In this document: positions 1-64,000 of the stretch, piece after piece
Numbering within the stretch: position 1 is the first letter of the stretch
Layout of the letters: the number at the start of each line of letters is the position of its first letter
NCBI GenBank assembly: GCA_907165135.1
Contig: OU015569.1
Coordinates: 10,664,001-10,728,000 of the forward strand
Direction: 5' to 3'
DNA: 64,000 nucleotides
Source of the DNA: Oikopleura dioica
Lineage: Eukaryota > Animalia > Chordata
The notes under the pieces: model-generated
What the model saw: only the letters and a program-made list of their open reading frames with translations
Databases searched by the model: none
What the model was told of the DNA's origin: nothing
Position numbers and translations under genes: made by a program

Positions 1-489
1 CAGACTGAATTGTATTAACATGCCTTGCCTCCCCTTCGGGTCGGCTCGGCTCCGTCTGAGTCTGAATTGTATAAACGGGCCTTGCCTCCCCTTCGGGTCG
101 GCTTGGCCCCGTCTCAGACTGAATTGTATAAACGGGCCTGGGCTCCCCTTCGGGTCGGCTTGGCCCCGTCTCAGACTGAATTGTATAAACGGGCCTGGCC
201 TCCCCTTCGGGTCGGCTTGGCCCCGTCTCAGACTGATTTGTATAAACGGGCCTGGCCTCCCTTTGGGTCGGCTTGGCCCCGTCTCAGACTGATTTGTATA
301 AACGGGCCTGGCCTCCCTTTGGGTCGGCTTGGCCCCGTCTCAGACTGAATTGTATAAACGGGCCTGGCCTCCCCTTCGGGTCGGCTTGGCCCCGTCTCAG
401 ACTGAATTGTATAAACGGGCCTGGCCTCCCCTTCGGGTCGGCTTGGCCCCGTCTCAGACTGAATTGTTATAACGGGCCTTGCCTCCCCT
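1..489. repeat. 57-bp tandem minisatellite, ~8.6 copies, truncated by window start
   Basis: Unit cagactgaattgtataaacgggcctggcctccccttcgggtcggcttggccccgtct starts at 1, 58, 115, 172, 229, 285, 341, 398, 455 (two units are 56 bp). It explains the repetitive ORFs at 20-491. Confidence 0.97.
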
Positions 490-588
490 AAAGATTCAAA
501 AAGAGTTGTTTAATATAATTTACATTTGATATAATAATATATATTTAATATATATATATTATATTAAATATATATTTGATATAATGTT

Positions 589-1170
589 TACATTTGATAT
601 ACATATTGAACCATTTTAAGCATATATTGGGCTTGAAACGGCTTGAACCGTCAGAAACCGCTTTTTACCACGAGACTTTCTCAGTGGTTTTGGCTTATTC
701 AATCATTCGACGAATGTTCTTAATACAAGATTCAAGTTGATATACATATTGATGCTATTTTGTTCATTTCTGGTCTTGAATAACTATGAACCACCATGAA
801 CCGCAAGAATAACCGGGCGGTTTAATTTCATAATGTGTTTTAAAGACTCGCTCTTGTAAATGAATACATTTGATAACCATATTGAACCATTATGAGCATG
901 TTTTTAGCTTGAACCGGCTTGAACCGTCTTGAACCGCCATTTACCGGGAGAGTTACCGGTTGGTTCGGGCTTATTTAATGATTTTATGAATGTACTTAAT
1001 ATAAGTTTCAATTTGATATACATATTGCTGCTATTTTGCTCATTTCTGCGCTTGAACCACCATGAACCACCATGAACCGCAAGAGTAACCAGGCGGTTGA
1101 ACTTCTGAATATGTTTAAAAGAATCGCTGTTGAAAATGAATTCATTTGATATACATATTTCCACATTTTG
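589..1170. repeat. Diverged higher-order tandem repeat, 276-bp period built from 143- and 133-bp subunits
   Basis: The G of the anchor ttgatatacatatt falls at 596, 739, 872, 1015, 1148 (spacings 143/133/143/133). Alternate subunits resemble each other more, and internal (t/c)gaacc motifs recur. Confidence 0.85.
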
Positions 1171-2202
1171 ACCTATTTCCGGGTATGAACCGCGACGAAC
1201 CGGAAGCACCACCGGCTGGTCAAAAAAATACCACGCCATTTTGTTCAGTGATTCATAAGCTTTAATTTGAGCTATAAAACATCATCATAGCATACTTATA
1301 TCAGAAGTTGATAATATTGGATTTTCGTATCTGGCCGCTTGCGTAAACTTTGGAGCTCTAGAATCATATGAAGGAAGCGCTCCGCAATAATAAATTTCAT
1401 ATGTATCGACGCGTCTTGCGCTTATCTTTCACATGGTAGGCATCAAATTATCAAAATCGATCTAGCACGCACTCAAAAGCCGCTTCTAATCAAACTAGTG
1501 CTTTTTTTCTTGCTAAAAATCCCCCAAAAAAAGAGGTAAGATGACTCATATCGAAAATTCTGCAAGTGCAGTTTTTCAAGGCTTGTCTTGATGCATATGT
1601 TCTGAAAGTATGGGGAGATTTTTCAAAAGAACCTGTGAAATAGAAAACACCGCGGTAAGCCTACAAATAGAAGATATACAACTATCTGCCCCTTGATTCT
1701 TTCGTCCTCATATATAAATCTGAATTGAAAAGGTCAGCTGCCGGGTTAAAAGAGGTTTTAAGCAGGCACAGTAAAAGCTGGAATTGACAGGTGGGTCTCT
1801 AGTGTAAAATCTCGAAAAAAGTCGGGAGTGGCCTTCCGGGACTCTCTGAAAATGCAGACTGACAAGTGCCAGGGAGAAAGTGGAAAGCGCACGAATCTCC
1901 GCGCGCGACTATTGGCTCGAATTTGACGCGTGGGCGGTCGTCCCGTCAGATGATTTTCCGGCGGTGGCGTCGACCCTAGCTGGTTAGGAACTCGAGCTCC
2001 TCGTGGATACCCTAGCCAGATAGAGCGAAAGGGGGTCAAACAAGGTCATCTGATCAGACCAAAGAACCTTCAACCAAAATGGCCGGTTACGTCATTTTGG
2101 AGCAACCGACAGAAAAATCTCGCGGTTATCTATTTTCCCTTCGCCCATTTTCTTTCAGTCAGAATTAGAAAAGTCGATTGGGATATTTTTTTGTAAGAGA
2201 AA

Positions 2203-4123
2203 ATGGGAGGTGACCGACAACGAAGTAGAGTTCAGGGGAATTATATGATGAATGACCGGGGCGAAGCTCGAAGGTTGGGGTTAGAATTTTTGGTGCAGAT
2301 TTTATTGTTTTGTCTGAACTTCGTCGATGCTATAGTTAAAATTAGATCTAATTCTAACCTCTGTCAGAAAGAAGCCTGAAAAATGGAAGCAAGGTCTAAA
2401 ACAACAAGAAGCTCCCAAAGCTCCAGCTTCGATTCCAGCGCCAAACTCGGACCACTGCCTCACTCAAGTGATCAAAAAGATCCTTCCGTCTCCGTCGGAC
2501 AAAATTGCAGTCTTCATTTTTCGCCGAGATCTTCGAATCTTCGACAACACGTCATTGATTGCTGCTGCTGCTGATGGCTTTAAAATTCTGCCTGTTTTTA
2601 TCTTTCCGCCAGAGCAAATCGAGGAGAAGGAAAATGAATATTTCTCGCATCCGTGTGTCCAGTTCATGTGCCAATCTTTGAGCCAAGTGCACAAGGAGTT
2701 GGAAAAGCTGTCCTCAAAGTTGCACTTCATCAAATTGTCGAACAAGGACGCCCTAACGGAGTTGAAGAAAGAAGTCAACTTTGAAGCAGTTTACTCGAAT
2801 GAAGACTACTCTTTCTACGCGGTTTCAAGAGACAACGAAGTCCGAAGCTGGTGCCGCGAAAATCGAGTCAAATTCGTCCAAAAGGAAGACTACGGGATGA
2901 TGAAACTTGACGAGAACTTGGACAAGTTCAAGCGACCGATTAGGACTCACGCCGCATTCATGCGCGGTTTTAGAGCGAATTATACAGTCAGGCGGCCGAC
3001 AGAAGTGCCTTGGACTGGAGCGAATTTTGCCAGCTATGATTTAAACTGCGAAATTCCAGAGGAGAAGATACACACCTTCTATCAGAACAACCCTAAACTC
3101 GCTGTTCGTCCAGGTAATAACAATGATGTTAATAACTGATTCAAACTTGATTTAGGCAGAACTGGGGGAATGGAAAATCTCAAATCCTTTGAAAAATTGG
3201 TCGATTACCGAGCAGTTCATAATATGCTCGACTTGGAAACATCACGAAGCTCTCCTCATACGAAATTCGGAACAGTTTCGGTGAGCATTTGAAATCAAAG
3301 ACATCCAGTTATAATTTGAAATTCACATTTTCAGGTCCGAGAGACATATTGGCGAGGATTCGACTTGTTTGGCGAAGACTTTCATGTTATCAGACAGCTG
3401 GGCTGGCGGGAAATGTACTTGAAAGTTTACGCGGCCCGGTAAGACTTACAGGAGCAAGTTTCGATTCAAATTCATGTTGAAATTTAGTCCTGAATGGCAA
3501 AAGGGACAGGCTATTCACAAAGTACTAGACGAACACGTCGACTGGAGCTACGATGAAGAGGTCTTCCAAAAATGGTGCCTGGGCGAGACAGGTTTTCCGA
3601 TCGTCGACGCTGGAATGCGAGAATTGAACGAGACGGGATTTCAGCACAACCGCGCGCGAATGAATTGTGCATCTATTCTGACCAAGATCTTGCTGATCGA
3701 CTGGCGATGGGGATACAAGTACTTTTATCAGAAACTGGTTGACTCTGACATTTTCAACAACACCGCTGGCTGGGGTGTGCTCAGTTCCACTGGCTTAGGT
3801 AAATTGCCACTCGGCGTCTATCTCTCTCATTCGCTATTTCAGGCCAAGGCTCGGCTGGACCCGACAATCCGCCGTACATCAACCCCTTCAACCCGTTCAT
3901 GCAGAGCCAGAAATTCGACCCGAACTGCGAATACATCAAAAAATGGGTGCCTGAGCTGGCTAACGTCCACGCCCGCGACATCCACAAATGGCAAGATCAA
4001 GCTGTCCGACGAAAGTACCCTAACTGTAAATACCCCGCTCCAATCGTCAACTACAGTCAGGCGGCACAGCGCTGCCACGACATTTTTACCAAAGCTGCCA
4101 GCATTGCAAAGTCTGTAAAATAA
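2203..4123 (+). CDS. DNA photolyase/cryptochrome family protein, class I CPD photolyase-like; 6 exons
   Basis: Motifs FIFRRDLRIFDNTSL, TSRSSPHTKFG, QLGWREMY, GETGFPIVDAGMRELNETGFQHNRARM, IDWRWG, KFDPNCEYIKKWVPEL. GT-AG introns at 2274-2367, 3114-3155, 3281-3334, 3439-3487 and ~3799-3842 keep the frame open. Confidence 0.9.
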
Positions 4124-4405
4124 ATCTCGTAAGCAATTTAAATAGGCAAAATTGGTTTTTATTTGAAAGTCTATCTAAGATTTAACGCTTCATAGAAATT
4201 TCAGTAATCTTCGTCGTCAGATGGCAGAAAAGTTTTCGAACTTTTTAAAACTGAACCTGACCCTTCGGGGCCTTCAGCAGCCACTGTAGTTTCTGGGCTT
4301 TGCTTCTTCGCAAAAATTGTTCTGTTTGAGTTACTGATAAGGGATCCCTCCGCGACTTTTTCGATCAGTTTTTGGTTCGATCACTTTTTGAGAATCTAAT
4401 TTGAT

Positions 4406-5060
4406 CTAATTTTTACTAATCGCAGAGGGGTCCCTTAGCGGTATGACGGTACAATCTTCTAGTATCTTACAGTATTCCTGTTCCGCATCAAGAACAAAAA
4501 AGGAACACCAATCGGACTGGTCGCAGAGTTTCGGACACTTTTCGAAGTTGTCTGGAATCTGATATTTTCCACCGCTACTCGTACAACTCGCCGAGAGTGA
4601 GTGAACTTCGAAAAGAGGATGTTCAATCGGCGAAAGTTGATCCGTCATGTTCTTGCTGCATGCAGTACAGCACGAGCATAAGAGCTGGCCTAACGAGGAA
4701 TCCCAGAACCACTTCGTTCTGAACGTCGTAGTTGAACCTGTTTTAACTGTTCCGTACTCACTCGCTAGGGGTTGGTGTTTTTCCTGTCTTCAGATTCTGC
4801 GGCTGATCCTTTCGATGAACTCTTTAAATATTTCAAGGTGGAAATCTCCTGTTATTCTAGTTTGGAATTGGCGGAAGACCACTGCCACACCTACTAAATT
4901 TAAGTTCCTTTCCTGCGGTTCCGATTTTCCGACGATTTTGACGATGATCCATGGCGTTGAGAAAACGAGCGTACCGATCAAAAACGGCACTTTTCAGAAG
5001 AAGTTGACACAAGCGCGCGTTACTTTTTCTCTCAAGTCTCTTATGCAAATATTTCCGGGC
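4406..5060 (-). CDS. Unknown spliced protein with a hydrophobic segment and a PAN/apple-like Cys pattern; boundaries uncertain
   Basis: CPKLCDQSDWCSFFVLDAEQEYCKILEDC; a 43-nt gtgag...ttcag intron joins upstream Cys-rich coding sequence; segment PFLIGTLVFSTPWIIV. The 5' exons are not resolved. Confidence 0.35.
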
Positions 5061-5675
5061 AACTTTCCTAAAAAGGCCACCAAGTAGCCGAAAAACACCG
5101 CATCTCCTCTACACTCGATCTTCTTTCTCCTGTCGGGCTCCTCCAGATCGAGCTAAAATTCAACAGCTCAAAACATGACTTTGCTCGATGCTTCACCTTG
5201 CCGATGGTATAAGACATTAGCTCTCTTTCTTTCTTCAAAATGCAAGGTCGGTCACAAACGATTGCGCGCGTGTTTGATCAGTCGAAGGAGTAAGTTCTAT
5301 TTGGAGAAGCCAAGATTTGCGCTGACATGTGAATATTTTAACCGAAAATTAATTTTTCAGCATGGGGCTCAAACCGTCCATCATGTGCCCTGCTATATTC
5401 TAGAGCACATACACTCCAACCAGTCAGAATACACGCAAATCCTTTTGCGGTACTCAACATGTGGCCACGCCTGCCAAGAGAACACTGGCAAATTTGTCAT
5501 CACAACTTTAAATACAAGAGGGTAGACAAATTGTCTAGTAGACATCAGTATTAGGATTTTCAAGCGAACTTTTTCCCTGAACATATCCTAGTGGCCGCAT
5601 TTTTATTATGAAAACAAGTCAATTATTTCTTAAATGATTGAAGGTTTATTTATTCGTGGACAGTGGAAATTTTAA

Positions 5676-8056
5676 TCAATGACTTTTGAGCTTGTGGAAG
5701 TGACTTGGCTCTCGAGAATCCATTAGGTTCTCCAGACTGACGATTTCGTCTTCGCTAAATTCAATAATGAAACAGCTGCAATTCAGATTCTAGCTTACTT
5801 GATGACAATAAGTGAAATCTCCCGCACCGCTCTGAATTCACCACAATTGTTGAGGTGCTCGTTTTCCAGCCGGAAGAAGTTCCAGATGAATCTCCTTATT
5901 AGCTCGATAAACGCGAACAAGGACTGCCACACTTGTGCTAATTGGGAGCTGCTTAAAGTGCTGCTAATTATGCTTGTGCCAAGGAAATATTTCGCGATCC
6001 AGGCAAATCGGAGAACAGCGTCTTGAATTATTGCCACGTAGTAGATCCAATTTGTCTCTCCGTGGCCGTAGATAAGTTCGTCCCGGAGAATCTGTTTCTA
6101 AAAAAATCCTCTTTGATTCCTTTATTTGATGTTTTTTTTACCTTTTGGAAGTTTAACAGGCCCCAATCCATACGCAAATCCCAAAAGAGCGTAAAAACCG
6201 AAGCAATGATATTCGCTAGGATCCAAAAAGCAAACGAACTGCTGCTTTTACCACTGTATGCGTATGCATAAGCAAGGGCAACTTTTAGGAAAGAGGTTGA
6301 ATACTTGGCAGCGTTTTGGAGATGATGAGCGCGACGCTTGGGACTGTCAATGGCTCGACGAATGCATTGGGCGAAACGGATGTAGGCTGGTAAGACCCAG
6401 AAGATGAAGCGGAAACCGTAGTCGATGCTGCTGGGTGAACAGACTTCGATTACACTTTCTGCTTCAGAACGAGGCTGCAAAGTTGTATTGACGAAACTAG
6501 CGGGGTCGTTTATGTCATCACTGTCGATTCTGATCGCTGATTCATTGACGACTTAAATTTCTACTTGTTTCGCTCTACTATAAAGAAAATTACCTGATGG
6601 AGTTGGAATGAAATTTAAAGGAATCTTATTCGTAGAAATAAGACATAAAGTCTGCTCGAAATCAAGGAAGACTTGACCTAGGGAGTTGAGTTGATCCGCA
6701 AACCAGAAATCGACGAATGCAACAGGGATGAAGCCAGCTTTGAGTTCACGAATTAAAAGTTTCCAAAAGAATTTTTGTGTCGTCCAAAGTTCGGTGCCTT
6801 TCGAAGGGAAGAACGCGAACAGAATGAAGAGGATGTCAAGCGTTATCGGGATGTAGTTGACGTAAGGTCGGTAAGAAATTGCGATGATGTTGGAGGAAAG
6901 GACGAGGTAAATCCAGAGAAAAATGAGCCAGAGGAGGAGGAGGCCAGTGCCAACACAGCCCATTTGGACGGCAGTGAGACGATCACGCGGATTGATTTCG
7001 AAAATGAGGATATTGTTGACCCCAGCACGGGCCCATCCATACATGTTAAGCGAGAAGAAAATAATGAACAGCGCAATAAGTAGTGTCGGACGAAAGAGTA
7101 CGATGGTCGTGGCTAGGTTCTTGTCGACGTCGAATTCAGCATTATTCAAGTAGAAAATGCCGATAATCGCAAGTAGGAACATCAGACAAGTGCCAAAAAG
7201 AACTCCGAATATCAGAAGATAATGATTTGTCTTTCCTTCGACAATGTCTGTTATTGGCGGTACTCGAAGTCTGCCCTAGATTCTCCCTCGGTTATCTACG
7301 ATAAAAAATGATAGCTTAGCAATAGAATTTATATTATATAAAGCTATGGTTGAATCTTTTCCTGTTCATGGCCTTTTTAGTGTCTCCATCTTCCAAGGTC
7401 GTCATTAGTGACTCTAGCTCTCTGACAATATTCAGTGTCAGGGATCGAATATTAAATCTGAAAGATGAGCTCTAGAAAATCAGAATCTATTTTACTCTCT
7501 AGTAGAGAGTCTCTACCTGGAGTTCTTGATTATATTCATAAAAATAGCTCCATCTTCGCTTTCCATGATTTTGTCGTGCTTCTTGTTGATTTTTCGGAAG
7601 GCGGTGAAGTTGAGTTCTTGATATGCCTGTAGTTTTTTGACGAATAAATAAAATTCGCATATTGCTTCTTTCAGTCGTTTCTGTTCCTTCTTTGCGTGCA
7701 TCTGTATCTCCTCGACATTTCTGCTGATATCCGCTAGATGTCTATTTGCATAACTAATCTAATAAAAAAAATAAGCGAGATGGAATAAAAATCAAATGCT
7801 TTCCTACTTTTTCATTAAAAAATAAGTTGACTTTCGTCTCTTCTTTTTCCTGTTCGTCAAAAAACTGCTCCGAAAGCTTCATTTTTTCTCTCTGAATAAA
7901 GTCCGTCGAAATCATCGACTTCATGATTCTGAACTTGACTTCGTTCTCTTTGCCATCATTCAGTCTCGTGATTATTTCCTTGAGCTTGACGTAGTCGACA
8001 TATTCCGATCTCCACTCAGAGGTGAGTTTAGTTGCGAGTTCTTGGGCGAACTTCAT
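5676..8056 (-). CDS. XPR1: Phosphate exporter XPR1/SYG1 (SPX + EXS domains)
   Basis: N-terminus [25 protein letters not shown] lysine cluster [59 protein letters not shown]. One GA-AG intron (7271-7361). Confidence 0.95.
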
Positions 8057-8597
8057 CCTCGCCAATAAAATTAAATCTTGGCTTTGTTGGGTGACTCGAT
8101 TTCTTCAGCGAGAATTAGCGCGTTCTCGATTGACTGGTAAATTTAACTTGGAAAAAAAGCTGAATGTTCTCTTAAATATGGGATGGGTGTCGGTTTCCGG
8201 TCAGGTTCCCTCTGGCGTCTATACACACACCGCCATTTTGTGTTTGGAGTCCTTCTGATTGAGGTCAGGCGATGGATGATTCTCTGATTTGTTTTATTGG
8301 ATGATGTCTTCCCGGTGAGACAATTAAGAATCAAATCTCATAAACTTATCAAAGCCTGAAGTCCTGCAATACTAGATCTGATCGCCTTCGTGATAAGAAA
8401 AATCCTAATTAGCTTTTGGAAGAGCAAACAACTGGAAAATTGGATATTTAAGCTTTTAAAATAATTGCTTCCTGCCCCGCCCAGCATTTCATAATTCGCA
8501 TAAAAATAGTAAAGTTCAATATTAATGGCAAATATCTCTAATTTTATTAAATTTTACAAGATTCTATTTTGTTGTTTTTTACGGATTGTTTGTTTAT

Positions 8598-11044
8598 TCA
8601 GTTTGACTTTTCCGCGATTGTTTTCTTTATTTCTTCGACGGAAATTGGGTTGACTAATGTGGACGTGTCACCTAGTTCTTCGCTCTCGACGGCCAGAGAT
8701 CTGAGAATTCTGCGCATGAGCTTGCCCGATCGCGTGACCGGAAGCGCTTGCACCAGATAAATTGCACTAAATTGACGCAGGATTTTACGAGTTGAAAACA
8801 TGGGCGTTTCTGTACCTTGGGACGGCGAATTTTGCAATTTGCAGGGATATATCTGCGGTTAAAGCTTCCCTCAGTTTACTCTCACTTGAACTATTCATTT
8901 TGGTGTCGAGTGGTACGACAAAAGCGACTGTAGTTTCGCCTTTGATTTCGTGTGGAATGGAAATAACAGCGCCTTTATGCAAATTAAATGTTTCCATTCA
9001 AAAATATTTCGATTTTCCTACCTTCGGAGACATTTTTGTTTGACAGAACAACTTCTTCAATTTCCTTCGTCGAGATCCGGTGCCCAGCAATGTTGATGAT
9101 ATCATCAACTCTGCCAGTAATTTGCAATCGGCCTTTCGAATCTCGAATAGCCGCGTCGCCAGTTTCGTACATTCCCGGATATCGCTTGAAATATGATTTG
9201 ATGAAGCGCTCCTCATCCTTGTAGATGGCTCTTGCCATTCCAGGCACAGGGTGGCGAATGCAGAGATCGCCCTTTTTCTCATTCGCGGAGATTTCCTTCC
9301 CTTGTTCATCGACAAGGACAGGATCAACACCGTAGAATCCTCGGGTGCATTTGCTTGGGGCTAGTGTTTCCCCGACAGGACCTGGCGAAGGCGTGAGCAT
9401 GCAGTTGCCGGTTTCTGTTTGCCACCAGCAATCAATTACAGTAGCTTTTCCCTCGCCGACAACATCGTGTAGCCACCACCAAGCGGCTTCATTGCACATT
9501 TCTCCAGCAACCATGATCGTTTTGAGACTGCTTCTGTCGTACTTTTCCACCCATTCATTTCCCGACTGCATAAGCATTCGGTAAGCAGTCGGCGCGGAAA
9601 AGAACTGGTTGATTTTATACTTTTCCACCATGCTCCAATATCGCCCTGGATCAGGAAATGTCGGCAAGGACTCGAAAAGAAGTTCAGTCCCGCCTGATAC
9701 AAGATTGCCATAGATTGAGATTCCGTGGCCGACGGCCCAGCCAATGTCGGCCATGCAGCCGAAAATGTCGCCCTCTTTCCACTGGTAAGCGTGCTTATGA
9801 GCGAGAGCGCAGTGAGCTAGGTATCCTCCCGTTGTGTGAACCAGCCCCTTTGGCTTTCCCGTGCTGCCGGAAGTGTACAAGTAATAAAGGGGGTGCTCGG
9901 CATTGACGATTTCAGGTTCACATGTTGAGTTGGAAAATCTTAAATTTGATTTCTTTCCATTTTAAACGTAAACCTTCCCGATCCGATGAATTTAATGAAA
10001 AAAAAATCCGTTCCTTATTGCATCATCCATGTCAACATCAATTTTATTTTTAAGAAAGGCTCCAGTTTTCTTTCCAATGCGATTGAAAACAAAGCATTTT
10101 TCCAGCCCGGGACAGTTTTGAATGGCACTGTCGGCGATCTCCTTCAGCGGCACTGTTTTTCCTCCTCGCATGCTGCCGTCCATTGTAATCAAAACTTTCG
10201 CTCCGCAGTCGTTGATTCTGTCTGCTAAAGCATCAGCTGAGAAGCCGGCAAAGACGACTGCGTGTGGAGCACCGATTCTTGCGCAGGAAATCATCACTGC
10301 TGCCGCCTGGATTTTTAAGTTCTCATTCCCACGCCGGAAAGTAGCTATTTTTCACCTGAATACAAGATGGGAGGTAGATGGAAACAGCGTCGCCCTTTTG
10401 AACACCTGCGTCTTTCAACACATTCGCGATCTTGTTGACCAAAGTCAGAAGCTCTCCATAGGAAATTCGCTCCACTTGATCGGGATCATCCCCTTCCCAA
10501 ATAAAAGCCGTCCTTTCTGGATCCTCTTGGGCATGTCTGTCGACGCAGTTCACTTTTCACGTGGCTTAGGAAGAATGCAGAGGAGAATAGAACTTATTCC
10601 GACTTTGACCAGTACCTGAAGCATTTAGTTCTCCATCTGGAAACCATGAGATTCTTCCTTCTGAAAAATTCGAGTTCCCAGCAATCGTGAACGGTTTCTC
10701 CCACGAAAGGGAAGATCTTTCATCTGGGCTCCTTTTCATGAAGCTCAATAAACGTACGCATCAATGGAAAAGCCCTGTCCTTGCTACAGTTGCCCAAAAC
10801 TCTTCGTGGTTGCTTATCGAGTAGTTGTAAATATCCTCATACGATTGAAGATGAGAAAACTCTGGAAATTCCTTCAAATGGCTTCAAAATTTTGCGCAAA
10901 CGTTAAATCGTTTATCGGTAATAAATCATTAACTTCAAACGCATAAAAGTTGATGCTACTGGTAAAATTATTATTGAGCCATAAATAAACTGGAGGTTTG
11001 GCAGATAGACGCCTGAGCTGCGCAGCAAGTCTCTGTCGGCTCAT
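8598..11044 (-). CDS. ACSS1: AMP-forming short-chain acyl-CoA synthetase, ACSS1-like, with a putative mitochondrial presequence
   Basis: [40 protein letters not shown]; [16 protein letters not shown] resembles ACSS1; N-terminus [14 protein letters not shown] is Arg-rich with no acidic residues. The family call is firm; ACSS1 orthology is less so. Confidence 0.85.
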
Positions 11045-11488
11045 TTACTGAAGACGAAAAAACAACGTGTTGAATTTATTTTATAAGTTAAATAAAGCGC
11101 CTTTTCCCCGGGTAACCCCTTTACGGACTCGTGTGATTGGCTGAAATCTCGCTACAGCTCATAACCGAGCATTAAATTTCAGTCCATTTTTATAAAGATT
11201 ACGTAACATTCAATTCTAGCATAAAATAATCAAACTAGAATGAAATTGTTATGACGACTCTCTCGAAAAATATGCATTTTGAAAATAATTATTAGGCAAC
11301 TATCTTTTCCCGCAAAAACTTTCAACAATCAATTTGCAGGTTTTAACTTTTAGTCGAAACATACAGTAAGACATTCATTTTTCTAACCATTAGTCAAGTT
11401 ACAGTGTATTTTATTGGTGTGTTACAGTGATGTTGTCGTTGTGTGTGAGTGATGAGTTTATTTCTAGTAGCTGAAAAGAATGTTCGTT

Positions 11489-12678
11489 TTACATCGCGGA
11501 GGAAATGTCGAACTTGCAGATCGGACATTCTTTGCTCTTCTTCAGCCATGGATCGATGCAGCCTTTGTGCAGCACGTGTAGACATGGAAGACGTCGAACA
11601 GTGTTGTCGGTCGACATTTCGTCCATGCAAACTGGACAGGTGTCGCCTGCGAGTGTCTCGTCCAGCGACTGGGACGGAAGGCGCTTGATCTGGTCTTGAC
11701 GAAGTCCGATGCTACTGTCATTTGTTGGAATAAATAAAATGACTGTCCACGTACTTGTGACTCGAAACAGTTGCAGAACAAGCGCCGCTATTCGAAGTGA
11801 CGGAAGGAGGAAGTAATCTATTTGATGCCAAATTATGTTGATGTCTACGAGGAGCGCTGGGGAAAGGCTCGATTCGACGCTCAGCAGCGTTCCGACGGAA
11901 TATCCTCACCGAGGGACCCTGGAAAATCTTGATTTTCGATCCTTATTTTTTAATTTACCTGTCGAGATGTTCCGGGAGTCGCTGTCTGAAGCGCTGCTTG
12001 ACGAAGCCCGATACTAGTGTGATTTTTTTAGAATATAAAAAGTGGCTATACACGTACTTGTTATCTTGAGGATCACTTTGACGATCTGTGCGGCTAGTAC
12101 TTGGGCGTGTATCGTGTTCTACCGGCTCTTGCATCATTCGCCGGTTCATGGCATTTATCCGTTGGATTGGCCTTCTCCGTTCCCAGGCCCTGGCTTCCAA
12201 ATTCTCTATCTGTGCGTTGGACGCATCAGATTCCGCTGCCGTATTGTGACTTATGTCCGTCGACTCGTCCTCGTCTTCTTCATCGTCGCTTCCTGTCAAA
12301 TCAATAACGCCCTCATCTGAAAAGGAAGTTATTTCAGATTATAACATTTTCAAGTAGACTTTGCTTACTTATTACTGAATACTTACTTATCGGCGGCAAC
12401 TCCGTGGTAATTCGAGTGTTCCCTCCAAAACCGGTCCTTGACGAACTTTGAGCCTGGCCTGGATTTTCAGAATTCTGAAGTTGTCGGGCGAGGGCCTCAT
12501 CCCTTTCGTACTGCTCGACTAGACGAATCGCATCTTTACGGGGTAATTAATTTCATAGAAGATTATTTTACAAAGAAACTAAATAATTAAACAAAAGCAT
12601 AAATATAATATAAAACTTATTGATAAAATTCTAGTTCTAATCCCTTCCAATTGTCGAATTGAATAAGCTCTGACTCAT
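11489..12678 (-). CDS. RING-H2 E3 ubiquitin ligase with a C-terminal RING; start tentative
   Basis: CPVC...LPCLHVLHKGCIDPWLKKSKECPIC, then stop at 11489-11491. Upstream exons include DEALARQLQ and an acidic tract. Confidence 0.8.
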
Positions 12679-13105
12679 CTCTCAAAATTCTCCGCTGAAA
12701 AGGAGAAAATCCTGTCTTCTGAAAAAACTGCAGGAAAGTGGACTGATTTACGAAATGGGAGCGCCAACCCACTTCATTTTCAGGCGCACTTTTCTGATTT
12801 CCACGCAGATTGCAATATTGTTGTTTTCAACTCTAACGTATTTCAGCGCATTTGCGGAACAATCCAAGTTTTAAAACAAAATGCTTCAACAATGCCTATG
12901 AATAACATTATTTGCTTCATAAATTGTTTCATAAAGAGTTTATTCATTTGAACTTGGGACGATTTCGAGAAAACACCAGTAAGATTCCGGTTGTACAAAA
13001 ATGTTGAGCAGGATTGAAAAAAGTATCTTGACACATAAAAATCATTCATTTTAGCGTCATGCACGCGAGGTTGTTAATGTTTTCAGGTAGGAGTTCTTCG
13101 GAACG

Positions 13106-14700
13106 TCAGAGCCGTAGATGCGATGAGAGCTCTTTCATCGCAAGATCGAGCTCGTCTTTTAGGTTTTGGCGGATCTTCTCGGACTTACTCGGTCTCGGGG
13201 CTTCTTCGAAAACTTCGTCGTTTGCGTGAGTTTCCTCAGAACGAGCTTTTGGCGCGGCTAAAATCAATGCTTGAAATCAAGGAAGAGAAAACAGCGGTAA
13301 AGCTTCTTACGTTGGATGGGCTCCACGATTTTTGTTAAATAGTTGGCAGGAATGATGCCGGAAGCACCCGTCGAGTTTTGCCCCTCGTACCAATTCTTGT
13401 CGATCTTGCTCGTCAATTCAAGAGTCTCGCCTTTTGTCAGCCGAAGATGTCGCTCAGATTTGGCTTCCAGATCAAAAGCCGCCACCGCCGAGCCTTTCTT
13501 CAGCGGCGAAGGAGAGCTCACACTCGTCAATGATGAGCGATCACTGCTTCGTAAGTAAGAAAGCTAAAAATTACAAACTTAGATTTCCTAGAATTTGAAA
13601 TTTACGTGATTTTTTTCCTTCAAGTTGAAGACAACAAAAAAGTCATCGACAATCCAAATCGTAAAATCAAAGCTGTTGATACTCAAAATTTACGAAATCG
13701 TAAATAGCAATCGATCACGATTTTTAATTTCGAGTTTTTCATAAAACTTAACCATCCATGGTTAATTCTGAAAACGTACGTGGCATTTTAACGCCTAGAT
13801 ATGAGCGTTGTTTAGTGAGAGCTTTATGATCTCTACAAAGGTCAAATAAATCAAAGTGGCGAGAACTTACCGGGACCATTCCGGTCATGGATCCTTTTCT
13901 GCACTGCGCCCATTGTTCATTTTTCACTTCGTCGACAGTAATTTTATCATTTCGCGAGACGGAGAGTTCCCGCTCGTTTCGCGCTTGGAAGTCGAACACT
14001 ACAGTAACCGACGAATTTCGCCGAGGAGATTTGGAGTAGACTTCGAGATCAGAAGTGCTTGACGGAATCAGATTTCGTCCCGCAGTCCGCAGAAAAGGAC
14101 CCGCGCTACTTCGGCCTTCAGGTGCATTCGACCCGGAAAGCTTCTAAAACTGGATAACCAAAATTCATTCCGTTAATTGCTGTACCTGTCGATTTTCTGA
14201 AGAGCTTCGGCGAGATGCTCGAGCACTGAGTTTCTCCCTAGTCGAGCTTTTTCGTAATCTACTGGCGATTTGTTCTTCATCTTCGAAAAACTTCTCCCAT
14301 GGTTGTGCAACGATTTCGGAGATTGACTCCTAGAATACAGAATTGTTACTGTCATGTTAAGGTGCTGATATGAAAAACAAAATCTGCGGAAAAAAATAGT
14401 TAAAGTTGTCAATAATCAATTTTGAGTAATTATTATTTAACATCTATTTCACTTGCGCGCAAGATCAAAGTCATTAACATTAAAACATCTTAACATTTGA
14501 TCGTTTAAAAAGTAAACCTCTTACAGCACCTTTGCCGCTTCTGCTCTGGCCAGGCTCATCCTCTTTTCTCTGCTGGAGTGGAAGACAATTTTCCTCTGAA
14601 ATGAAATTAATTCGGTCCTGATGACTCAGCAGCGACCCCAATTATCTCTAAAGTGGCTTTCTGATGGCGACTTTACAATGCCCATCTTCCCTATCATTCA
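13106..14700 (-). CDS. SH3 adaptor with two SH3 domains, possibly SORBS/vinexin-like; 5' end unresolved
   Basis: SH3-1 FDFQARNERELSVSRNDKI...WAQCRKGSMTGMVP; SH3-2 AFDLEAKSERHLRLTKGE...NWYEG...GIIPANYL; upstream PWEKFFEDEE. Confidence 0.65.
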
Positions 14701-15787
14701 CTTCCCGACAAATGAATTGTCATTGACCCGCAGGAAAAAAGTATCACACTTTTCAAGTTCATCAATTTATAATTTCCGTCAATAAGGCGCCGTTAAACGT
14801 ACTCCTCAATGACATTTGAATGTCATCTACTCATCAATTATTAGTCTCGAAATTAGATAGTAGAAAATCTAATTTACGAATGACTTGAAAAGTTTACCTC
14901 GGAAGGTTCATTTTCAGCAATATATTCAGGCGCGGGATTCCACTCGTCAATCTTCCCTGGCCTTGGCTTCTCCATCGCTTCGGAACGGATGAAATCAGGA
15001 TCTCTACGTCCAAAAGAAATATTTCATGGCGCGTGGGGTGGTTCTGGTCACTTCCGCTCTCACTGAACAAAGCCTTGTCAGAAGCGAACGATTTAAACAG
15101 TTGTTGTGACAGGAACTGGGCACACAAGAAAAAACGAAGCACGCAGAATCGGAATCTCTTGATTTTACTTAAAACTTTAATACTTCCGAAAATGGGGAAA
15201 GTTCTGCTTTTTTTTGAAAAGGAAATTTTAGCCTCTGGATGCACCGTGGCACCTGGCCAAGTGTCAGTGATCGCCCTGGAATAAAAAACTAAGGATAAGC
15301 TACCGCATGGACTGATGTAGGAATCGCGCCAAGGATACATAGGCAAAATTCGCCTTCGGGGAATTTCACGAATAATAACAAGCAACTAGCGCGATAACAT
15401 AAGTATGCCAAGAATGATAAGCTCATCCGCTCGATCCGTAATAATCCAAATAAAAAGTCAGCTTCAAAAGAAAGCGCTTTGAAAATTTCGAAATTTCAAA
15501 ATTTCAAATAAGCTTGGCTGAGTTGTATTAGGATGAAAAATCACTGTAAAGGAGGGAGCTGAAATCAATCATCAAGCTTAGGAAATTTGGTGATGGAACG
15601 CATGACGCGCGTGGCGAAAATCCTCAAAAAGTCGGTGAACATATCCGAGCAACATCCATGTCTCGGGATTATGAGTCCATGTTCTTGTGGGGTATTTATA
15701 CCAGCGTCGATGCCACTCTAAATCAGTTCACTTGAAAATTTAAAAATTTGTCAGCTTTTCCAATAAAAAGAAAAAATATCGAAAAAA

Positions 15788-16423
15788 ATGAAGCTTTTTC
15801 TTTCTCTCTTCAGTTTTTTGACTTTCGTGTCTGCTGGAGGCTTTGACTTTGGATTCCTGAAACCAGAGCAAATGCGGCCCAAAAGTCCGGTGCAATTGAA
15901 ATCCGTCGAAAATGCACATCAGAGACTCGAAAAACTGTGCGATCATTTGCGAAGGTTCAACGCAGCCCACTTGATATCTCACAGTAAGTAGCTATCAAAA
16001 CAGGCAGTCTGGAGTAAACTGAATTTTAGAAGGGTTTTTCGACAATGTTTTCAAAATCAACCGAATTTGCGGAAAAATGATGAACAAACTAAGCCGAAAA
16101 TGCGCCGATTTAACATGGCCCCGACCTCTAGAAAAAACCTCAAGAACACGGCGAGAGGAAAATTTGAATAAAGATGAGAGTCGGCACTCAACTGATCCGT
16201 ATGAAAATCCAATGGAGCAGCTTCACAAAGTACGCACAAACGCGTTTTGCGAACTCGAGTTAATTTCTCAATTTAGAGCGGTCGAAATCTGTTTGACTGG
16301 ATCACGGCTCATCTCGGCGAGTGCCCAAATGCAGAAGGACACCGAAGACGAATCCAACTCAGAATCGTTGATCGCTTTTCCCGCCAATTTTCAAAGCTCC
16401 AAGATGAAAACTTTCAATTATAA
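15788..16423 (+). CDS. Secreted protein of unknown family, 180 aa, 3 exons
   Basis: Signal peptide MKLFLSLFSFLTFVSA. Exons 15788-15983, 16030-16229 and 16277-16423 join in frame through canonical GT-AG introns. Four Cys. Confidence 0.75.
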
Positions 16424-16927
16424 TTTTTCGGTTAATCTTTCTATCTGTATATTCGAATCACGATGAAAAAAAAAAATAAAGAAAAAAAGGGAAACAAAAA
16501 GAAAAAGAGGGTCTTTGATCGTGCGCACGCTTCTTTGGTAGTCTTACAGTACGAAGAGGAAATAAAAAAGCTTTTGTTCGAAACTAGTCAACTAATCTTT
16601 CTCTAGTGGTTTCAGCCAAAACATATCATTAAAAGCCCCTGATACCGCAAAAGCTTTCGTTTTCTTTCTCTCTCTTTCGTTTTGAAAATTGAATCGCAAA
16701 AAGGAGGAAGGTCAAGAAGGTCCCTGCTGTGAAAAAGCAATTTCCCCTTTGACCATTTGTACAGGTAGTGCCAGTTTTAATTTCTGACACTTTCTCTTCA
16801 CTAAGAATATTCAGCTTCCGCTAGAGCTCATCTGACGCAAATTTAGATTGGAGCAAGGCCAGCAGCCTTTTTTCAATTATGAAAACACTGACAACTTGCA
16901 ATGCATTAAAACTTAATGCAAAAAAAT

Positions 16928-17387
16928 GGCCGGAAAAAATATAAATTTTTCGCCTTCGAACAGCCATAACTCGCGTGATACTTTATGAAATCAAGCGATG
17001 AAGATATCAATCGAAAGCTTAGATTCTGAGGATTGGGGCAACGTAAAAATTATTATGTAAAATCGACTTTTCTGATTGGCCGAAAATTTGAAATAATTAT
17101 TTTTGCCAGTGAAAATAATTTTTTTTCAATTTTTTTTTTCTTGCCCCATTTGTCAGAAGCTGAGCTTTTCATAGATATTTTAATCATATGATTTCATCAA
17201 TTCTAGCGTGAGATATGTCAGTTCGTAGGAATTTCAAAAAAATGTTCGTGGAATCGCCTCAGGCTATGATAAGAGGTTTTTTTCAGGTAATTTCGGGAGC
17301 TCAATAAGCCATGAAAACAACCCTATAAATGATTTCTGTCAAAGACGAAATTTTTGTCAAAATCGAAAATTTATATTTTTTCCGGCC
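16928..17387. mobile_element. MITE, 460 bp, ~24-bp TIR, 3-bp TSD (PIF/Harbinger-like)
   Basis: Left end ggccggaaaaaatataaatttttcg; right end cgaaaatttatattttttccggcc; AAT at 16925-16927 and 17388-17390. No ORF. Confidence 0.75.
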
Positions 17388-19085
17388 AATGCACATTTAC
17401 AGGAGTCCTTACCTTCTATTAAAGAAAGCAAGCTCTTTCTCTTGTTGAATTCCGTGTCCTGGTATCTCAAGGGTAGTGAGCTCGCCCAGCGGCGAGAGAG
17501 GGAGAGAAAAAAAAACTTCTAGGGCCACTTGATGACGGAATTAGTCGGTAATTACAGACTAATTAAGTTTCTTCCCAGAAGCTTTTGTGCGCCCTTGTCT
17601 CTCTTTGTCGCCCAGATTGCGCTAAAAACACAAGAATTCGTCGCAGAGTTGTAGTGTTGCTAGAAAAATTGATTGTTCTCTCTTTCTCTGTCTTTCCGTA
17701 CTGTAGTAACTGTACTGGAGAACGAGGCGTTTACCAGGAGCGCCGCGCTCTGACAACAAAAAGCAGATTATCGATTCAGGAAGGGCTGAGGATCTCACTG
17801 CGCCGCCGAGTCAAGTCGAAATGAAAAATGCACAAATAAAAAATTAACTTTTTTTTAACTCTTGGGCGAATTGGCAAAATGGGAATTGAACTGCCTCTCG
17901 ATGGACTCGGCGGCGCACTGCTCGACCGTGAAAGGAAAGGAAAGCCTAGACTATAATTGGAGTCTCGCGAGATGACCTTGATCAAGGATCGACGCCATCG
18001 CTTATCGTTTTTAATTTTGAAGCGAAGGAACCGCCTTATCGCTAATTTCAAATTTGAAACACTTTTTCTCCGGATCATTTTGGAATTCTCCCGGTCGAAA
18101 GATTTTTACGAAGAAACGCAAAATGATGTTCGATCACAAACTCAGCTGAAATCATGGAGGAAACAGGCAGTCTGAAACGGAAATTTGGATTCTGCGAGAC
18201 AGCGGAAAAAATTTTCTCGCTGTCTTGGGCGTCAACGAGGACAGTTCTCGCACCCTTTCGAGCGGAGCATTCTCGAAGAAGAAAAAAACAAGGAGTTGAG
18301 TTTCAAACCAACTAGGGACTCCGAAACCGACTCGAAAACTTTTCCATGTTGAAACTGCCGTATAAAAAGGCCTCTCCCCGTCGAAAAAGCTCACATTTTG
18401 TCAATTTGAGTAAATCAAAAGTCGGCAAAAAAGCTTACGATGGGCTCACAACCAGAGATGACCAAAGCCACCGAGGAGGAGATTCCAAAGGAGGAACAGT
18501 TCATGCAGCCTTCCCAGCCAAAGGAGCTCGAAGCGAAGTCGGAGCGTCTCAAGAAATTCCTTACCAGATCCCGGGATTCATCTTTTTTTCTGCAGGCGCA
18601 GTGTGTTAGTGTGTAAGAATATTTCGAGATCATCTCCGGCGAAAAAGGATTCTTCCACAAGCATTTCAAGACTTTAATAAACACACTTTGACATTTAATT
18701 GTTTCACCGACTGCTCACTTCAAATGAAGTCTATCTAAGAGGGTCTAATCATTCGAATACGTCGCGTTTTCAGCAGGCAATAGTAAAGTTGAGAATAAGT
18801 TCTCAAGAGACTTTGTTATTAGTAAGCTTATTCGTATCGTTCATCTAAATTATTATCGCACCGAATTATTCTTTTTTTTTTCAATCAAATTTGAGCGAGC
18901 ATCCAGCCTAAAGAGATCTTCGACGCGTAGCCAGCGCGATTTCGAGCGTAGTAGCGCGCTTTTGCGTGGGCGCCGCGGAGCCAGTCAGCGCCAAGCAGTA
19001 CGCACACGAGACCAGAGAACGCTCTTTCCAATTCTCTCATAGTTTTCCCACTTCAGGAGACAATCCTTCGTCTTCGCAGAAAAAA

Positions 19086-19728
19086 ATGTCTGGCAACAAA
19101 GAGAAACGTCGCAGCCGCAAATCTCTCCAAGATTGCAAGGCAGAATTCAGAGTAAGTTCCTTTTCAACTGAGTATTCTAATCCTCTTTCATAATTATCAC
19201 TTCTCAAAAGTTGAACTTTTCTATAAACCTCGAATTATAGGTGAGACGAACAGTTTCCGAACCTGAGCTAGAAAACCAAGACCCCCTCGCTTCCAAAGAG
19301 GAGATCTTCGCCAAGAAATATGTTGAGCCATTTGAAGCTAAAAAGGCCAAAATAGCGGTGAGTTTATCATTCGTCGGATGAAGTTCTTAAAGTTTTCTAG
19401 GAAAAAACTGCTCAATGGACCTCGATTCAAGCTATTCCCCAGCTTCAGCTTCCGGAAATCACCTCAAACGTTAGTCTAAAAATGAGCGAAAATCTGAATG
19501 AGGCATCCCTAAGGCTAGTCCCTCAATTTTTACATTCAGGATTTCAACGGCTGGGACCCGAGTCCCTTTGAAAACTCACTTGCCGCTTCAAAGATGGCGA
19601 TTGAGAATCATCTCTTCAAAGAAAGATCGAAAATTCTCATCGAGCAAGAAAACGAAAATTATCAGAAGTTCATCGCCGAGCACGAACTACTAGGGCGCAA
19701 ACACGCAGCAACAAGTGTTCCAGAATGA
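19086..19728 (+). CDS. Unknown protein, 4 exons
   Basis: MSGNKEKRRSRKSLQDCKAEFR|VRRTVSEPELE...|EKTAQWTSIQAIPQ...|DFNGWDPSPFENSL...VPE*, with three phase-0 GT-AG introns. Confidence 0.6.
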
Positions 19729-20349
19729 GAAGAAAAAGCGTTTCAAATTTGAATTTTTATTTTTAATTTTTTTTTTATTTTTTAAATTTGGTGCGAGGTC
19801 CAGATCTGTCGGTATCTTTAATTAAAAAAGGCTGTTTTTTCGTCGGAAAAGCAACCTAAAATTCGAGAGACCGGCAGTTTTGGACAAATCTTTCTGTCCA
19901 AATCGGACAGAGCGACTAATCGAAAAACTCGATTTCGTACCTTTTTCAATTTCTGTGTCCCAGAACCAGTTTATTATTTTCCTCATTTTCCCTCCGTTTT
20001 ATTTTTTGTTCACCCCCGTTTTCCCCCCACTGCCTTTTACACTTTTCACATCCCACTTTCCCACAATCACTTCAAACAAGTTTTTAAAATAAAAAAATGA
20101 CCTCACTGTAAATTGCTTTATGCAGTTTACTTTGAGGCTCGTTACTATTCTCACAATCACAAAATATAAGTTATCCCCTTTTTATTTCAGGTCTGTAATT
20201 TCCAAAATGCGGGAAATCCATTCTTCGATGCGATATAATACGCATCGTATGATGGCTCGGAGCGTTTTCATTTCTTTGATTACCACCGAGTGAGTTATTA
20301 TTAATCGCTATTTTTTCAGAGTCGGATTTCTTAAATACCCTTTCCTAAA

Positions 20350-21396
20350 ATGGTAAGCCCTTTTCCTCCCATCCCCTTTCCTCAACTCCTTTTTAGCCAA
20401 AAGGAAAGCAATCCAAGGCCCGACGAGTGGCAGCCGCTCCCTCCCTCATCAAGAAGAAGAAGGAGGTCAAAGAGCAAAACCCTCTCTTCGAGAAGCGAGC
20501 GAAGAACTTCGGAATCGGTAAGAAACTTTAGATTTCGCGGGATTACTTGCAGCCTTTAGTCACTAGAGTTTACTGAAGATAACGCAGTCTTCAAAGATTA
20601 ATTTATTCCCTTCTACTTCTGATCTTTTTTGTAGGCCAGGATATCCAGCCCAAGCGAGATCTTACTCGATTCGTCCGATGGCCAAAGTACGTCCGACTTC
20701 AGCGACAGAAGGCCGTCCTCCAGAAGCGACTCAAGGTCCCACCAATGGTCAACCAGTTCTCCAACGTACGTAAATCCGTTCCCTTCTCCTTTTCATCAAT
20801 TTTGTAGACCCTCGACCGACAGACCGCCGCTGCTTTCTTCAAGCTCGCCGAGAAGTACCGACCAGAGAACCGAGCCGAAAAGAAGGCCCGACTCTTGGCT
20901 CGAGCTGAGGCTAAGTAAGTTGACTTTTCCAACGCTAGAATTCACCCGTTTTTCCAGGGCTGCCGGCAAAGCCGACTCTGCTGATGCCCGAAAGGCTAGC
21001 TTGACCGTCGGCGTCAACCGAGTCACCACCGCCGTCGAGAAGAAGAAGGCTTCCCTCGTCGTCATCGCCCACGACGTTGACCCAATCGAGGTTGTCATCT
21101 TCCTCCCCACCCTTTGCCGACGAATGGGCGTTCCATACTGCATCGTCAAGGGCAAGTCTCGACTCGGCCGACTTGTCGGTTTGAAGAACTGCTCTTCTGT
21201 CGCCCTCACCAACGTCAACGCCGAGGACCGAAACCAACTTGCCAAGATTGTTGAGTCCGTCAACACCAACTACAACGAGCGAGCTGAAGAGATCCGACGA
21301 CACTGGGGTGGACAGATCATGTCCCAGCGATCTAACGCCCGACAGGCCAAGATCGAAAAGGCCCGAGCCAAGGAAGAGGCTAAGAAGCACATGTAA
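20350..21396 (+). CDS. RPL7A: 60S ribosomal protein L7a (eL8)
   Basis: [70 protein letters not shown]; 5 exons. Confidence 0.98.
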
Positions 21397-21531
21397 AAGC
21401 TTATTTTCCCTCCTTCTGTTCAAACTTCTTTTTCGCTCAAAATGTTTTGTGAACATCGCTCAGGCTGAAAAAGGAAGCAACTCACTCTCAATTCCCTTTT
21501 TTAGATCTCGGATCAAAAGTAATCTCTCGCC

Positions 21532-21967
21532 ATGGGCCGTGTTCGTACTAAGACTGTCAAGAAGGCTTCCCGCCGAATCATAGAAAAGTACTACATGATG
21601 CTCAACTTGGATTTCCACACCAACAAGCGAGTCATCGAGGAGATCGCCATCATCCCCACCAAGCGACTCCGAAACCAGATCGCCGGATTCATCACTCACT
21701 TGATGAAGCGAATCCGAGCCGGTCCCGTTCGAGGCATCTCCATCAAGCTCCAGGAGGAAGAGCGGTATGTCCTTCTTTACTCGAACTTCGTTTTAACATT
21801 CTACCATCAGAGAACGACGAGACAACTACGTCCCAGAGGTCTCTGCCCTCTCCGACTCCAACCTTTTGGACGTCGATCCAGCCACCAGCGCTATGGTCAA
21901 GGCTCTCGATGTCGAAAACAAGGAAGCCCTCGTCGACGCCCTCAAGTGCACCGAGTCCCGAGCATAA
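21532..21967 (+). CDS. RPS17: 40S ribosomal protein S17 (eS17)
   Basis: [21 protein letters not shown]...[11 protein letters not shown]|[13 protein letters not shown]; one intron. Confidence 0.98.
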
Positions 21968-22159
21968 GTTCTCTGAAAATAAACTGCAGCATCGCGGGTT
22001 TACCCTGCGAGCTCAGGAAATTCTGTTCAATAATTGGGTGTTTGGTTTCCCTGCATAAGTACACTCGTGTACCTATGCTTGCGTCGGCTGTAGCCTCGTC
22101 TAGCTACCTAGCCGCTTTTACCCGATCGAACTAGTCTTGTTAAACCCCAACTTTTTAGA

Positions 22160-24721
22160 ATGAATGATGCTCTCCAGCTCCGTGCGGAGTCGCGTTCATC
22201 CTTAATCGCTGTCGTTCTCGATCTCAACCCTCTCGCATGGGGGTTCAAGGCCGCTCAAGATGCTCAGGTCCGGCTCAATCTTGTTTAGTATGATCTCGAA
22301 CGAGATAAAACGGAGTGTGCCCAATTATTAGTTTACCGCTTTGACTCAAAATTATGAGTAAATCTTTGCTCTTTTCTACGATTTTAACTAAAGATTGAGC
22401 TGTATAAGAGGACATCCAAATCAGAGTCATTTGTCCAAGCACTTGATGCCACGCTCACCTTCATCAGTTCCTACTTGCTTATGACTCATGGGAATCAAGT
22501 CGTTGTTGTCGGAGCGCATCCCCTTGGAGCCGAAATCCTCCACCCGACGAACGAATACAGTGGTAATACAGCGAGCATGGTCAACCGCCAGATTGAAGCC
22601 AAAATAAACGATCTCTGCCGGAGCACTCTCCTCGATGATTCCATCACCGACGTCTCGACCTCGCCATCCTCTAGATTCAACAATGCCTTGTCCAAAGCAC
22701 TGTGCTGCATTAACCGAATGAAGAGCGATAAATCTAACATGCCTGCGCGATTGCTCGTCCTCAAGTGCGGCGGCGACTTTCTCTCGCATCAGTACTTACC
22801 CTTGATCAACTGTGCTTACGCCGCTGAACACCTCAAAGTGAGCATCGACGCTGTTGTATTGGAAGCAGAGGTGGACATACCTGTCTTCCAGCAAATGGTT
22901 GACGTCACCGGCGGCGTTTACTCTCGAGTCACCGAACCAGCCACACTCCTTCAAACGTTGCTGACGTATCATCTTCCTGACGACGATGCACGGAAGATAC
23001 TGTCAAAGGTTCCCTCCACTCCAGTCGATAGCAGAGCTGTGTGCTTCAAAACGCGGACTGTGACCGACATAGGTAAGTGCTAAAAATTGAAAATCTGGCT
23101 TCGCAATCTTTTACGATGAATTACCATAAGAATTTTTTGGCCAAAAATTTTTTTTGCGAGTTATCACTTTATTCTGAAAGCCCATATCAGAATTAGTGGA
23201 TTCCCAAAATTCTAGCGCCCGATGACGTCATTATGACGCCAGAAAAGATGATTTTATCATCAAGATAGGCAAAACTTTTTAACCGTTTTTGAGAGGGTTC
23301 TTGTTTGAAATTCGTGTTTTTCTTTTCAGAATATTGTTCAGCATGAAAAACTGAATAATCACCCGACCTAGGTCTAGGATGGGGGGTGATCGCTGGAGAT
23401 CCGAAATGAGGCGCTCGAGATGAATCACCGATGAGTGGAGCGCGGGTTGTTTGGATCTCCAGAGCGCGGAGATCGAAGCTCGATCTCCAAATCAGTCCCA
23501 GGGATTTTGTCGATCTCCAGTTTTCGGTGATCGGAGCTTTAAATTTTCTCGATCATGGATTTTTCTCGATCAAATTCATATTATGCACGGACTTTGCGGG
23601 TCAGTATCTCAGAAAATAATAATTTCTACTGCTAATCTTCAAGAAATTATCGCTCACCCGCCGAGCCGAGACTTTAGAAACAGAAACCGAACCAATTTTA
23701 GAATTATGTGATTTCAAGTGTTGAAAAATTTTGAAACCCATCTTATTGAGAAAAATACTCGAGCAGAGATAGTAAATAGTACATTTTTTATCCGAAATTA
23801 CAATCAATGTACTTGTTTTGACAAAAGATTTGAAATCTACAGTGCAGAATTAGTATTGTCTGATATTTTTAAGTTGATCCCGTCAGTCGCTTCTAATATC
23901 AGTAGCCTGGCCGAAGATTGTTTTAAAGTGACTCATCCGACTTAGGGGATCAAAAATTTTTGGATCTCCAGGAAGTGGAGATCGAGAGTGGTGATCGATC
24001 ACCGCAATTTCGGGGTGGAGATCGCGCGGATCTCCACGCAATCGGAGATCCAAACAACCCGCGCACCACTCATTGGTGATTCCTCTCGAGCGCCTCATTT
24101 CGGATCTCCAGCGATCACCCCCGATCCTAGACCTAGCACCCGACATTAACCCGTTGCCGAGCGCGTAGCATTCAGGATGCTACTACCTGCCCCGAGGCTC
24201 GAAATCCAGCCTTACTATTGGTGTAGACGGCCTCTATACACTTAGCGCTCGGCAACGACCGGTAATTTCGCTGGTTAAAAATAAAACCGTTCGGTTCGAT
24301 GAAATTTTGCTGGGTGATTGTTCAGTTTTTCATGCTGAACAAGATTCCAAAAAGAAAAAATGAATTTCTAACAAAATCCATGTCAAAAACGGTTAAAAAG
24401 TTTCATCATTTGGGGCCTTTTTTAACCTTAAATCATCATAAATGACGTCATAATGACGTCATTAGGCGCTAGAAATTTGGGAATCCACTAATTCTGATGC
24501 GGGCTTTCAGAATATAGTGATAACTCGAAAAGAAATTTTCTGCCCAAAAAATTCTTATGGTAATTCATCTTACTCCCTTTACTTATAATATCTTTGAAGG
24601 TTATGTCTGTAGCGTCTGTCTCTCTGTGTATAAGATGCTGACTCCAATCTGTATCACCTGTAAAACAGTGCTCAAGCTTCCGGGAATGCCGCCAAGTCGG
24701 AAGCGGAAACGCGAAAAGTAG
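22160..24721 (+). CDS. GTF2H3: TFIIH subunit p34/Tfb4
   Basis: LIAVVLDLNPLAW, ALSKALCCINR, VDSRAVCF, and C4 zinc finger IGYVCSVCLSVY...PICITC. The last intron (23073-24599) is enlarged by nested transposons. Confidence 0.93.
23368..24136. mobile_element. Nested non-autonomous element, 769 bp, ~93-bp TIRs, 8-bp TSD (hAT-like)
   Basis: Termini ctaggtctaggat...atcctagacctag; CACCCGAC at 23360-23367 and 24137-24144; many gatctcc/ggagatc subterminal motifs. Confidence 0.92.
24152..24257. other. Four-way-junction (cloverleaf) secondary structure at the core of the foldback element
   Basis: Perfect 13-bp closing stem cgttgccgagcgc/gcgctcggcaacg enclosing three hairpins: gtagcat/atgctac, aggct/agcct, gtgtaga/tctatacac. 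Confidence 0.7.
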
Positions 24722-24940
24722 TCACCCCTTACGATTATAAAAGAAACTGTTCAAAACTCACTCTCCTGTAAATACTTTGCTGCTTCTGTTTGCTAAAATA
24801 TACTGCCAAACTTGAGATATACTTGAGGCTACTCAGCGATTGACTCTCTTGTTTATTTCAGGAAATAAAAAGTGATAATGGAATAGCCCTAGCTGTAGTA
24901 GCAGTAGATTCAGGGGCCAGCAAATGTATTTTGAAAGAAC

Positions 24941-27900
24941 ATGAATCTTGCTGAAACTCTCGCACGCGTAGACTTGACCGATGAAAGGCAGCAGCAACAG
25001 CTCTATCACTGGTTCGAGCAGTGTAAGGACGATCAGAGTGCGATTCAATTCGCCTGCGACGCCTTGACCAAGCGAACTTACGGTGATAGGGATCAGGTAC
25101 GCAGCTGGGATGTTCTTATCTTAGCTTAGCCAGCAGTTAACATTTGAAACGCAGGGAAGAAAGGCCGCAGGATAGCTTCACTAGCGTACCCTCACTATTT
25201 TGAAGAAGCTATCTTGCAGCTTTCTGTAAAAATAGCATGATAATTAACCTGGATAAATACATCTACAGTGGTGTGTGGAGTTGCTGCACCCTTAGCGAGT
25301 GCTGCGTTGCTGCACCCCTGACCCGCACTTTTTCTATTGTTTTCTTCTAGAAGTAGCAAAAGTGAGTGCTGCGTTTCTGCACCTTTTACCCGCTGTCTAG
25401 GGGTGCAGCAACTCCACACACCACTGTAGTTTTTACCAGAATGTGAGCCTTAAATTGATAACGGCCAGTGGGTCGCAAAGTGCAACACATTCTATCTTTG
25501 TTCAAAACTGTCTCCACAAGGTGTTCTGGGATAAACCTTATGTGACACCTTATGTGGTATTTATCAAGGAATTCTATCGTGCTATTTTTCTAATTTTCTT
25601 ACTTTATCTTGCGGCTTTTTGCTTTATTTTGTTAAAAAACTTAAAAAAAAATATATTTCAACGATAGCACCTCCTCTTATGTCCAACTTTGCCACCCACT
25701 CATCATCTTTAAGGTCGTCTTCTTCCTCTTCCTCGTTCTGGAAGCAGAGGCCAAACGCCTCGACACCACGGATGCTCTTGTGCCCCTCGATAGTTTCAAA
25801 ATCACCTTGGTAGAAACATGCAAGTACGCAGCTCTCTGTCCCAACTTCGTCTCCAGCAAGATCGCTCAAGTGATGGCTGTTTCCTTCACAAAGCTGTATC
25901 CAAAGCATTGGCCGGACTTTTTTGAGTGCCTCATTCAGTGCGGACCGGACATTCTCCTCTCCACGTTGATTCAAATCGACGGGGAAGTAGTCAATCGGCG
26001 AATTCATCACACAAAGGTAAACGAAAACAGCGTGCTTATTTTGCTGACTCGCAACTTTAAGCGTGAGCTCGACAGAAATACAAGACTCAAGGATGAAATG
26101 CGAGTGAAGGATGTTGGAACGCTAGTGGCGACGTGGAAAGAGATTCTGGAGAAGGTAGTTGAGAGTAAATTGTCGTCTGCCATCGGATGCAAGTGTTTGG
26201 AAGTGGTTGGACAGTACATTGAATGGATTGATATCAACTTGGTAAGCGCATTTGTTCACGGGTGTAAGAGGATAGATTTTGAAAGGAAAGATCTTGCACT
26301 TTAAACTTGCCCAAAGTCTAGAAGTCGCATGACTTCTACTTTGCAATTCTTTTTACTGGAAGCCGAAAGCTTTATTTCTTAATTTATCGGTTTTCTTCAG
26401 GTTGTGAATGATGGTTTCATGGGCAAGATCTTCGAGCTTCTCAAAAGAGCAGATCTAGCCGAGTCTGTTTGCGATTGTTTAGGAGAAAGTAAGTTGTTGC
26501 AAAAAGTGCTTGAACATAGAATTATTTAGTCGTTCAAAAAGGAATGCCACCGAAAGAGAAGTGTGTTCTTGTCGAGTCATTGTACGGCGCGCTAGAAGCG
26601 GCCGGACTCTTTGAACTCCAAGACCACGATGACTTAGAAAGTGTCGCAAAGCTCATCTGTACATGTGGATCGGAGCTCATGCACCAGAACGAAAAGTTTC
26701 TGCGTCTTGACCCGCCGGATCAGGAGGGCGCGCATCAGGCGATGGTCGCCGGTGAGGTAAATTGTTAGTTTCGCATCCAAAGCAGTCAGTAAAAATGCTC
26801 TTTAGCGGAAAGTCGAGCTCGCTATTCGACTTCTTGCTCACGAGGATGACGAAGTCTCTGTTGAGACGTTGGATTTTCTTCAGACATATATCGGCCGCGC
26901 TCGGTCGTCAAACCACAAGATCCCAGACGAGCTGCTCAATAGGTGCATTCGTGCTGTCGTGGCCAAGTCTACATACTCGTCCGACTACAACTTCGATCGT
27001 CCAGGCCAAGACGAGGCCGAGGCCGACGAGTACATGACCGAACTCAAACAGCTCTTCGAAAGTTGCTGCCTTCACTCGCCCCAGGCCGTGATGATGATCG
27101 TCAAGGAGCGACTAGACGCGCTCAGCCCTCACATATCCATTCCAGAAGCTGAGGTTACGATCAGACTGCTGTACAACCTCGGCGAATGTCTTCCAGTCAA
27201 CATGGCAGGGAACTCGTTTAATAAAGACAATCCCAGTGAGCTCCAGCAACTTGTACAAATTTTTGTCGGCTCGAGTTCACCCCAGCACCATGCTGTCGTC
27301 AGACTGACACTCGAAACGATAGGTATTGCATTCCCTTCCTTTATTCGTTTTACTCATTCATTAGTTCGCTACAGCAAGTTCTTCCAGTTCCACGCCGAGC
27401 ATCTGGGTCCTGTCTTAGAGTTCATCGTTACCTCTGGCGGCCTGCTACACTCACACGGGATGGTGCGATCCCGCGCTGCTTACCTCTTCTCCAAGCTTGT
27501 CAGGGAGCTGCAGCCTGTGATGCCGACCTTCTCACGTGACCTGCTTCAAAACTTGCAGAAGGTCCTTTTCGAAGGAGACGAGGAATTTCTTTCCGAATCG
27601 GATCGTTCGTTCGTCTTTGAAGCCGCTGGATACTTGGCTGTATGCGCTCCTGTCAGTGCCGGGGAAAAGGCACAGCTGTTTTCGGAACTTCTTGGTCCTT
27701 TGGTTGAGCGATTCCAGATCGACGTGTCGAGTTTGGTGGAAACGCCGATGGAGCCAGAACAGCAGCAGATCATTTGCACCCGAGTAAGTCAATACATCGC
27801 CTGGGCTGGGCGAATAACAAAGTGCTGGAAAGGTCCCGACGGTGTCAATGCGTCCAATGCGCAGCCGATTTTGGCTGAAACGCTTAAGTACTTCATGAAA

Positions 27901-29005
27901 GGATTGCAAATTCCAAGCTCGATCGAGCCGCGTGCCGTCGTCATGCAATCTGTGCGAACGTTTTTGCATAGAATGCTTATTTGCATGGGACAAGACATCC
28001 TCGTCCTCCTGCCGGACGCACTGGCGATTTTCCTCGAGCGCGTAGAATACAGAGAGCTTCACGAACTCTTCCCATTGATCAACCAAATCGGCGCAAAATT
28101 CAAGGAGAAGACAGTGCCACTCATTTCAACACTTCTATCACGCATACTTGGCAACACGTTTCAAATGATCGAGTCCAACACCGGCGACAGGGAAGAAATC
28201 AAAACGATAACCAGAGACTTTTACAATTTCATCAATCAATCTGCAAACAATAACTTATTAGCGATCTTCACCACGGAAGAGAACCAGGGTCACATTATGA
28301 AAATGCTTTCCAGTGTCGAGGCTGGGGCGAGAAGTGGCGATCCTGTTGCGGCAAAGGTAGATGATCAGGGTTGATTCAGGGAGCGATAAAGTTTAGACAA
28401 TAATTGCGTGAAATTTTAGCGAACCAAAAGCGGTTGTTTCGCATTCTAGCCAATCAAAAGCCTGTATTGGCCTGTCTCTGAATTAGTAGCATTTAGTTTA
28501 GCCCGCCAAAATCTTGTTGCAACTTTGTTCAGCAATCGATCATGATGATTTCTAGAGCTTGATATTATTGTTCAGACATGTTTCACAATTTTCGCAAAAA
28601 TCGCGAAAGAGTGGGGCCAGCAGCCTTGGTTCGGCGACATCATCCAGAACCAGATCATACCTGCGTGTATTCTCGGCCCGGCCTCGCCAAACTACGACCT
28701 CAAAGACGCACAAACGCAGATGGCAGTGGCGGAGTCGGCTATTTGCATGAAGGCCCTGTACGAAATGCATGGTGAAGGATTGGTCGAGTACTTGCGCAGT
28801 ACATACTTGCCAAGTTTGTCGATTAGTGGTGATATTGGCGCAGAGTACTGTGAAGCACTGATGAAAAAAGAAATTAAAGGAACCGGTCATAAGTTGAATT
28901 TCAGACATCGTTAACTCTACATACTATGTACATAGCCTCCACATGATCTAGCCATACATCTAGGGAAGTTTTAAGAAATCTGTAGACATTTTTATAGACA
29001 GCTAA
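24941..29005 (+). CDS. XPOT: Exportin-T (tRNA exportin)
   Basis: KIAQVMAVSFTKLYPKHWPDFF, QIDGEVVNR, NTRLKDEMR, YIEWIDINLV, VRSRAAYLFSKLV, DPVAAKTCFTIF, DLKDAQTQMAVAE. The last exon is tentative. Confidence 0.92.
25266..25426. mobile_element. Tc1/mariner-type MITE, 161 bp, TA TSD, in XPOT intron 1
   Basis: ta|cagtggtgtgtggagttgctgcaccc...gggtgcagcaactccacacaccactg|ta; ~30-bp near-perfect TIR. Confidence 0.93.
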
Positions 29006-29344
29006 ATTTGACAACAAGTACTTCTTTCTTTTATGACCAGTCTCAAAGCTTTCAAGTGTTACGTTAAGTGTTTCTTTGGCAGATCACATCAGCCCTCGTG
29101 ACAAAAAGTGAAGTCCGACTCTTATACCAATTAAGTTTATTATTGACGCATTTGAAAGAATTGCATTCTCCAATTTATGATAATTTAGCCATCCAATTTT
29201 CCCTCTTCTCTTCCCCCTTTGTATAGTAACATAACTTAACTAACTCACCTCTCAGTAACTCACTCAGAAAACTCACCCAGGACAGTCGACACGCAACTGC
29301 TCTCTTTTTGCTGCTATCTAGACAAAGAGACCCTCTCCCTAGAT

Positions 29345-29534
29345 CAGAGTTCGAAATTTGTTGGCAGTACTGCCACGACTGCCACTGGCAGCTGCCAATT
29401 TCGGCAGTCACTTGGCAGTGGCAGTTACATTTTTCAAGTGCTGGCAGTTACTGGCAGTGGCAGTTGCAATTTAAAAAAGGCTGGCAGTCGCTTGGCAGTG
29501 GCAGTCGCCATTTTCTTTCAGATTTCGAACTCTG
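29345..29534. mobile_element. hAT-type MITE, 190 bp, 8-bp TSD
   Basis: TIR cagagttcgaaat/atttcgaactctg; CCCTAGAT at 29337-29344 and 29535-29542; interior packed with tggcagt/actgcca motifs. Confidence 0.93.
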
Positions 29535-29936
29535 CCCTAGATCAATTCAATTACTATTATCATCACTAGAATCAATAATTATTATCTAGTGACATAAAGA
29601 GTCCCACAAAGTTCAAATATTTATTTCCTTATCCTCGATAGCTCAATCTTCTCTAGTTCTCTTCCTTGATTTTAAAGCTGTTCAAAGAGAGTTAGAAATC
29701 CGTTTTGCTGACATCTAACAGGCTCTATTACATACAAACCAAATTCTGTTAAGCATTATTATATGTAAATTTCTTACATTTATCGCCAATACCGGCGGTA
29801 CAGGCAAAAAAAGCATCTCGTTTCTTTCCGTGACGTCCTGGTGCTATCACAGAAATTAATAAATACAGATTAAACATTGATCTAAATCTCTAGAATCAAA
29901 CAATTTACTTTTCAGAAATCGGACTTGGTTGAAATC

Positions 29937-30459
29937 ATGGAAGTGACAAATTACTCCCGCGTGATCGACGCTTTGAGCAGCATTTGCTCGGCCAATGCAG
30001 ACATGAGATCAGTCGTGATGGACATCAACTCCGGCGAGCTCGTTTCTTTTTATAACCTGGATTCGGATGGAGAAGCGTTTCGACAAGCAACCGCGATCAC
30101 GGCCTCGTTCTTCGGCAAGCTTTGGGCGGGTCAAGAAGAAACTGCCAATCAACACGATGATAAATTAGAGGTAAAGAACCATAGCTTCGTCTCGTTGGTA
30201 GACCCTTTTCTGTTAAGATACTTTTCAATGTGAATGAAAATGGAGTCAATTCCCTGACGCCTTTCTACTCGAGGAGTTCCAATAGTGGCAAGAGGGACGG
30301 CCTTCTGCTGGTGATTATGGCCGGTGACATCGAACTAGGAGCGCTCAAGGTACACCCCTTCATCTCCTTCAGGGTGAGTAACAGTATTTTCAGAGAATAT
30401 CGGAGCAGGGGGCAGAAAGGCTGTGTAAAATCTTTTTCGACGATGGCAAAAAGAAATAG
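29937..30459 (+). CDS. Roadblock/LC7-fold protein, divergent LAMTOR2-like; 3 exons
   Basis: RQATAITASFFGKLWAG and LLLVIMAGDIELGALKRISEQGAERL resemble LAMTOR2 (recalled alignment); two phase-0 GT-AG introns. Confidence 0.6.
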
Positions 30460-30634
30460 AATGAAAAGAATGCTCGAACAAACTAACTACTAACCTGTCT
30501 TCTACTGCTCCTGAGAAATTCTTCATCTACATTTACTCATTTTCATCACATTTTCTTCTTTTAGTGACATTTTTATTATTTTAAAAGGCCAATTTCATGT
30601 TCATTTACGATCATTTTATACATTTAGACTTATA

Positions 30635-31457
30635 ATGAGTCATGTCGATCGGAAGAAGATTCTTTTGCTGCGCACTAATTTCGGCAAAGAAGTGTGGGAT
30701 CATCTAGAGTTGGTGATTGGAGATGAGTCTATCGCCAATGATCCCAAATTGAGACACAACAAAAAACACTGATGAGTACGTTGAGCAAGCTGAGCGTCGA
30801 GGTTGGACTGTGGTTAACGTCTCACCCATCGTCCGACGTCCCCTGCCCATGGAAGACCTCGAATCCAAGCTAAAAACGGGTGGATACGGGGGCGTCATCA
30901 TCACCTCGTCGTTCACGATCAGCTGCCTCCCAAACTCAATTGTGGAGGAGCTCGCCAGCATTGGCGGGCCGACGTTTGTTGTCGGGAAAAAGACAGCCGA
31001 GGTTGCTCGCCAAGCGGGTTTCCAGCAACTTATTGGAGAAGAAATTGGCTCGACGGCCGAGCTGTCTCCAATCGTCTCCAGCTGGCAAGAAAAGAATGAA
31101 GAAGACAAGGTGCCAAGGCTGCTTTTTCCCGGGGCCAGGACCCGCGCGCGGGGACTGGCAGAACTACCCGCGATCGACGAGGTCGCGGTTTACGAGACAG
31201 TTGCTAGAGAAGAAAGTGTGCTAGCAGCTGAAATAATGGCGCAGGCGCCATTCGACGTCGCCGTCTTCTTCTCCCCAAGCGGAGTGAAGGCCGCACACGA
31301 CATCGTCGCGCGACAGAAGACCACGAGGATGATTGCTCTGGGACTTACAACAGCGAAATCGTTTCCGGATGGAAGCGATGTGTCAGCATCATCAAAACCC
31401 ACCGCAGAGGGGGTCTTCGCTGCCATTGAAGAAGCGCTACACGCTTACTCAACTTAA
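30635..31457 (+). CDS. UROS: Uroporphyrinogen-III synthase
   Basis: KILLLRTNF, YGGVIITS, FVVGKKTA, LLFPGA, EVAVYETV, AVFFSPSGV, IALGLTTA, KPTAEG; a GC-AG intron (30684-30753) is needed to join the N-terminus. Confidence 0.88.
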
Positions 31458-31536
31458 ATTCTATCCTTGCACTGTCTCAACACGCAATTTTCTTTTTTAT
31501 AACTATTGAAAAGAACAATTATAGAGATAGAAAAGA

Positions 31537-32485
31537 ATGAGCTCGATAGGATCTGGATATGATCTCTCGGCGGACATGTTCTCCCCTGACGGACGCGTCT
31601 TCCAGGTCGAATATGCGATGAAAGCCGTCGAAAATGGATCGACAATTGTCGGCCTTAGATGCAAGGACGGCGTAGTTCTGGCGACAGAGAAGCTCATTTC
31701 CTCTTCACTCCATGTCGCTGGTGATAACAGCCGAATTTTCAAGGTGAACGCCGTCTCTCTTTCTGTTTCTCTTATCCCTCTTTTAGATCGATGATCACAT
31801 TGGAATGGCCGCAGCTGGTCTTCTACCCGACGCCCGCTCACTGGCTGAGATTTTGAGAGACGAAGCCACTAAGTTCCGCCGAGAGTACGGCCGCCCCATT
31901 CCCCTCAAGGTCCTTTGCCACACTGTTGCTAGTTACGTTCATCAATACACTCGCCATTCTTCTATCCGGTAAGCACCTACAGCATGAGGTGATTCTTTCG
32001 TTCGAACTTCGAAGCCAGTAAGAGAAAGAGAACTGTATCAATAAAGCTAGAAGAATAACCTCTTAAAATTATCTTCAGTCCATTTGGATGCACTCTTCTT
32101 CTGTCGTCATTTTATCAAGGCAAGGCCGAGCTCTGGACGATCGATCCCTCCGGAGCAGCCTTTGGCTTCAAAGGTGCCGCAGCTGGCAAGGCAAAGAACA
32201 ACGCAAAGACTGAAATCGAAAAGCTCGACCTCGACAATCTCACCGTCAAAGAAGGCCTCAAAGAAGCTGCTAGAATTATTCACTCCGTTCACGATGATCT
32301 TAAAGGTACTGAAAAACTCCTCCGAAGTCTCTAATTGTTGGATAGACAAAAGCTTCGAGCTGGAGCTGTCCTGGGTATCAGCCGACAATCCAAAGCACAA
32401 CCGCGTTCCCAAGAACGTCGCTGAGGAAGTCGAGGCAGCTGCCAAGGCGGCACTAGAAGATTCAGACTCCGAAGACGACATGTAA
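31537..32485 (+). CDS. PSMA3: Proteasome subunit alpha type-3 (alpha7)
   Basis: [44 protein letters not shown], acidic tail; 4 exons. Confidence 0.97.
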
Positions 32486-32803
32486 ACGAACTCTTCTCAG
32501 TCAGAAGATACACCACTACAGATACGCCGTGCACATCACAATTTTAGCTCAGAAAAAAATCGATAAAAAAAAATATAAAAATTTCGCCTACTCTCTTTTT
32601 ATCACTGAAAGCAATTTACATGTACATGTTAAACTTGTCTTTGGTTACTTCAAATTCTTAAAAATGGACCTAGTGTCAACTGCTGAAACTGTCCACTTCT
32701 GTCCAAGTTCTAAGTTCAAAGAAAAAAAAGAAACAACTACAATAGTGTAGAAACTTTCTACTAGAAAGAGAGTCGTCTTTTTTCAAAGTGTTGAATTGTT
32801 AGA

Positions 32804-34587
32804 ATGTCGGAGGAAGGAGCAGCAGAGAAGAAGTTGACTGTCGATAACGGACCGGAAGTCCTCGACCGAGTGCCAGAGCATTACTTGAAAAAGGTTATCT
32901 TCCTTCATTTTTCGACCGTGTAACTTTTATACAAAATAGTTCTGTGTTCTATTTTAAAAAGACTATTTATCAAGCTCGGAAGCCTCAAGCGGTTTCCTCG
33001 CTGGTCGCTTGCTAAAGACATCTTTTGTTTGCTCTTGAGTCGTTGAATACAAGGTTGCTACTGACAGAGATTCCCTTGCTTCATGTCGAACCGCCCCTTT
33101 TTTAACCACTGTTGTAGCGAAAACGATACAATGCAGTGCAGCGAAAGCAGAACGAGATCAACAGAACGACACGAACGAAACGGGCTGCGCCGACGATCGA
33201 ATTCAAACGGGCTGAACATTTCCTCCGTGCTTCCAAGCTCGGCAAGCGTGACGAGGTACGAGTCAAGCGGCAAATGATGAAGCTCGTCAGAAATATCGGA
33301 ACGAAAAGCAGTGGTTACAAGAAGGACGTCAAACTCGTCCTCGTCGTCAGAATCAGAACAGCAGATGGAATTGGGTGGGTCTGACTTTTTCAGTTGGATT
33401 TTAACTCTTTCGGTCTTTAGAAAGATGGCCATTCGAGCCATGCGAGAGCTCAGAGTTATGGAGAAGTATCATGCAGCATTTGTCAAGTAAGTTCTAGCGC
33501 TGGGAAATCTGAGGAGTGGATCATCCTCGACTTTTCCGTTTCTCAGTTAGAAAAATTAGATTTCCCATCGAAATTGACGAAGTTTTACAGAAAATCCCTT
33601 ATTCCATGCTAAAACGCTAGAATTGTTGCGAGAAACGTTCAGTGCTTTTTTGTCAAAAAACCAATTTGTTTGAAAATGTTCTATTTATAAAAAACTGTAT
33701 AATAAAACTGATTTTAGGTACACAGAGAAGACTCATCGTCTCTTGCGAGTTGCAGAGCCGTACATCACGTGGGGCGTTCCAGATGTCACGACAATTCGAG
33801 ACCTTTTAACGAAGCGAGGCTTCGCTAATGTGAACGTGAGTCATCGCGCGCGATGAGTAATATCAGCTGAACGACGCGCCACTCCGCGCGTTTTCAAATA
33901 AATTCACTACTTTTCCAACTTTCGCGATTTTCCCGACTCGGAATATATTTTTCAAAGAGAAAAATCAAAGTTAGAGACTTACTGGTTATCTGAGCAAGCC
34001 TACAATTATTCTGGCTAGAGAGATTTACGCCAAGAGCAAGAAATAAGAGAAACACTCGGAATTCTTGGGATTTTTTTAGAAAATTTAGACTTTCTCTAAT
34101 TTTTGTTTTATAGATTAATTTACTGGCTATAAAAAGAGCAGTCACGCGCATTTAAAATGAGAGTTCTGATTGTTCTTATTTAGAAAACGAACAAATTTAA
34201 CAGAAGCGCTGAAAATTAATATTTAAAAGCCGCGTGCGGCTTTTGTTGGAAAAAATCAACGCGAATGATTTTAATTGGCTGATATTCCCACGTGAGAGCG
34301 TTCTGATCAAAAATTTTACAGTAAATTAGGGAGAAAGAATGATCCTGAATTCCAACGCCGCCGTCGAAAACGCGCTCGGCCACATTGACATGTTGGCGAT
34401 CGAAGATTTGATTAAAGAGATCATCTCGGTCGGCGAGAACTTCGACACCGTCAACAAGTTCTTGGCCCCCTTTGCCTTGAGTGCACCCCCTGGCGGCGCC
34501 AAAAAGAGCCACATTGCCACGGCCAAGGGCGGCCAAAACGGCGACCGAGGGGAGGAAATCTGCGCTTTTGTCCGATCAATGGCCTAA
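32804..34587 (+). CDS. RPL7L1: uL30-family ribosome biogenesis protein (RPL7L1/Rlp7-like)
   Basis: VPEHYLKK, FKRAEHFL, LVLVVRIR, AEPYITWGVP, RDLLTKRG, IEDLIKEI, NKFLAPFAL, GDRGEEI. Divergence from canonical RPL7 favours RPL7L1. Confidence 0.75.
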
Positions 34588-34706
34588 AGGCTATTTTTAG
34601 CTCTGTGAACTGACTGACTCTCTCTTGAACTTACTGAAGGATACATGAATGAAACGTGGAAATGTTTACTCTCAGGTTTTAACGGCTTCTTTCTTTTAGA
34701 CCGAAA

Positions 34707-35337
34707 ATGGCTCAATCTGTCTCTACCGCCAAGATCGTGCGAAAGCGCAACAAGCGATTCATTCGACACCAGTCTGATCGGTAAGTCTTTACTTGCGAAG
34801 TTTTTACTAACCTAACCAGATTCTGGTCGGGAGAACCAGTCTGTAGAAGAGAGCATTCTGTTGCCTCTAGTACAGAAGGACCAGACTCATTGCACCTAAT
34901 TTTGCTGTAAATTCCAGGTTTAACTCATTTTTAGCTTCATGCGTGTCGATGCCTCCTGGAGAAAGCCAAGAGGTATTGACTCCCGAGTTCGACGACGATT
35001 CAAGGGACAGTACATCATGCCCTCGATCGGTTACGGAACCAAGGCCGCCGACCGACACCGATGCAAGGACCAGAAGAACTTCAAGCGATTCGTCGTCAAC
35101 AACGTCGCCGAGCTCGAGGTGCTCATGATGAACAACCGGGTCTTCTGCGCCGAAATCGCCGCCGCCGTCTCTGCCAAGAAGCGCAAGGTACGTTCGCCTG
35201 TCCATTAGGGCCCACCGTCGGTTAGGGCCTTAAAATCTTAATGACGCTCTTTTCAGGAAATCGTCGAGCGAGCCGCCCAGTTGGACATCCACGTCACCAA
35301 CAAGAACGCCCGCGTCAGATCCCAGGACAAGGAGTAA
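34707..35337 (+). CDS. RPL32: 60S ribosomal protein L32 (eL32)
   Basis: [17 protein letters not shown]|[24 protein letters not shown]...[14 protein letters not shown]|EIVERA. Confidence 0.98.
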
Positions 35338-35584
35338 ACTCCGTGACTCTTTGTACTGTAATAAATCCGCCGGCAAAAAAAATCATTTATGTTGTCATTT
35401 TTTATTCGAAGGAAAAATTTGCAGGAACATTTCAGCATGAAAGAGAAAAGCAAAATAGTGACGATAATCAAGGGAAAATGAGATTTTCGTTGTCGTTGTT
35501 CTCCTGAAATTTTGTCTTGTCGATCTTCTTTTTTGAACAAAATTCTCACTTTCAAGAATGCGCGGGAAAGCATAGAAAAGGAAA

Positions 35585-38500
35585 ATGGACGCTTTTGCTA
35601 CGTTCGGGGCTCTGAATGATTCCCAGAGCAACGGGCCCCAGAAGCAGCAATTCTTCGAAAATGAGCTCGCGCAGGTTGATAATTTGACTGGCAGTGGGTC
35701 CGTTCTCGAACCATCCCTCGATCCAGCGGCTTATGACGAAGGAGCTGTTGGCGGACAGACCCAAAAAGAACTCGACCAGGTGCGCGCGCTAAAATTGCAG
35801 AAAGACGCGATGGGAGCGCAGCATTCCGGCAAGATCGACGAAGCAGTCGCTCTTTACCACAAGTTGCTCGACACTGGCTTCGTTCGAGATTCAGAAGATG
35901 GCCATCCGGGGCACCGAATGAAATACATCGCGTTCAAAAACATTGCGAAAATTCTCCCGCCGGACAGGGCAGAAGAAAGCATCAAATTCTACCTGAAGGC
36001 GAGCGAAATTGACAGCTCAGAAACGCAGCTCTGGTGGAAGCTCGGAATGAAAGCGCTGGAAATTGGAAACGTTCTTTTAGCGCACAATTCTTTCGCAAAA
36101 GCCCTTACCTTATCCGACCGGCATTGGCCTAGTATCGACAAAATTTTATACACGGGGCTGATTTTAAACAACTTCCGGGACATAATCAGACGGGCTCTTG
36201 CTGCACTCCAACTTGACCGGAAATACGGCACCGCTCGTCTGGCGTTGCTAAAAATCCGCGACTTTTATCCGATAATGTTCGACGATCCTGAAGACTTAGA
36301 GACTGCGGAGTCGTTCGATCTGGAAAAATGCACCGAGCGAGATCAGAAAACATTCGACAAGCTTTATTCGAGATATGAAAAACGATGGATTGAGTACTGT
36401 AAATTCACCCCACTAGATACACCTCCAGAACTACTTGAAACTCCGAATTATAACATTCTTGATGTTAAATGCAACAAGTACTCGTTTTCGAGCATCGGGA
36501 AGAGTCTCATAAGAAGTTTGGAGAAATTCGATGAAAAGGATTTCGACAGGATTTCTGTTGCGCATTTAGCTGGAAAGAAAAGACCTTTCAAAGCGATTGA
36601 AAATGCTCAAATCTATCATATTGACACGAAAAAGAGAAAGAAAGACAAATCACTCAAGCTGCCGAAGAAAGACAGAAACAAGAAGGCGCTGGAAATAACT
36701 GAACACAGCTCTGCCTTCTCCCTCGTCATTCCATATTTACTGCCTCACGAATACCGTGTTGAGTTCAACGATTGCCTCGGATCATCCCTAAATGAATCGG
36801 CATTGGAGCCCGAGCTGATAATTTCGAATGCAAAAGTCGAATCAGAAAACGAGCGTCGCTTTATGGTCGTTTTGAGGGAGCAAGAACCGACGATGCTTCT
36901 CGAATTCTTGAGCTTCAAATCTTCGAATCGCCCTTTAAAGATATTTACTTTCATTCGCGATTTCTGTCTCCATCTGACTGGGTTGACATCGAATCAGTGG
37001 AGTAACTCATTGAAAAATAATTTCATCACGCTTTGGAAAGCGCTTGAATCGCGGCGCTTCGTGGAGATTGTCCTGTCGGACAATGTTCGTGCGGATATCA
37101 TGGAAATGAAGCCGACAAAGATTGTTAGATTACTTCAAGATTTCAAAGGATACCTTCTCTTTGCCGAATTGGAAGTGGACGCGGAAATGGTCAGGCGAGG
37201 CTTGCGCTTGGGGCCGGCATGTCTCTCACCAGGAAACGACGGGAAAGATTCGCTGGACGATCCAACGAGGTCGAAAAATCAAAGACTGGCTCGGTACATC
37301 CGGCAGATGTTCATGTATCCCTCGGAAATGTACAGTGGAAACTGCACCGAGGTGCGCCTCCGTCTGATGTGGCTCGATGCGAAAATGTGGGTGCTGAGAA
37401 ATGATGCGAAATTCATGCTCCAGCGGCTAATGGACATTCAAGTCTTTCTCGTGAAAAACGATCACTGGGAAGTCAATATTCCTAATATCAAGGAAGCCCC
37501 TGTCATTTCACTGGCAGAAACCGAGAAGCGAATTCAAACGATTCAACGAGCAGAGCAGCGTGAAGAAGTCGAGCGACTCTACCAAGATGGCAATTACAAA
37601 CAAGTCGCTGAACTGCTCTGGGTGACGTTGAGGCTAAAGCCGAGCACAGCGGAGATCCAGCCTTTTCCACAAGAACGCGCGAATCAGCTGTGCTTGTTAT
37701 TGAACTCGCTTTCCTTCATCGCGCAGAATGACGAGTTCGGCTGGAAAACCTGGGCTCAGGGCATCGAAAGAGCGTTTGCCGAAGTAGCAGCTCGGATCAG
37801 AGTGCGGCATTCCTTGCCAGACTGGGTGAATGCAGCCGGCCAGTTGTGCTTGAATTTTTTGGAGCTGGATACAGACGATTATTCCACTATCTTCGAAGGG
37901 ATGAGCAAAAGCGAAATGGGCCGTTTTCAGCGTTCTCTTGCTACATTTTCCGCCGCTCAAATGGAACTCGGGCCAGAACCGGCTGTCATTCGCCGCTCTT
38001 TAGTTCCAGTTTGGCTCATCGGCTACCACGCTCTAAAGTCCATAAACGAGCTAGAAAACGACGAGTCAGACAATCGGAAAATCTCTTCTGAATCAAGCGC
38101 TTCGGAAGAAAGCCAGAAAGAATTCGATGAGGCGACATTCGATATGAAACAACTGCGCTTTTATCCTGATCTGGAAATAGCCCCTTGTGTCCAGTTGTTG
38201 ATTACGGCGCATTCTGAGCTCGGGAGTTGCAACTGGTGCACAGACGGAAACGGAAGTCTTTTGAAGTTCATCATTCCAACTTTCAACGCGCTCCGGAAAA
38301 AATTAAAAGCCGATCCGGATGGGCTTGATTCGGCCAAACCAAAAATTGTGAATCTTCTGAACAACGAACTTCAACAAGCAATCTACTGCTTCGTCCAGTT
38401 CCCTGCAAAAAAACCAAAATCAATTACGGATCATCGGAGTACGAAGATCCCGCTCAGCTGGCAAAATGTCGTTTTAGTTTTCGACGTGTTGTTTCCCGAG

Positions 38501-41412
38501 GAATTGCCCCAGTTTGACTCGGTCAAGTCGAATTCCATTTCCAGCGAGTTAGCTTCTTTTATCAAGAAATGCATTCCACTGATTCCGGATTGCGAGTTTT
38601 CGAAAATGAGACTTGGTTATTCAAAAATAATAAGGGCGACTCACGAAGCGGCTTTGGACGATTCTTATGGCGATCTAAAGTCGTGGCTGGAAATGAAATC
38701 GGCAGATTCGCCGCTCGAGAATTTCTACTATCTACTTGCCGATTACTGTATGAAGAACAACTCGAGGGACGACGCGGTCAAGTACTATTTCATGGACATT
38801 GGCTTTAATCCTCAACGAATCGACTCCTGGGCGGCGGTGGCTCTTTGCAAAGCGGCGGAAATCGACGAAAAGATGCGATGTTTTGATTCCAAGGGGCAAT
38901 TCCTGCCGATGAAACTGATCCACTGTGCGATTTTCTGTTTTGAAAGAGCGCTGGAATTGGAGAGAAATGGCAAAATCCTAATTGAATTTGGCCAGATGCT
39001 TTACTGGCTCGCCGGATATGACTCCGAGCAATCTCACGCGTATTACCAGGTAAGAAAATGTAACAGAATTCAAGTCTTGACTCGTTTTTAAGAAATCGTA
39101 TGCATTATTTGAAGAAGCGCTGGCAGTTGCTCCAGAAGAAGCTTGGCTGACCCACTACATGCTCGGCAAATTGTCCGAAAAGCTGAGAAAAGACACGGAA
39201 TGCTTGGATCACTACCACAACGGGCTCGAGTGGATGCATGAATTTGCCAGTTATCCAGCTAAAATTCAGTCGAAACTGAATTCTGGTTCTTTCAATCATG
39301 AGACGTTGGAAGTCTTCTACAGAATAACAGCATTTATCACGAAGAGATACGAAGCTGGAGAAGACGTCTTCGAACTGCGCGGAGTTGTTTGGGGCCTCTT
39401 GCAGATGCCAGTTTTCACAAGGAATGGAGAAGAAAAAGTCGACCTGAAAAATGTCAAATTCGAGACTGCCGCTGATGTGATTCAGCAATGCATCCGCAAT
39501 TACGAGCTGATTCTCAAACGATATCCGCAGCATTATAAATCGTATTATCGGCTTGCCAAGTTGGCTTACCACGCTGATAATCCATCGCGTAAGTCTAGCA
39601 CACACATATTTTTCTTTAAAACGATTCTAGTCGCTAAGAAAATAATCCTCGTCGAAAAAAATTCCTCATCAGACAAGAAAGAACAGACAAAAGCCGGAAA
39701 ATTTATCTTCAACGATGTTGGCTCCCTCTTTGGCGAGCGCAATCGCCACAATTTCTTCGGAGGAATCTGGAGAACTCCCTGTGAAGATATTGAGAGGCCC
39801 GGAGCGTTTTCCAGGCATTTGGCGAAATGCTGCCGCTTGGTTGTATTGTGCGCCGAGAAAACTCATGATATTGTTTTGCTGGCTACTATTTTTAGGTACA
39901 CTCATTTGCTGTGGTGATACGGCCTAATTCTTCGGCTTGGAGGCCGAAGGATTGATGCGTGTAAGAACACTGATTCTTCGGCATAAACCGAAGAATGAGT
40001 GATAAAAGATGCACTGATTCTTCGGCTAAGATGAATTTATTCACAGATTCCTGTGCCCCTAACCACGGGGCTCCGCCCCTTAGGTCCTAAAATGCCGGGG
40101 TCTAGTCTATGGTTACTTAGGGTTACCTTCGGTAACCCTAACTAACCCTAGCCTATCCCCCTCGGGTGAATTAGTTCTGTCATTTTGCCCAGTGCCCCCT
40201 AACACTAACCTCAAATTATAGAAAGTACTTATTGCTAAAATGTGTTTTTTTTTTTCTAGAAAATGTTTTTTTTCATAAGGGATGACTCATAGGTTGAAAT
40301 CAAAGATTTATCAAAAGAATTTTATTAATGGATTCTAGAAAATTTGCCGAAGAATCACTCTCAATTTTATCATTAATACTTCGGTTCAAGGCAATTCTCA
40401 ATTGCCGAAGAATCAGTGTTATTGAAAGCATCAATTCTTCGGCCTTGCCGAAGAATCAGCCCATACCACGTTTGCTGTTTATGCATTTACCCAAGAAATT
40501 TTAATTGATCGATGCTATTAACAAGACAATTAAGTGCGCTGCAGAGAACGCCCGACGCGTCCAAACGATACTTGAAGGAAGTAGACCGGGAGCTCATTTA
40601 CAAGCCGATTATTTCGACGATTTTGAGCTGCCAGGAACTTATGATCAAGCAGCAACTGTCGCACATTCCTGCTCGGAAGCGCTTAGTTCAATTTCACCGA
40701 ATCACTGAAATTTTACAGAAGAAAATCATCGGCAGCGAGACTTTTTCAAAGGTTGGAATTTTAAAGTAAACTTCCTCGAAGTAAAATTCTCTCAGCTTCA
40801 AGAATTTATGAAGAAAGCCTTTGCGCTTGCTCAGCCCAGCCAAACTGAAAGTAGATCAGCCACTTTGGAAACAATCAACAAGTACGTCAAAGCAATCGTG
40901 GCGATGGAAAAGGCAATTGCCGAATCACCAGATGCATCTGATGATGTACAGGTAACGAGGAGGAAATATGAAGTGTTATTAAACGCTCCCTTTTAGGCCT
41001 ACTTGAAAAAGAAACACGGCGACCAAATACAGACCTCCATTTCAAAAGTGACACCACTCGTGCCTGCACCAGCACTGCCAAAACCAACCATACCTCCAAA
41101 AGTAGTTCTTATTCCTAATAACCAAATGTAAGAGCTGCTTTTTAGAACGAAACGAGCAGGCAAGTCGTTACTGTAATTCAACCATCAACAGTCATCGATC
41201 TCACCGGCAGTTCGTCTCCAAAATCATCGACCGCAGCGACGAGTGTAAAACAGACTTCAACTGCCGGCCCGATAAATCCGCCACTCGCAAATCCAACTCC
41301 ACACCTTTCCCCTTCCAGTATAGCCGCATTGTTTGCCGTCGACTACAGCAAACTTAACGATCAACAGAGGATCCTTTTCGAGAGTCTACGAAGACATCTG
41401 AGCAATTCTTGA
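35585..41412 (+). CDS. CABIN1: Calcineurin-binding protein cabin-1 (HIRA complex), shortened C-terminus
   Basis: N-terminal TPRs (QLWWKLGMKAL, RHWPSIDK), WCTDGNGSLLKF, FYYLLADY, NPQRIDSWA, HYKSYYRLA, NFFGGIWRTPCEDIERPGAF, LQRTPDASKRYL. Confidence 0.9.
39912..40468. mobile_element. Mutator-like non-autonomous element, 557 bp, degenerate ~130-bp TIRs, 9-bp TSD, in a CABIN1 intron
   Basis: Repeated attcttcggc/gccgaagaat motifs at both ends; catttgctg (39903-39911) versus cgtttgctg (40469-40477), one mismatch. Confidence 0.75.
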
Positions 41413-41848
41413 AGGAAATACAAGAGAGCGTTTGCATCTTCCTTTTGGCGCAAAATTTTTACTGCCTTATAATAAAGTTCAAGTTTATTCAGCGAAAAAA
41501 TATGAACATTTTGTTGAAATAAGCTCAACAAACTGTCAGGGTCACAATCAGGCTTGCATAATGCAAGTTGCATTATTTCGTGGGCATGAAATACAGAACC
41601 CTATTTCACTCAATTAAATAGATTAGACTTTCTTGAGCATTTCAGGGTGCAGACGACATAGGCTAGGCCAGCCTGCTCTGCTAATTTTACTACTGATAAC
41701 CACAGTTGCATTTGAACAATTTGAAATCAAGGACAAGTGCTTAAAATATTAATAAAGTTTATTAGATAAAAAGTGATATGACGGGCTTGACAATCAGGCC
41801 TCAACAGAACAGTGATTGAAAATATATAAAAATCTGGGGCAGAAAAAC

Positions 41849-44800
41849 TCATTCCTCAAAGTCTTCATGTCGCGGTTTCTGAGCTTGAGGAGGCGTGAGA
41901 CATTTGATGACAAAGTCGGCGTCTGGCTGGAGCATCATGTCGGCGTTTTTGATGAAGTTGTTCTCGTTTGGGGCAACTTCGGGTGTTGGCTGGGTCACTC
42001 GGCGCAAGAATACCTTCTGGAGCGTGGCCCAAGGATTGATGACCGGGTAGAATCCTCGCCGAGAGTTGAAGCTAGGATCGGAGAAGAAATACATCAGAGT
42101 ACCAACCATTGATGTCAGGAACATGATAGCAGCGGTGATGGTGACTCCGACGTCCTTCGCGAGTTGCATTTCTGAATTTCGTTGAAAATATTTTATTGAA
42201 AAAAATCAATTACCTTTGACTCCGAGAACTCTATCACGTTCCTCTTGCGTCGCGAATATATCTAGAAGCATTCCAACGTTTGAAGAAGGCGCCTTGTTTT
42301 GTAGATCCTCGACGCTACGTTTTCGCCTGTTCTCACACGAATCGCATGATCCTGCTTCACAGGGTCGGACGCTGCATGCGTAAGTAACTTGTTGGTGCTT
42401 CTCGCCTTGCCGGAAAATAACTGACTGCCATTTGAAGATCTTCAGATCATCTTCCTGAAATTTTGAAATTGAGAGAGCTGTTATCAATTGACTTTGTTCT
42501 CACCTGTTTGATGTACTCGAACATGAAGGTTTCTTTCCAATCTTGATGACTTGGGCAAGCGCCGTCGAGCATCATGAAGACTTGATCGTCCGCGCCGATG
42601 ATTTCACAGCTCTCGATTTGGAATGGACTATCTCCAGTGATTCTAGCGTAGACGAACTCGCCGACAACCACTGTAGCTGTATTTGCCTCGGCATCCAGTA
42701 TAGTGCTGAAGTCTTCGCTCGTCGAAAGATCGAACTCGACGTTGACAGCGCCTTCTGCAAAGTCGGTGAAACGAGTTGCTTCGTAATTTGACATTGCGCG
42801 TGCGTCTTCTTCCAAATCGGCTTGCCAACTCTTGCAGTTCAACTCGGCAAACTCGCTGTGCGTTGAAACCGTTTCAAAGTAGTTTTGCTTGTCGACGAAG
42901 ATATGCGCGTAGAAAGACTGCAGTTTGTTGTTTTCGATGTTTAACTGCACGCCGCACTCTTGTAACTCTGCACGGCTAAATGTCATTGGCAAGTCGGTGT
43001 TAGGTTCATAGTCTTTGTAGCAGGAAGGGTTGTCAGCATTGATGCCGTTATTGCTGGGTGAACCGGCGATGAAGAACTTGATTGATCGTTGGAATCGAAT
43101 GTCGGGAAGGTCGAAGCCGATTTGGTGGATGAGCGTGTTCGAAATTCGCATTACTTCTACGTCGGCAGCTTCGGGATCGAAATGGCAAATTCCAGCGGGC
43201 GAACAGGGACAAGTGTTTGCGAGGACTTGACAGTTGAAGTCCGGACATCTTGTCTTTGTCGATGGAGAGAGACAGTTGTACTCGCTCGCCAGATAATTGC
43301 ATGGGTTACATTCATTGACCTCAGCAGATGAGCAAGTTGGCAGATCCGCGCAGCAGTCAAGTTTTTTTCCGTAGACCACGTTTCCAAGACGGTCTTTGCA
43401 CATCTTCAATCCAGAGCACAAGTTGGAGTCGATGTGGCTGGTCAAATCGCAACTAGAAAAAAAAGTTTAGAATCTTCTAGAACACGGGTTGAGGATGAGT
43501 TGTTTTTCCATTTTTTCATCACTTCACACTTTCAGCGAAGTGAGAAGGTCCGAAAGCGCGAAATTAAAGGTAAGTCAAGAAGGATTGTAACTAATTGATT
43601 AATTGGGTATTTTTAGTCATGGAACGGATCATATCTTCCGGCCAAAAAGACAAAAAATGGCTCCAAGAAGAAGAGTCGCGGAAAAAAACCGAAAAAATCG
43701 GTTTCTCTTCATCCTCTCCGAAATGGAACAGGATGAAGAAGAAAATAACCTGAATAAAATCAATTTTATATTAATCAGCAAAAAAGAAAAACTGACAACG
43801 TTATTGTTAGAATTTCTTTGTTGTCTTCCATTCTTTCTACCGCATTGCAAGATTAGCTTAGTACCTTTTTGTGTCGCTGTGACAGCAGCTCTTGCTATCC
43901 GGGCCAAGACATTGTTCTGGTTCGCATGGAGCATGTACTTCGCAGTATCCGGTTTTCGGGAAGGAGTTCGACTTCAGCCAGCAGATTTTCGTTGGTTTGA
44001 AGCCGTTTCCGTTCTCATCGACCATGCAGGGCTGTGGATCAGTAGAAGATTCTTCGACGCATTCGTAGAGGCTCAGATCACTGGGGCACTGACTGCACTC
44101 AGTTGTGTCCGTTGTTGTGCAGAGTTCAAGGTGAATAGGTGCGTGAAACTCCGTCGTCAGCGCTTTGCAACTTGATTTCATGTGCTTAGTCATCAAGCCT
44201 GCTGAGCATTGATGATCTGTGTTGCAGATTGGAGGGTTCTGATTCACGGACTCCATCAGAGAGAACTTCGTACAGCAATCGGCACATTCGACGTGTTTAA
44301 TACAATTGTCGTAGCACTGCTCTTTGTTCGACGTGTACTTGCAATTGGCATTACGGTTAGAATGGCACGAAGTACAGGATTCCAACTGCACTTCTGCATC
44401 AGGAGTGCAGTCGATTTCGATTCCAAGGTTCCAGTCGCATGTTGGTGGCGAATCTTGACAAGGCTTCGTCTCTGTAGTCTGAAAGTCAACAGGAAGCTTG
44501 CAGTCGAGAGCATAAAGAGCTTCCAGTGTTACGTCACGCGTCCTTTCTCGTAGACAAGTGCTCTTGTCACACTCGCTCCACTCCGACCACGGAATGTCGG
44601 TGCATGCCGGTTTACTACATCCATTTGGCGGGCATCCCTGCACAGCTGGAAAAGCCGTTCCTTGTCTGCATTGGTACGAGATAGTGTTACATTGATCATC
44701 AGCGCAACTGCCACATGAAGCCCAGTCATCAGGAACATAGTGAGAAATAACGACTCCACTTGTGGTAGCACAAACAGGATGGTTCGTGTAAGCAGTTCTG

Positions 44801-46887
44801 TCATCGATTTCAATCTTGGAACCGAAATCGAAGAAGGTTTCGGGATCGCAAACGGCCTCGCTAGAACTGCATTCTGGACATGTTCCGGTGGTCTCAGGAC
44901 ATTGGGCGATTGCGGGACAGGTGTCGTAAAACCAAGTATCGTCGTCAGGAAAGCTCGTCTCAATATTAGCGTCCACTGACCAGAATTTTTCATCTTTGAG
45001 TGTGATCGTCTTCTCTTCATGTTTAAGATTGTCGCCATCAACAGCAAGATACTGAAGCTTGGTAAGGGGCCATGCGCCGGGAGCGAAAAGAACTTCGTGC
45101 GACTCGAGAACCATGTCACTTCCGTAGTTGTGAAGATTCAAACATCGGTCGATAGGACTCAGCTGCTCAAGCTCTAATTCAGAAAGGAGGAAGTCATTCT
45201 CGACGAATGTGATTGTGAATTCTCGAGGGTCGACGTTGTAATTGTGGCTGATTTCCTCGTTGATTTTGATCGAATTCGGCCAGGCGTAGATAGCAACACA
45301 AGCGCCAGCATCATTTCGAACCCAGAGTCGGACGTTTACCTGATAAAATTTAGAAAAGAGATTTGAGTAGATAATTATACCTTTCGCGTGTCCTTTTTCT
45401 GAATCAGTTCTGCCGGGTATCTACGAGTCTTGAGCGCTTTGAAAGAGATGATTTTTCCAACAAGAGATGAATCCGCTACATCGCGCGATAAGTAGTTGCT
45501 TGGGAAAAGAACTGGGACGAGAGTGAAGCCGGAATCGACTTCTTCAAAACAACCAATCTTGTCATTATCGGCCTCGTAGGCGAAGCCAGTTGGACAATCG
45601 GGTTCGGCCGTGCTCCTCCTTTTACGCAAGCGAATTTCAGCGGTTGCAGCACAGCATTCCACGTGAACAGGATGTGTCTCGCATGGAGTTGATCCTTCGA
45701 GTTCTAAGATTTTAAAAATTTGAACAACGATTTCTATTTGATCTTTACCGTCATCATATCGGCAGCCTCCAAAGCAAGTCTTAGTTTCAAGCAAATCACC
45801 AGGACATTTCTCCTTCCAGTCAGAATTCAAGTCCTTAAAAAATTGATATATCTATTAACATAAAGTATTTCGTACCCGATTCTCACAAACTCGAGTTCTA
45901 GTTTTTGTTCCATCGAGTTCGCCGGATGAGTATTCAGGTAGGACGCAGTCTCCCCATTCTCCCCAGTTTGACCATCGCGCGGGCTGTGGTGTTATTTGAA
46001 AGACTTCTTGGACCTTGGTAACTCCATTTTCCTCGAACGAGAATTTGAGCTTAAAAAATGTTTTTATAACTTGATTTATAATTCAGTAGTACCTTGAAGA
46101 TATAGAGCGTGCCCATATCTGACTCGATCCTTTCGCGAGCGCTAAACTGGGTCCAAGTTTTGGAAATTCGGATCACGTCTCCTCCGCCTTCGACAGCAAT
46201 GTTTTCAAATCCAGGAGTTGGATCGGTCAAGGGATCTTGCGCTAGAACCTGTTCAGCAGGGGTTGAAAGCCACGTCGGATTTCTGTGGAAACAAGGAGGA
46301 CTGACACAAGGGTAAGAGTATTCGCCAACGAATGTCTGATCCGTGTGAAAGAAGCCTTCCTGTGGTTCGGGGCAAGAACACGAAACTGCTGCCTGGAAGA
46401 TTTTGCCCGATATTTGAAGGTCAAGAACGAGTTCGACTAGTGTCAACTTCAGTCCTCCAGCTTCGATCTAAACAAACTGAACAAAGAACCTCATGTTTTT
46501 AATAAATACCTCTTGAAGCTTGTTATCAACGTAAACGACCCCGCAACTTGGCTTGACAGTGCTAGTGATGACCAGATACGTTTTACTAGCTTCATCAACA
46601 ACTTCAATCGATCCACAATCCGAAAAGCGCTCTCCTAACTTGGCCTTTTGAAGCTGCGTCAAACCGTACGGGAAATAACTTGCGGGAGCCTAAAAAGCGT
46701 TTATTACCTGAATTTACGGAAGAGGATTATTAATTACCTTCAACTTGACGGTTCCTTCGTCTGCGCACTCGCAGGTTGAAATTTCGAAGAAATTGCCAGC
46801 AGACCCATCTCCGGCGGGATAGGTCATTTTAGAGCACTCTCCGGAGGGAGAGAGCATCAGAAGAATGAGTATCATCAATCTTTGCAT
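41849..46887 (-). CDS. Large type I membrane protein: signal peptide, TSP1-like modules, Cys-rich repeats, ZP domain, furin site, TM helix
   Basis: MQRLMILILLMLSPSGECS; WSNWGEWGDC...RTRVC; PWSEWSECDKSTCLRERTR; ZP-like ELQECGVQL...MLDGACP...VTYACSVRPC; RRKRS; VGVTITAAIMFLTSMVGTLMYFF. A single-gene join is inferred. Confidence 0.75.
43619..43753 (+). CDS. Putative nested antisense micro-ORF (44 aa) inside the 43453-43864 intron of the ZP gene
   Basis: Acceptor ttcag at 43535, donor AAG|GTAAGT at 43570, acceptor ttttag at 43616, ATG 43619, TGA 43751, AATAAA 43753-43758. Confidence 0.4.
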   Translation: MERIISSGQKDKKWLQEEESRKKTEKIGFSSSSPKWNRMKKKIT

Positions 46888-47575
46888 TTTTGCCAATTTC
46901 TTGCATTTGCTTTTTAAAAATATTATTCAAGAATGTTCAAATGACTTTTCTCTCTAGCTGAGTTTAATTCGAAAAAAATTAAAAAGCAGTTCCTGAAGCG
47001 AGCAGAACTAGGCGACTGAGCAACCAGTCGGTCGAAAACTTTCATAATGAGAGCGCGCAGCTGCGAAATTTTCGCTAATCTTTCCATAAAAGGAAATTTG
47101 AGAAAATAAAAAATACGAAAATATTTTTGGGTAATGCGGGTTTTCTTTTTGTTTTTGCCGTTAAAAGTTATAAGTCTATTTTTTGATAAATAATAACATC
47201 TTCGCGATATAAATTTAAGTGATTTTAATTTAAACTGACATGATGTCAATTTGTTACAGCGTCGATTTGAAATACAAATTGGAACTCTTCCTTCATTCTT
47301 TCGAAAGTCCATTTAAAGAATTAAAAATAAAAAGCTTTGACGCATTAAACGCTGTTAATCAAGCTCAACAATTTTGGTCTATTATTTATAAACTATTAAC
47401 CTTTTCGTCGCAAAAGTACGAGATACAGTACTAATTCAAAGACTTCTTTCAATGCCCGACAGATTGCCATAAATTAAATACTAAGGCTAGATGTAGTGCT
47501 GAATCTGAAAAGACTTTTATTTTTATATACCAGTATAATTTATTTATATGAATGAAATGAGAAGGCACGGAGAGT

Positions 47576-49560
47576 TCACTTCTCCTCTTCAATTTTTTCG
47601 CCGACGAGGCTGCGCAGTCGCTCGAGCTCACGAAGTCGTTGCGAATTGAGCAGGGGTTGCGTGTCTTCGATGCCAAGCAGCGAATTTCGTCGCTTCTTCA
47701 GGCCAATATCGGCGTGGGTCACCTTCGCGTTGGCGATGTACTTGAGGGTGCAGCCGTGCACCACCATTGTGGCCAGCGCGGTTGTGATCAGGCTGAAGTT
47801 GATGCATTCGGCTGGCTTTGAAATGTCCGCTTTTGACTGAAAATCGTTTTTTAAACTTTTAAAAAGGGTAAATTAGCTACCAAAATTCGAATAGAAACAG
47901 CACCCTGGACAACGCCCATTCCGATGCCAGACATGATAATCCGCAGTGTCAGCTTTCCTAAAGCCGGATTCTGAATTGTCGGAAGTGTCCACGCAACGAC
48001 AAATATTGTGTACCAACCGCTAAAATACCGGATAATCTGGGCTACATTAAAATAAAACGTCGCATTTGGCAGTTCTTATATGATAATGCGCAATCTATAA
48101 TTCAGAAAAAAGGGTGATTATATTTGAAAAATAAGAAAGTCCGTATTTATACGATTAAAAAATAAGGTAGACTCTTATCGTTCATAATTAGATCAGTAGT
48201 CATTTTAATGGAAAAGTAAGGTGCTTACCTCATAATGCCGACCCCGTAATCTTTATAATTCGTTGCTCCCTTGGATTGCTCGACTTTTAGATGGGTTTAG
48301 CAGCTGTCGAATTAGAGTCTTGCTTGATTAACTTGTATTACAGGCGCTTCAGTGATTAGTAACTCAAAAGAGCAACTACATGTAACTCATCATAAAGCTT
48401 TTAGCATGCATAAGTAAACCCTTGCCCAATGCTCCGCTATTGTTGCTTATCGAGACTGTAGCTAATGTCATTCCAGCTGTTACTAACAGGATCGCCGCCT
48501 TTGGCACGCTCCCCCGAGACTTCGTGGTTTCCTCTTGGACGCGGAAAATGCGATAATAAGAGCAGCCCAGAGCTACTGTACTTGTAAAGAACATGATCAA
48601 GTACAGAAGACGCGCTTCGACAGATCTGTTGAATCGTCGGTGTTCCCAGTCGATCACAGAGTCCTGAAAACGCATCAAGTTTGATCCTCTTTTTTTTCGA
48701 AAGACAAACCCATGAGTTGATCTTGCCGCCAAGTTCCCACTCATCCCAAATCGCCCGCGGAGCCCATCCGTTGAGATGAACTTGAACCATTATATTGAAG
48801 ACCGAGAACGCTAAATGGATGATCTTGCTTGAGCTTTACTCGTTAATTAAAATTGCATCCAAAAGTGGATCTAGCACGGAGTTTCACCTGCTGAGACGGC
48901 TAGGGGAAGGTCCACTTTCCATTTATCCTTGAAAAGGCGGCTGAGAATAAGATGCACTAAGCTCATGAACGTCCACACTCCAGCGGTCCAATAAGCTTAA
49001 TGGATTTTTGTCAATGAACTTGGCCTCCTTGAATTTTTGCGGTAGAAATGCGGCCTTACCTTTTATAACCAAAAGATTTCCCTTTTCAGGAACGACTGTA
49101 AAATGGTCTGGAAGGTCGTACTCTTCATTATTGTGGACGGCATTTTTAAACTCTTTCCACATTTTTGTATACTCAAAGTCGGGTTGTCGATGTTTTTGCA
49201 AGTTCTTGAAGCTTATTAAATTTAAAATCTGCTGATCCTATAAGAGTCCTCTTAAATTTTGAACCCCAAGTTAAACCCTAACTTGAAATAATAATTGAAT
49301 CGATGAAAAAAGTCTCTTGAAGATGACATGTTGTATTTTTCTCTTACTTCGGCGACATCATACTCCATCGTGAAACTGTTGACAACGGCGTTGGACGAGA
49401 TGGCGATGATGCCAACGATGATGTCGAGCAAGTCATTGCTGATTGAAGTGATCATTGAAGTGATATTCTTGCTTTTTTATATTTGTTTATCTTAAAGTCT
49501 CAAAATACGAGATTCAAAGCGGATAGACAGAACCAGAAGTTTTTAAGGCTCGCAAGGGTG
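47576..49560 (-). CDS. Unknown multipass membrane protein; 5' end unresolved
   Basis: Spliced ORFs with several hydrophobic segments (LLYLIMFFTSTVALGCSYY, AAILLVTAGMTLATVSI, WYTIFVVAWTL, FSLITTALATMVVHGC). Family not recognised. Confidence 0.5.
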
Positions 49561-50279
49561 ATCAACCGCGGCCTGACAACGCTAAAAATAGTAGATTTTA
49601 GACGATTAAACTCAAAAATAGAAAGAAACGAGTTGCACAGGCTTAAACTATTTCCCGGATGATTCTTATGTAAGATAAAGCCTTCTCGATTAAAAATAAT
49701 TAATAGCTTAAAAATTATGTCTAAAAACGTCTCCAATCAATTTTCGCGTAGTAGAAATTTATTCTGTCTGAAAAAATCTTGGAAAACTACGAAATTTATA
49801 CGATGAGTCGGATTTTTAGCGCAATAATTCTCATAGATTACGCTCTTTCCTTTTAAAATGATGCGAAAATGATTGAAATTCTGATTGCCTCGACGATAGA
49901 TAATCTATCAAAATTTTAAAAATTTTAAAAATTTTTAAAAAATAGATTCAAGGAGTGCTACTGTTTTTCATTCAAGGAGCAGGCTGTTGAAACAAATGTC
50001 CAGAATTTAAACAGGAGGCTCACGTGTTCTTTACTGATAACACTTTCTAAATGCATAATTGAGAATTTAAAAACGGCACCAGCATATACCTACTTTTCTT
50101 CATCGCTGACAGCTGTGTTGATTAGGGGAGGGCGCCGCTAGTTGCTGGACAGTAGCTGGATAAAAGGAGACCGAAATAACATGGTATATTCATTAGTCGT
50201 GCACATTTTTTTCGCTTGACCCTTTGCGGCTAAATTTAAGCGCAGAGAGTTTCAGAAAGAAACTTTACCACTCAAGAGG

Positions 50280-50643
50280 ATGGAGATTTTACGGTAAACA
50301 TTCAATTTCGATTGATTTTTGATGATTTTAGAGTTATTTTCATTTTTGTCCTGCAAACTGAAGCTTTTTCTTTTATCCGGCCATTCAATGCAAAAAGTTT
50401 TATTGGTGAGTTCCTAAACATTTCGCACTGAAAATTGCTGAGCGAGATTAAAATAAATATTTTTTTATTAATATTTTATGTATGAAATACTTACAATTTA
50501 TATGCCTGTAATGCTGAAAGTAATAATTTTCAGCTAAACGATCTGAAAATGGAGGAACATGGGAGTCCAACACGCCCTGGCTAAAAGATTCTTTACACTC
50601 TATGCCCGGCGCAAGTCCGATCTGGTCCGATTACATGTACTAA
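50280..50643 (+). CDS. Small secreted prepropeptide-like protein, 65 aa, 3 exons
   Basis: Exons 50280-50293, 50332-50405, 50534-50643 give MEILRVIFIFVLQTEAFSFIRPFNAKSFIAKRSENGGTWESNTPWLKDSLHSMPGASPIWSDYMY*; canonical gtaaac/gtgagt donors and tttag/tttcag acceptors. Confidence 0.55.
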
Positions 50644-50950
50644 TTGTTGGAATTTGAAAAACCATCGGATCTAAAAATATTTTTTTTCTGTGGCAAGAAG
50701 ATTAAGAAAATACTGTGCCAAATAATAAACTTATTTTTTAACTTCGTAAGTTGAGTTGATTGTTTGCAGAATCAGAGAGCTAGGAAAGCATTTTCGAGCA
50801 AAGCAGTTCAAGAGTATTCTATAACGCCGATTTATCATATAAGCGTAAGATATATTTGTGCTCCGCGTTTAATGACTTCGCACCGTTACGAGTAAAACTC
50901 AAAATGCACCACAATTTGGCTTCATTCAAAATATCGCCTAGATAAGGCAG

Positions 50951-53900
50951 ATGATCTTGTTTTTCATTTTATATTGCGGCTCGGGCGCTGCCGCAGATGA
51001 TAATCCAAAAATATTGAGCAGAGATGGAAGGTATGATCTCGTCATCGTTTAATATTTGATCATACTTTTTGAAATCATCGATACTTACTAGTAGGTCAGT
51101 AACAGCTAGTAACTAATCCTTCAGTTTACAATTTCTTGCTGGCACGGGGAAAAATATTTCATTTTCTGCTGGTGAGGGAGCCTCAGTTTGGGTTGGCGAA
51201 GAAGACATTATCTCCGCTCTTGACGATTTTCGTCGAGTTGAGCAAAGCGTGAACTCCTTGAAACAGAAGCTAGAAACTGATAATTGCGGCAACAACCCCT
51301 GCTACAATGGAGCTGCGTGTGTCTCTGTCTATGAAGGCTACTACTGCGATTGTCCAAGTTACTACACCGGGAGAACATGCAGAGAAGATTATAACGAATG
51401 TGCGGATTCTGTTATGGCTGAAAAACTCTGTCTGAACGGTGGCACGTGCGAAAACCAAACTCCTGGTTATTCCTGCGCATGCACAGCAGAATACGACGGC
51501 AGTCAATGCGAACGCGCCTTCGACGATTGTGCCGATGATTTGACGAAGTGTGACAAGGGAATTTGCGCGGATGGAATAAGAAGCCAGGCGGATGTTGCCA
51601 ATTTCACATGTATCTGCAACGCGGGCTGGCAAAAGACTGACGACGGCATTTGCTCGGCAGATATCAATGAATGTTTGAGCTCACCATGCTCTGTTGGTGT
51701 GCAGTGCTACAACACACCAGGCAGCTTCTTTTGCGGCCCCTGTCCTCACGGATATCAAGGTAAGTTTGAATATTTTTGATGTTTATTCGCACTTTTTTGC
51801 ACAGAATTTAATAAGGGCGTTGTAAATTCGAACTGTGTTCAAGTTCCAGTAATCGTACTTGAGATCGTCGCACATGCGGCAATACTTAGTCTGGCTAGCA
51901 AGAGCACAAGAAAAGAGCAAAATCAAGACGATTGCTTTTTGAATCGTAACCTTCATCAGAAAGGGAAAAAACTCAGATAGCCATCCTCCGATCAAGCAAC
52001 TGTATTTGAAAAGAATACCAGTGCATGATATTATGGCGATTCCAAGAGCCTCTTATGATACACTGACAAAATCTATAATTTATTCTTATTTACGTAACAA
52101 AAATCGATCATCATCTTATCTTCAGGCAATGGCTTGCGATGTGATGATCTGAACGAATGCCTTACCAACAATGGTGGATGTTCTACGTCTCCACTTGTCC
52201 AATGTATCAATACAGTCGGTTCCTTTTCTTGCGGTCCTTGTCCACCTGGTTATACTGGCGATGGCTTCACTTGTGATCCGACGTCTCCTTGTATGGTCCA
52301 AAATGGCGGCTGCTACCCCGACGCGACCTGTACGCCCGCTCCTGAACTCGGGCTCAACGGAGTCACTTGCGACTGTCCACCCGGGTACTACGGTAATGGT
52401 TTCGGACCAGAGGGCTGTCAGCCTTTGCCACCCTGCGCAGAGACTTGTCAAAATGGTCTTTGTTTCATGAACGAAGTGTGTGTCTGTTTCGAAGGATGGA
52501 CGGGTCTATCCTGCGATGTAAATATCAATGATCAAATTTGCGAGTCTAGACCCTGTGCTAATGGAGGTCAATGTAGATCCAGTGAGCTTGAATGGTGGTG
52601 CGAATGCCCTGCTGGATGGGTCGGTGAAACTTGCGAGGGACAAGCAAACGAATGTGGCGGAACATACACTGTCAACTCTGGCAACATTGGATATCCCCTC
52701 TCTTCTGGCAATTATCCACACAATGCTGAATGCCTCTGGACTATCCAAGTCAACAGAGGAGTAGGAGTGCATTTCCACTTTGATCAATTCTCTCTTGAAG
52801 GGCCTTACCCCTCGTGTCCTTTTGACGGACTTAGAATTTATGACGGACCAAGTGTCGAGTACGGACAGCTTCTTGGAGTTTGGTGCGGAGATAATGCCCC
52901 TGTGGATGTATTTTCTTGCTCGAACTACGCCTTGCTAGATTTTTACTCTGATTCATCTGTGAACGCTGGAGGCTTCCGAGTTCTTTTTGAGCAATATGAT
53001 CTAACCGGTGAGGATTGCGGTTGCGGTGGCGCATTCATCGACGTCGAAAGTGGTACCTTATCATCACCAAACTATCCTTTGGGTTATCCGACCATGGCGG
53101 AATGTTTCTGGACAATTTCTGTTCAACCTGGGTTTGTGTTGAGCCTTGCTTTTGATGCCGTGCAGCTGGAAGTAACGACAAATTGTATGAACGATTGGGT
53201 GGAAATTCGCGATGGCCTGTTGCCATACGATCCTGTTTTGGCGAAAGTCTGCAGTTACGATCAAGTCCCATCCAATTTGATAACTTCTGGTCCAGCAGCA
53301 CATGTGCATTTCCATTCCGACGATAATCAAGCTGAAGATGAGCAGGGATTTGCAATGTATTGGACAAGAATAAGTGATCCTGACAACTGTGGTGGTGTGC
53401 TTACCGATGGCGCAGGTAGTATTATGTCTCCGGGATATCCACAAACCTATGGAGTGGGCCACACTTGCTATTGGACTATTGTTGGAGTTCCAGGTGATCA
53501 GATGGCACTTCAGTTCACAGATATCGATATTGAAAACAGCGCGAATTGCCAATTTGATTACGTTGAGATCTTTGATGGGCCAGCTGAAGACTCGCCTACT
53601 TTAGGAAGATTCTGCGGATTGACTATTCCAAGCGAGCTTGTCACATCTCAATATCAAATGTTTGTCGCTTTTGTCACCGACGACAGTATTCATGGCCGTG
53701 GATTCTCTGCCGATTACTACACAAAATGTGGCGGTACTTATACTCAGAACAACACTTATATCAGCAGCCCTGGTTTCCCGGGAGTTTACGATCACGAAGT
53801 CGACTGCATTTATAATATCATTGCTCCAGAGGATTTCGTTATTACTCTGACATTCAATTATTTTGACGTGGAAGGCATCGATAATGGCGGTAATAACATT

Positions 53901-56900
53901 TGCTTCTTCGATTGGGTGGAAGTTAGAGATGGAAATACGGCGACATCGCCAGTTCTCGGCCGCTTTTGCGGTCCTCAAACACCGGAACCACTTCAATCAA
54001 CCGGGCAGTACATGTACATTAATTTCAAAACCGATGCTTCTCTCAGCGGTGATGGCTGGCAAGCAGTTGCGACCTTTGACGATCTAGGGACTGGTGGTTG
54101 TGGCGGTGTTTTCACAGCTGAAACTGGTCAAATCTCCTCTCCTGGGCATCCGAATCCCTATCCTCATGGTGCCAACTGCACGTGGTATATAAACGCGCCT
54201 TCTGGAGACGTCGTTCAGCTAGAGTTCAACAGTTTCTCATTGGAAGCTGCAACTGACTGCCGATGGGACTATGTGGCTGTTCATGACGGCATGCATCCGA
54301 CAGACGATAACGAGATTGCCAAGTATTGTGGCAATGACATCCCTTCGCGACAATACTCGACTCAAAATCACATGGTCGTCAGATTCGTCAGTGACAATTC
54401 AATCCAGGGTTCGGTATTTTGAATTCGCAAAATTATTCGTTTTTCATTTGAATTTCTATTTATTCGTTTACGAATATTCTCTAATGAGCGAATATGCAAA
54501 ACGAATGAAAACGAATTCTCTCGGCGAATTTTTCAGAAATTCAGCGAATTTCTCAAATATTCGCTTTGCCGCGCGCTCTGATTGGTCGGGCTTTGACGTT
54601 GCGCAGCCTATAATTTTATTTTCACCGCCCAAATAACCTTATAGCTCGCGGGCGCCACCCTTTTCTCGCCCGCGGCCCTGGAGTTCAGCCAATCCAGGGC
54701 TGTACGCTCAATTTCGAGCGAATATTCGCCCGAATAGGCGATTCGCGAACAATCGCTCATTCGCTTAAGAAAAGAGCATATTCGCTGCGTGTATTGGCGA
54801 ATTTTTCGACGAATTCAAAATACCGAACCCTGATTCAATCGCCAGCATCGGCTTTCAGGCTACATACACACTTCTGAACGCTACTCAGCAATGTGGAGGA
54901 ACTATTGACTCTCCATCAGGCGAGCTAGTTACTCCTGGATTTATCTCAGAGAGCAATTATCCGACTTCACGAGATTGTACCTGGCTGATTAATGCTCCAG
55001 CGCAGCAGCAGATTTATGCCCAGTTCAATTATTTCCAGCTCGAAGGTGGTGCAAATTGTCCTTACGATTACGTTGAGCTGCGAAACGGCGAGTACGAGGA
55101 TTCATCACTTATTGGCAGATTCTGCGGCTCTGTCTATCCACCTAATATCACCACGACTCACAACCATCTCCGAGTCCATTTTTACTCCGATTCGTCGGTC
55201 ACTTATCGCGGTTTCCGCATGGCATACGATGCTACAATCGACGGTTGCGGCGGAGACATCGTCGCTTCTATTGGAGATCTTCACTCTCCAAACTATCCAT
55301 TTGCATACAACCACGCCGCCGACTGCTTGTATCATATCACAACTTCTGCCGGAGCAAGAATCAATTTCAATTTCATCGATTTCGATTTAGAAGCAGCAAG
55401 CTGCAGATACGATTGGGTCCAGATCTTTGACGGCCCTACGCAGGCGTACAATCCGCTCAGGAAACGTGCTCAATTTATTGAAAAACATAAATTTCTATTT
55501 ATATTCGAAACATTATTTAAACTCAGCTGCCATTATTCGTGGGTCTATTAAGAAAATAATTATTGTAATTGATAAATTTATTATCACCAAATTACGTTTA
55601 AAATTTATTTTGCAAACATAAATTAATTCTTCGATTATAATTCATAATGAAGTAAGTTTGTTATGAACATGTCTCCAAGCGATCGTCTTTGTGGAACTGG
55701 ACTACCGGATCAACTCATGTCAACTCAAAATCAAGCAACTGTAGAATTCCGAACAGATGCCAGCGTCTCTGGACGAGGTTGGCGGCTTCACTTCGATACG
55801 ACTAACAACAATACCATTGGATGGCCGTTTAATGGTTACATCGAGTCGCCAAACTATCCCTTTGACTATCCAGATAATACAACATACGAGTGGAGAATCT
55901 ACGCGCCAGTTGGAGCCACAATCACGTTATATTTCAACGCGTTCTCTATTCACAACATCGCAACAATCGGCTACTGCTCTGGAGACAGATTGGAGGTCTA
56001 CGAAGGAGATCAGCGAGATAATGACAGCAGAATAGCAATTCTTTGCGGCGCACAACAGCCACAAGCAATCACTTCTACTGGCCAGTCACTTCTTTTACGA
56101 TTTAAGTCCAACGAGCTTTATTCATCAAGCGGATTTAGAATCAATTACGTTATCGACGCTTGCACCGAGGAGCGATCGGCAGTAAACGGACCAGGAACCA
56201 TTCAAATCAGTAAAAATGAGCCATCGCAATGCTACTACAGGATTTCTTCTGAACCAGGCACCAAGATTCAATTGCGTCTCACAGCCATGCAGGTCGCTAA
56301 TACTGCTTGTGAAGCGTCTAGCCTCCGTGTCTACAATGGCGATTTGCCTGTTAGTGACTTTCAGCTCTTAGAAATCTGTGGAAACCCAAGTCTGCCGAAA
56401 CAAACTCAGAGTACTGGATCTGAAATGATTGTCGTATTTACGACAGATTCTGGAAGTAACTCTATGAGTGCTGTTTATCAATCTCTTGCTGGTGGATGCG
56501 GTGCGCATTACATCAAAGAAGAGGGAACTTTCACAAGTCCTAACTATCCAAATACTTACCCGCACAATTCTGACTGTGAATGGCTGATCGATACATCAGA
56601 AGGAAACACTGTCAATCTCTACTTTACCGATTTCCATCTCGAAGGCTCTGGCTCTTTCTGCTACTTTGATTACGTTCGAGTTTATGATGGTGCAAACAAT
56701 ACTGCTCCTCTGTTGGGAACATACTGTGGTAACTACAGTCCCGAACCAGTTCGAGGAACGAGCAATGAAATGTTTGTTCATTTCCAATCCGACTCAAGCA
56801 TCAGCTACGGAGGATTTTCTGCTTCTTTCAACACAGAAACTTGTGGCGAAATCGTACAAGCTGATGAAGGGGCTGGCTCCATTTCATCAAGCAATTATCC

Positions 56901-59900
56901 CGACTTCTACGACTTCAATACTGAGTGCAGATGGACCATCAAAACTGTATCAACGGAAAAAATCCTGCTTGTATTTAGCCATCTGGATATCTGGGTAGAC
57001 ACATATACAGGCAATACGGACACGTGCCAGAGCGCTGATTATATACAAATTTATGAAGGGCGAGAACCAGACAGCACAACACCTAAGTATTGTGGTACCA
57101 GGATTCCTCCTCGATTCGAGTCTGCAGGCAACACAGTCCGTGTCTATCTCAATGCGAAGACCTCCCCGAACGGCCAACAGCGGCATGGTTTTTATGCTAC
57201 ATACAGTACTGCTGTTGATACTTGCGGCGGCGAGTTCTGGGCAGAAAGTGGAGCCTTTACCTCCCCGGGATACAGTAGTGGGGCTTATCCAGTTGGAACA
57301 ACATGCGAGTGGTTATTGACATCATCTCCTGGTAATTGGGTGGCCATCAATTTTGATGATTTTGATCTGCAAGCACCCTCGATATCCGGAACTTGCTACG
57401 ACTACGTCGAGCTCCGTGAAGACAGCTCAACTGGAAAACTCATCAATAAGTTTTGTGGCAGCAACCTTCCGGCTAATGTGACAACTTACTCGTCACACGT
57501 GATCTATGTGAAATTCTACAGTAACACCGCTACTGTTGGCCGCGGATTCTCCGCTTCTTGGTCTCACAGCTACGGTGGCTCCCTTGTCGGCTCAGGAACT
57601 GGACAAATTGCTAGCCCTCTTTATCCGCACTCGTATCCAGTCAATCTCGATGTGACTTGGACACTGTATGTCCGCTACAATCATATTATTCAATATGAGT
57701 GGCTTGCGTTTGCTACAGAAGCAGGAAGTGGAACTTGTGTGAATGATTACGTCATTCTTTATGATGGCCCAGATCGTTCAGCGAGCCAAATAGGACGATA
57801 CTGTGGACAAGAAATTCCCGAAAATGGCGTTACAGAGACGGACACTCTTACAATTTACTTCAAGAGTGATGCTTACTTTACTGATAGTGGATGGTGGATC
57901 AACTGGACCGACGCTGCGACAGGACACATTCCTGATGATGCTGATCCACCAGAGCTAGAACCTAATACTTGTGGAAACGACTATGTAATTGCTCCTGACC
58001 ATCCGATGCCATTGATCATGAATTACTCTCCTAATAAATACCCTGCTGGCATGGACTGCTATTGGAATTTGTATGCAACGAAAGGCTCGCGAATTCTTTT
58101 CACTGTTACTTATCTCGACTTGGAAGGCACAACAGGCAGTTCCTGTTATTTCGATTACATTCAGCTCTTCGATGGGCCGAGCAACAGCTATCCTGAGATT
58201 ACCAAGATTTGCGGTCGAACGACGAGTCTACTCCCGATCAAGGCTTCTTCAACTTCAGATATGATGACAGTTAGATTCCGCACCGATAGTTCGATAAACT
58301 ACCAAGGATTTAATGCGACATACGAGCGAATGTGTGGTGGAACGAAAAATGCTCGCTCTGGAACAATCATGTCACAAAACTATCCAAACGGCTATCCGGA
58401 TAACACGGACTGTGAGTGGCTTATCGAAGTTACTAATGGACTCACTGTTGACGTCAACTTCAACAGCGTCTTCAACATTGACTCTGGAAACTTGGCCTGC
58501 AACGAGTCTGCTGACTACTTAGAGCTGCGAAACGGAGCTGACGACGATGCTCCTCCTCTTTCGCCTTCAACACGAAATTCGGGCGACGCAGATGCGTATT
58601 TCTGCGGTAGTACCGCGCCAGTTGCAATGTCAAGCAGCGGTAACCAGATTAAAGTTCGTTTCATTTCCGACGCAAACCACACTTCTGATACAACAACATA
58701 TGCTGGTTTCCAAATGTCCTGGAATGCTGTCGGAACCGGTTGCGGCGGAGAATACGAAATCACAGACGAATCGCCAACAGGCTGGTTCACCACGCCCAAT
58801 TATCCGGACAACTACGACCTTAATGATTTCTGTATTTGGACAATCAGAGCCGGTTATGGAAAACAAATTCAACTCGATTTCAGTGGCGATTTCGATATTG
58901 AGGACAACTCAGCTTGCGTCTTTGACTATGTGAAAATCTACGATGATGAGTTTAATCACGACGAACCGACACTTGGAACATACTGTGGTACAAACCACCC
59001 AGATACTGTCAGATCGCTTGGAAACGTAATGGTTGTCAAGTTCCGCTCAGACGTCAGTATCACGGGACGAGGATTCAACGCGACATATTCTTCACCAAGA
59101 TGTGGTGGAATGTATACTGGCATGGGCGGAATAATTTCTTACGATGACTACCCTGATCCTTACCCTTCGGACGCGTTCGACTGCGAGTACGTTCTTCGAG
59201 CGCCTCTCTACCACAATGTCCAGGCCAGTTTCTCAGGAGAATTTTCCGTTCCTGGCAGCATGTTTGCCCAGTGCAATGGCGGGGACTACGTTGAGTTCCG
59301 TGACTATCGAGACGCTGGGTTCTTCTACGTGAGAAATCCTGACTCAAACTTAGTTGTTACTATCAATTCGGCGGTTAATTCTGACAATGTAGAGGCAAAT
59401 ACACATCAAGGACTTTACTCACAGCTCTGGCTCTGGGATTTCGACCACATTGTTTCAGTTTACGATAACACGAAAGTTCTAGCTGCTGATGGCGCCAACC
59501 CTGATGCAAATACAAACGTCCACGTTGAGTCATTCACAGGAGCAGATTATCAACGATGGGAAAGAACAAGCGATGGAAAACTGCTGAACAAAAACTCCAC
59601 CAATCTTGTTCTGACCATTCTCGGCAGTGGTAATGCAGGTTCGACCTTGGGACTGAGAGCAAATGCCTCAAACAGCGTCAATCAAGTATGGGAATTCGAA
59701 CACACTTACATCGGTAGAAGACTGGGCATTTTCTGTGGAAACAACATTCCAGCTGCGACGATTTCCTCTGCCGAGCGGGCGATGATTGTTCGACATCACT
59801 CTGAAAACGGGAACTCCGGTCGCTGGCAAGTCACTTGGGAAGCTTCGGAGGATATCTGCGGCGGGCCAACAACCGGCAGCAGTGGTATTATTGCCTCTCC

Positions 59901-62900
59901 AAATTTCCCGAATCAGCCGGATTCAAATCGTGGCTGTACGTGGATGATAACTGTCAACAGTGATCGCTCCGTGAAACTGCAGTTTATGGACGTTAATCTT
60001 GGAATTATGTCCTGTTATTATGATTATGTCAAGGTTTACAACGGTATTCGGGATCAATCGCCTCTTTTCTGGGATGGAACTATCTGTCAAAATCGTCTTC
60101 CTACTCACCCGTTCATATCTACTGGAAATACAATGAAAGTCGAGTTCGAAGCCAGTGGCTTTGGCTATAACGCTGGCTTCCGCGCTAACTATACGTCTGA
60201 CGAGCCTCGTTTCTGCGGAGGAGAGCTCAATATCGCCAACACTACAGATATCGGCTACATTGTTAACCCCGGCTATCCGGATGAATATCCCAACAATACC
60301 GAGTGCGAATGGTTGATCAGCACAGCCGCGAGAGCAAATCAAACCATTTACTTCGAATTTATTGAGCTCGATCTGGAGGACCACGCGACATGCGAGTACG
60401 ATAGAATTGAGTTCAGTGCTCCTTTAATTGACTCTCTTGCTGTTTACAATACCGTCTGCGGGCGTCGCCGACCTCTACCGTATTTCGCTCTGCCGACAAC
60501 CTCCGTCGACGTGGTTTTCCAATCAGATGATTTAGGCCACGGTACATTCAACATGTCCTACGGTATCAAGCCTTGCGGTGGTTATATTTCTGGATCTACT
60601 CAAGGAACTATTTGGTCGCCCAACTATCCCGACACATACAACCATGACGATTACTGCGTGTGGCTTATCGAAGCAGAGCCAGGTCATTCCATTTCCGTTC
60701 AATTCGATCTTAACTCATTTGATGTCGAGCAAGGCGGCAGCGATTGTCGCTTTGATGCCGTGTCTCTCTACAACGGTCCCAGCATCAAGTCACCAGAGAT
60801 TGGTCGCTACTGCAACAACACCATGCCTCCATCAACAGCTGTTCATACAAGCTCCAACTATCTAACGATTCTATTTACGTCAGACTTTTCAATCTCTCAC
60901 GGCGGCTTCGTCATCAACTGGGAAACAGACAACTCAGGCTGTGGAAACCAATTGATTCATAGCGAATATGGCTCACTTCAAAGTCCGAACTATCCAAACA
61001 CCTATCCTGCTAACTCGAACTGCTTCTGGACGATCTTCACCAATCCATCAGACCATGTTAAATTTACCTTCACGACATTCGACCTCGAAGGAAGTATGCC
61101 ATCTTGCTCCTGGGACTATGTCACTTTCCACAGCGGTGACTCTCTCGATGCACCAATGATAGGAGGACGTATTTGCGGTAGTGCAACGCCCGAACCCATT
61201 GAATCTTCACAGGATAAACTGTTTATTCGATTTAGAACGGATGGCTCTGTACAGAAGAACGGCTTTGCTGGAAATTGGGAAACGGTATGCGGACAAACAA
61301 TCGAATCTACCGGAGAACCTGGCGAGTCGGGCATGATCCTGTCACCGAATTACCCAGTTGATTATCCCAACAATTATGACTGCGAATGGAAGCTTGTTGG
61401 TTCCGACACATCCGATTTCGTACGCGCTCATTTTGTTGCCTTTGATCTTGAAGGTGGCAGCTCCTGCCAATACGATTCCGTCAGCGTGTACAGAGGCGAT
61501 CAGAAGGTATCTTCTCAGCTTCTTGGAAAATACTGCGGTACCGAGATTCCTCCTTCGCAATCGGTTCATGGAACTATGCTCATCAATTTCGTCTCTGATT
61601 TTATCATCACCAGCACTGGTTTCCGAATCGACTACGACTTCGAGTCTTGTGGCGGCACAAGATCAGCTCCCAGTGGCGAGATCAACGGACACACGCCGAC
61701 TGACAACTGGAACGAGCACAGAAATCTCAACTGCACTTGGACGATTGAAGTCGATGAAGACAAAATCGTTGAGCTTCGTTTCACACTCTTCGACATCGAG
61801 TTCGATACAAATTGTAACAATGATTATATTGCGATTTACGACGGACCAAGTAAGGTCGGTTATCAGATGATCGGAAAGTACTGTGGAAGTGTTCCTCCTG
61901 CTTTTGTGAGAAGTACAAGCAGATATATGACTCTTGAATATGTCACTGATTTTTATGAAACAAAGGTAAATTCATAACTATCCTTCAGTTATTCCTCTAA
62001 ATAATTTTAAAAGGATGGTTTTATTGCTGAATGGCGACAAACGATCGGCCCCCTTTCTGGCTGTGGTGGAGAACTCACTACTAACACTGGTAGTTTCTCA
62101 AGTCCGGCCGAAAATCCAGGGGATAATTACGAAAATAATCTCAACTGCAACTGGAGAATCTCGGTTAGCGACAACAAAATCATTCAGCTGGAGTTCAGTG
62201 ACTTTGTTTTGGAAAACCATTCTTCTGGAGGCGGGTGCTACGATTACGTTGAAGTCATTGACGGACAACTACTCACAGATCACGTGATTTACAGACAATG
62301 TGGCAATCAGACAAATATCGGTGTTATAAGATCGTCAGCTAACTTCATGATTGTACGATTTAAAACTGACGCTTCAATAACAGGTGCGCGATTTTTGATG
62401 ATTTTAAATTGTAACAGTGTTTATTTCTAGCTGCCGGATTCAACGCTTCTTATACCGTTGCAGATCGTGACTGCGGTGCAACCTTCATTGCCAACTCTAC
62501 TCTTACCGGATTTGGCTACGATTTCACTGGAATAGCGGGTAACTCGCAGATCTACCGCTGCAGCTGGATCATCTCGGCCTCAAGTGACACTCGTTTTGTT
62601 GACATGAGGACCCTTTCTCTCGATGTTCCCGGCTCTAGCGATTCAAGATGTGCGGATGGATATGTCGAGTACCGCGATGTCGGACTTTCCTCCCAATATG
62701 GCCAAGTGCTGCGATACTGTAATGCCGATGGAGGCACTGTGCCACCCGAGTTCTTTTCGCTCTCCGAAACAATGTCCATCACTTTGAGAAACGCGAGGAA
62801 CCAAAATTCTTCCTTCACCGCTCAATTCTCAGATGCCGACTGCTCACGAACCTACACCGCAATGAACGGACGCATCTTTTCCGCCGGATGGCCTCACCAC

Positions 62901-63697
62901 TACGCGCAATATTTGAACTGCCAGATCAGGATTCAAGTGCCAGAAGGAAACAAGATTCAATTGTACTTCAACGAATTCGACGTCGAAGATGCTGAGGACT
63001 GCAATATGGACACGTGTGACCACCTAGATGTCTAGTAAGACTTTTTTAGTGCTCCAAAAGTAAACTCAACATTTCAGCAATTCCACGACTATCCAGTCTA
63101 ACAACTTCATCGGTCGCTACCACGGCAATCGCTTACCCTCTCCAATCTTCCCCAACACGAACAACGTTCTCCTCCACTTCGTCTCTGATCAGCTCGTTTC
63201 TGGACGCGGTTTCGATATTTCTTACGCGGCCAATATCCAGGGCTGCGGTGGAAACCTTACAGGCACTCATGGCAACGTCTATTTGACTGGCTATCCAACT
63301 GATCCGTATCCAGCGAACCAGGTCTGCATCTGGCACATTACAGTTCCGCAGAACAGACAGGTCACGATTCACTTTAGAAATATCAACGTCAGGTAGCGAC
63401 CAAATCGAATACTCGCGAAATATACATATTTCTTCCCAGGTACAACATCGAGAGCAACTCTTGCTACAATGACTACGTCGCCGCCTACGAAGGAATCACA
63501 GACACTGGCCCTTGGCTACGCGCTTACTGTGGGAGAGGAAGTGTCTCCGATGTTTCAGGTAATGATAAAAACTGAAAGCTGACAACTCCATGTTTCTAGC
63601 TCAATCAAATCAAATGACGCTGGTCTGGCGCGCCGGGGACTCATCGGACTCAGATCGAGCTGGCTTTACGGGTTGGTGGATCGAGTGGGAGTCTTAG
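50951..63697 (+). CDS. CUBN: Cubilin: signal peptide, N-terminal stalk, 8 EGF, 27 CUB, plus one inserted ricin-B domain
   Basis: MILFFILYCGSGAAADDNPKILSRDG|SLQFLAGTGKNISFSAGEGASVWVGEEDI resembles the cubilin N-terminus. I counted 8 EGF and 27 CUB domains, the vertebrate cubilin architecture. No TM helix; stop at 63695-63697. Confidence 0.93.
51783..51956 (-). CDS. Nested antisense secreted mini-protein (57 aa, CxxC...CxxxC) in a cubilin intron
   Basis: MKVTIQKAIVLILLFSCALASQTKYCRMCDDLKYDYWNLNTVRIYNALIKFCAKKCE*; pyrimidine-rich AG acceptor ~45 nt upstream; AATAAA overlaps the stop. Confidence 0.6.
   Translation of the reverse strand: MKVTIQKAIVLILLFSCALASQTKYCRMCDDLKYDYWNLNTVRIYNALIKFCAKKCE
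54405..54832. mobile_element. hAT-type MITE, 428 bp, inserted into cubilin coding sequence (CUB5)
   Basis: Perfect 23-bp TIR cagggttcggtattttgaattcg/cgaattcaaaataccgaaccctg; perfect 8-bp TSD ATTCAATC at 54397-54404 and 54833-54840. Confidence 0.96.
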
Positions 63698-64000
63698 TTT
63701 TAGTATTCACTGTAGTACTGACCCTATTGTACATTTTGTCCTTGCAATAAATACGCCTAAGTGTAAGCTTGAAGATGAAAACTTTATTTAAAAAAAAATG
63801 ATAATTCTTCGAACAGGGCATCGAAATATTCAATTGAAAGGATGATTTTTTCTTCATCTAAACAGAAATAGTTATATCCAGCGACACTCACCTTAGGCGA
63901 TGATATCATTGGGCACGTCAGGAAAATCGGAAATGGACATGGCTATTGAATCGCGCTGCGTTTTCTGCTTTGAGGATCTTTTTCAAACAAGGAATCTGAA

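Follow-up and report, generated by a model that had tools for sequence, protein, structure and literature searches.

Introns derived from transposons, known as introners, are described by Huff et al. (2016) in Micromonas, Aureococcus and other eukaryotes, and the table of a review enters Oikopleura under intron gain by transposon insertion, with the evidence graded as indirect. The larvaceans have lost the U12 spliceosome, and in Fritillaria borealis, as presented by Henriet et al. (2019), GT/AG introns make up less than 10% of the total, most of the non-canonical introns are AG-A(N), and duplicated U2AF paralogues handle them; the F. borealis authors raise the possibility that non-canonical introns arose from introner transposons with weak sites. 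In O. dioica, 11% of introns are non-GT/AG and the median intron length is 49 nt. Two further points of reference are the exon insertions made by hAT MITEs of the Ac/Ds type and cubilin (CUBN) itself, a multi-ligand endocytic receptor.

Here we describe a hAT MITE located in a coding exon of a cubilin gene of Oikopleura dioica, and propose, with moderate confidence, that it represents a cubilin allele of recent origin, captured by the reference, which is disruptive or hypomorphic and probably still segregates. Like the Ac/Ds-type exon insertions, it has an 8-bp duplication, shows the T2/A7 target bias and breaks an open reading frame, and it is short, non-coding and apparently an internal-deletion derivative of a longer element with a hAT motif. 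It departs from them in that its putative autonomous partner is supported by sub-threshold Pfam matches and a tblastx match, and in its tunicate host, whose extremely compact genome and permissive spliceosome make a rescue by splicing more plausible than in most animals. With introners it has in common that it is a DNA transposon in a coding exon, with inverted ends, a target duplication and donor-like GT/GG dinucleotides at one end. However, removal of an introner restores the frame and introner copies are numerous inside genes, whereas the cubilin element has neither an acceptor nor splice-type ends for exact excision, and of the ten short copies examined by excision only two fall within a frame that looks coding, as judged without gene annotation, a procedure that copies within existing introns may escape. 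The family as a whole does not behave like an introner family: there is no terminal AG, and the copies are not enriched in genes. With the introns of F. borealis and other larvaceans, finally, the locus shares the animal class, the loss of U12 and a U2 machinery that handles non-GT/AG introns, but the ends that exact removal of the cubilin element would require, such as AT..TG and CA..TC, match neither AG-A(N) nor G-N...AG.

The window, which is the whole stretch of 64,000 nucleotides that was analyzed, corresponds to C2:10664001-10728000 of the O. dioica assembly OKI2018_I69 (Okinawan lineage), and genome searches covered 19 pieces totalling 64,281,565 bases, among which the longest has 17,092,476 bases. 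According to the assembly paper, the source was one male with a heterozygosity of about 3.6%, the assembly was built from Nanopore reads with a consensus depth of 221x, and the male's two haplotypes were merged, unphased, into one reference. A preference of HaploMerger2 for the longer allele was considered and finds no confirmation in the text of the paper, which has the better-quality allele kept. When a second haplotype copy of the exon flanking the insertion was sought across the genome, only the self match was recovered; the flanking exon is thus single-copy in the assembly and the alternative haplotig is absent. The features discussed below are listed in Table 1.

Table 1. Features of the interrupted cubilin gene and of the inserted element. 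Positions are those of the window; nt, nucleotides.
Feature	Positions	Strand	Remarks
Host cubilin orthologue: EGF repeats, ~27 CUB domains, nested ricin-type domain	51117-63492	+	Part seen in the window
GT-AG intron	51760-52125	+	
Interrupted exon, upstream part: EGF repeats and CUB1 to CUB5 minus its last strand	52126-54404	+	
Left target-site duplication copy, ATTCAATC, 8 bp	54397-54404	+	Identical to 54833-54840
Non-autonomous hAT element (MITE), 428 bp	54405-54832	+	Without coding capacity; long hairpin
Left terminal inverted repeat, perfect, 23 nt	54405-54427	+	Holds candidate donors GG54407, GG54408, GT54409, GG54413 and GT54414
Premature TGA, met when the element stays in	54420-54422	+	Predicted product ends ...FVSDNSIQGSVF
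Candidate acceptor AG within the element (cttaag)	54768-54769	+	Partner of GT54409; 25 residues exonised
Right terminal inverted repeat, perfect, 23 nt	54810-54832	-	
Right target-site duplication copy, ATTCAATC	54833-54840	+	
Interrupted ancestral exon, downstream part: end of CUB5, CUB6, first part of CUB7	54841-55460	+	
Candidate acceptor AG, host sequence (gccag)	54844-54845	+	Partner of GG54407 or GG54413
Candidate acceptor AG, host sequence (tttcag)	54857-54858	+	Partner of GT54414
GA-AG intron, non-canonical, 219 nt	55461-55679	+	Spliced in relative's transcript, NPL-S-DRLCG
GT-AG intron, 48 nt	61966-62013	+	
GT-AG intron, 48 nt	62384-62431	+	

There are several features that define the insertion. 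First, the terminal sequence CAGGGTTCGGTATTTTGAATTCG is matched at the other end by its reverse complement with 0 mismatches; these are the sole two matches in the window (0 expected by chance), and the terminal repeat arms reach 35 nt at 86% complementarity. Second, the element as a whole is strongly folded, with a z-score of -7.55. Third, the frame upstream of the site is open from 52098 to 54419 (774 codons, with five CUB matches) and closes at the TGA within the left terminal repeat. Fourth, when 436 nt are taken out, that is, the element and one copy of the duplication, a single open frame crosses the site and reads ...RFVSDNSI-ASIGFQATY... (here and below a hyphen within a peptide marks the junction). 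The preliminary description, which was made from the letters of the window, had proposed just such a transposon within cubilin coding sequence, with an excision that restores FVSDNSI-ASIGFQATY and an unspliced frame that stops after CUB5, and on each of these points it is borne out. The downstream reading frame is intact for at least 2,900 codons, a condition that is expected after any very recent insertion and so does not discriminate between the readings weighed below.

A genome search with the terminal repeat finds 13 elements with paired copies of it. Eleven are short (about 428 bp, 93-100% identity), and the other two are 5,740 bp and 2,255 bp in length. All 12 elements whose flanks were read have 8-bp flanks of their own that differ between copies, and in 11 of these the flanks form a perfect duplication, the remaining one (L005) differing at three of eight positions. 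The hAT target consensus is nTnnnnAn, and the 12 target duplications show a bias that fits it, with T at position 2 in ten and A at position 7 in seven. The element ends begin CAGGGTTCGG with the perfect 23-bp repeat, a short terminal repeat of the CAG/TAG type; they start with CAGGG, like the ends of Ac. By its duplication, ends, copy number and size, the cubilin insertion is a hAT MITE. It was taken from the outset to be recent, in agreement with the two mismatches in 428 positions that separate it from its nearest sibling, and six copies are only one to five differences apart, which indicates that the burst of the family is very recent. Loci L016 to L019 were considered as further members, but they are 75% identical to the inner segment and have no terminal repeat, and were assigned to another family.

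The 5,740-bp element is probably the autonomous parent of the MITE, to judge from its ends and its coding content. At 99-99.6% identity, its two ends correspond to MITE positions 1-188 and 179-428, as would be expected if the MITE were a derivative of the internal-deletion type. It encodes ...PGSSCDLEREFS...RNRL..., a hAT C-terminal motif, in multi-exon open frames, and several of its open frames on the same strand end in ...PGSSCDLEREFSQTTRDSMDPCRNRL.... The Pfam family Dimer_Tnp_hAT is hit on two adjacent collinear frames at 12.6 and 14.8 bits, below the cut-off of 21.4, and tblastx links the element with E = 1e-11 to hAT loci elsewhere in the genome; a match to the catalytic domain was sought in the element and none was found. 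Among the ten short copies subjected to the excision test, the two in coding-like frames are the cubilin copy and, perhaps, L007. The frame that spans the site after excision is 736 codons long for the cubilin copy and at most 104 codons for the copies that are not coding-like. L007 lies in what looks like a kinase frame, with KIGDFG... before it and ...TPLYAAPG after it, and its reading likewise ends in QGSVF-stop; its Pkinase score, however, is only 14.5 bits.

The interrupted gene is a cubilin orthologue. The segment 51237-63492 is collinear with a 3,658-residue cubilin, so that the gene spans at least these positions, and Pfam identifies EGF and EGF_CA domains in 51117-52700, then CUB matches numbering 5, 2, 16, 1 and 2 from one open piece to the next, together with a ricin-type domain. 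The order of EGF repeats and then about 27 CUB domains is that of cubilin; the gene differs in having a ricin-type domain set between CUB domains and in being one of two cubilin-like genes in the genome. With the upstream piece as query, HMMER comparison against 1.84 billion representative proteins gives best matches of cubilin size (3,400-3,750 residues), all of them distant cubilins with no more than 42% identity over the CUB repeats and none of them an Oikopleura representative, while a Patella vulgata protein named cubilin is 45% identical to the host gene product. Word-index protein searches with exon pieces from both sides of the site recover relatives at 45-86% identity; all lie at or below 86%, and no protein of the Okinawan lineage is among them. 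An exact look-up in the protein collection of five open frames that gene calling on the filled allele might yield, one of them a 2,104-residue control, returned none of the five and is uninformative. The introns of the gene include lengths of 219 and 366 nt; these two longer introns were considered as possible repeats, and both proved to be unique in the genome. Introns were also collected heuristically at the junctions of open frames, with splice-site matrices in view, but the yield was mostly noise and was dropped, so the splice comparison below draws on only the four homology-supported introns of the cubilin gene.

Two close relatives bear directly on the ancestral state of the site. P0153 (from a JGI source) was recovered when the downstream exon piece served as a word-index query, to which it is 86% identical, and P0154 (ENA) is its cluster mate. 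Both begin MVVRFVSDNSIASIGFQATY and are uninterrupted across the insertion site, their open frames starting only 11 codons upstream of it. P0153 runs past ...AYNPL into RPRVQFKKKTHF, in parallel with the unspliced RKRAQFIEKHKF of the window; since it reads on into the next intron, it represents unspliced DNA. P0154 reads ...AYNPLSDRLCGTG, with the GA-AG intron removed, and is therefore a spliced transcript, which confirms the GA-AG intron that had previously been inferred. A genomic and a transcript relative thus both read straight through, and no ancestral intron, one of the possibilities named beforehand as counting against the reading, lies at this position. In a cubilin of 41-43% identity, SDSSV and GF are likewise three residues apart. 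As read from these relatives, the insertion site is ancestrally free of an intron, within an uninterrupted exon. Scanning metagenomes for the contig of P0153 gave unrelated CUB proteins only.

If the locus is a disruptive allele, as we favor, the following sequence of events would account for it. The MITE moved very recently, by cut-and-paste, into the large coding exon, on the haplotype that was picked for the Okinawan reference, the ancestral exon being uninterrupted. In the filled allele the unspliced frame enters the element for five codons and then meets the stop, so that by default the receptor would be truncated, some 22 CUB domains short, or its mRNA would be lost to nonsense-mediated decay; with either outcome the allele would be null or hypomorphic. 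We infer that it most likely still segregates, that it is possibly heterozygous in the sequenced male, and that the element is poorly spliced. Some transcripts may be rescued by cryptic splicing that joins the weak G-N donors of the left repeat to AGs of the host lying 13-26 nt beyond the element, but the original protein cannot be regained in this way.

The principal alternative is that the insertion is a nascent intron, which we regard as possible though rather unlikely. Here the permissive U2 spliceosome would remove the element from most transcripts by joining GT54414, GG54407 or GG54413 to the host AG at 54845 or 54858, and a full-length cubilin would be made in which CUB5 is changed by -5 to +1 residues; such an allele would be nearly neutral and could be fixed. 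Its broader setting is favorable. Oikopleura already stands under intron gain by transposon insertion in the review table cited above, and the proportion of non-canonical introns in this genome, combined with a weak GA-AG donor that works in the same gene, argues for a permissive spliceosome. That GA-AG intron is only 600 nt downstream, has an equally weak donor and is spliced in the relative's transcript, and the gene tolerates introns of up to 366 nt. Yet an intron of 433-451 nt, as the element would form, is about nine times the median length, and neither the lack of a terminal AG nor the scarcity of family members in genes is what a family of intron-forming elements would show.

The splice sites themselves point both ways, and more against an intron than for it. 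The non-canonical introns of O. dioica are of the G-N...AG kind. Nine registers remove exactly 436 nt, with the ends AT..TG, TT..GA, TC..AT, CA..TT, AA..TC, AT..CA, TC..AA, CC..AT and CA..TC, and among these there are no G-N...AG ends; exact restoration is consequently impossible, and any splicing must alter the protein. Enumeration of in-frame, stop-free G-N...AG pairs gives 14 options, all of which change the product. They include both of the canonical frame-restoring splices put forward in the preliminary description, GT54414-AG54858 (445 nt, DNSIQGS-ATY, with the conserved GF lost) and GT54409-AG54769 (361 nt, with exactly 25 residues added before ASIGFQ). The further in-frame options, and the want of usable ends for exact excision, had been overlooked there. 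GG54408-AG54858 would give DNSIQ-ATY, GG54407-AG54845 would give DNSIHIGFQ, one residue shorter, and GG54413-AG54845 would give DNSIQGSIGFQ, one residue longer; the latter two preserve IGFQATY, and the acceptor at 54858, tttcag-G, resembles a good site, which speak for the nascent intron. Against it, there is no option that leaves the most conserved strand of CUB5 unchanged. The spacing from SDxS to GF is four residues in 10 of the 11 CUB domains of this protein that match the motif, and it is broken in every product.

The candidate donors are poor in two respects. First, their pairing with the 5' end of U1 is worth -4.4 to -5.3 kcal/mol, against -10.6, -6.8 and about -6.4 kcal/mol for the three GT donors of the same gene (the last of these computed one base out of register); the working GA donor, however, reaches only -4.5 kcal/mol and is no stronger than the candidates. 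Second, the terminal repeats form a perfect 23-bp stem (-37.4 kcal/mol) in which all the donors are buried, and as a result the unpaired probability is 0.00 for every candidate donor nucleotide in a 651-nt fold. U1 could bind co-transcriptionally, before the right arm of the hairpin forms. The splice frames were checked as short junction peptides computed by script. On balance, the sequence speaks somewhat against an efficiently spliced intron. A more general proposal, that the O. dioica U2 spliceosome routinely removes young exonic hAT MITEs through G-N donors of their terminal repeats and the nearest host AG, and that the cubilin insertion is an intron at birth, appears doubtful to us.

Exonisation of part of the element is considerably less probable still. 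In this case GT54409 would be spliced to the internal AG at 54769, placing 25 mostly element-derived residues in CUB5 and keeping ASIGFQ, and the junction is indeed in frame and free of stops. The donor, AGG-GTTCGG, is weak and base-paired, however, the pyrimidine tract of the acceptor cttaag is poor, and with 25 extra residues in front of the last CUB strand the conserved spacing would be lost. Least credible of all is that the element is an assembly artefact or a somatic event and not germline at this site, because, for all that a Nanopore assembly merging two haplotypes invites the suspicion, a perfect 8-bp host duplication round complete, perfect ends is the signature of real hAT transposition, the other copies whose flanks were read have their own 8-bp flanks (perfect in all but one), the flanking exon is single-copy, and a somatic insertion would not prevail in a consensus of 221x depth.

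The consequences differ with the reading. A plain disruptive allele, if that is what the locus holds, is an ordinary transposon insertion polymorphism, and shows the hAT family, which has a probable parent element, to be active at present. For users of OKI2018_I69, the private-looking insertion will truncate or distort gene predictions for the cubilin model at C2:10.715-10.727 Mb. Were the element spliced out, the locus would offer a dated, polymorphic birth of an intron from a DNA transposon in a chordate, with filled and empty alleles that can be compared, and if the splicing of such MITEs were routine, the Okinawan culture would allow intron gain driven by transposons to be watched in a living animal that can be genotyped. 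Returning to the disruptive allele, loss of the interrupted gene may be buffered by the second cubilin-like gene, which is present at C1:6602757-6613157 as one frame of 3,467 codons that encodes EGF repeats and 21 or more CUB domains.

The 428-bp hAT MITE that lies within a cubilin exon has a longer relative of 5,740 bp elsewhere in the O. dioica OKI2018_I69 genome (Table), flanked by a target duplication of ATATATTC. The MITE is 99–99.6% identical to the ends of this element, and the inner multi-exon open frames are closed by a hAT C-terminal motif (PGSSCDLEREFS...RNRL). No catalytic-domain match was found for the 5,740-bp element. It is probably the autonomous parent of the MITE. In a version of intermediate length (2,255 bp; target duplication ATCCCCAC), approximately 1.8 kb of non-MITE sequence separates MITE positions 72 and 71; this is due to a nested insertion, or else the version is another deletion derivative. 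The genome also contains seven near-identical loci with 177-aa open frames and hAT dimerisation-domain matches above threshold (39 bits), and these constitute another hAT family, apparently amplified recently.

A further copy of the MITE is located in a kinase-like frame, which reads ...HLALKPANIF... and ...KIGDFGSAHS... before the copy and ...TPLYAAPG... beyond it. This frame runs into the same element-derived QGSVF-stop as does the cubilin frame. The frame scores only 14.5 bits against Pkinase, so a degenerate gene may be the host.

Besides the cubilin gene of the window there is a cubilin-like gene on C1, with 3,467 codons in one uninterrupted frame and a product in which EGF repeats are accompanied by 21 or more CUB matches; there are therefore two cubilin paralogues in O. 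dioica.

Locations of the elements, genes, introns and domain described here (C1, C4 and C5, OKI2018_I69 genome; L numbers, stretches taken from it)
Feature	Location	Strand or orientation	Remarks
5,740-bp element	C1:6715805-6721544 (L029 501-6240)	minus	perfect terminal repeats as in MITE
2,255-bp version of MITE	C1:7672754-7675008 (L030)
MITE copy in kinase-like frame	L007 1493-1936 (C1:16781962-16782389)	opposite
Other hAT family	C1:636914-737685, C4:380299-393363, C5:13847453		7 loci
Second cubilin-like gene	C1:6602757-6613157 (L045:1-4158 + L044:3758-10000)	minus
GA-AG intron	window 55461-55679		non-canonical, 219 nt, cubilin CUB7
GT-AG intron	window 51760-52125		366 nt, between EGF exons
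Ricin-type beta-trefoil	window 59300-59700		residues 1225-1347 of 55651-61974 piece; Pfam, 32 bits

The GA-AG intron of the window's cubilin gene is confirmed by the transcript of a close relative, which reads NPL-S-DRLCG, and its counterpart is retained, unspliced, in the relative's genomic contig. Both this intron and the unusually long GT-AG intron are unique in the genome. The latter contains, at 51783-51995, an opposite-strand open frame of 70 codons. The ricin-type match sits nested amid the CUB domains.

Follow-up and report, generated by a model that had tools for sequence, protein, structure and literature searches.

As part of the cubam complex of absorptive gut cells, cubilin (CUBN) is an endocytic receptor for intrinsic factor-cobalamin and many other ligands, and its layout of 8 EGF repeats followed by 27 CUB domains, from molluscs to mammals, is among the most rigidly conserved of the large animal receptors. 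A gene of the larvacean Oikopleura dioica, found in the 64,000-nucleotide stretch analyzed here (the window), raises the question of whether such a receptor can accommodate an entire foreign fold inside one of its CUB domains and, if so, when the fold was acquired and what it might do. The original prediction held that a ricin-B type β-trefoil lectin domain with three QxW repeats had been inserted into CUB17 of an otherwise canonical cubilin, as a glycan-binding module, possibly for the uptake of glycosylated food or microbial ligands.

Identification of the host gene was approached through domain searches, homology and phylogeny, which agree with each other and with the predicted assignment. 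The part of the gene covered here lies at 52134..64000 on the + strand, and includes an uninterrupted open frame at 55663..61977 (2104 amino acids) within which the insert segment lies. Our own CUB profile recovers 27 matches on the + strand from the start of CUB1 at 52653 to 63545 (CUB27, ~63244-63545), and Pfam detects EGF, EGF_3 and EGF_CA as well as CUB matches, with the EGF matches upstream of the 2104-residue frame; the order of EGF repeats followed by 27 tandem CUBs is thus that of cubilin. Among the 120 best hits of this frame the named proteins are almost all cubilins, and those of vertebrates, echinoderms, hemichordates and molluscs are 29-36% identical to it, mostly over 97-100% of its length. 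In the tree the Oikopleura clade is sister to the vertebrate cubilins (SH-aLRT 94). Together these observations identify the gene, at the level of sequence, as the cubilin orthologue of O. dioica. Amnionless, the cubam partner, may be represented in the genome by one exon-sized PF14828 match (G000:C4:6778452-6778562; 32.5 bits, cut-off 30.4). For bilaterians, Ciona among them, cubam has been reported in the posterior gut (PMC12768270).

CUB17 of 27, as numbered with our profile, is the domain that is split. Its N-terminal half, from CGG to DYVEFRDYRDAG, lies at 59101..59319 (+) and matches Pfam CUB positions 1-66, the match ending at position 66 just 5' of the insert (our profile: positions 1-65 at 59101-59304), while its C-terminal half, beginning with RRLGIFCGN, lies at 59716..59856 (+) and covers profile positions 72-112 (our profile: 59716-59838). 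The intervening segment, 59320..59715 (+), encodes 132 amino acids with no cysteine and two N-x-S/T sequons. These limits (F77..G208 of a piece starting at 59092) come from a full-length alignment with nine other animal cubilins, in which CUB17 of Oikopleura can be aligned position for position; the location given earlier thus stands, with each end displaced by an immaterial 9-10 bases. In that alignment the insert replaces a loop of 4-5 residues, which elsewhere carries an x-N-x-S/T sequon, between the ‘DYVEIRD’ and ‘LGxFCG’ strands. To judge from the sequence, the Glu normally present in the Ca2+-binding triad of a CUB is absent from CUB17.

Searched alone (59311-59706), the insert matches PF00652 (Ricin_B_lectin) over profile positions 3-126 of 126 with 38.3 bits (cut-off 29; E 1.8e-9), and it also matches PF14200 with 28 bits. 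The three QxW motifs fall in subdomains α (QLW, 59422..59430), β (QRW, 59551..59559) and γ (QVW, 59683..59691), all on the + strand. Structure prediction used an input of orthologues and ricin hits, and MAFFT alignments that had misaligned paralogous CUBs onto the trefoil were discarded. In the resulting model a 12-strand, three-fold β-trefoil with a QxW in each subdomain, mostly at pLDDT 84-94, is flanked by five CUB strands from the N-terminal half and four from the C-terminal half, with an uncertain orientation of trefoil relative to CUB (pTM 0.59). Foldseek gives target-normalised TM-scores of 0.80-0.85 to ThreeFoil and CBM13, and alignment to solved trefoils places the structural core at 59317-59706 (+). 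Profiles, model and host-loop alignment all leave CUB17 recognizable and collinear on either side of the guest, and, as in nested domains generally, the parent sequence runs on unbroken to either side of a compact guest whose ends lie close together. The predicted ricin-B domain inside CUB17, with its three repeats, is thereby borne out in both the Pfam and the structural comparisons, and the segment is a real nested domain that selection maintains, an entire ricin-type β-trefoil seated in a CUB17 loop. We found no report of a guest domain within a CUB, or of a ricin domain in cubilin, in the searchable literature, whose coverage is incomplete.

Could this arrangement be an artefact of assembly, a lectin gene fragment having been joined into cubilin during scaffolding? 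Nothing was found in favor of this, and the same layout recurs in independent assemblies, namely a contig of a second organism (organism B), the Norwegian O. dioica assembly GCA_000209555.1 and two metagenome contigs in ENA that derive from separate samples, so that a misjoin can be virtually discounted.

A more specific challenge comes from the public Norwegian gene model P0002, which joins ...VPGS to ...ANASNS and so removes most of the domain. On this model the segment would be absent from the mature protein, either as an intron or as an optional in-frame ‘exitron’, whose window equivalent is 59262..59657 (+); both the window and the Norwegian contig do have GT and AG where this splice would need them, and the putative intron is 396 nucleotides long and in frame. 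However, Norwegian DNA across this putative intron is open and 90% identical to the window, and comparison of the two inserts yields pS 0.70, pN 0.082 and dN/dS ~0.04, with synonymous sites saturated. In the closer lineage of the organism B contig, eight of the nine differences in the insert are synonymous and there are no indels. The two metagenomic lineages L001 and L017 have inserts 73% and 72% identical to that of the window, against 56-72% and 47-61%, respectively, for CUB14-20. The proposed AG is missing from both of them and the proposed GT from L017, which has a true short intron of 44 nucleotides (GT..AG) inside the trefoil, between the codons for Q and R of QRW. The proposed splice would also remove a Cys and the ‘DYVEF’ core strand of CUB17 itself, and at 396 nucleotides it compares poorly with the O. 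dioica median intron length of ~49 (PMC8008620).

Given that its splice sites are not conserved, the P0002 intron is most likely a misprediction, and these data indicate that the insert is coding. Alternative splicing in some tissue, to which P0002 could be taken to point, is a remote possibility, and we regard absence of the segment from the mature protein, constitutive or optional, as very unlikely. A word-based protein search with a 255-residue piece, aimed at fragments derived from transcripts, found only P0004, which is genomic; the one metatranscriptome contig covers 60076-60294 only, and two oligo-dT RNA runs gave no reads at any point of 58600-60400 and so carry no weight for or against the splice. 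As the Norwegian model drops the domain as an intron, the feature is invisible in that public protein record; gene prediction guided by homology can delete lineage-specific insertions in just such a manner. The insert is retained in at least six lineages, the junction from CUB to trefoil or from trefoil to CUB is also covered by fragments from additional lineages, and long surface-sized blocks of it are nearly invariant across lineages.

The age of the insertion can be judged from a second, very divergent cubilin paralogue on another chromosome (G000:C1; a frame of 3467 amino acids), the presence of two paralogues being a further point in which Oikopleura departs from the known cubilin system. 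In this paralogue too the 17th CUB is split, at profile positions 63/71, by a homologous β-trefoil of 133 amino acids. The two inserts align with E 7e-5 over 127 columns (hhalign), and each is the other's only match in the genome; the CUB17-plus-insert pieces of the paralogues are ~29% identical. The two paralogues form one clade in the tree, a placement that carries a long-branch risk given the branch length of 1.49 for the second paralogue; the structure model of the latter was based on an alignment containing ricin sequences and is biased toward the ricin fold. The presence of a trefoil at the same CUB17 loop in both paralogues implies that the insertion predates their duplication, and any notion of a recent gain must be abandoned in favor of an old event. 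We infer, with strong support, a single insertion in the larvacean (or an earlier tunicate) stem, before the cubilin duplication.

Beyond Oikopleura, no ricin domain is present in the other 118 cubilins, vertebrate and invertebrate, among the matches listed. This fits the expectation that vertebrate cubilin is free of such a domain and equally answers the concern that the insert might be common in invertebrate cubilins. The insert columns of the full-length alignment are occupied by Oikopleura alone, the nine other cubilins having the short sequon-bearing loop where Oikopleura has its 132-residue trefoil. This comparison was made with a full-length MAFFT alignment; BLAST of CUB16-18 shifts by one repeat, the insert being approximately the size of a CUB. 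The trefoil thus appears to be a lineage-specific addition, found in no other animal cubilin examined.

The proposed function as a glycan-binding module fares less well. QxW is a signature of the fold and not of the sugar site, so that the three repeats, previously taken as a sign of sugar binding, do not speak to it. In alignments with ricin domains, CBM13 among them, every orthologue has T in subdomain α, A or S in β and T in γ where the sugar-binding Asp of the ‘LD’ motif would stand, and N, E and R, respectively, at the position of the stacking aromatic; only γ keeps the N-Q pair before the W. Hence no subdomain combines the Asp, the aromatic and the Asn/Gln that a functional R-type lectin has in at least one. 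In ricin-family proteins such as ricin B and CBM13, sites without the Asp and aromatic residues are generally inactive. The insert of the paralogue retains the Asp in α and β, whereas its third QxW and its aromatics are gone. With Asp and aromatic replaced in all subdomains, canonical Gal/GalNAc binding is unlikely, although a sugar may yet be bound at another site. A working R-type lectin for Gal/GalNAc-type glycans, with which cubilin would capture glycosylated food or microbial ligands, might still be argued from the ricin-type fold family, many of whose members are lectins, from closest solved matches that include sugar-bound CBM13 and the ricin and ebulin B chains, from the N-Q pair of γ, and from strong purifying selection, which implies that the domain does something; set against the residue replacements, we consider it improbable.

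At the other extreme, the trefoil might be a passenger, a spacer that binds nothing itself and is kept only because its removal would misfold CUB17. The lack of a nameable ligand site, the disappearance of the canonical sugar residues and the missing calcium-triad Glu of the host CUB would suit such a guest. Yet a passenger should outpace its host in drift, whereas the insert is at least as conserved as the flanking CUBs in two distant lineages. Its nearly invariant surface-sized blocks and its retention in both of the much-diverged paralogues likewise sit badly with a passenger, which we rate as poorly as the lectin.

We instead propose that the trefoil gives cubilin one extra surface for binding a ligand or partner. 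Given that the N- and C-terminal ends of a β-trefoil are adjacent, the domain could sit on the CUB loop as a side-branch that leaves the CUB sandwich unbroken. Since each of the three subdomains lacks the canonical sugar residues, this surface would most likely bind a protein, or a carbohydrate through a non-canonical site, rather than recognize Gal/GalNAc in the classical way. Taken as a whole, a nested trefoil under selection that arose by a single old insertion and supplies a non-classical binding surface is, in our view, quite probable; the function itself is wholly inferred. Oikopleura cubilin represents a clean and datable exception to the conserved layout, in which a whole foreign fold was grafted into a CUB loop and has been retained by strong selection in both paralogues and in several larvacean lineages. 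It shows that CUB loops tolerate a guest domain, and is a natural case in which to test how an endocytic receptor with many ligands acquires a new binding module.

As to how the trefoil was gained, no intron flanks the insert, as noted earlier from the sequence, and in the window lineage there is none between 55663 and 61977. The conclusion drawn from this, that simple exon shuffling does not explain it, is weak, since even within this part of the gene the Oikopleura lineages have introns at different positions. The 67 exons of human CUBN amount to approximately two per CUB, and those CUBs of the Oikopleura gene that are still interrupted (CUB7, 26 and 27) are broken at profile positions ~60-73, in the same loop that hosts the insert. 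A plausible route is capture of a trefoil-coding exon by an intron in the middle of a CUB, with subsequent loss of that intron. An endogenous donor was considered and rejected: the genome has 14 other PF00652 matches, but apart from the paralogue insert not one is similar to the insert at E <= 1.

The nearest non-cubilin relatives are multi-ricin proteins from marine metagenomes and from eukaryote-like contigs (P0008, P0010, P0018, P0020 and P0042), found among 1.8 billion proteins with E down to 2e-14; the four top-ranked are 32-36% identical to the insert and P0042 27%. The O. dioica genome encodes none of them, and its only match to P0008 is the cubilin insert. Two of them combine a PAN domain and several ricin domains with an ADP-ribosyltransferase domain. 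One speculative scenario, which we hold to be unlikely, is that the larvacean-specific trefoil serves a new class of cubam ligand (for example something in ingested particles or in the filter-house that the animal discards), and was captured from such secreted proteins of marine eukaryotes by exon capture or horizontal transfer and kept in two paralogues that have diverged almost beyond recognition. Compared with PF00652 and PF14200 members, CBM13 and R-type lectins (ricin B, ebulin B and the CBM13 of Streptomyces xylanase 10A), the insert is distinguished by having no cysteines, by replacement of the sugar-binding Asp and stacking aromatic throughout, and by being nested in the loop of another domain rather than terminal or in tandem. 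The multi-ricin proteins differ from its host in having no CUBs, carry their ricin domains in tandem and keep the Asp in some of them, and share with the insert a ‘QxWxWD’ motif and an ‘NV.[LV].S[FY].G’ block.

We regard the host gene as a true cubilin because it combines EGF repeats with 27 CUB domains, finds cubilins as its best matches and groups with them in a tree. A match to amnionless occurs in the same genome. An uninterrupted open frame of 2104 aa on the forward strand (55663..61977) is dense in CUB domains by Pfam; an upstream frame (52134..54422) holds EGF repeats and five CUBs by the same measure, and a CUB profile made from the gene's own domains recovers all 27 from 52653 to 63545. 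Of the named proteins, the closest is a partial one from the Norwegian O. dioica assembly (87-95% identity). A whole-length search returned 371 proteins; the named ones among the 120 listed are almost all cubilins, matching at 29-36% identity, mostly across 97-100% of the 2104-aa frame, and they come from fishes, amphibians, lamprey, coelacanth, sea star, sea urchin, two hemichordates, scallop and snail. In a maximum-likelihood tree the Oikopleura sequences are sister to vertebrate cubilins (SH-aLRT 94). Cubilin and amnionless are posterior-gut endocytic markers across bilaterians, Ciona included, according to a 2026 comparative study (PMC12768270). Between CUB5 and CUB6, a stretch of about 470 nt (54425-54892) has no CUB match, and elsewhere in the window a 1168-aa open frame (35585-39091, forward strand) is without a Pfam match at E <= 0.001.

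The original prediction of a ricin-B domain with three QxW repeats within CUB17 held in both its parts. The gene's own CUB profile counts the split domain as the 17th of 27, with an N-terminal half at 59101-59304 (profile positions 1-65) and a C-terminal half at 59716-59838 (positions 72-112), both on the forward strand. Full-length alignment with other cubilins refines the insert to 132 aa (59320-59715, same strand), which alone matches the whole Pfam Ricin_B_lectin profile at 38.3 bits, above the curated cut-off of 29. Its QLW, QRW and QVW motifs are spaced as expected, and it has two N-x-S/T sequons and is free of cysteine.

Evolutionary evidence that the insert is part of the protein is strong. 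A DNA contig from a close relative (organism B) covers 58600-60400, free of indels, and differs there by 33 substitutions; 9 of these fall within the insert, 8 of them synonymous third-position changes and one Ser to Thr. In the Norwegian contig FN655985.1 the insert is open in frame with 89% protein identity to the window, a pS of 0.70 (synonymous sites being saturated), a pN of 0.082 and a dN/dS of ~0.04; neighbouring CUBs give similar values. Two much more distant larvacean lineages from ENA metagenomes, L001 and L017 (63% identity between them), have retained the insert, each with just one gap, of a single residue, relative to the window, at 73% and 72% identity respectively, compared to 56-72% and 47-61% for CUB14-20. 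Shorter metagenomic fragments from further lineages cover the CUB-to-trefoil or the trefoil-to-CUB junction. L017, and among the lineages compared L017 only, has a 44-nt GT..AG intron within the trefoil (L017:8375-8418), which splits the second QxW (YQ|RW) and on both sides of which the frame runs on; since the conserved frame there holds its own intron, the insert itself would not be an intron. Two oligo-dT RNA runs gave zero reads anywhere on the region, neighbouring sequence included, and the one matching marine metatranscriptome contig covers 60076-60294 only.

The public Norwegian protein model P0002 ('unnamed protein product, partial') fuses '...VPGS' straight to 'ANASNS...', and thereby posits a 396-nt in-frame GT..AG 'intron' (window equivalent 59262-59657; about 380-775 on FN655985.1, GCA_000209555.1) where the Norwegian DNA is open and conserved. 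This splice would cost most of the trefoil plus a Cys and the 'DYVEF' core strand of CUB17. Its GT is missing in L017 and its AG in both L001 and L017, and it is eight times as long as the typical intron of the species, for which the median is ~49 nt (PMC8008620). We read this 'intron' as a homology-guided misprediction, which would leave that public record without the trefoil domain.

The insert has no counterpart in the non-larvacean cubilins compared. In a full-length alignment its ~130 columns are filled only by three Oikopleura rows; the nine non-larvacean cubilins (Amia, Lampetra, Latimeria, Acanthaster, Diadema, Ptychodera, Glandiceps, Argopecten and Gigantopelta, a set of vertebrates, echinoderms, hemichordates and molluscs) all have a CUB17 loop of 4-5 residues with an N-x-S/T sequon. 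This suggests that the loop bears a conserved N-glycan in other animals. The sequons at the replaced loop read YNAT, INST, RNAS and similar. Among the 120 proteins listed of 371, the larvacean-like cubilin P0001 alone carries PF00652. When the insert was searched exhaustively, without a profile, against 1.84 billion representatives, 44 proteins were returned: short, cubilin-like fragments make up the group at 60-77% identity, and the remainder (<=43%) are generic multi-ricin proteins, none of which has a CUB domain among those scanned with Pfam. The literature searched held nothing tying Oikopleura to cubilin, or a ricin domain to cubilin. The nested-domain variant of cubilin is real and old, and so far belongs to the Oikopleura lineages sampled only.

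A second, divergent cubilin (paralogue B; loci L004, L018, L019 and L025) lies on another chromosome of the same genome (G000:C1:6602637-6612038, reverse strand) as a single 3467-aa open frame, intron-free across ~10.4 kb and with the same layout of 27 CUBs; its CUB25 is broken by ~1.6 kb (reverse-complement positions 13363 to 14994). Within its 17th CUB, at profile positions 63/71, is an insert of 133 aa (C1:6605565-6605963, reverse strand) that Pfam does not recognize; against a profile built from inserts of the window type it aligns over its whole length (hhalign E 7e-5, 127 columns, 24% identity). Both inserts have a Y/F-F start, an 'LWxWD' motif, the second QxW and an 'EHT.IGR.LG.FCGN' junction, and in a genome search each matches only the other. 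The paralogues are ~29% identical across the CUB17-plus-insert piece and form one clade with L001 (SH-aLRT 100), paralogue B on a long branch. The simplest history would be that the domain was inserted once, in the larvacean stem or an earlier tunicate one, before cubilin was duplicated. What is claimed here on the structure and evolution of the nested domain is well supported.

Strong constraint on the insert shows that it has some function, and we infer that it probably provides cubilin with an extra ligand- or partner-binding module; that it is a mere spacer is unlikely. Glycan binding had been suggested from the triple QxW, a reading that closer inspection weakens, since QxW is a signature of the fold's hydrophobic core and not of the sugar site. 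Sugar-site residues were read from alignments with a Streptomyces CBM13 (phmmer) and 12 other ricin domains. In subdomain alpha the 'LD' Asp is replaced by T and the stacking aromatic by N; in beta the Asp is A or S, the aromatic E and the Asn Y or H; and in gamma the Asp is T and the aromatic R, with N-Q kept. As the ricin-type sugar-site residues are largely absent, in an identical pattern across all orthologues, canonical Gal/GalNAc recognition is unlikely, and we consider a classical lectin improbable. A better fit would be a protein-binding surface or a carbohydrate site of non-canonical type, because beta-trefoils elsewhere act as protease inhibitors, cytokines and toxin-complex adaptors; within the binding-module reading, a classical lectin role would be much less probable than a protein or non-canonical glycan ligand. 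As read from its sequence, CUB17 lacks the Glu normally found in the Ca2+ triad of CUB domains, and the trefoil may therefore serve as this module's working surface.

With regard to origin, the missing flanking introns had been taken to speak against exon shuffling, an argument that fails because introns vary among lineages here. The Norwegian contig has an intron in the CUB17 C-half after '...AERAMIVR' (about 905-1130), missing from the Okinawa window at 59790-59800, an intron that one cryptic O. dioica species thus has and another lacks; the window has neither this intron nor the trefoil intron of L017. Further, CUB7, 26 and 27, the three CUBs still interrupted, are broken at profile positions ~60-73, the same loop as the insert, and in human CUBN, a gene of 67 exons, CUB5-8 are distributed across exons 21-29, which comes to roughly two for each CUB (PMC3462684). 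Given these shifting introns, same-loop breaks and the human exon layout, it is plausible that the trefoil was captured into an old mid-CUB intron that was later lost.

None of the 14 further Pfam ricin matches in the genome resembles the insert. One Ricin_B_lectin match (35.7 bits; locus L011, G000:C2:4757346-4757636, reverse strand), at a different place on the chromosome that holds the window, was reported within a 1740-aa open frame. The closest outside relatives are the multi-ricin proteins P0008, P0010, P0018, P0020 and P0042, the top-ranked four at 32-36% identity and P0042 at 27%, with E down to 2e-14 for the whole library and a 'QxWxWD' plus 'NV..S[FY].G' block in common with the insert; P0008 has no match in O. 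dioica beyond the cubilin insert. Two of these relatives, on eukaryote-like contigs from marine samples, are large, secreted-looking proteins that combine PAN and several ricin domains with a C-terminal, exoenzyme-type ADP-ribosyltransferase domain (L022:5001-9071, on a 1.6-Mb contig of ENA ERZ25069866, and L023:417-4046, from a Tara metagenome), and it is their ricin domains that come closest to the insert outside cubilin.
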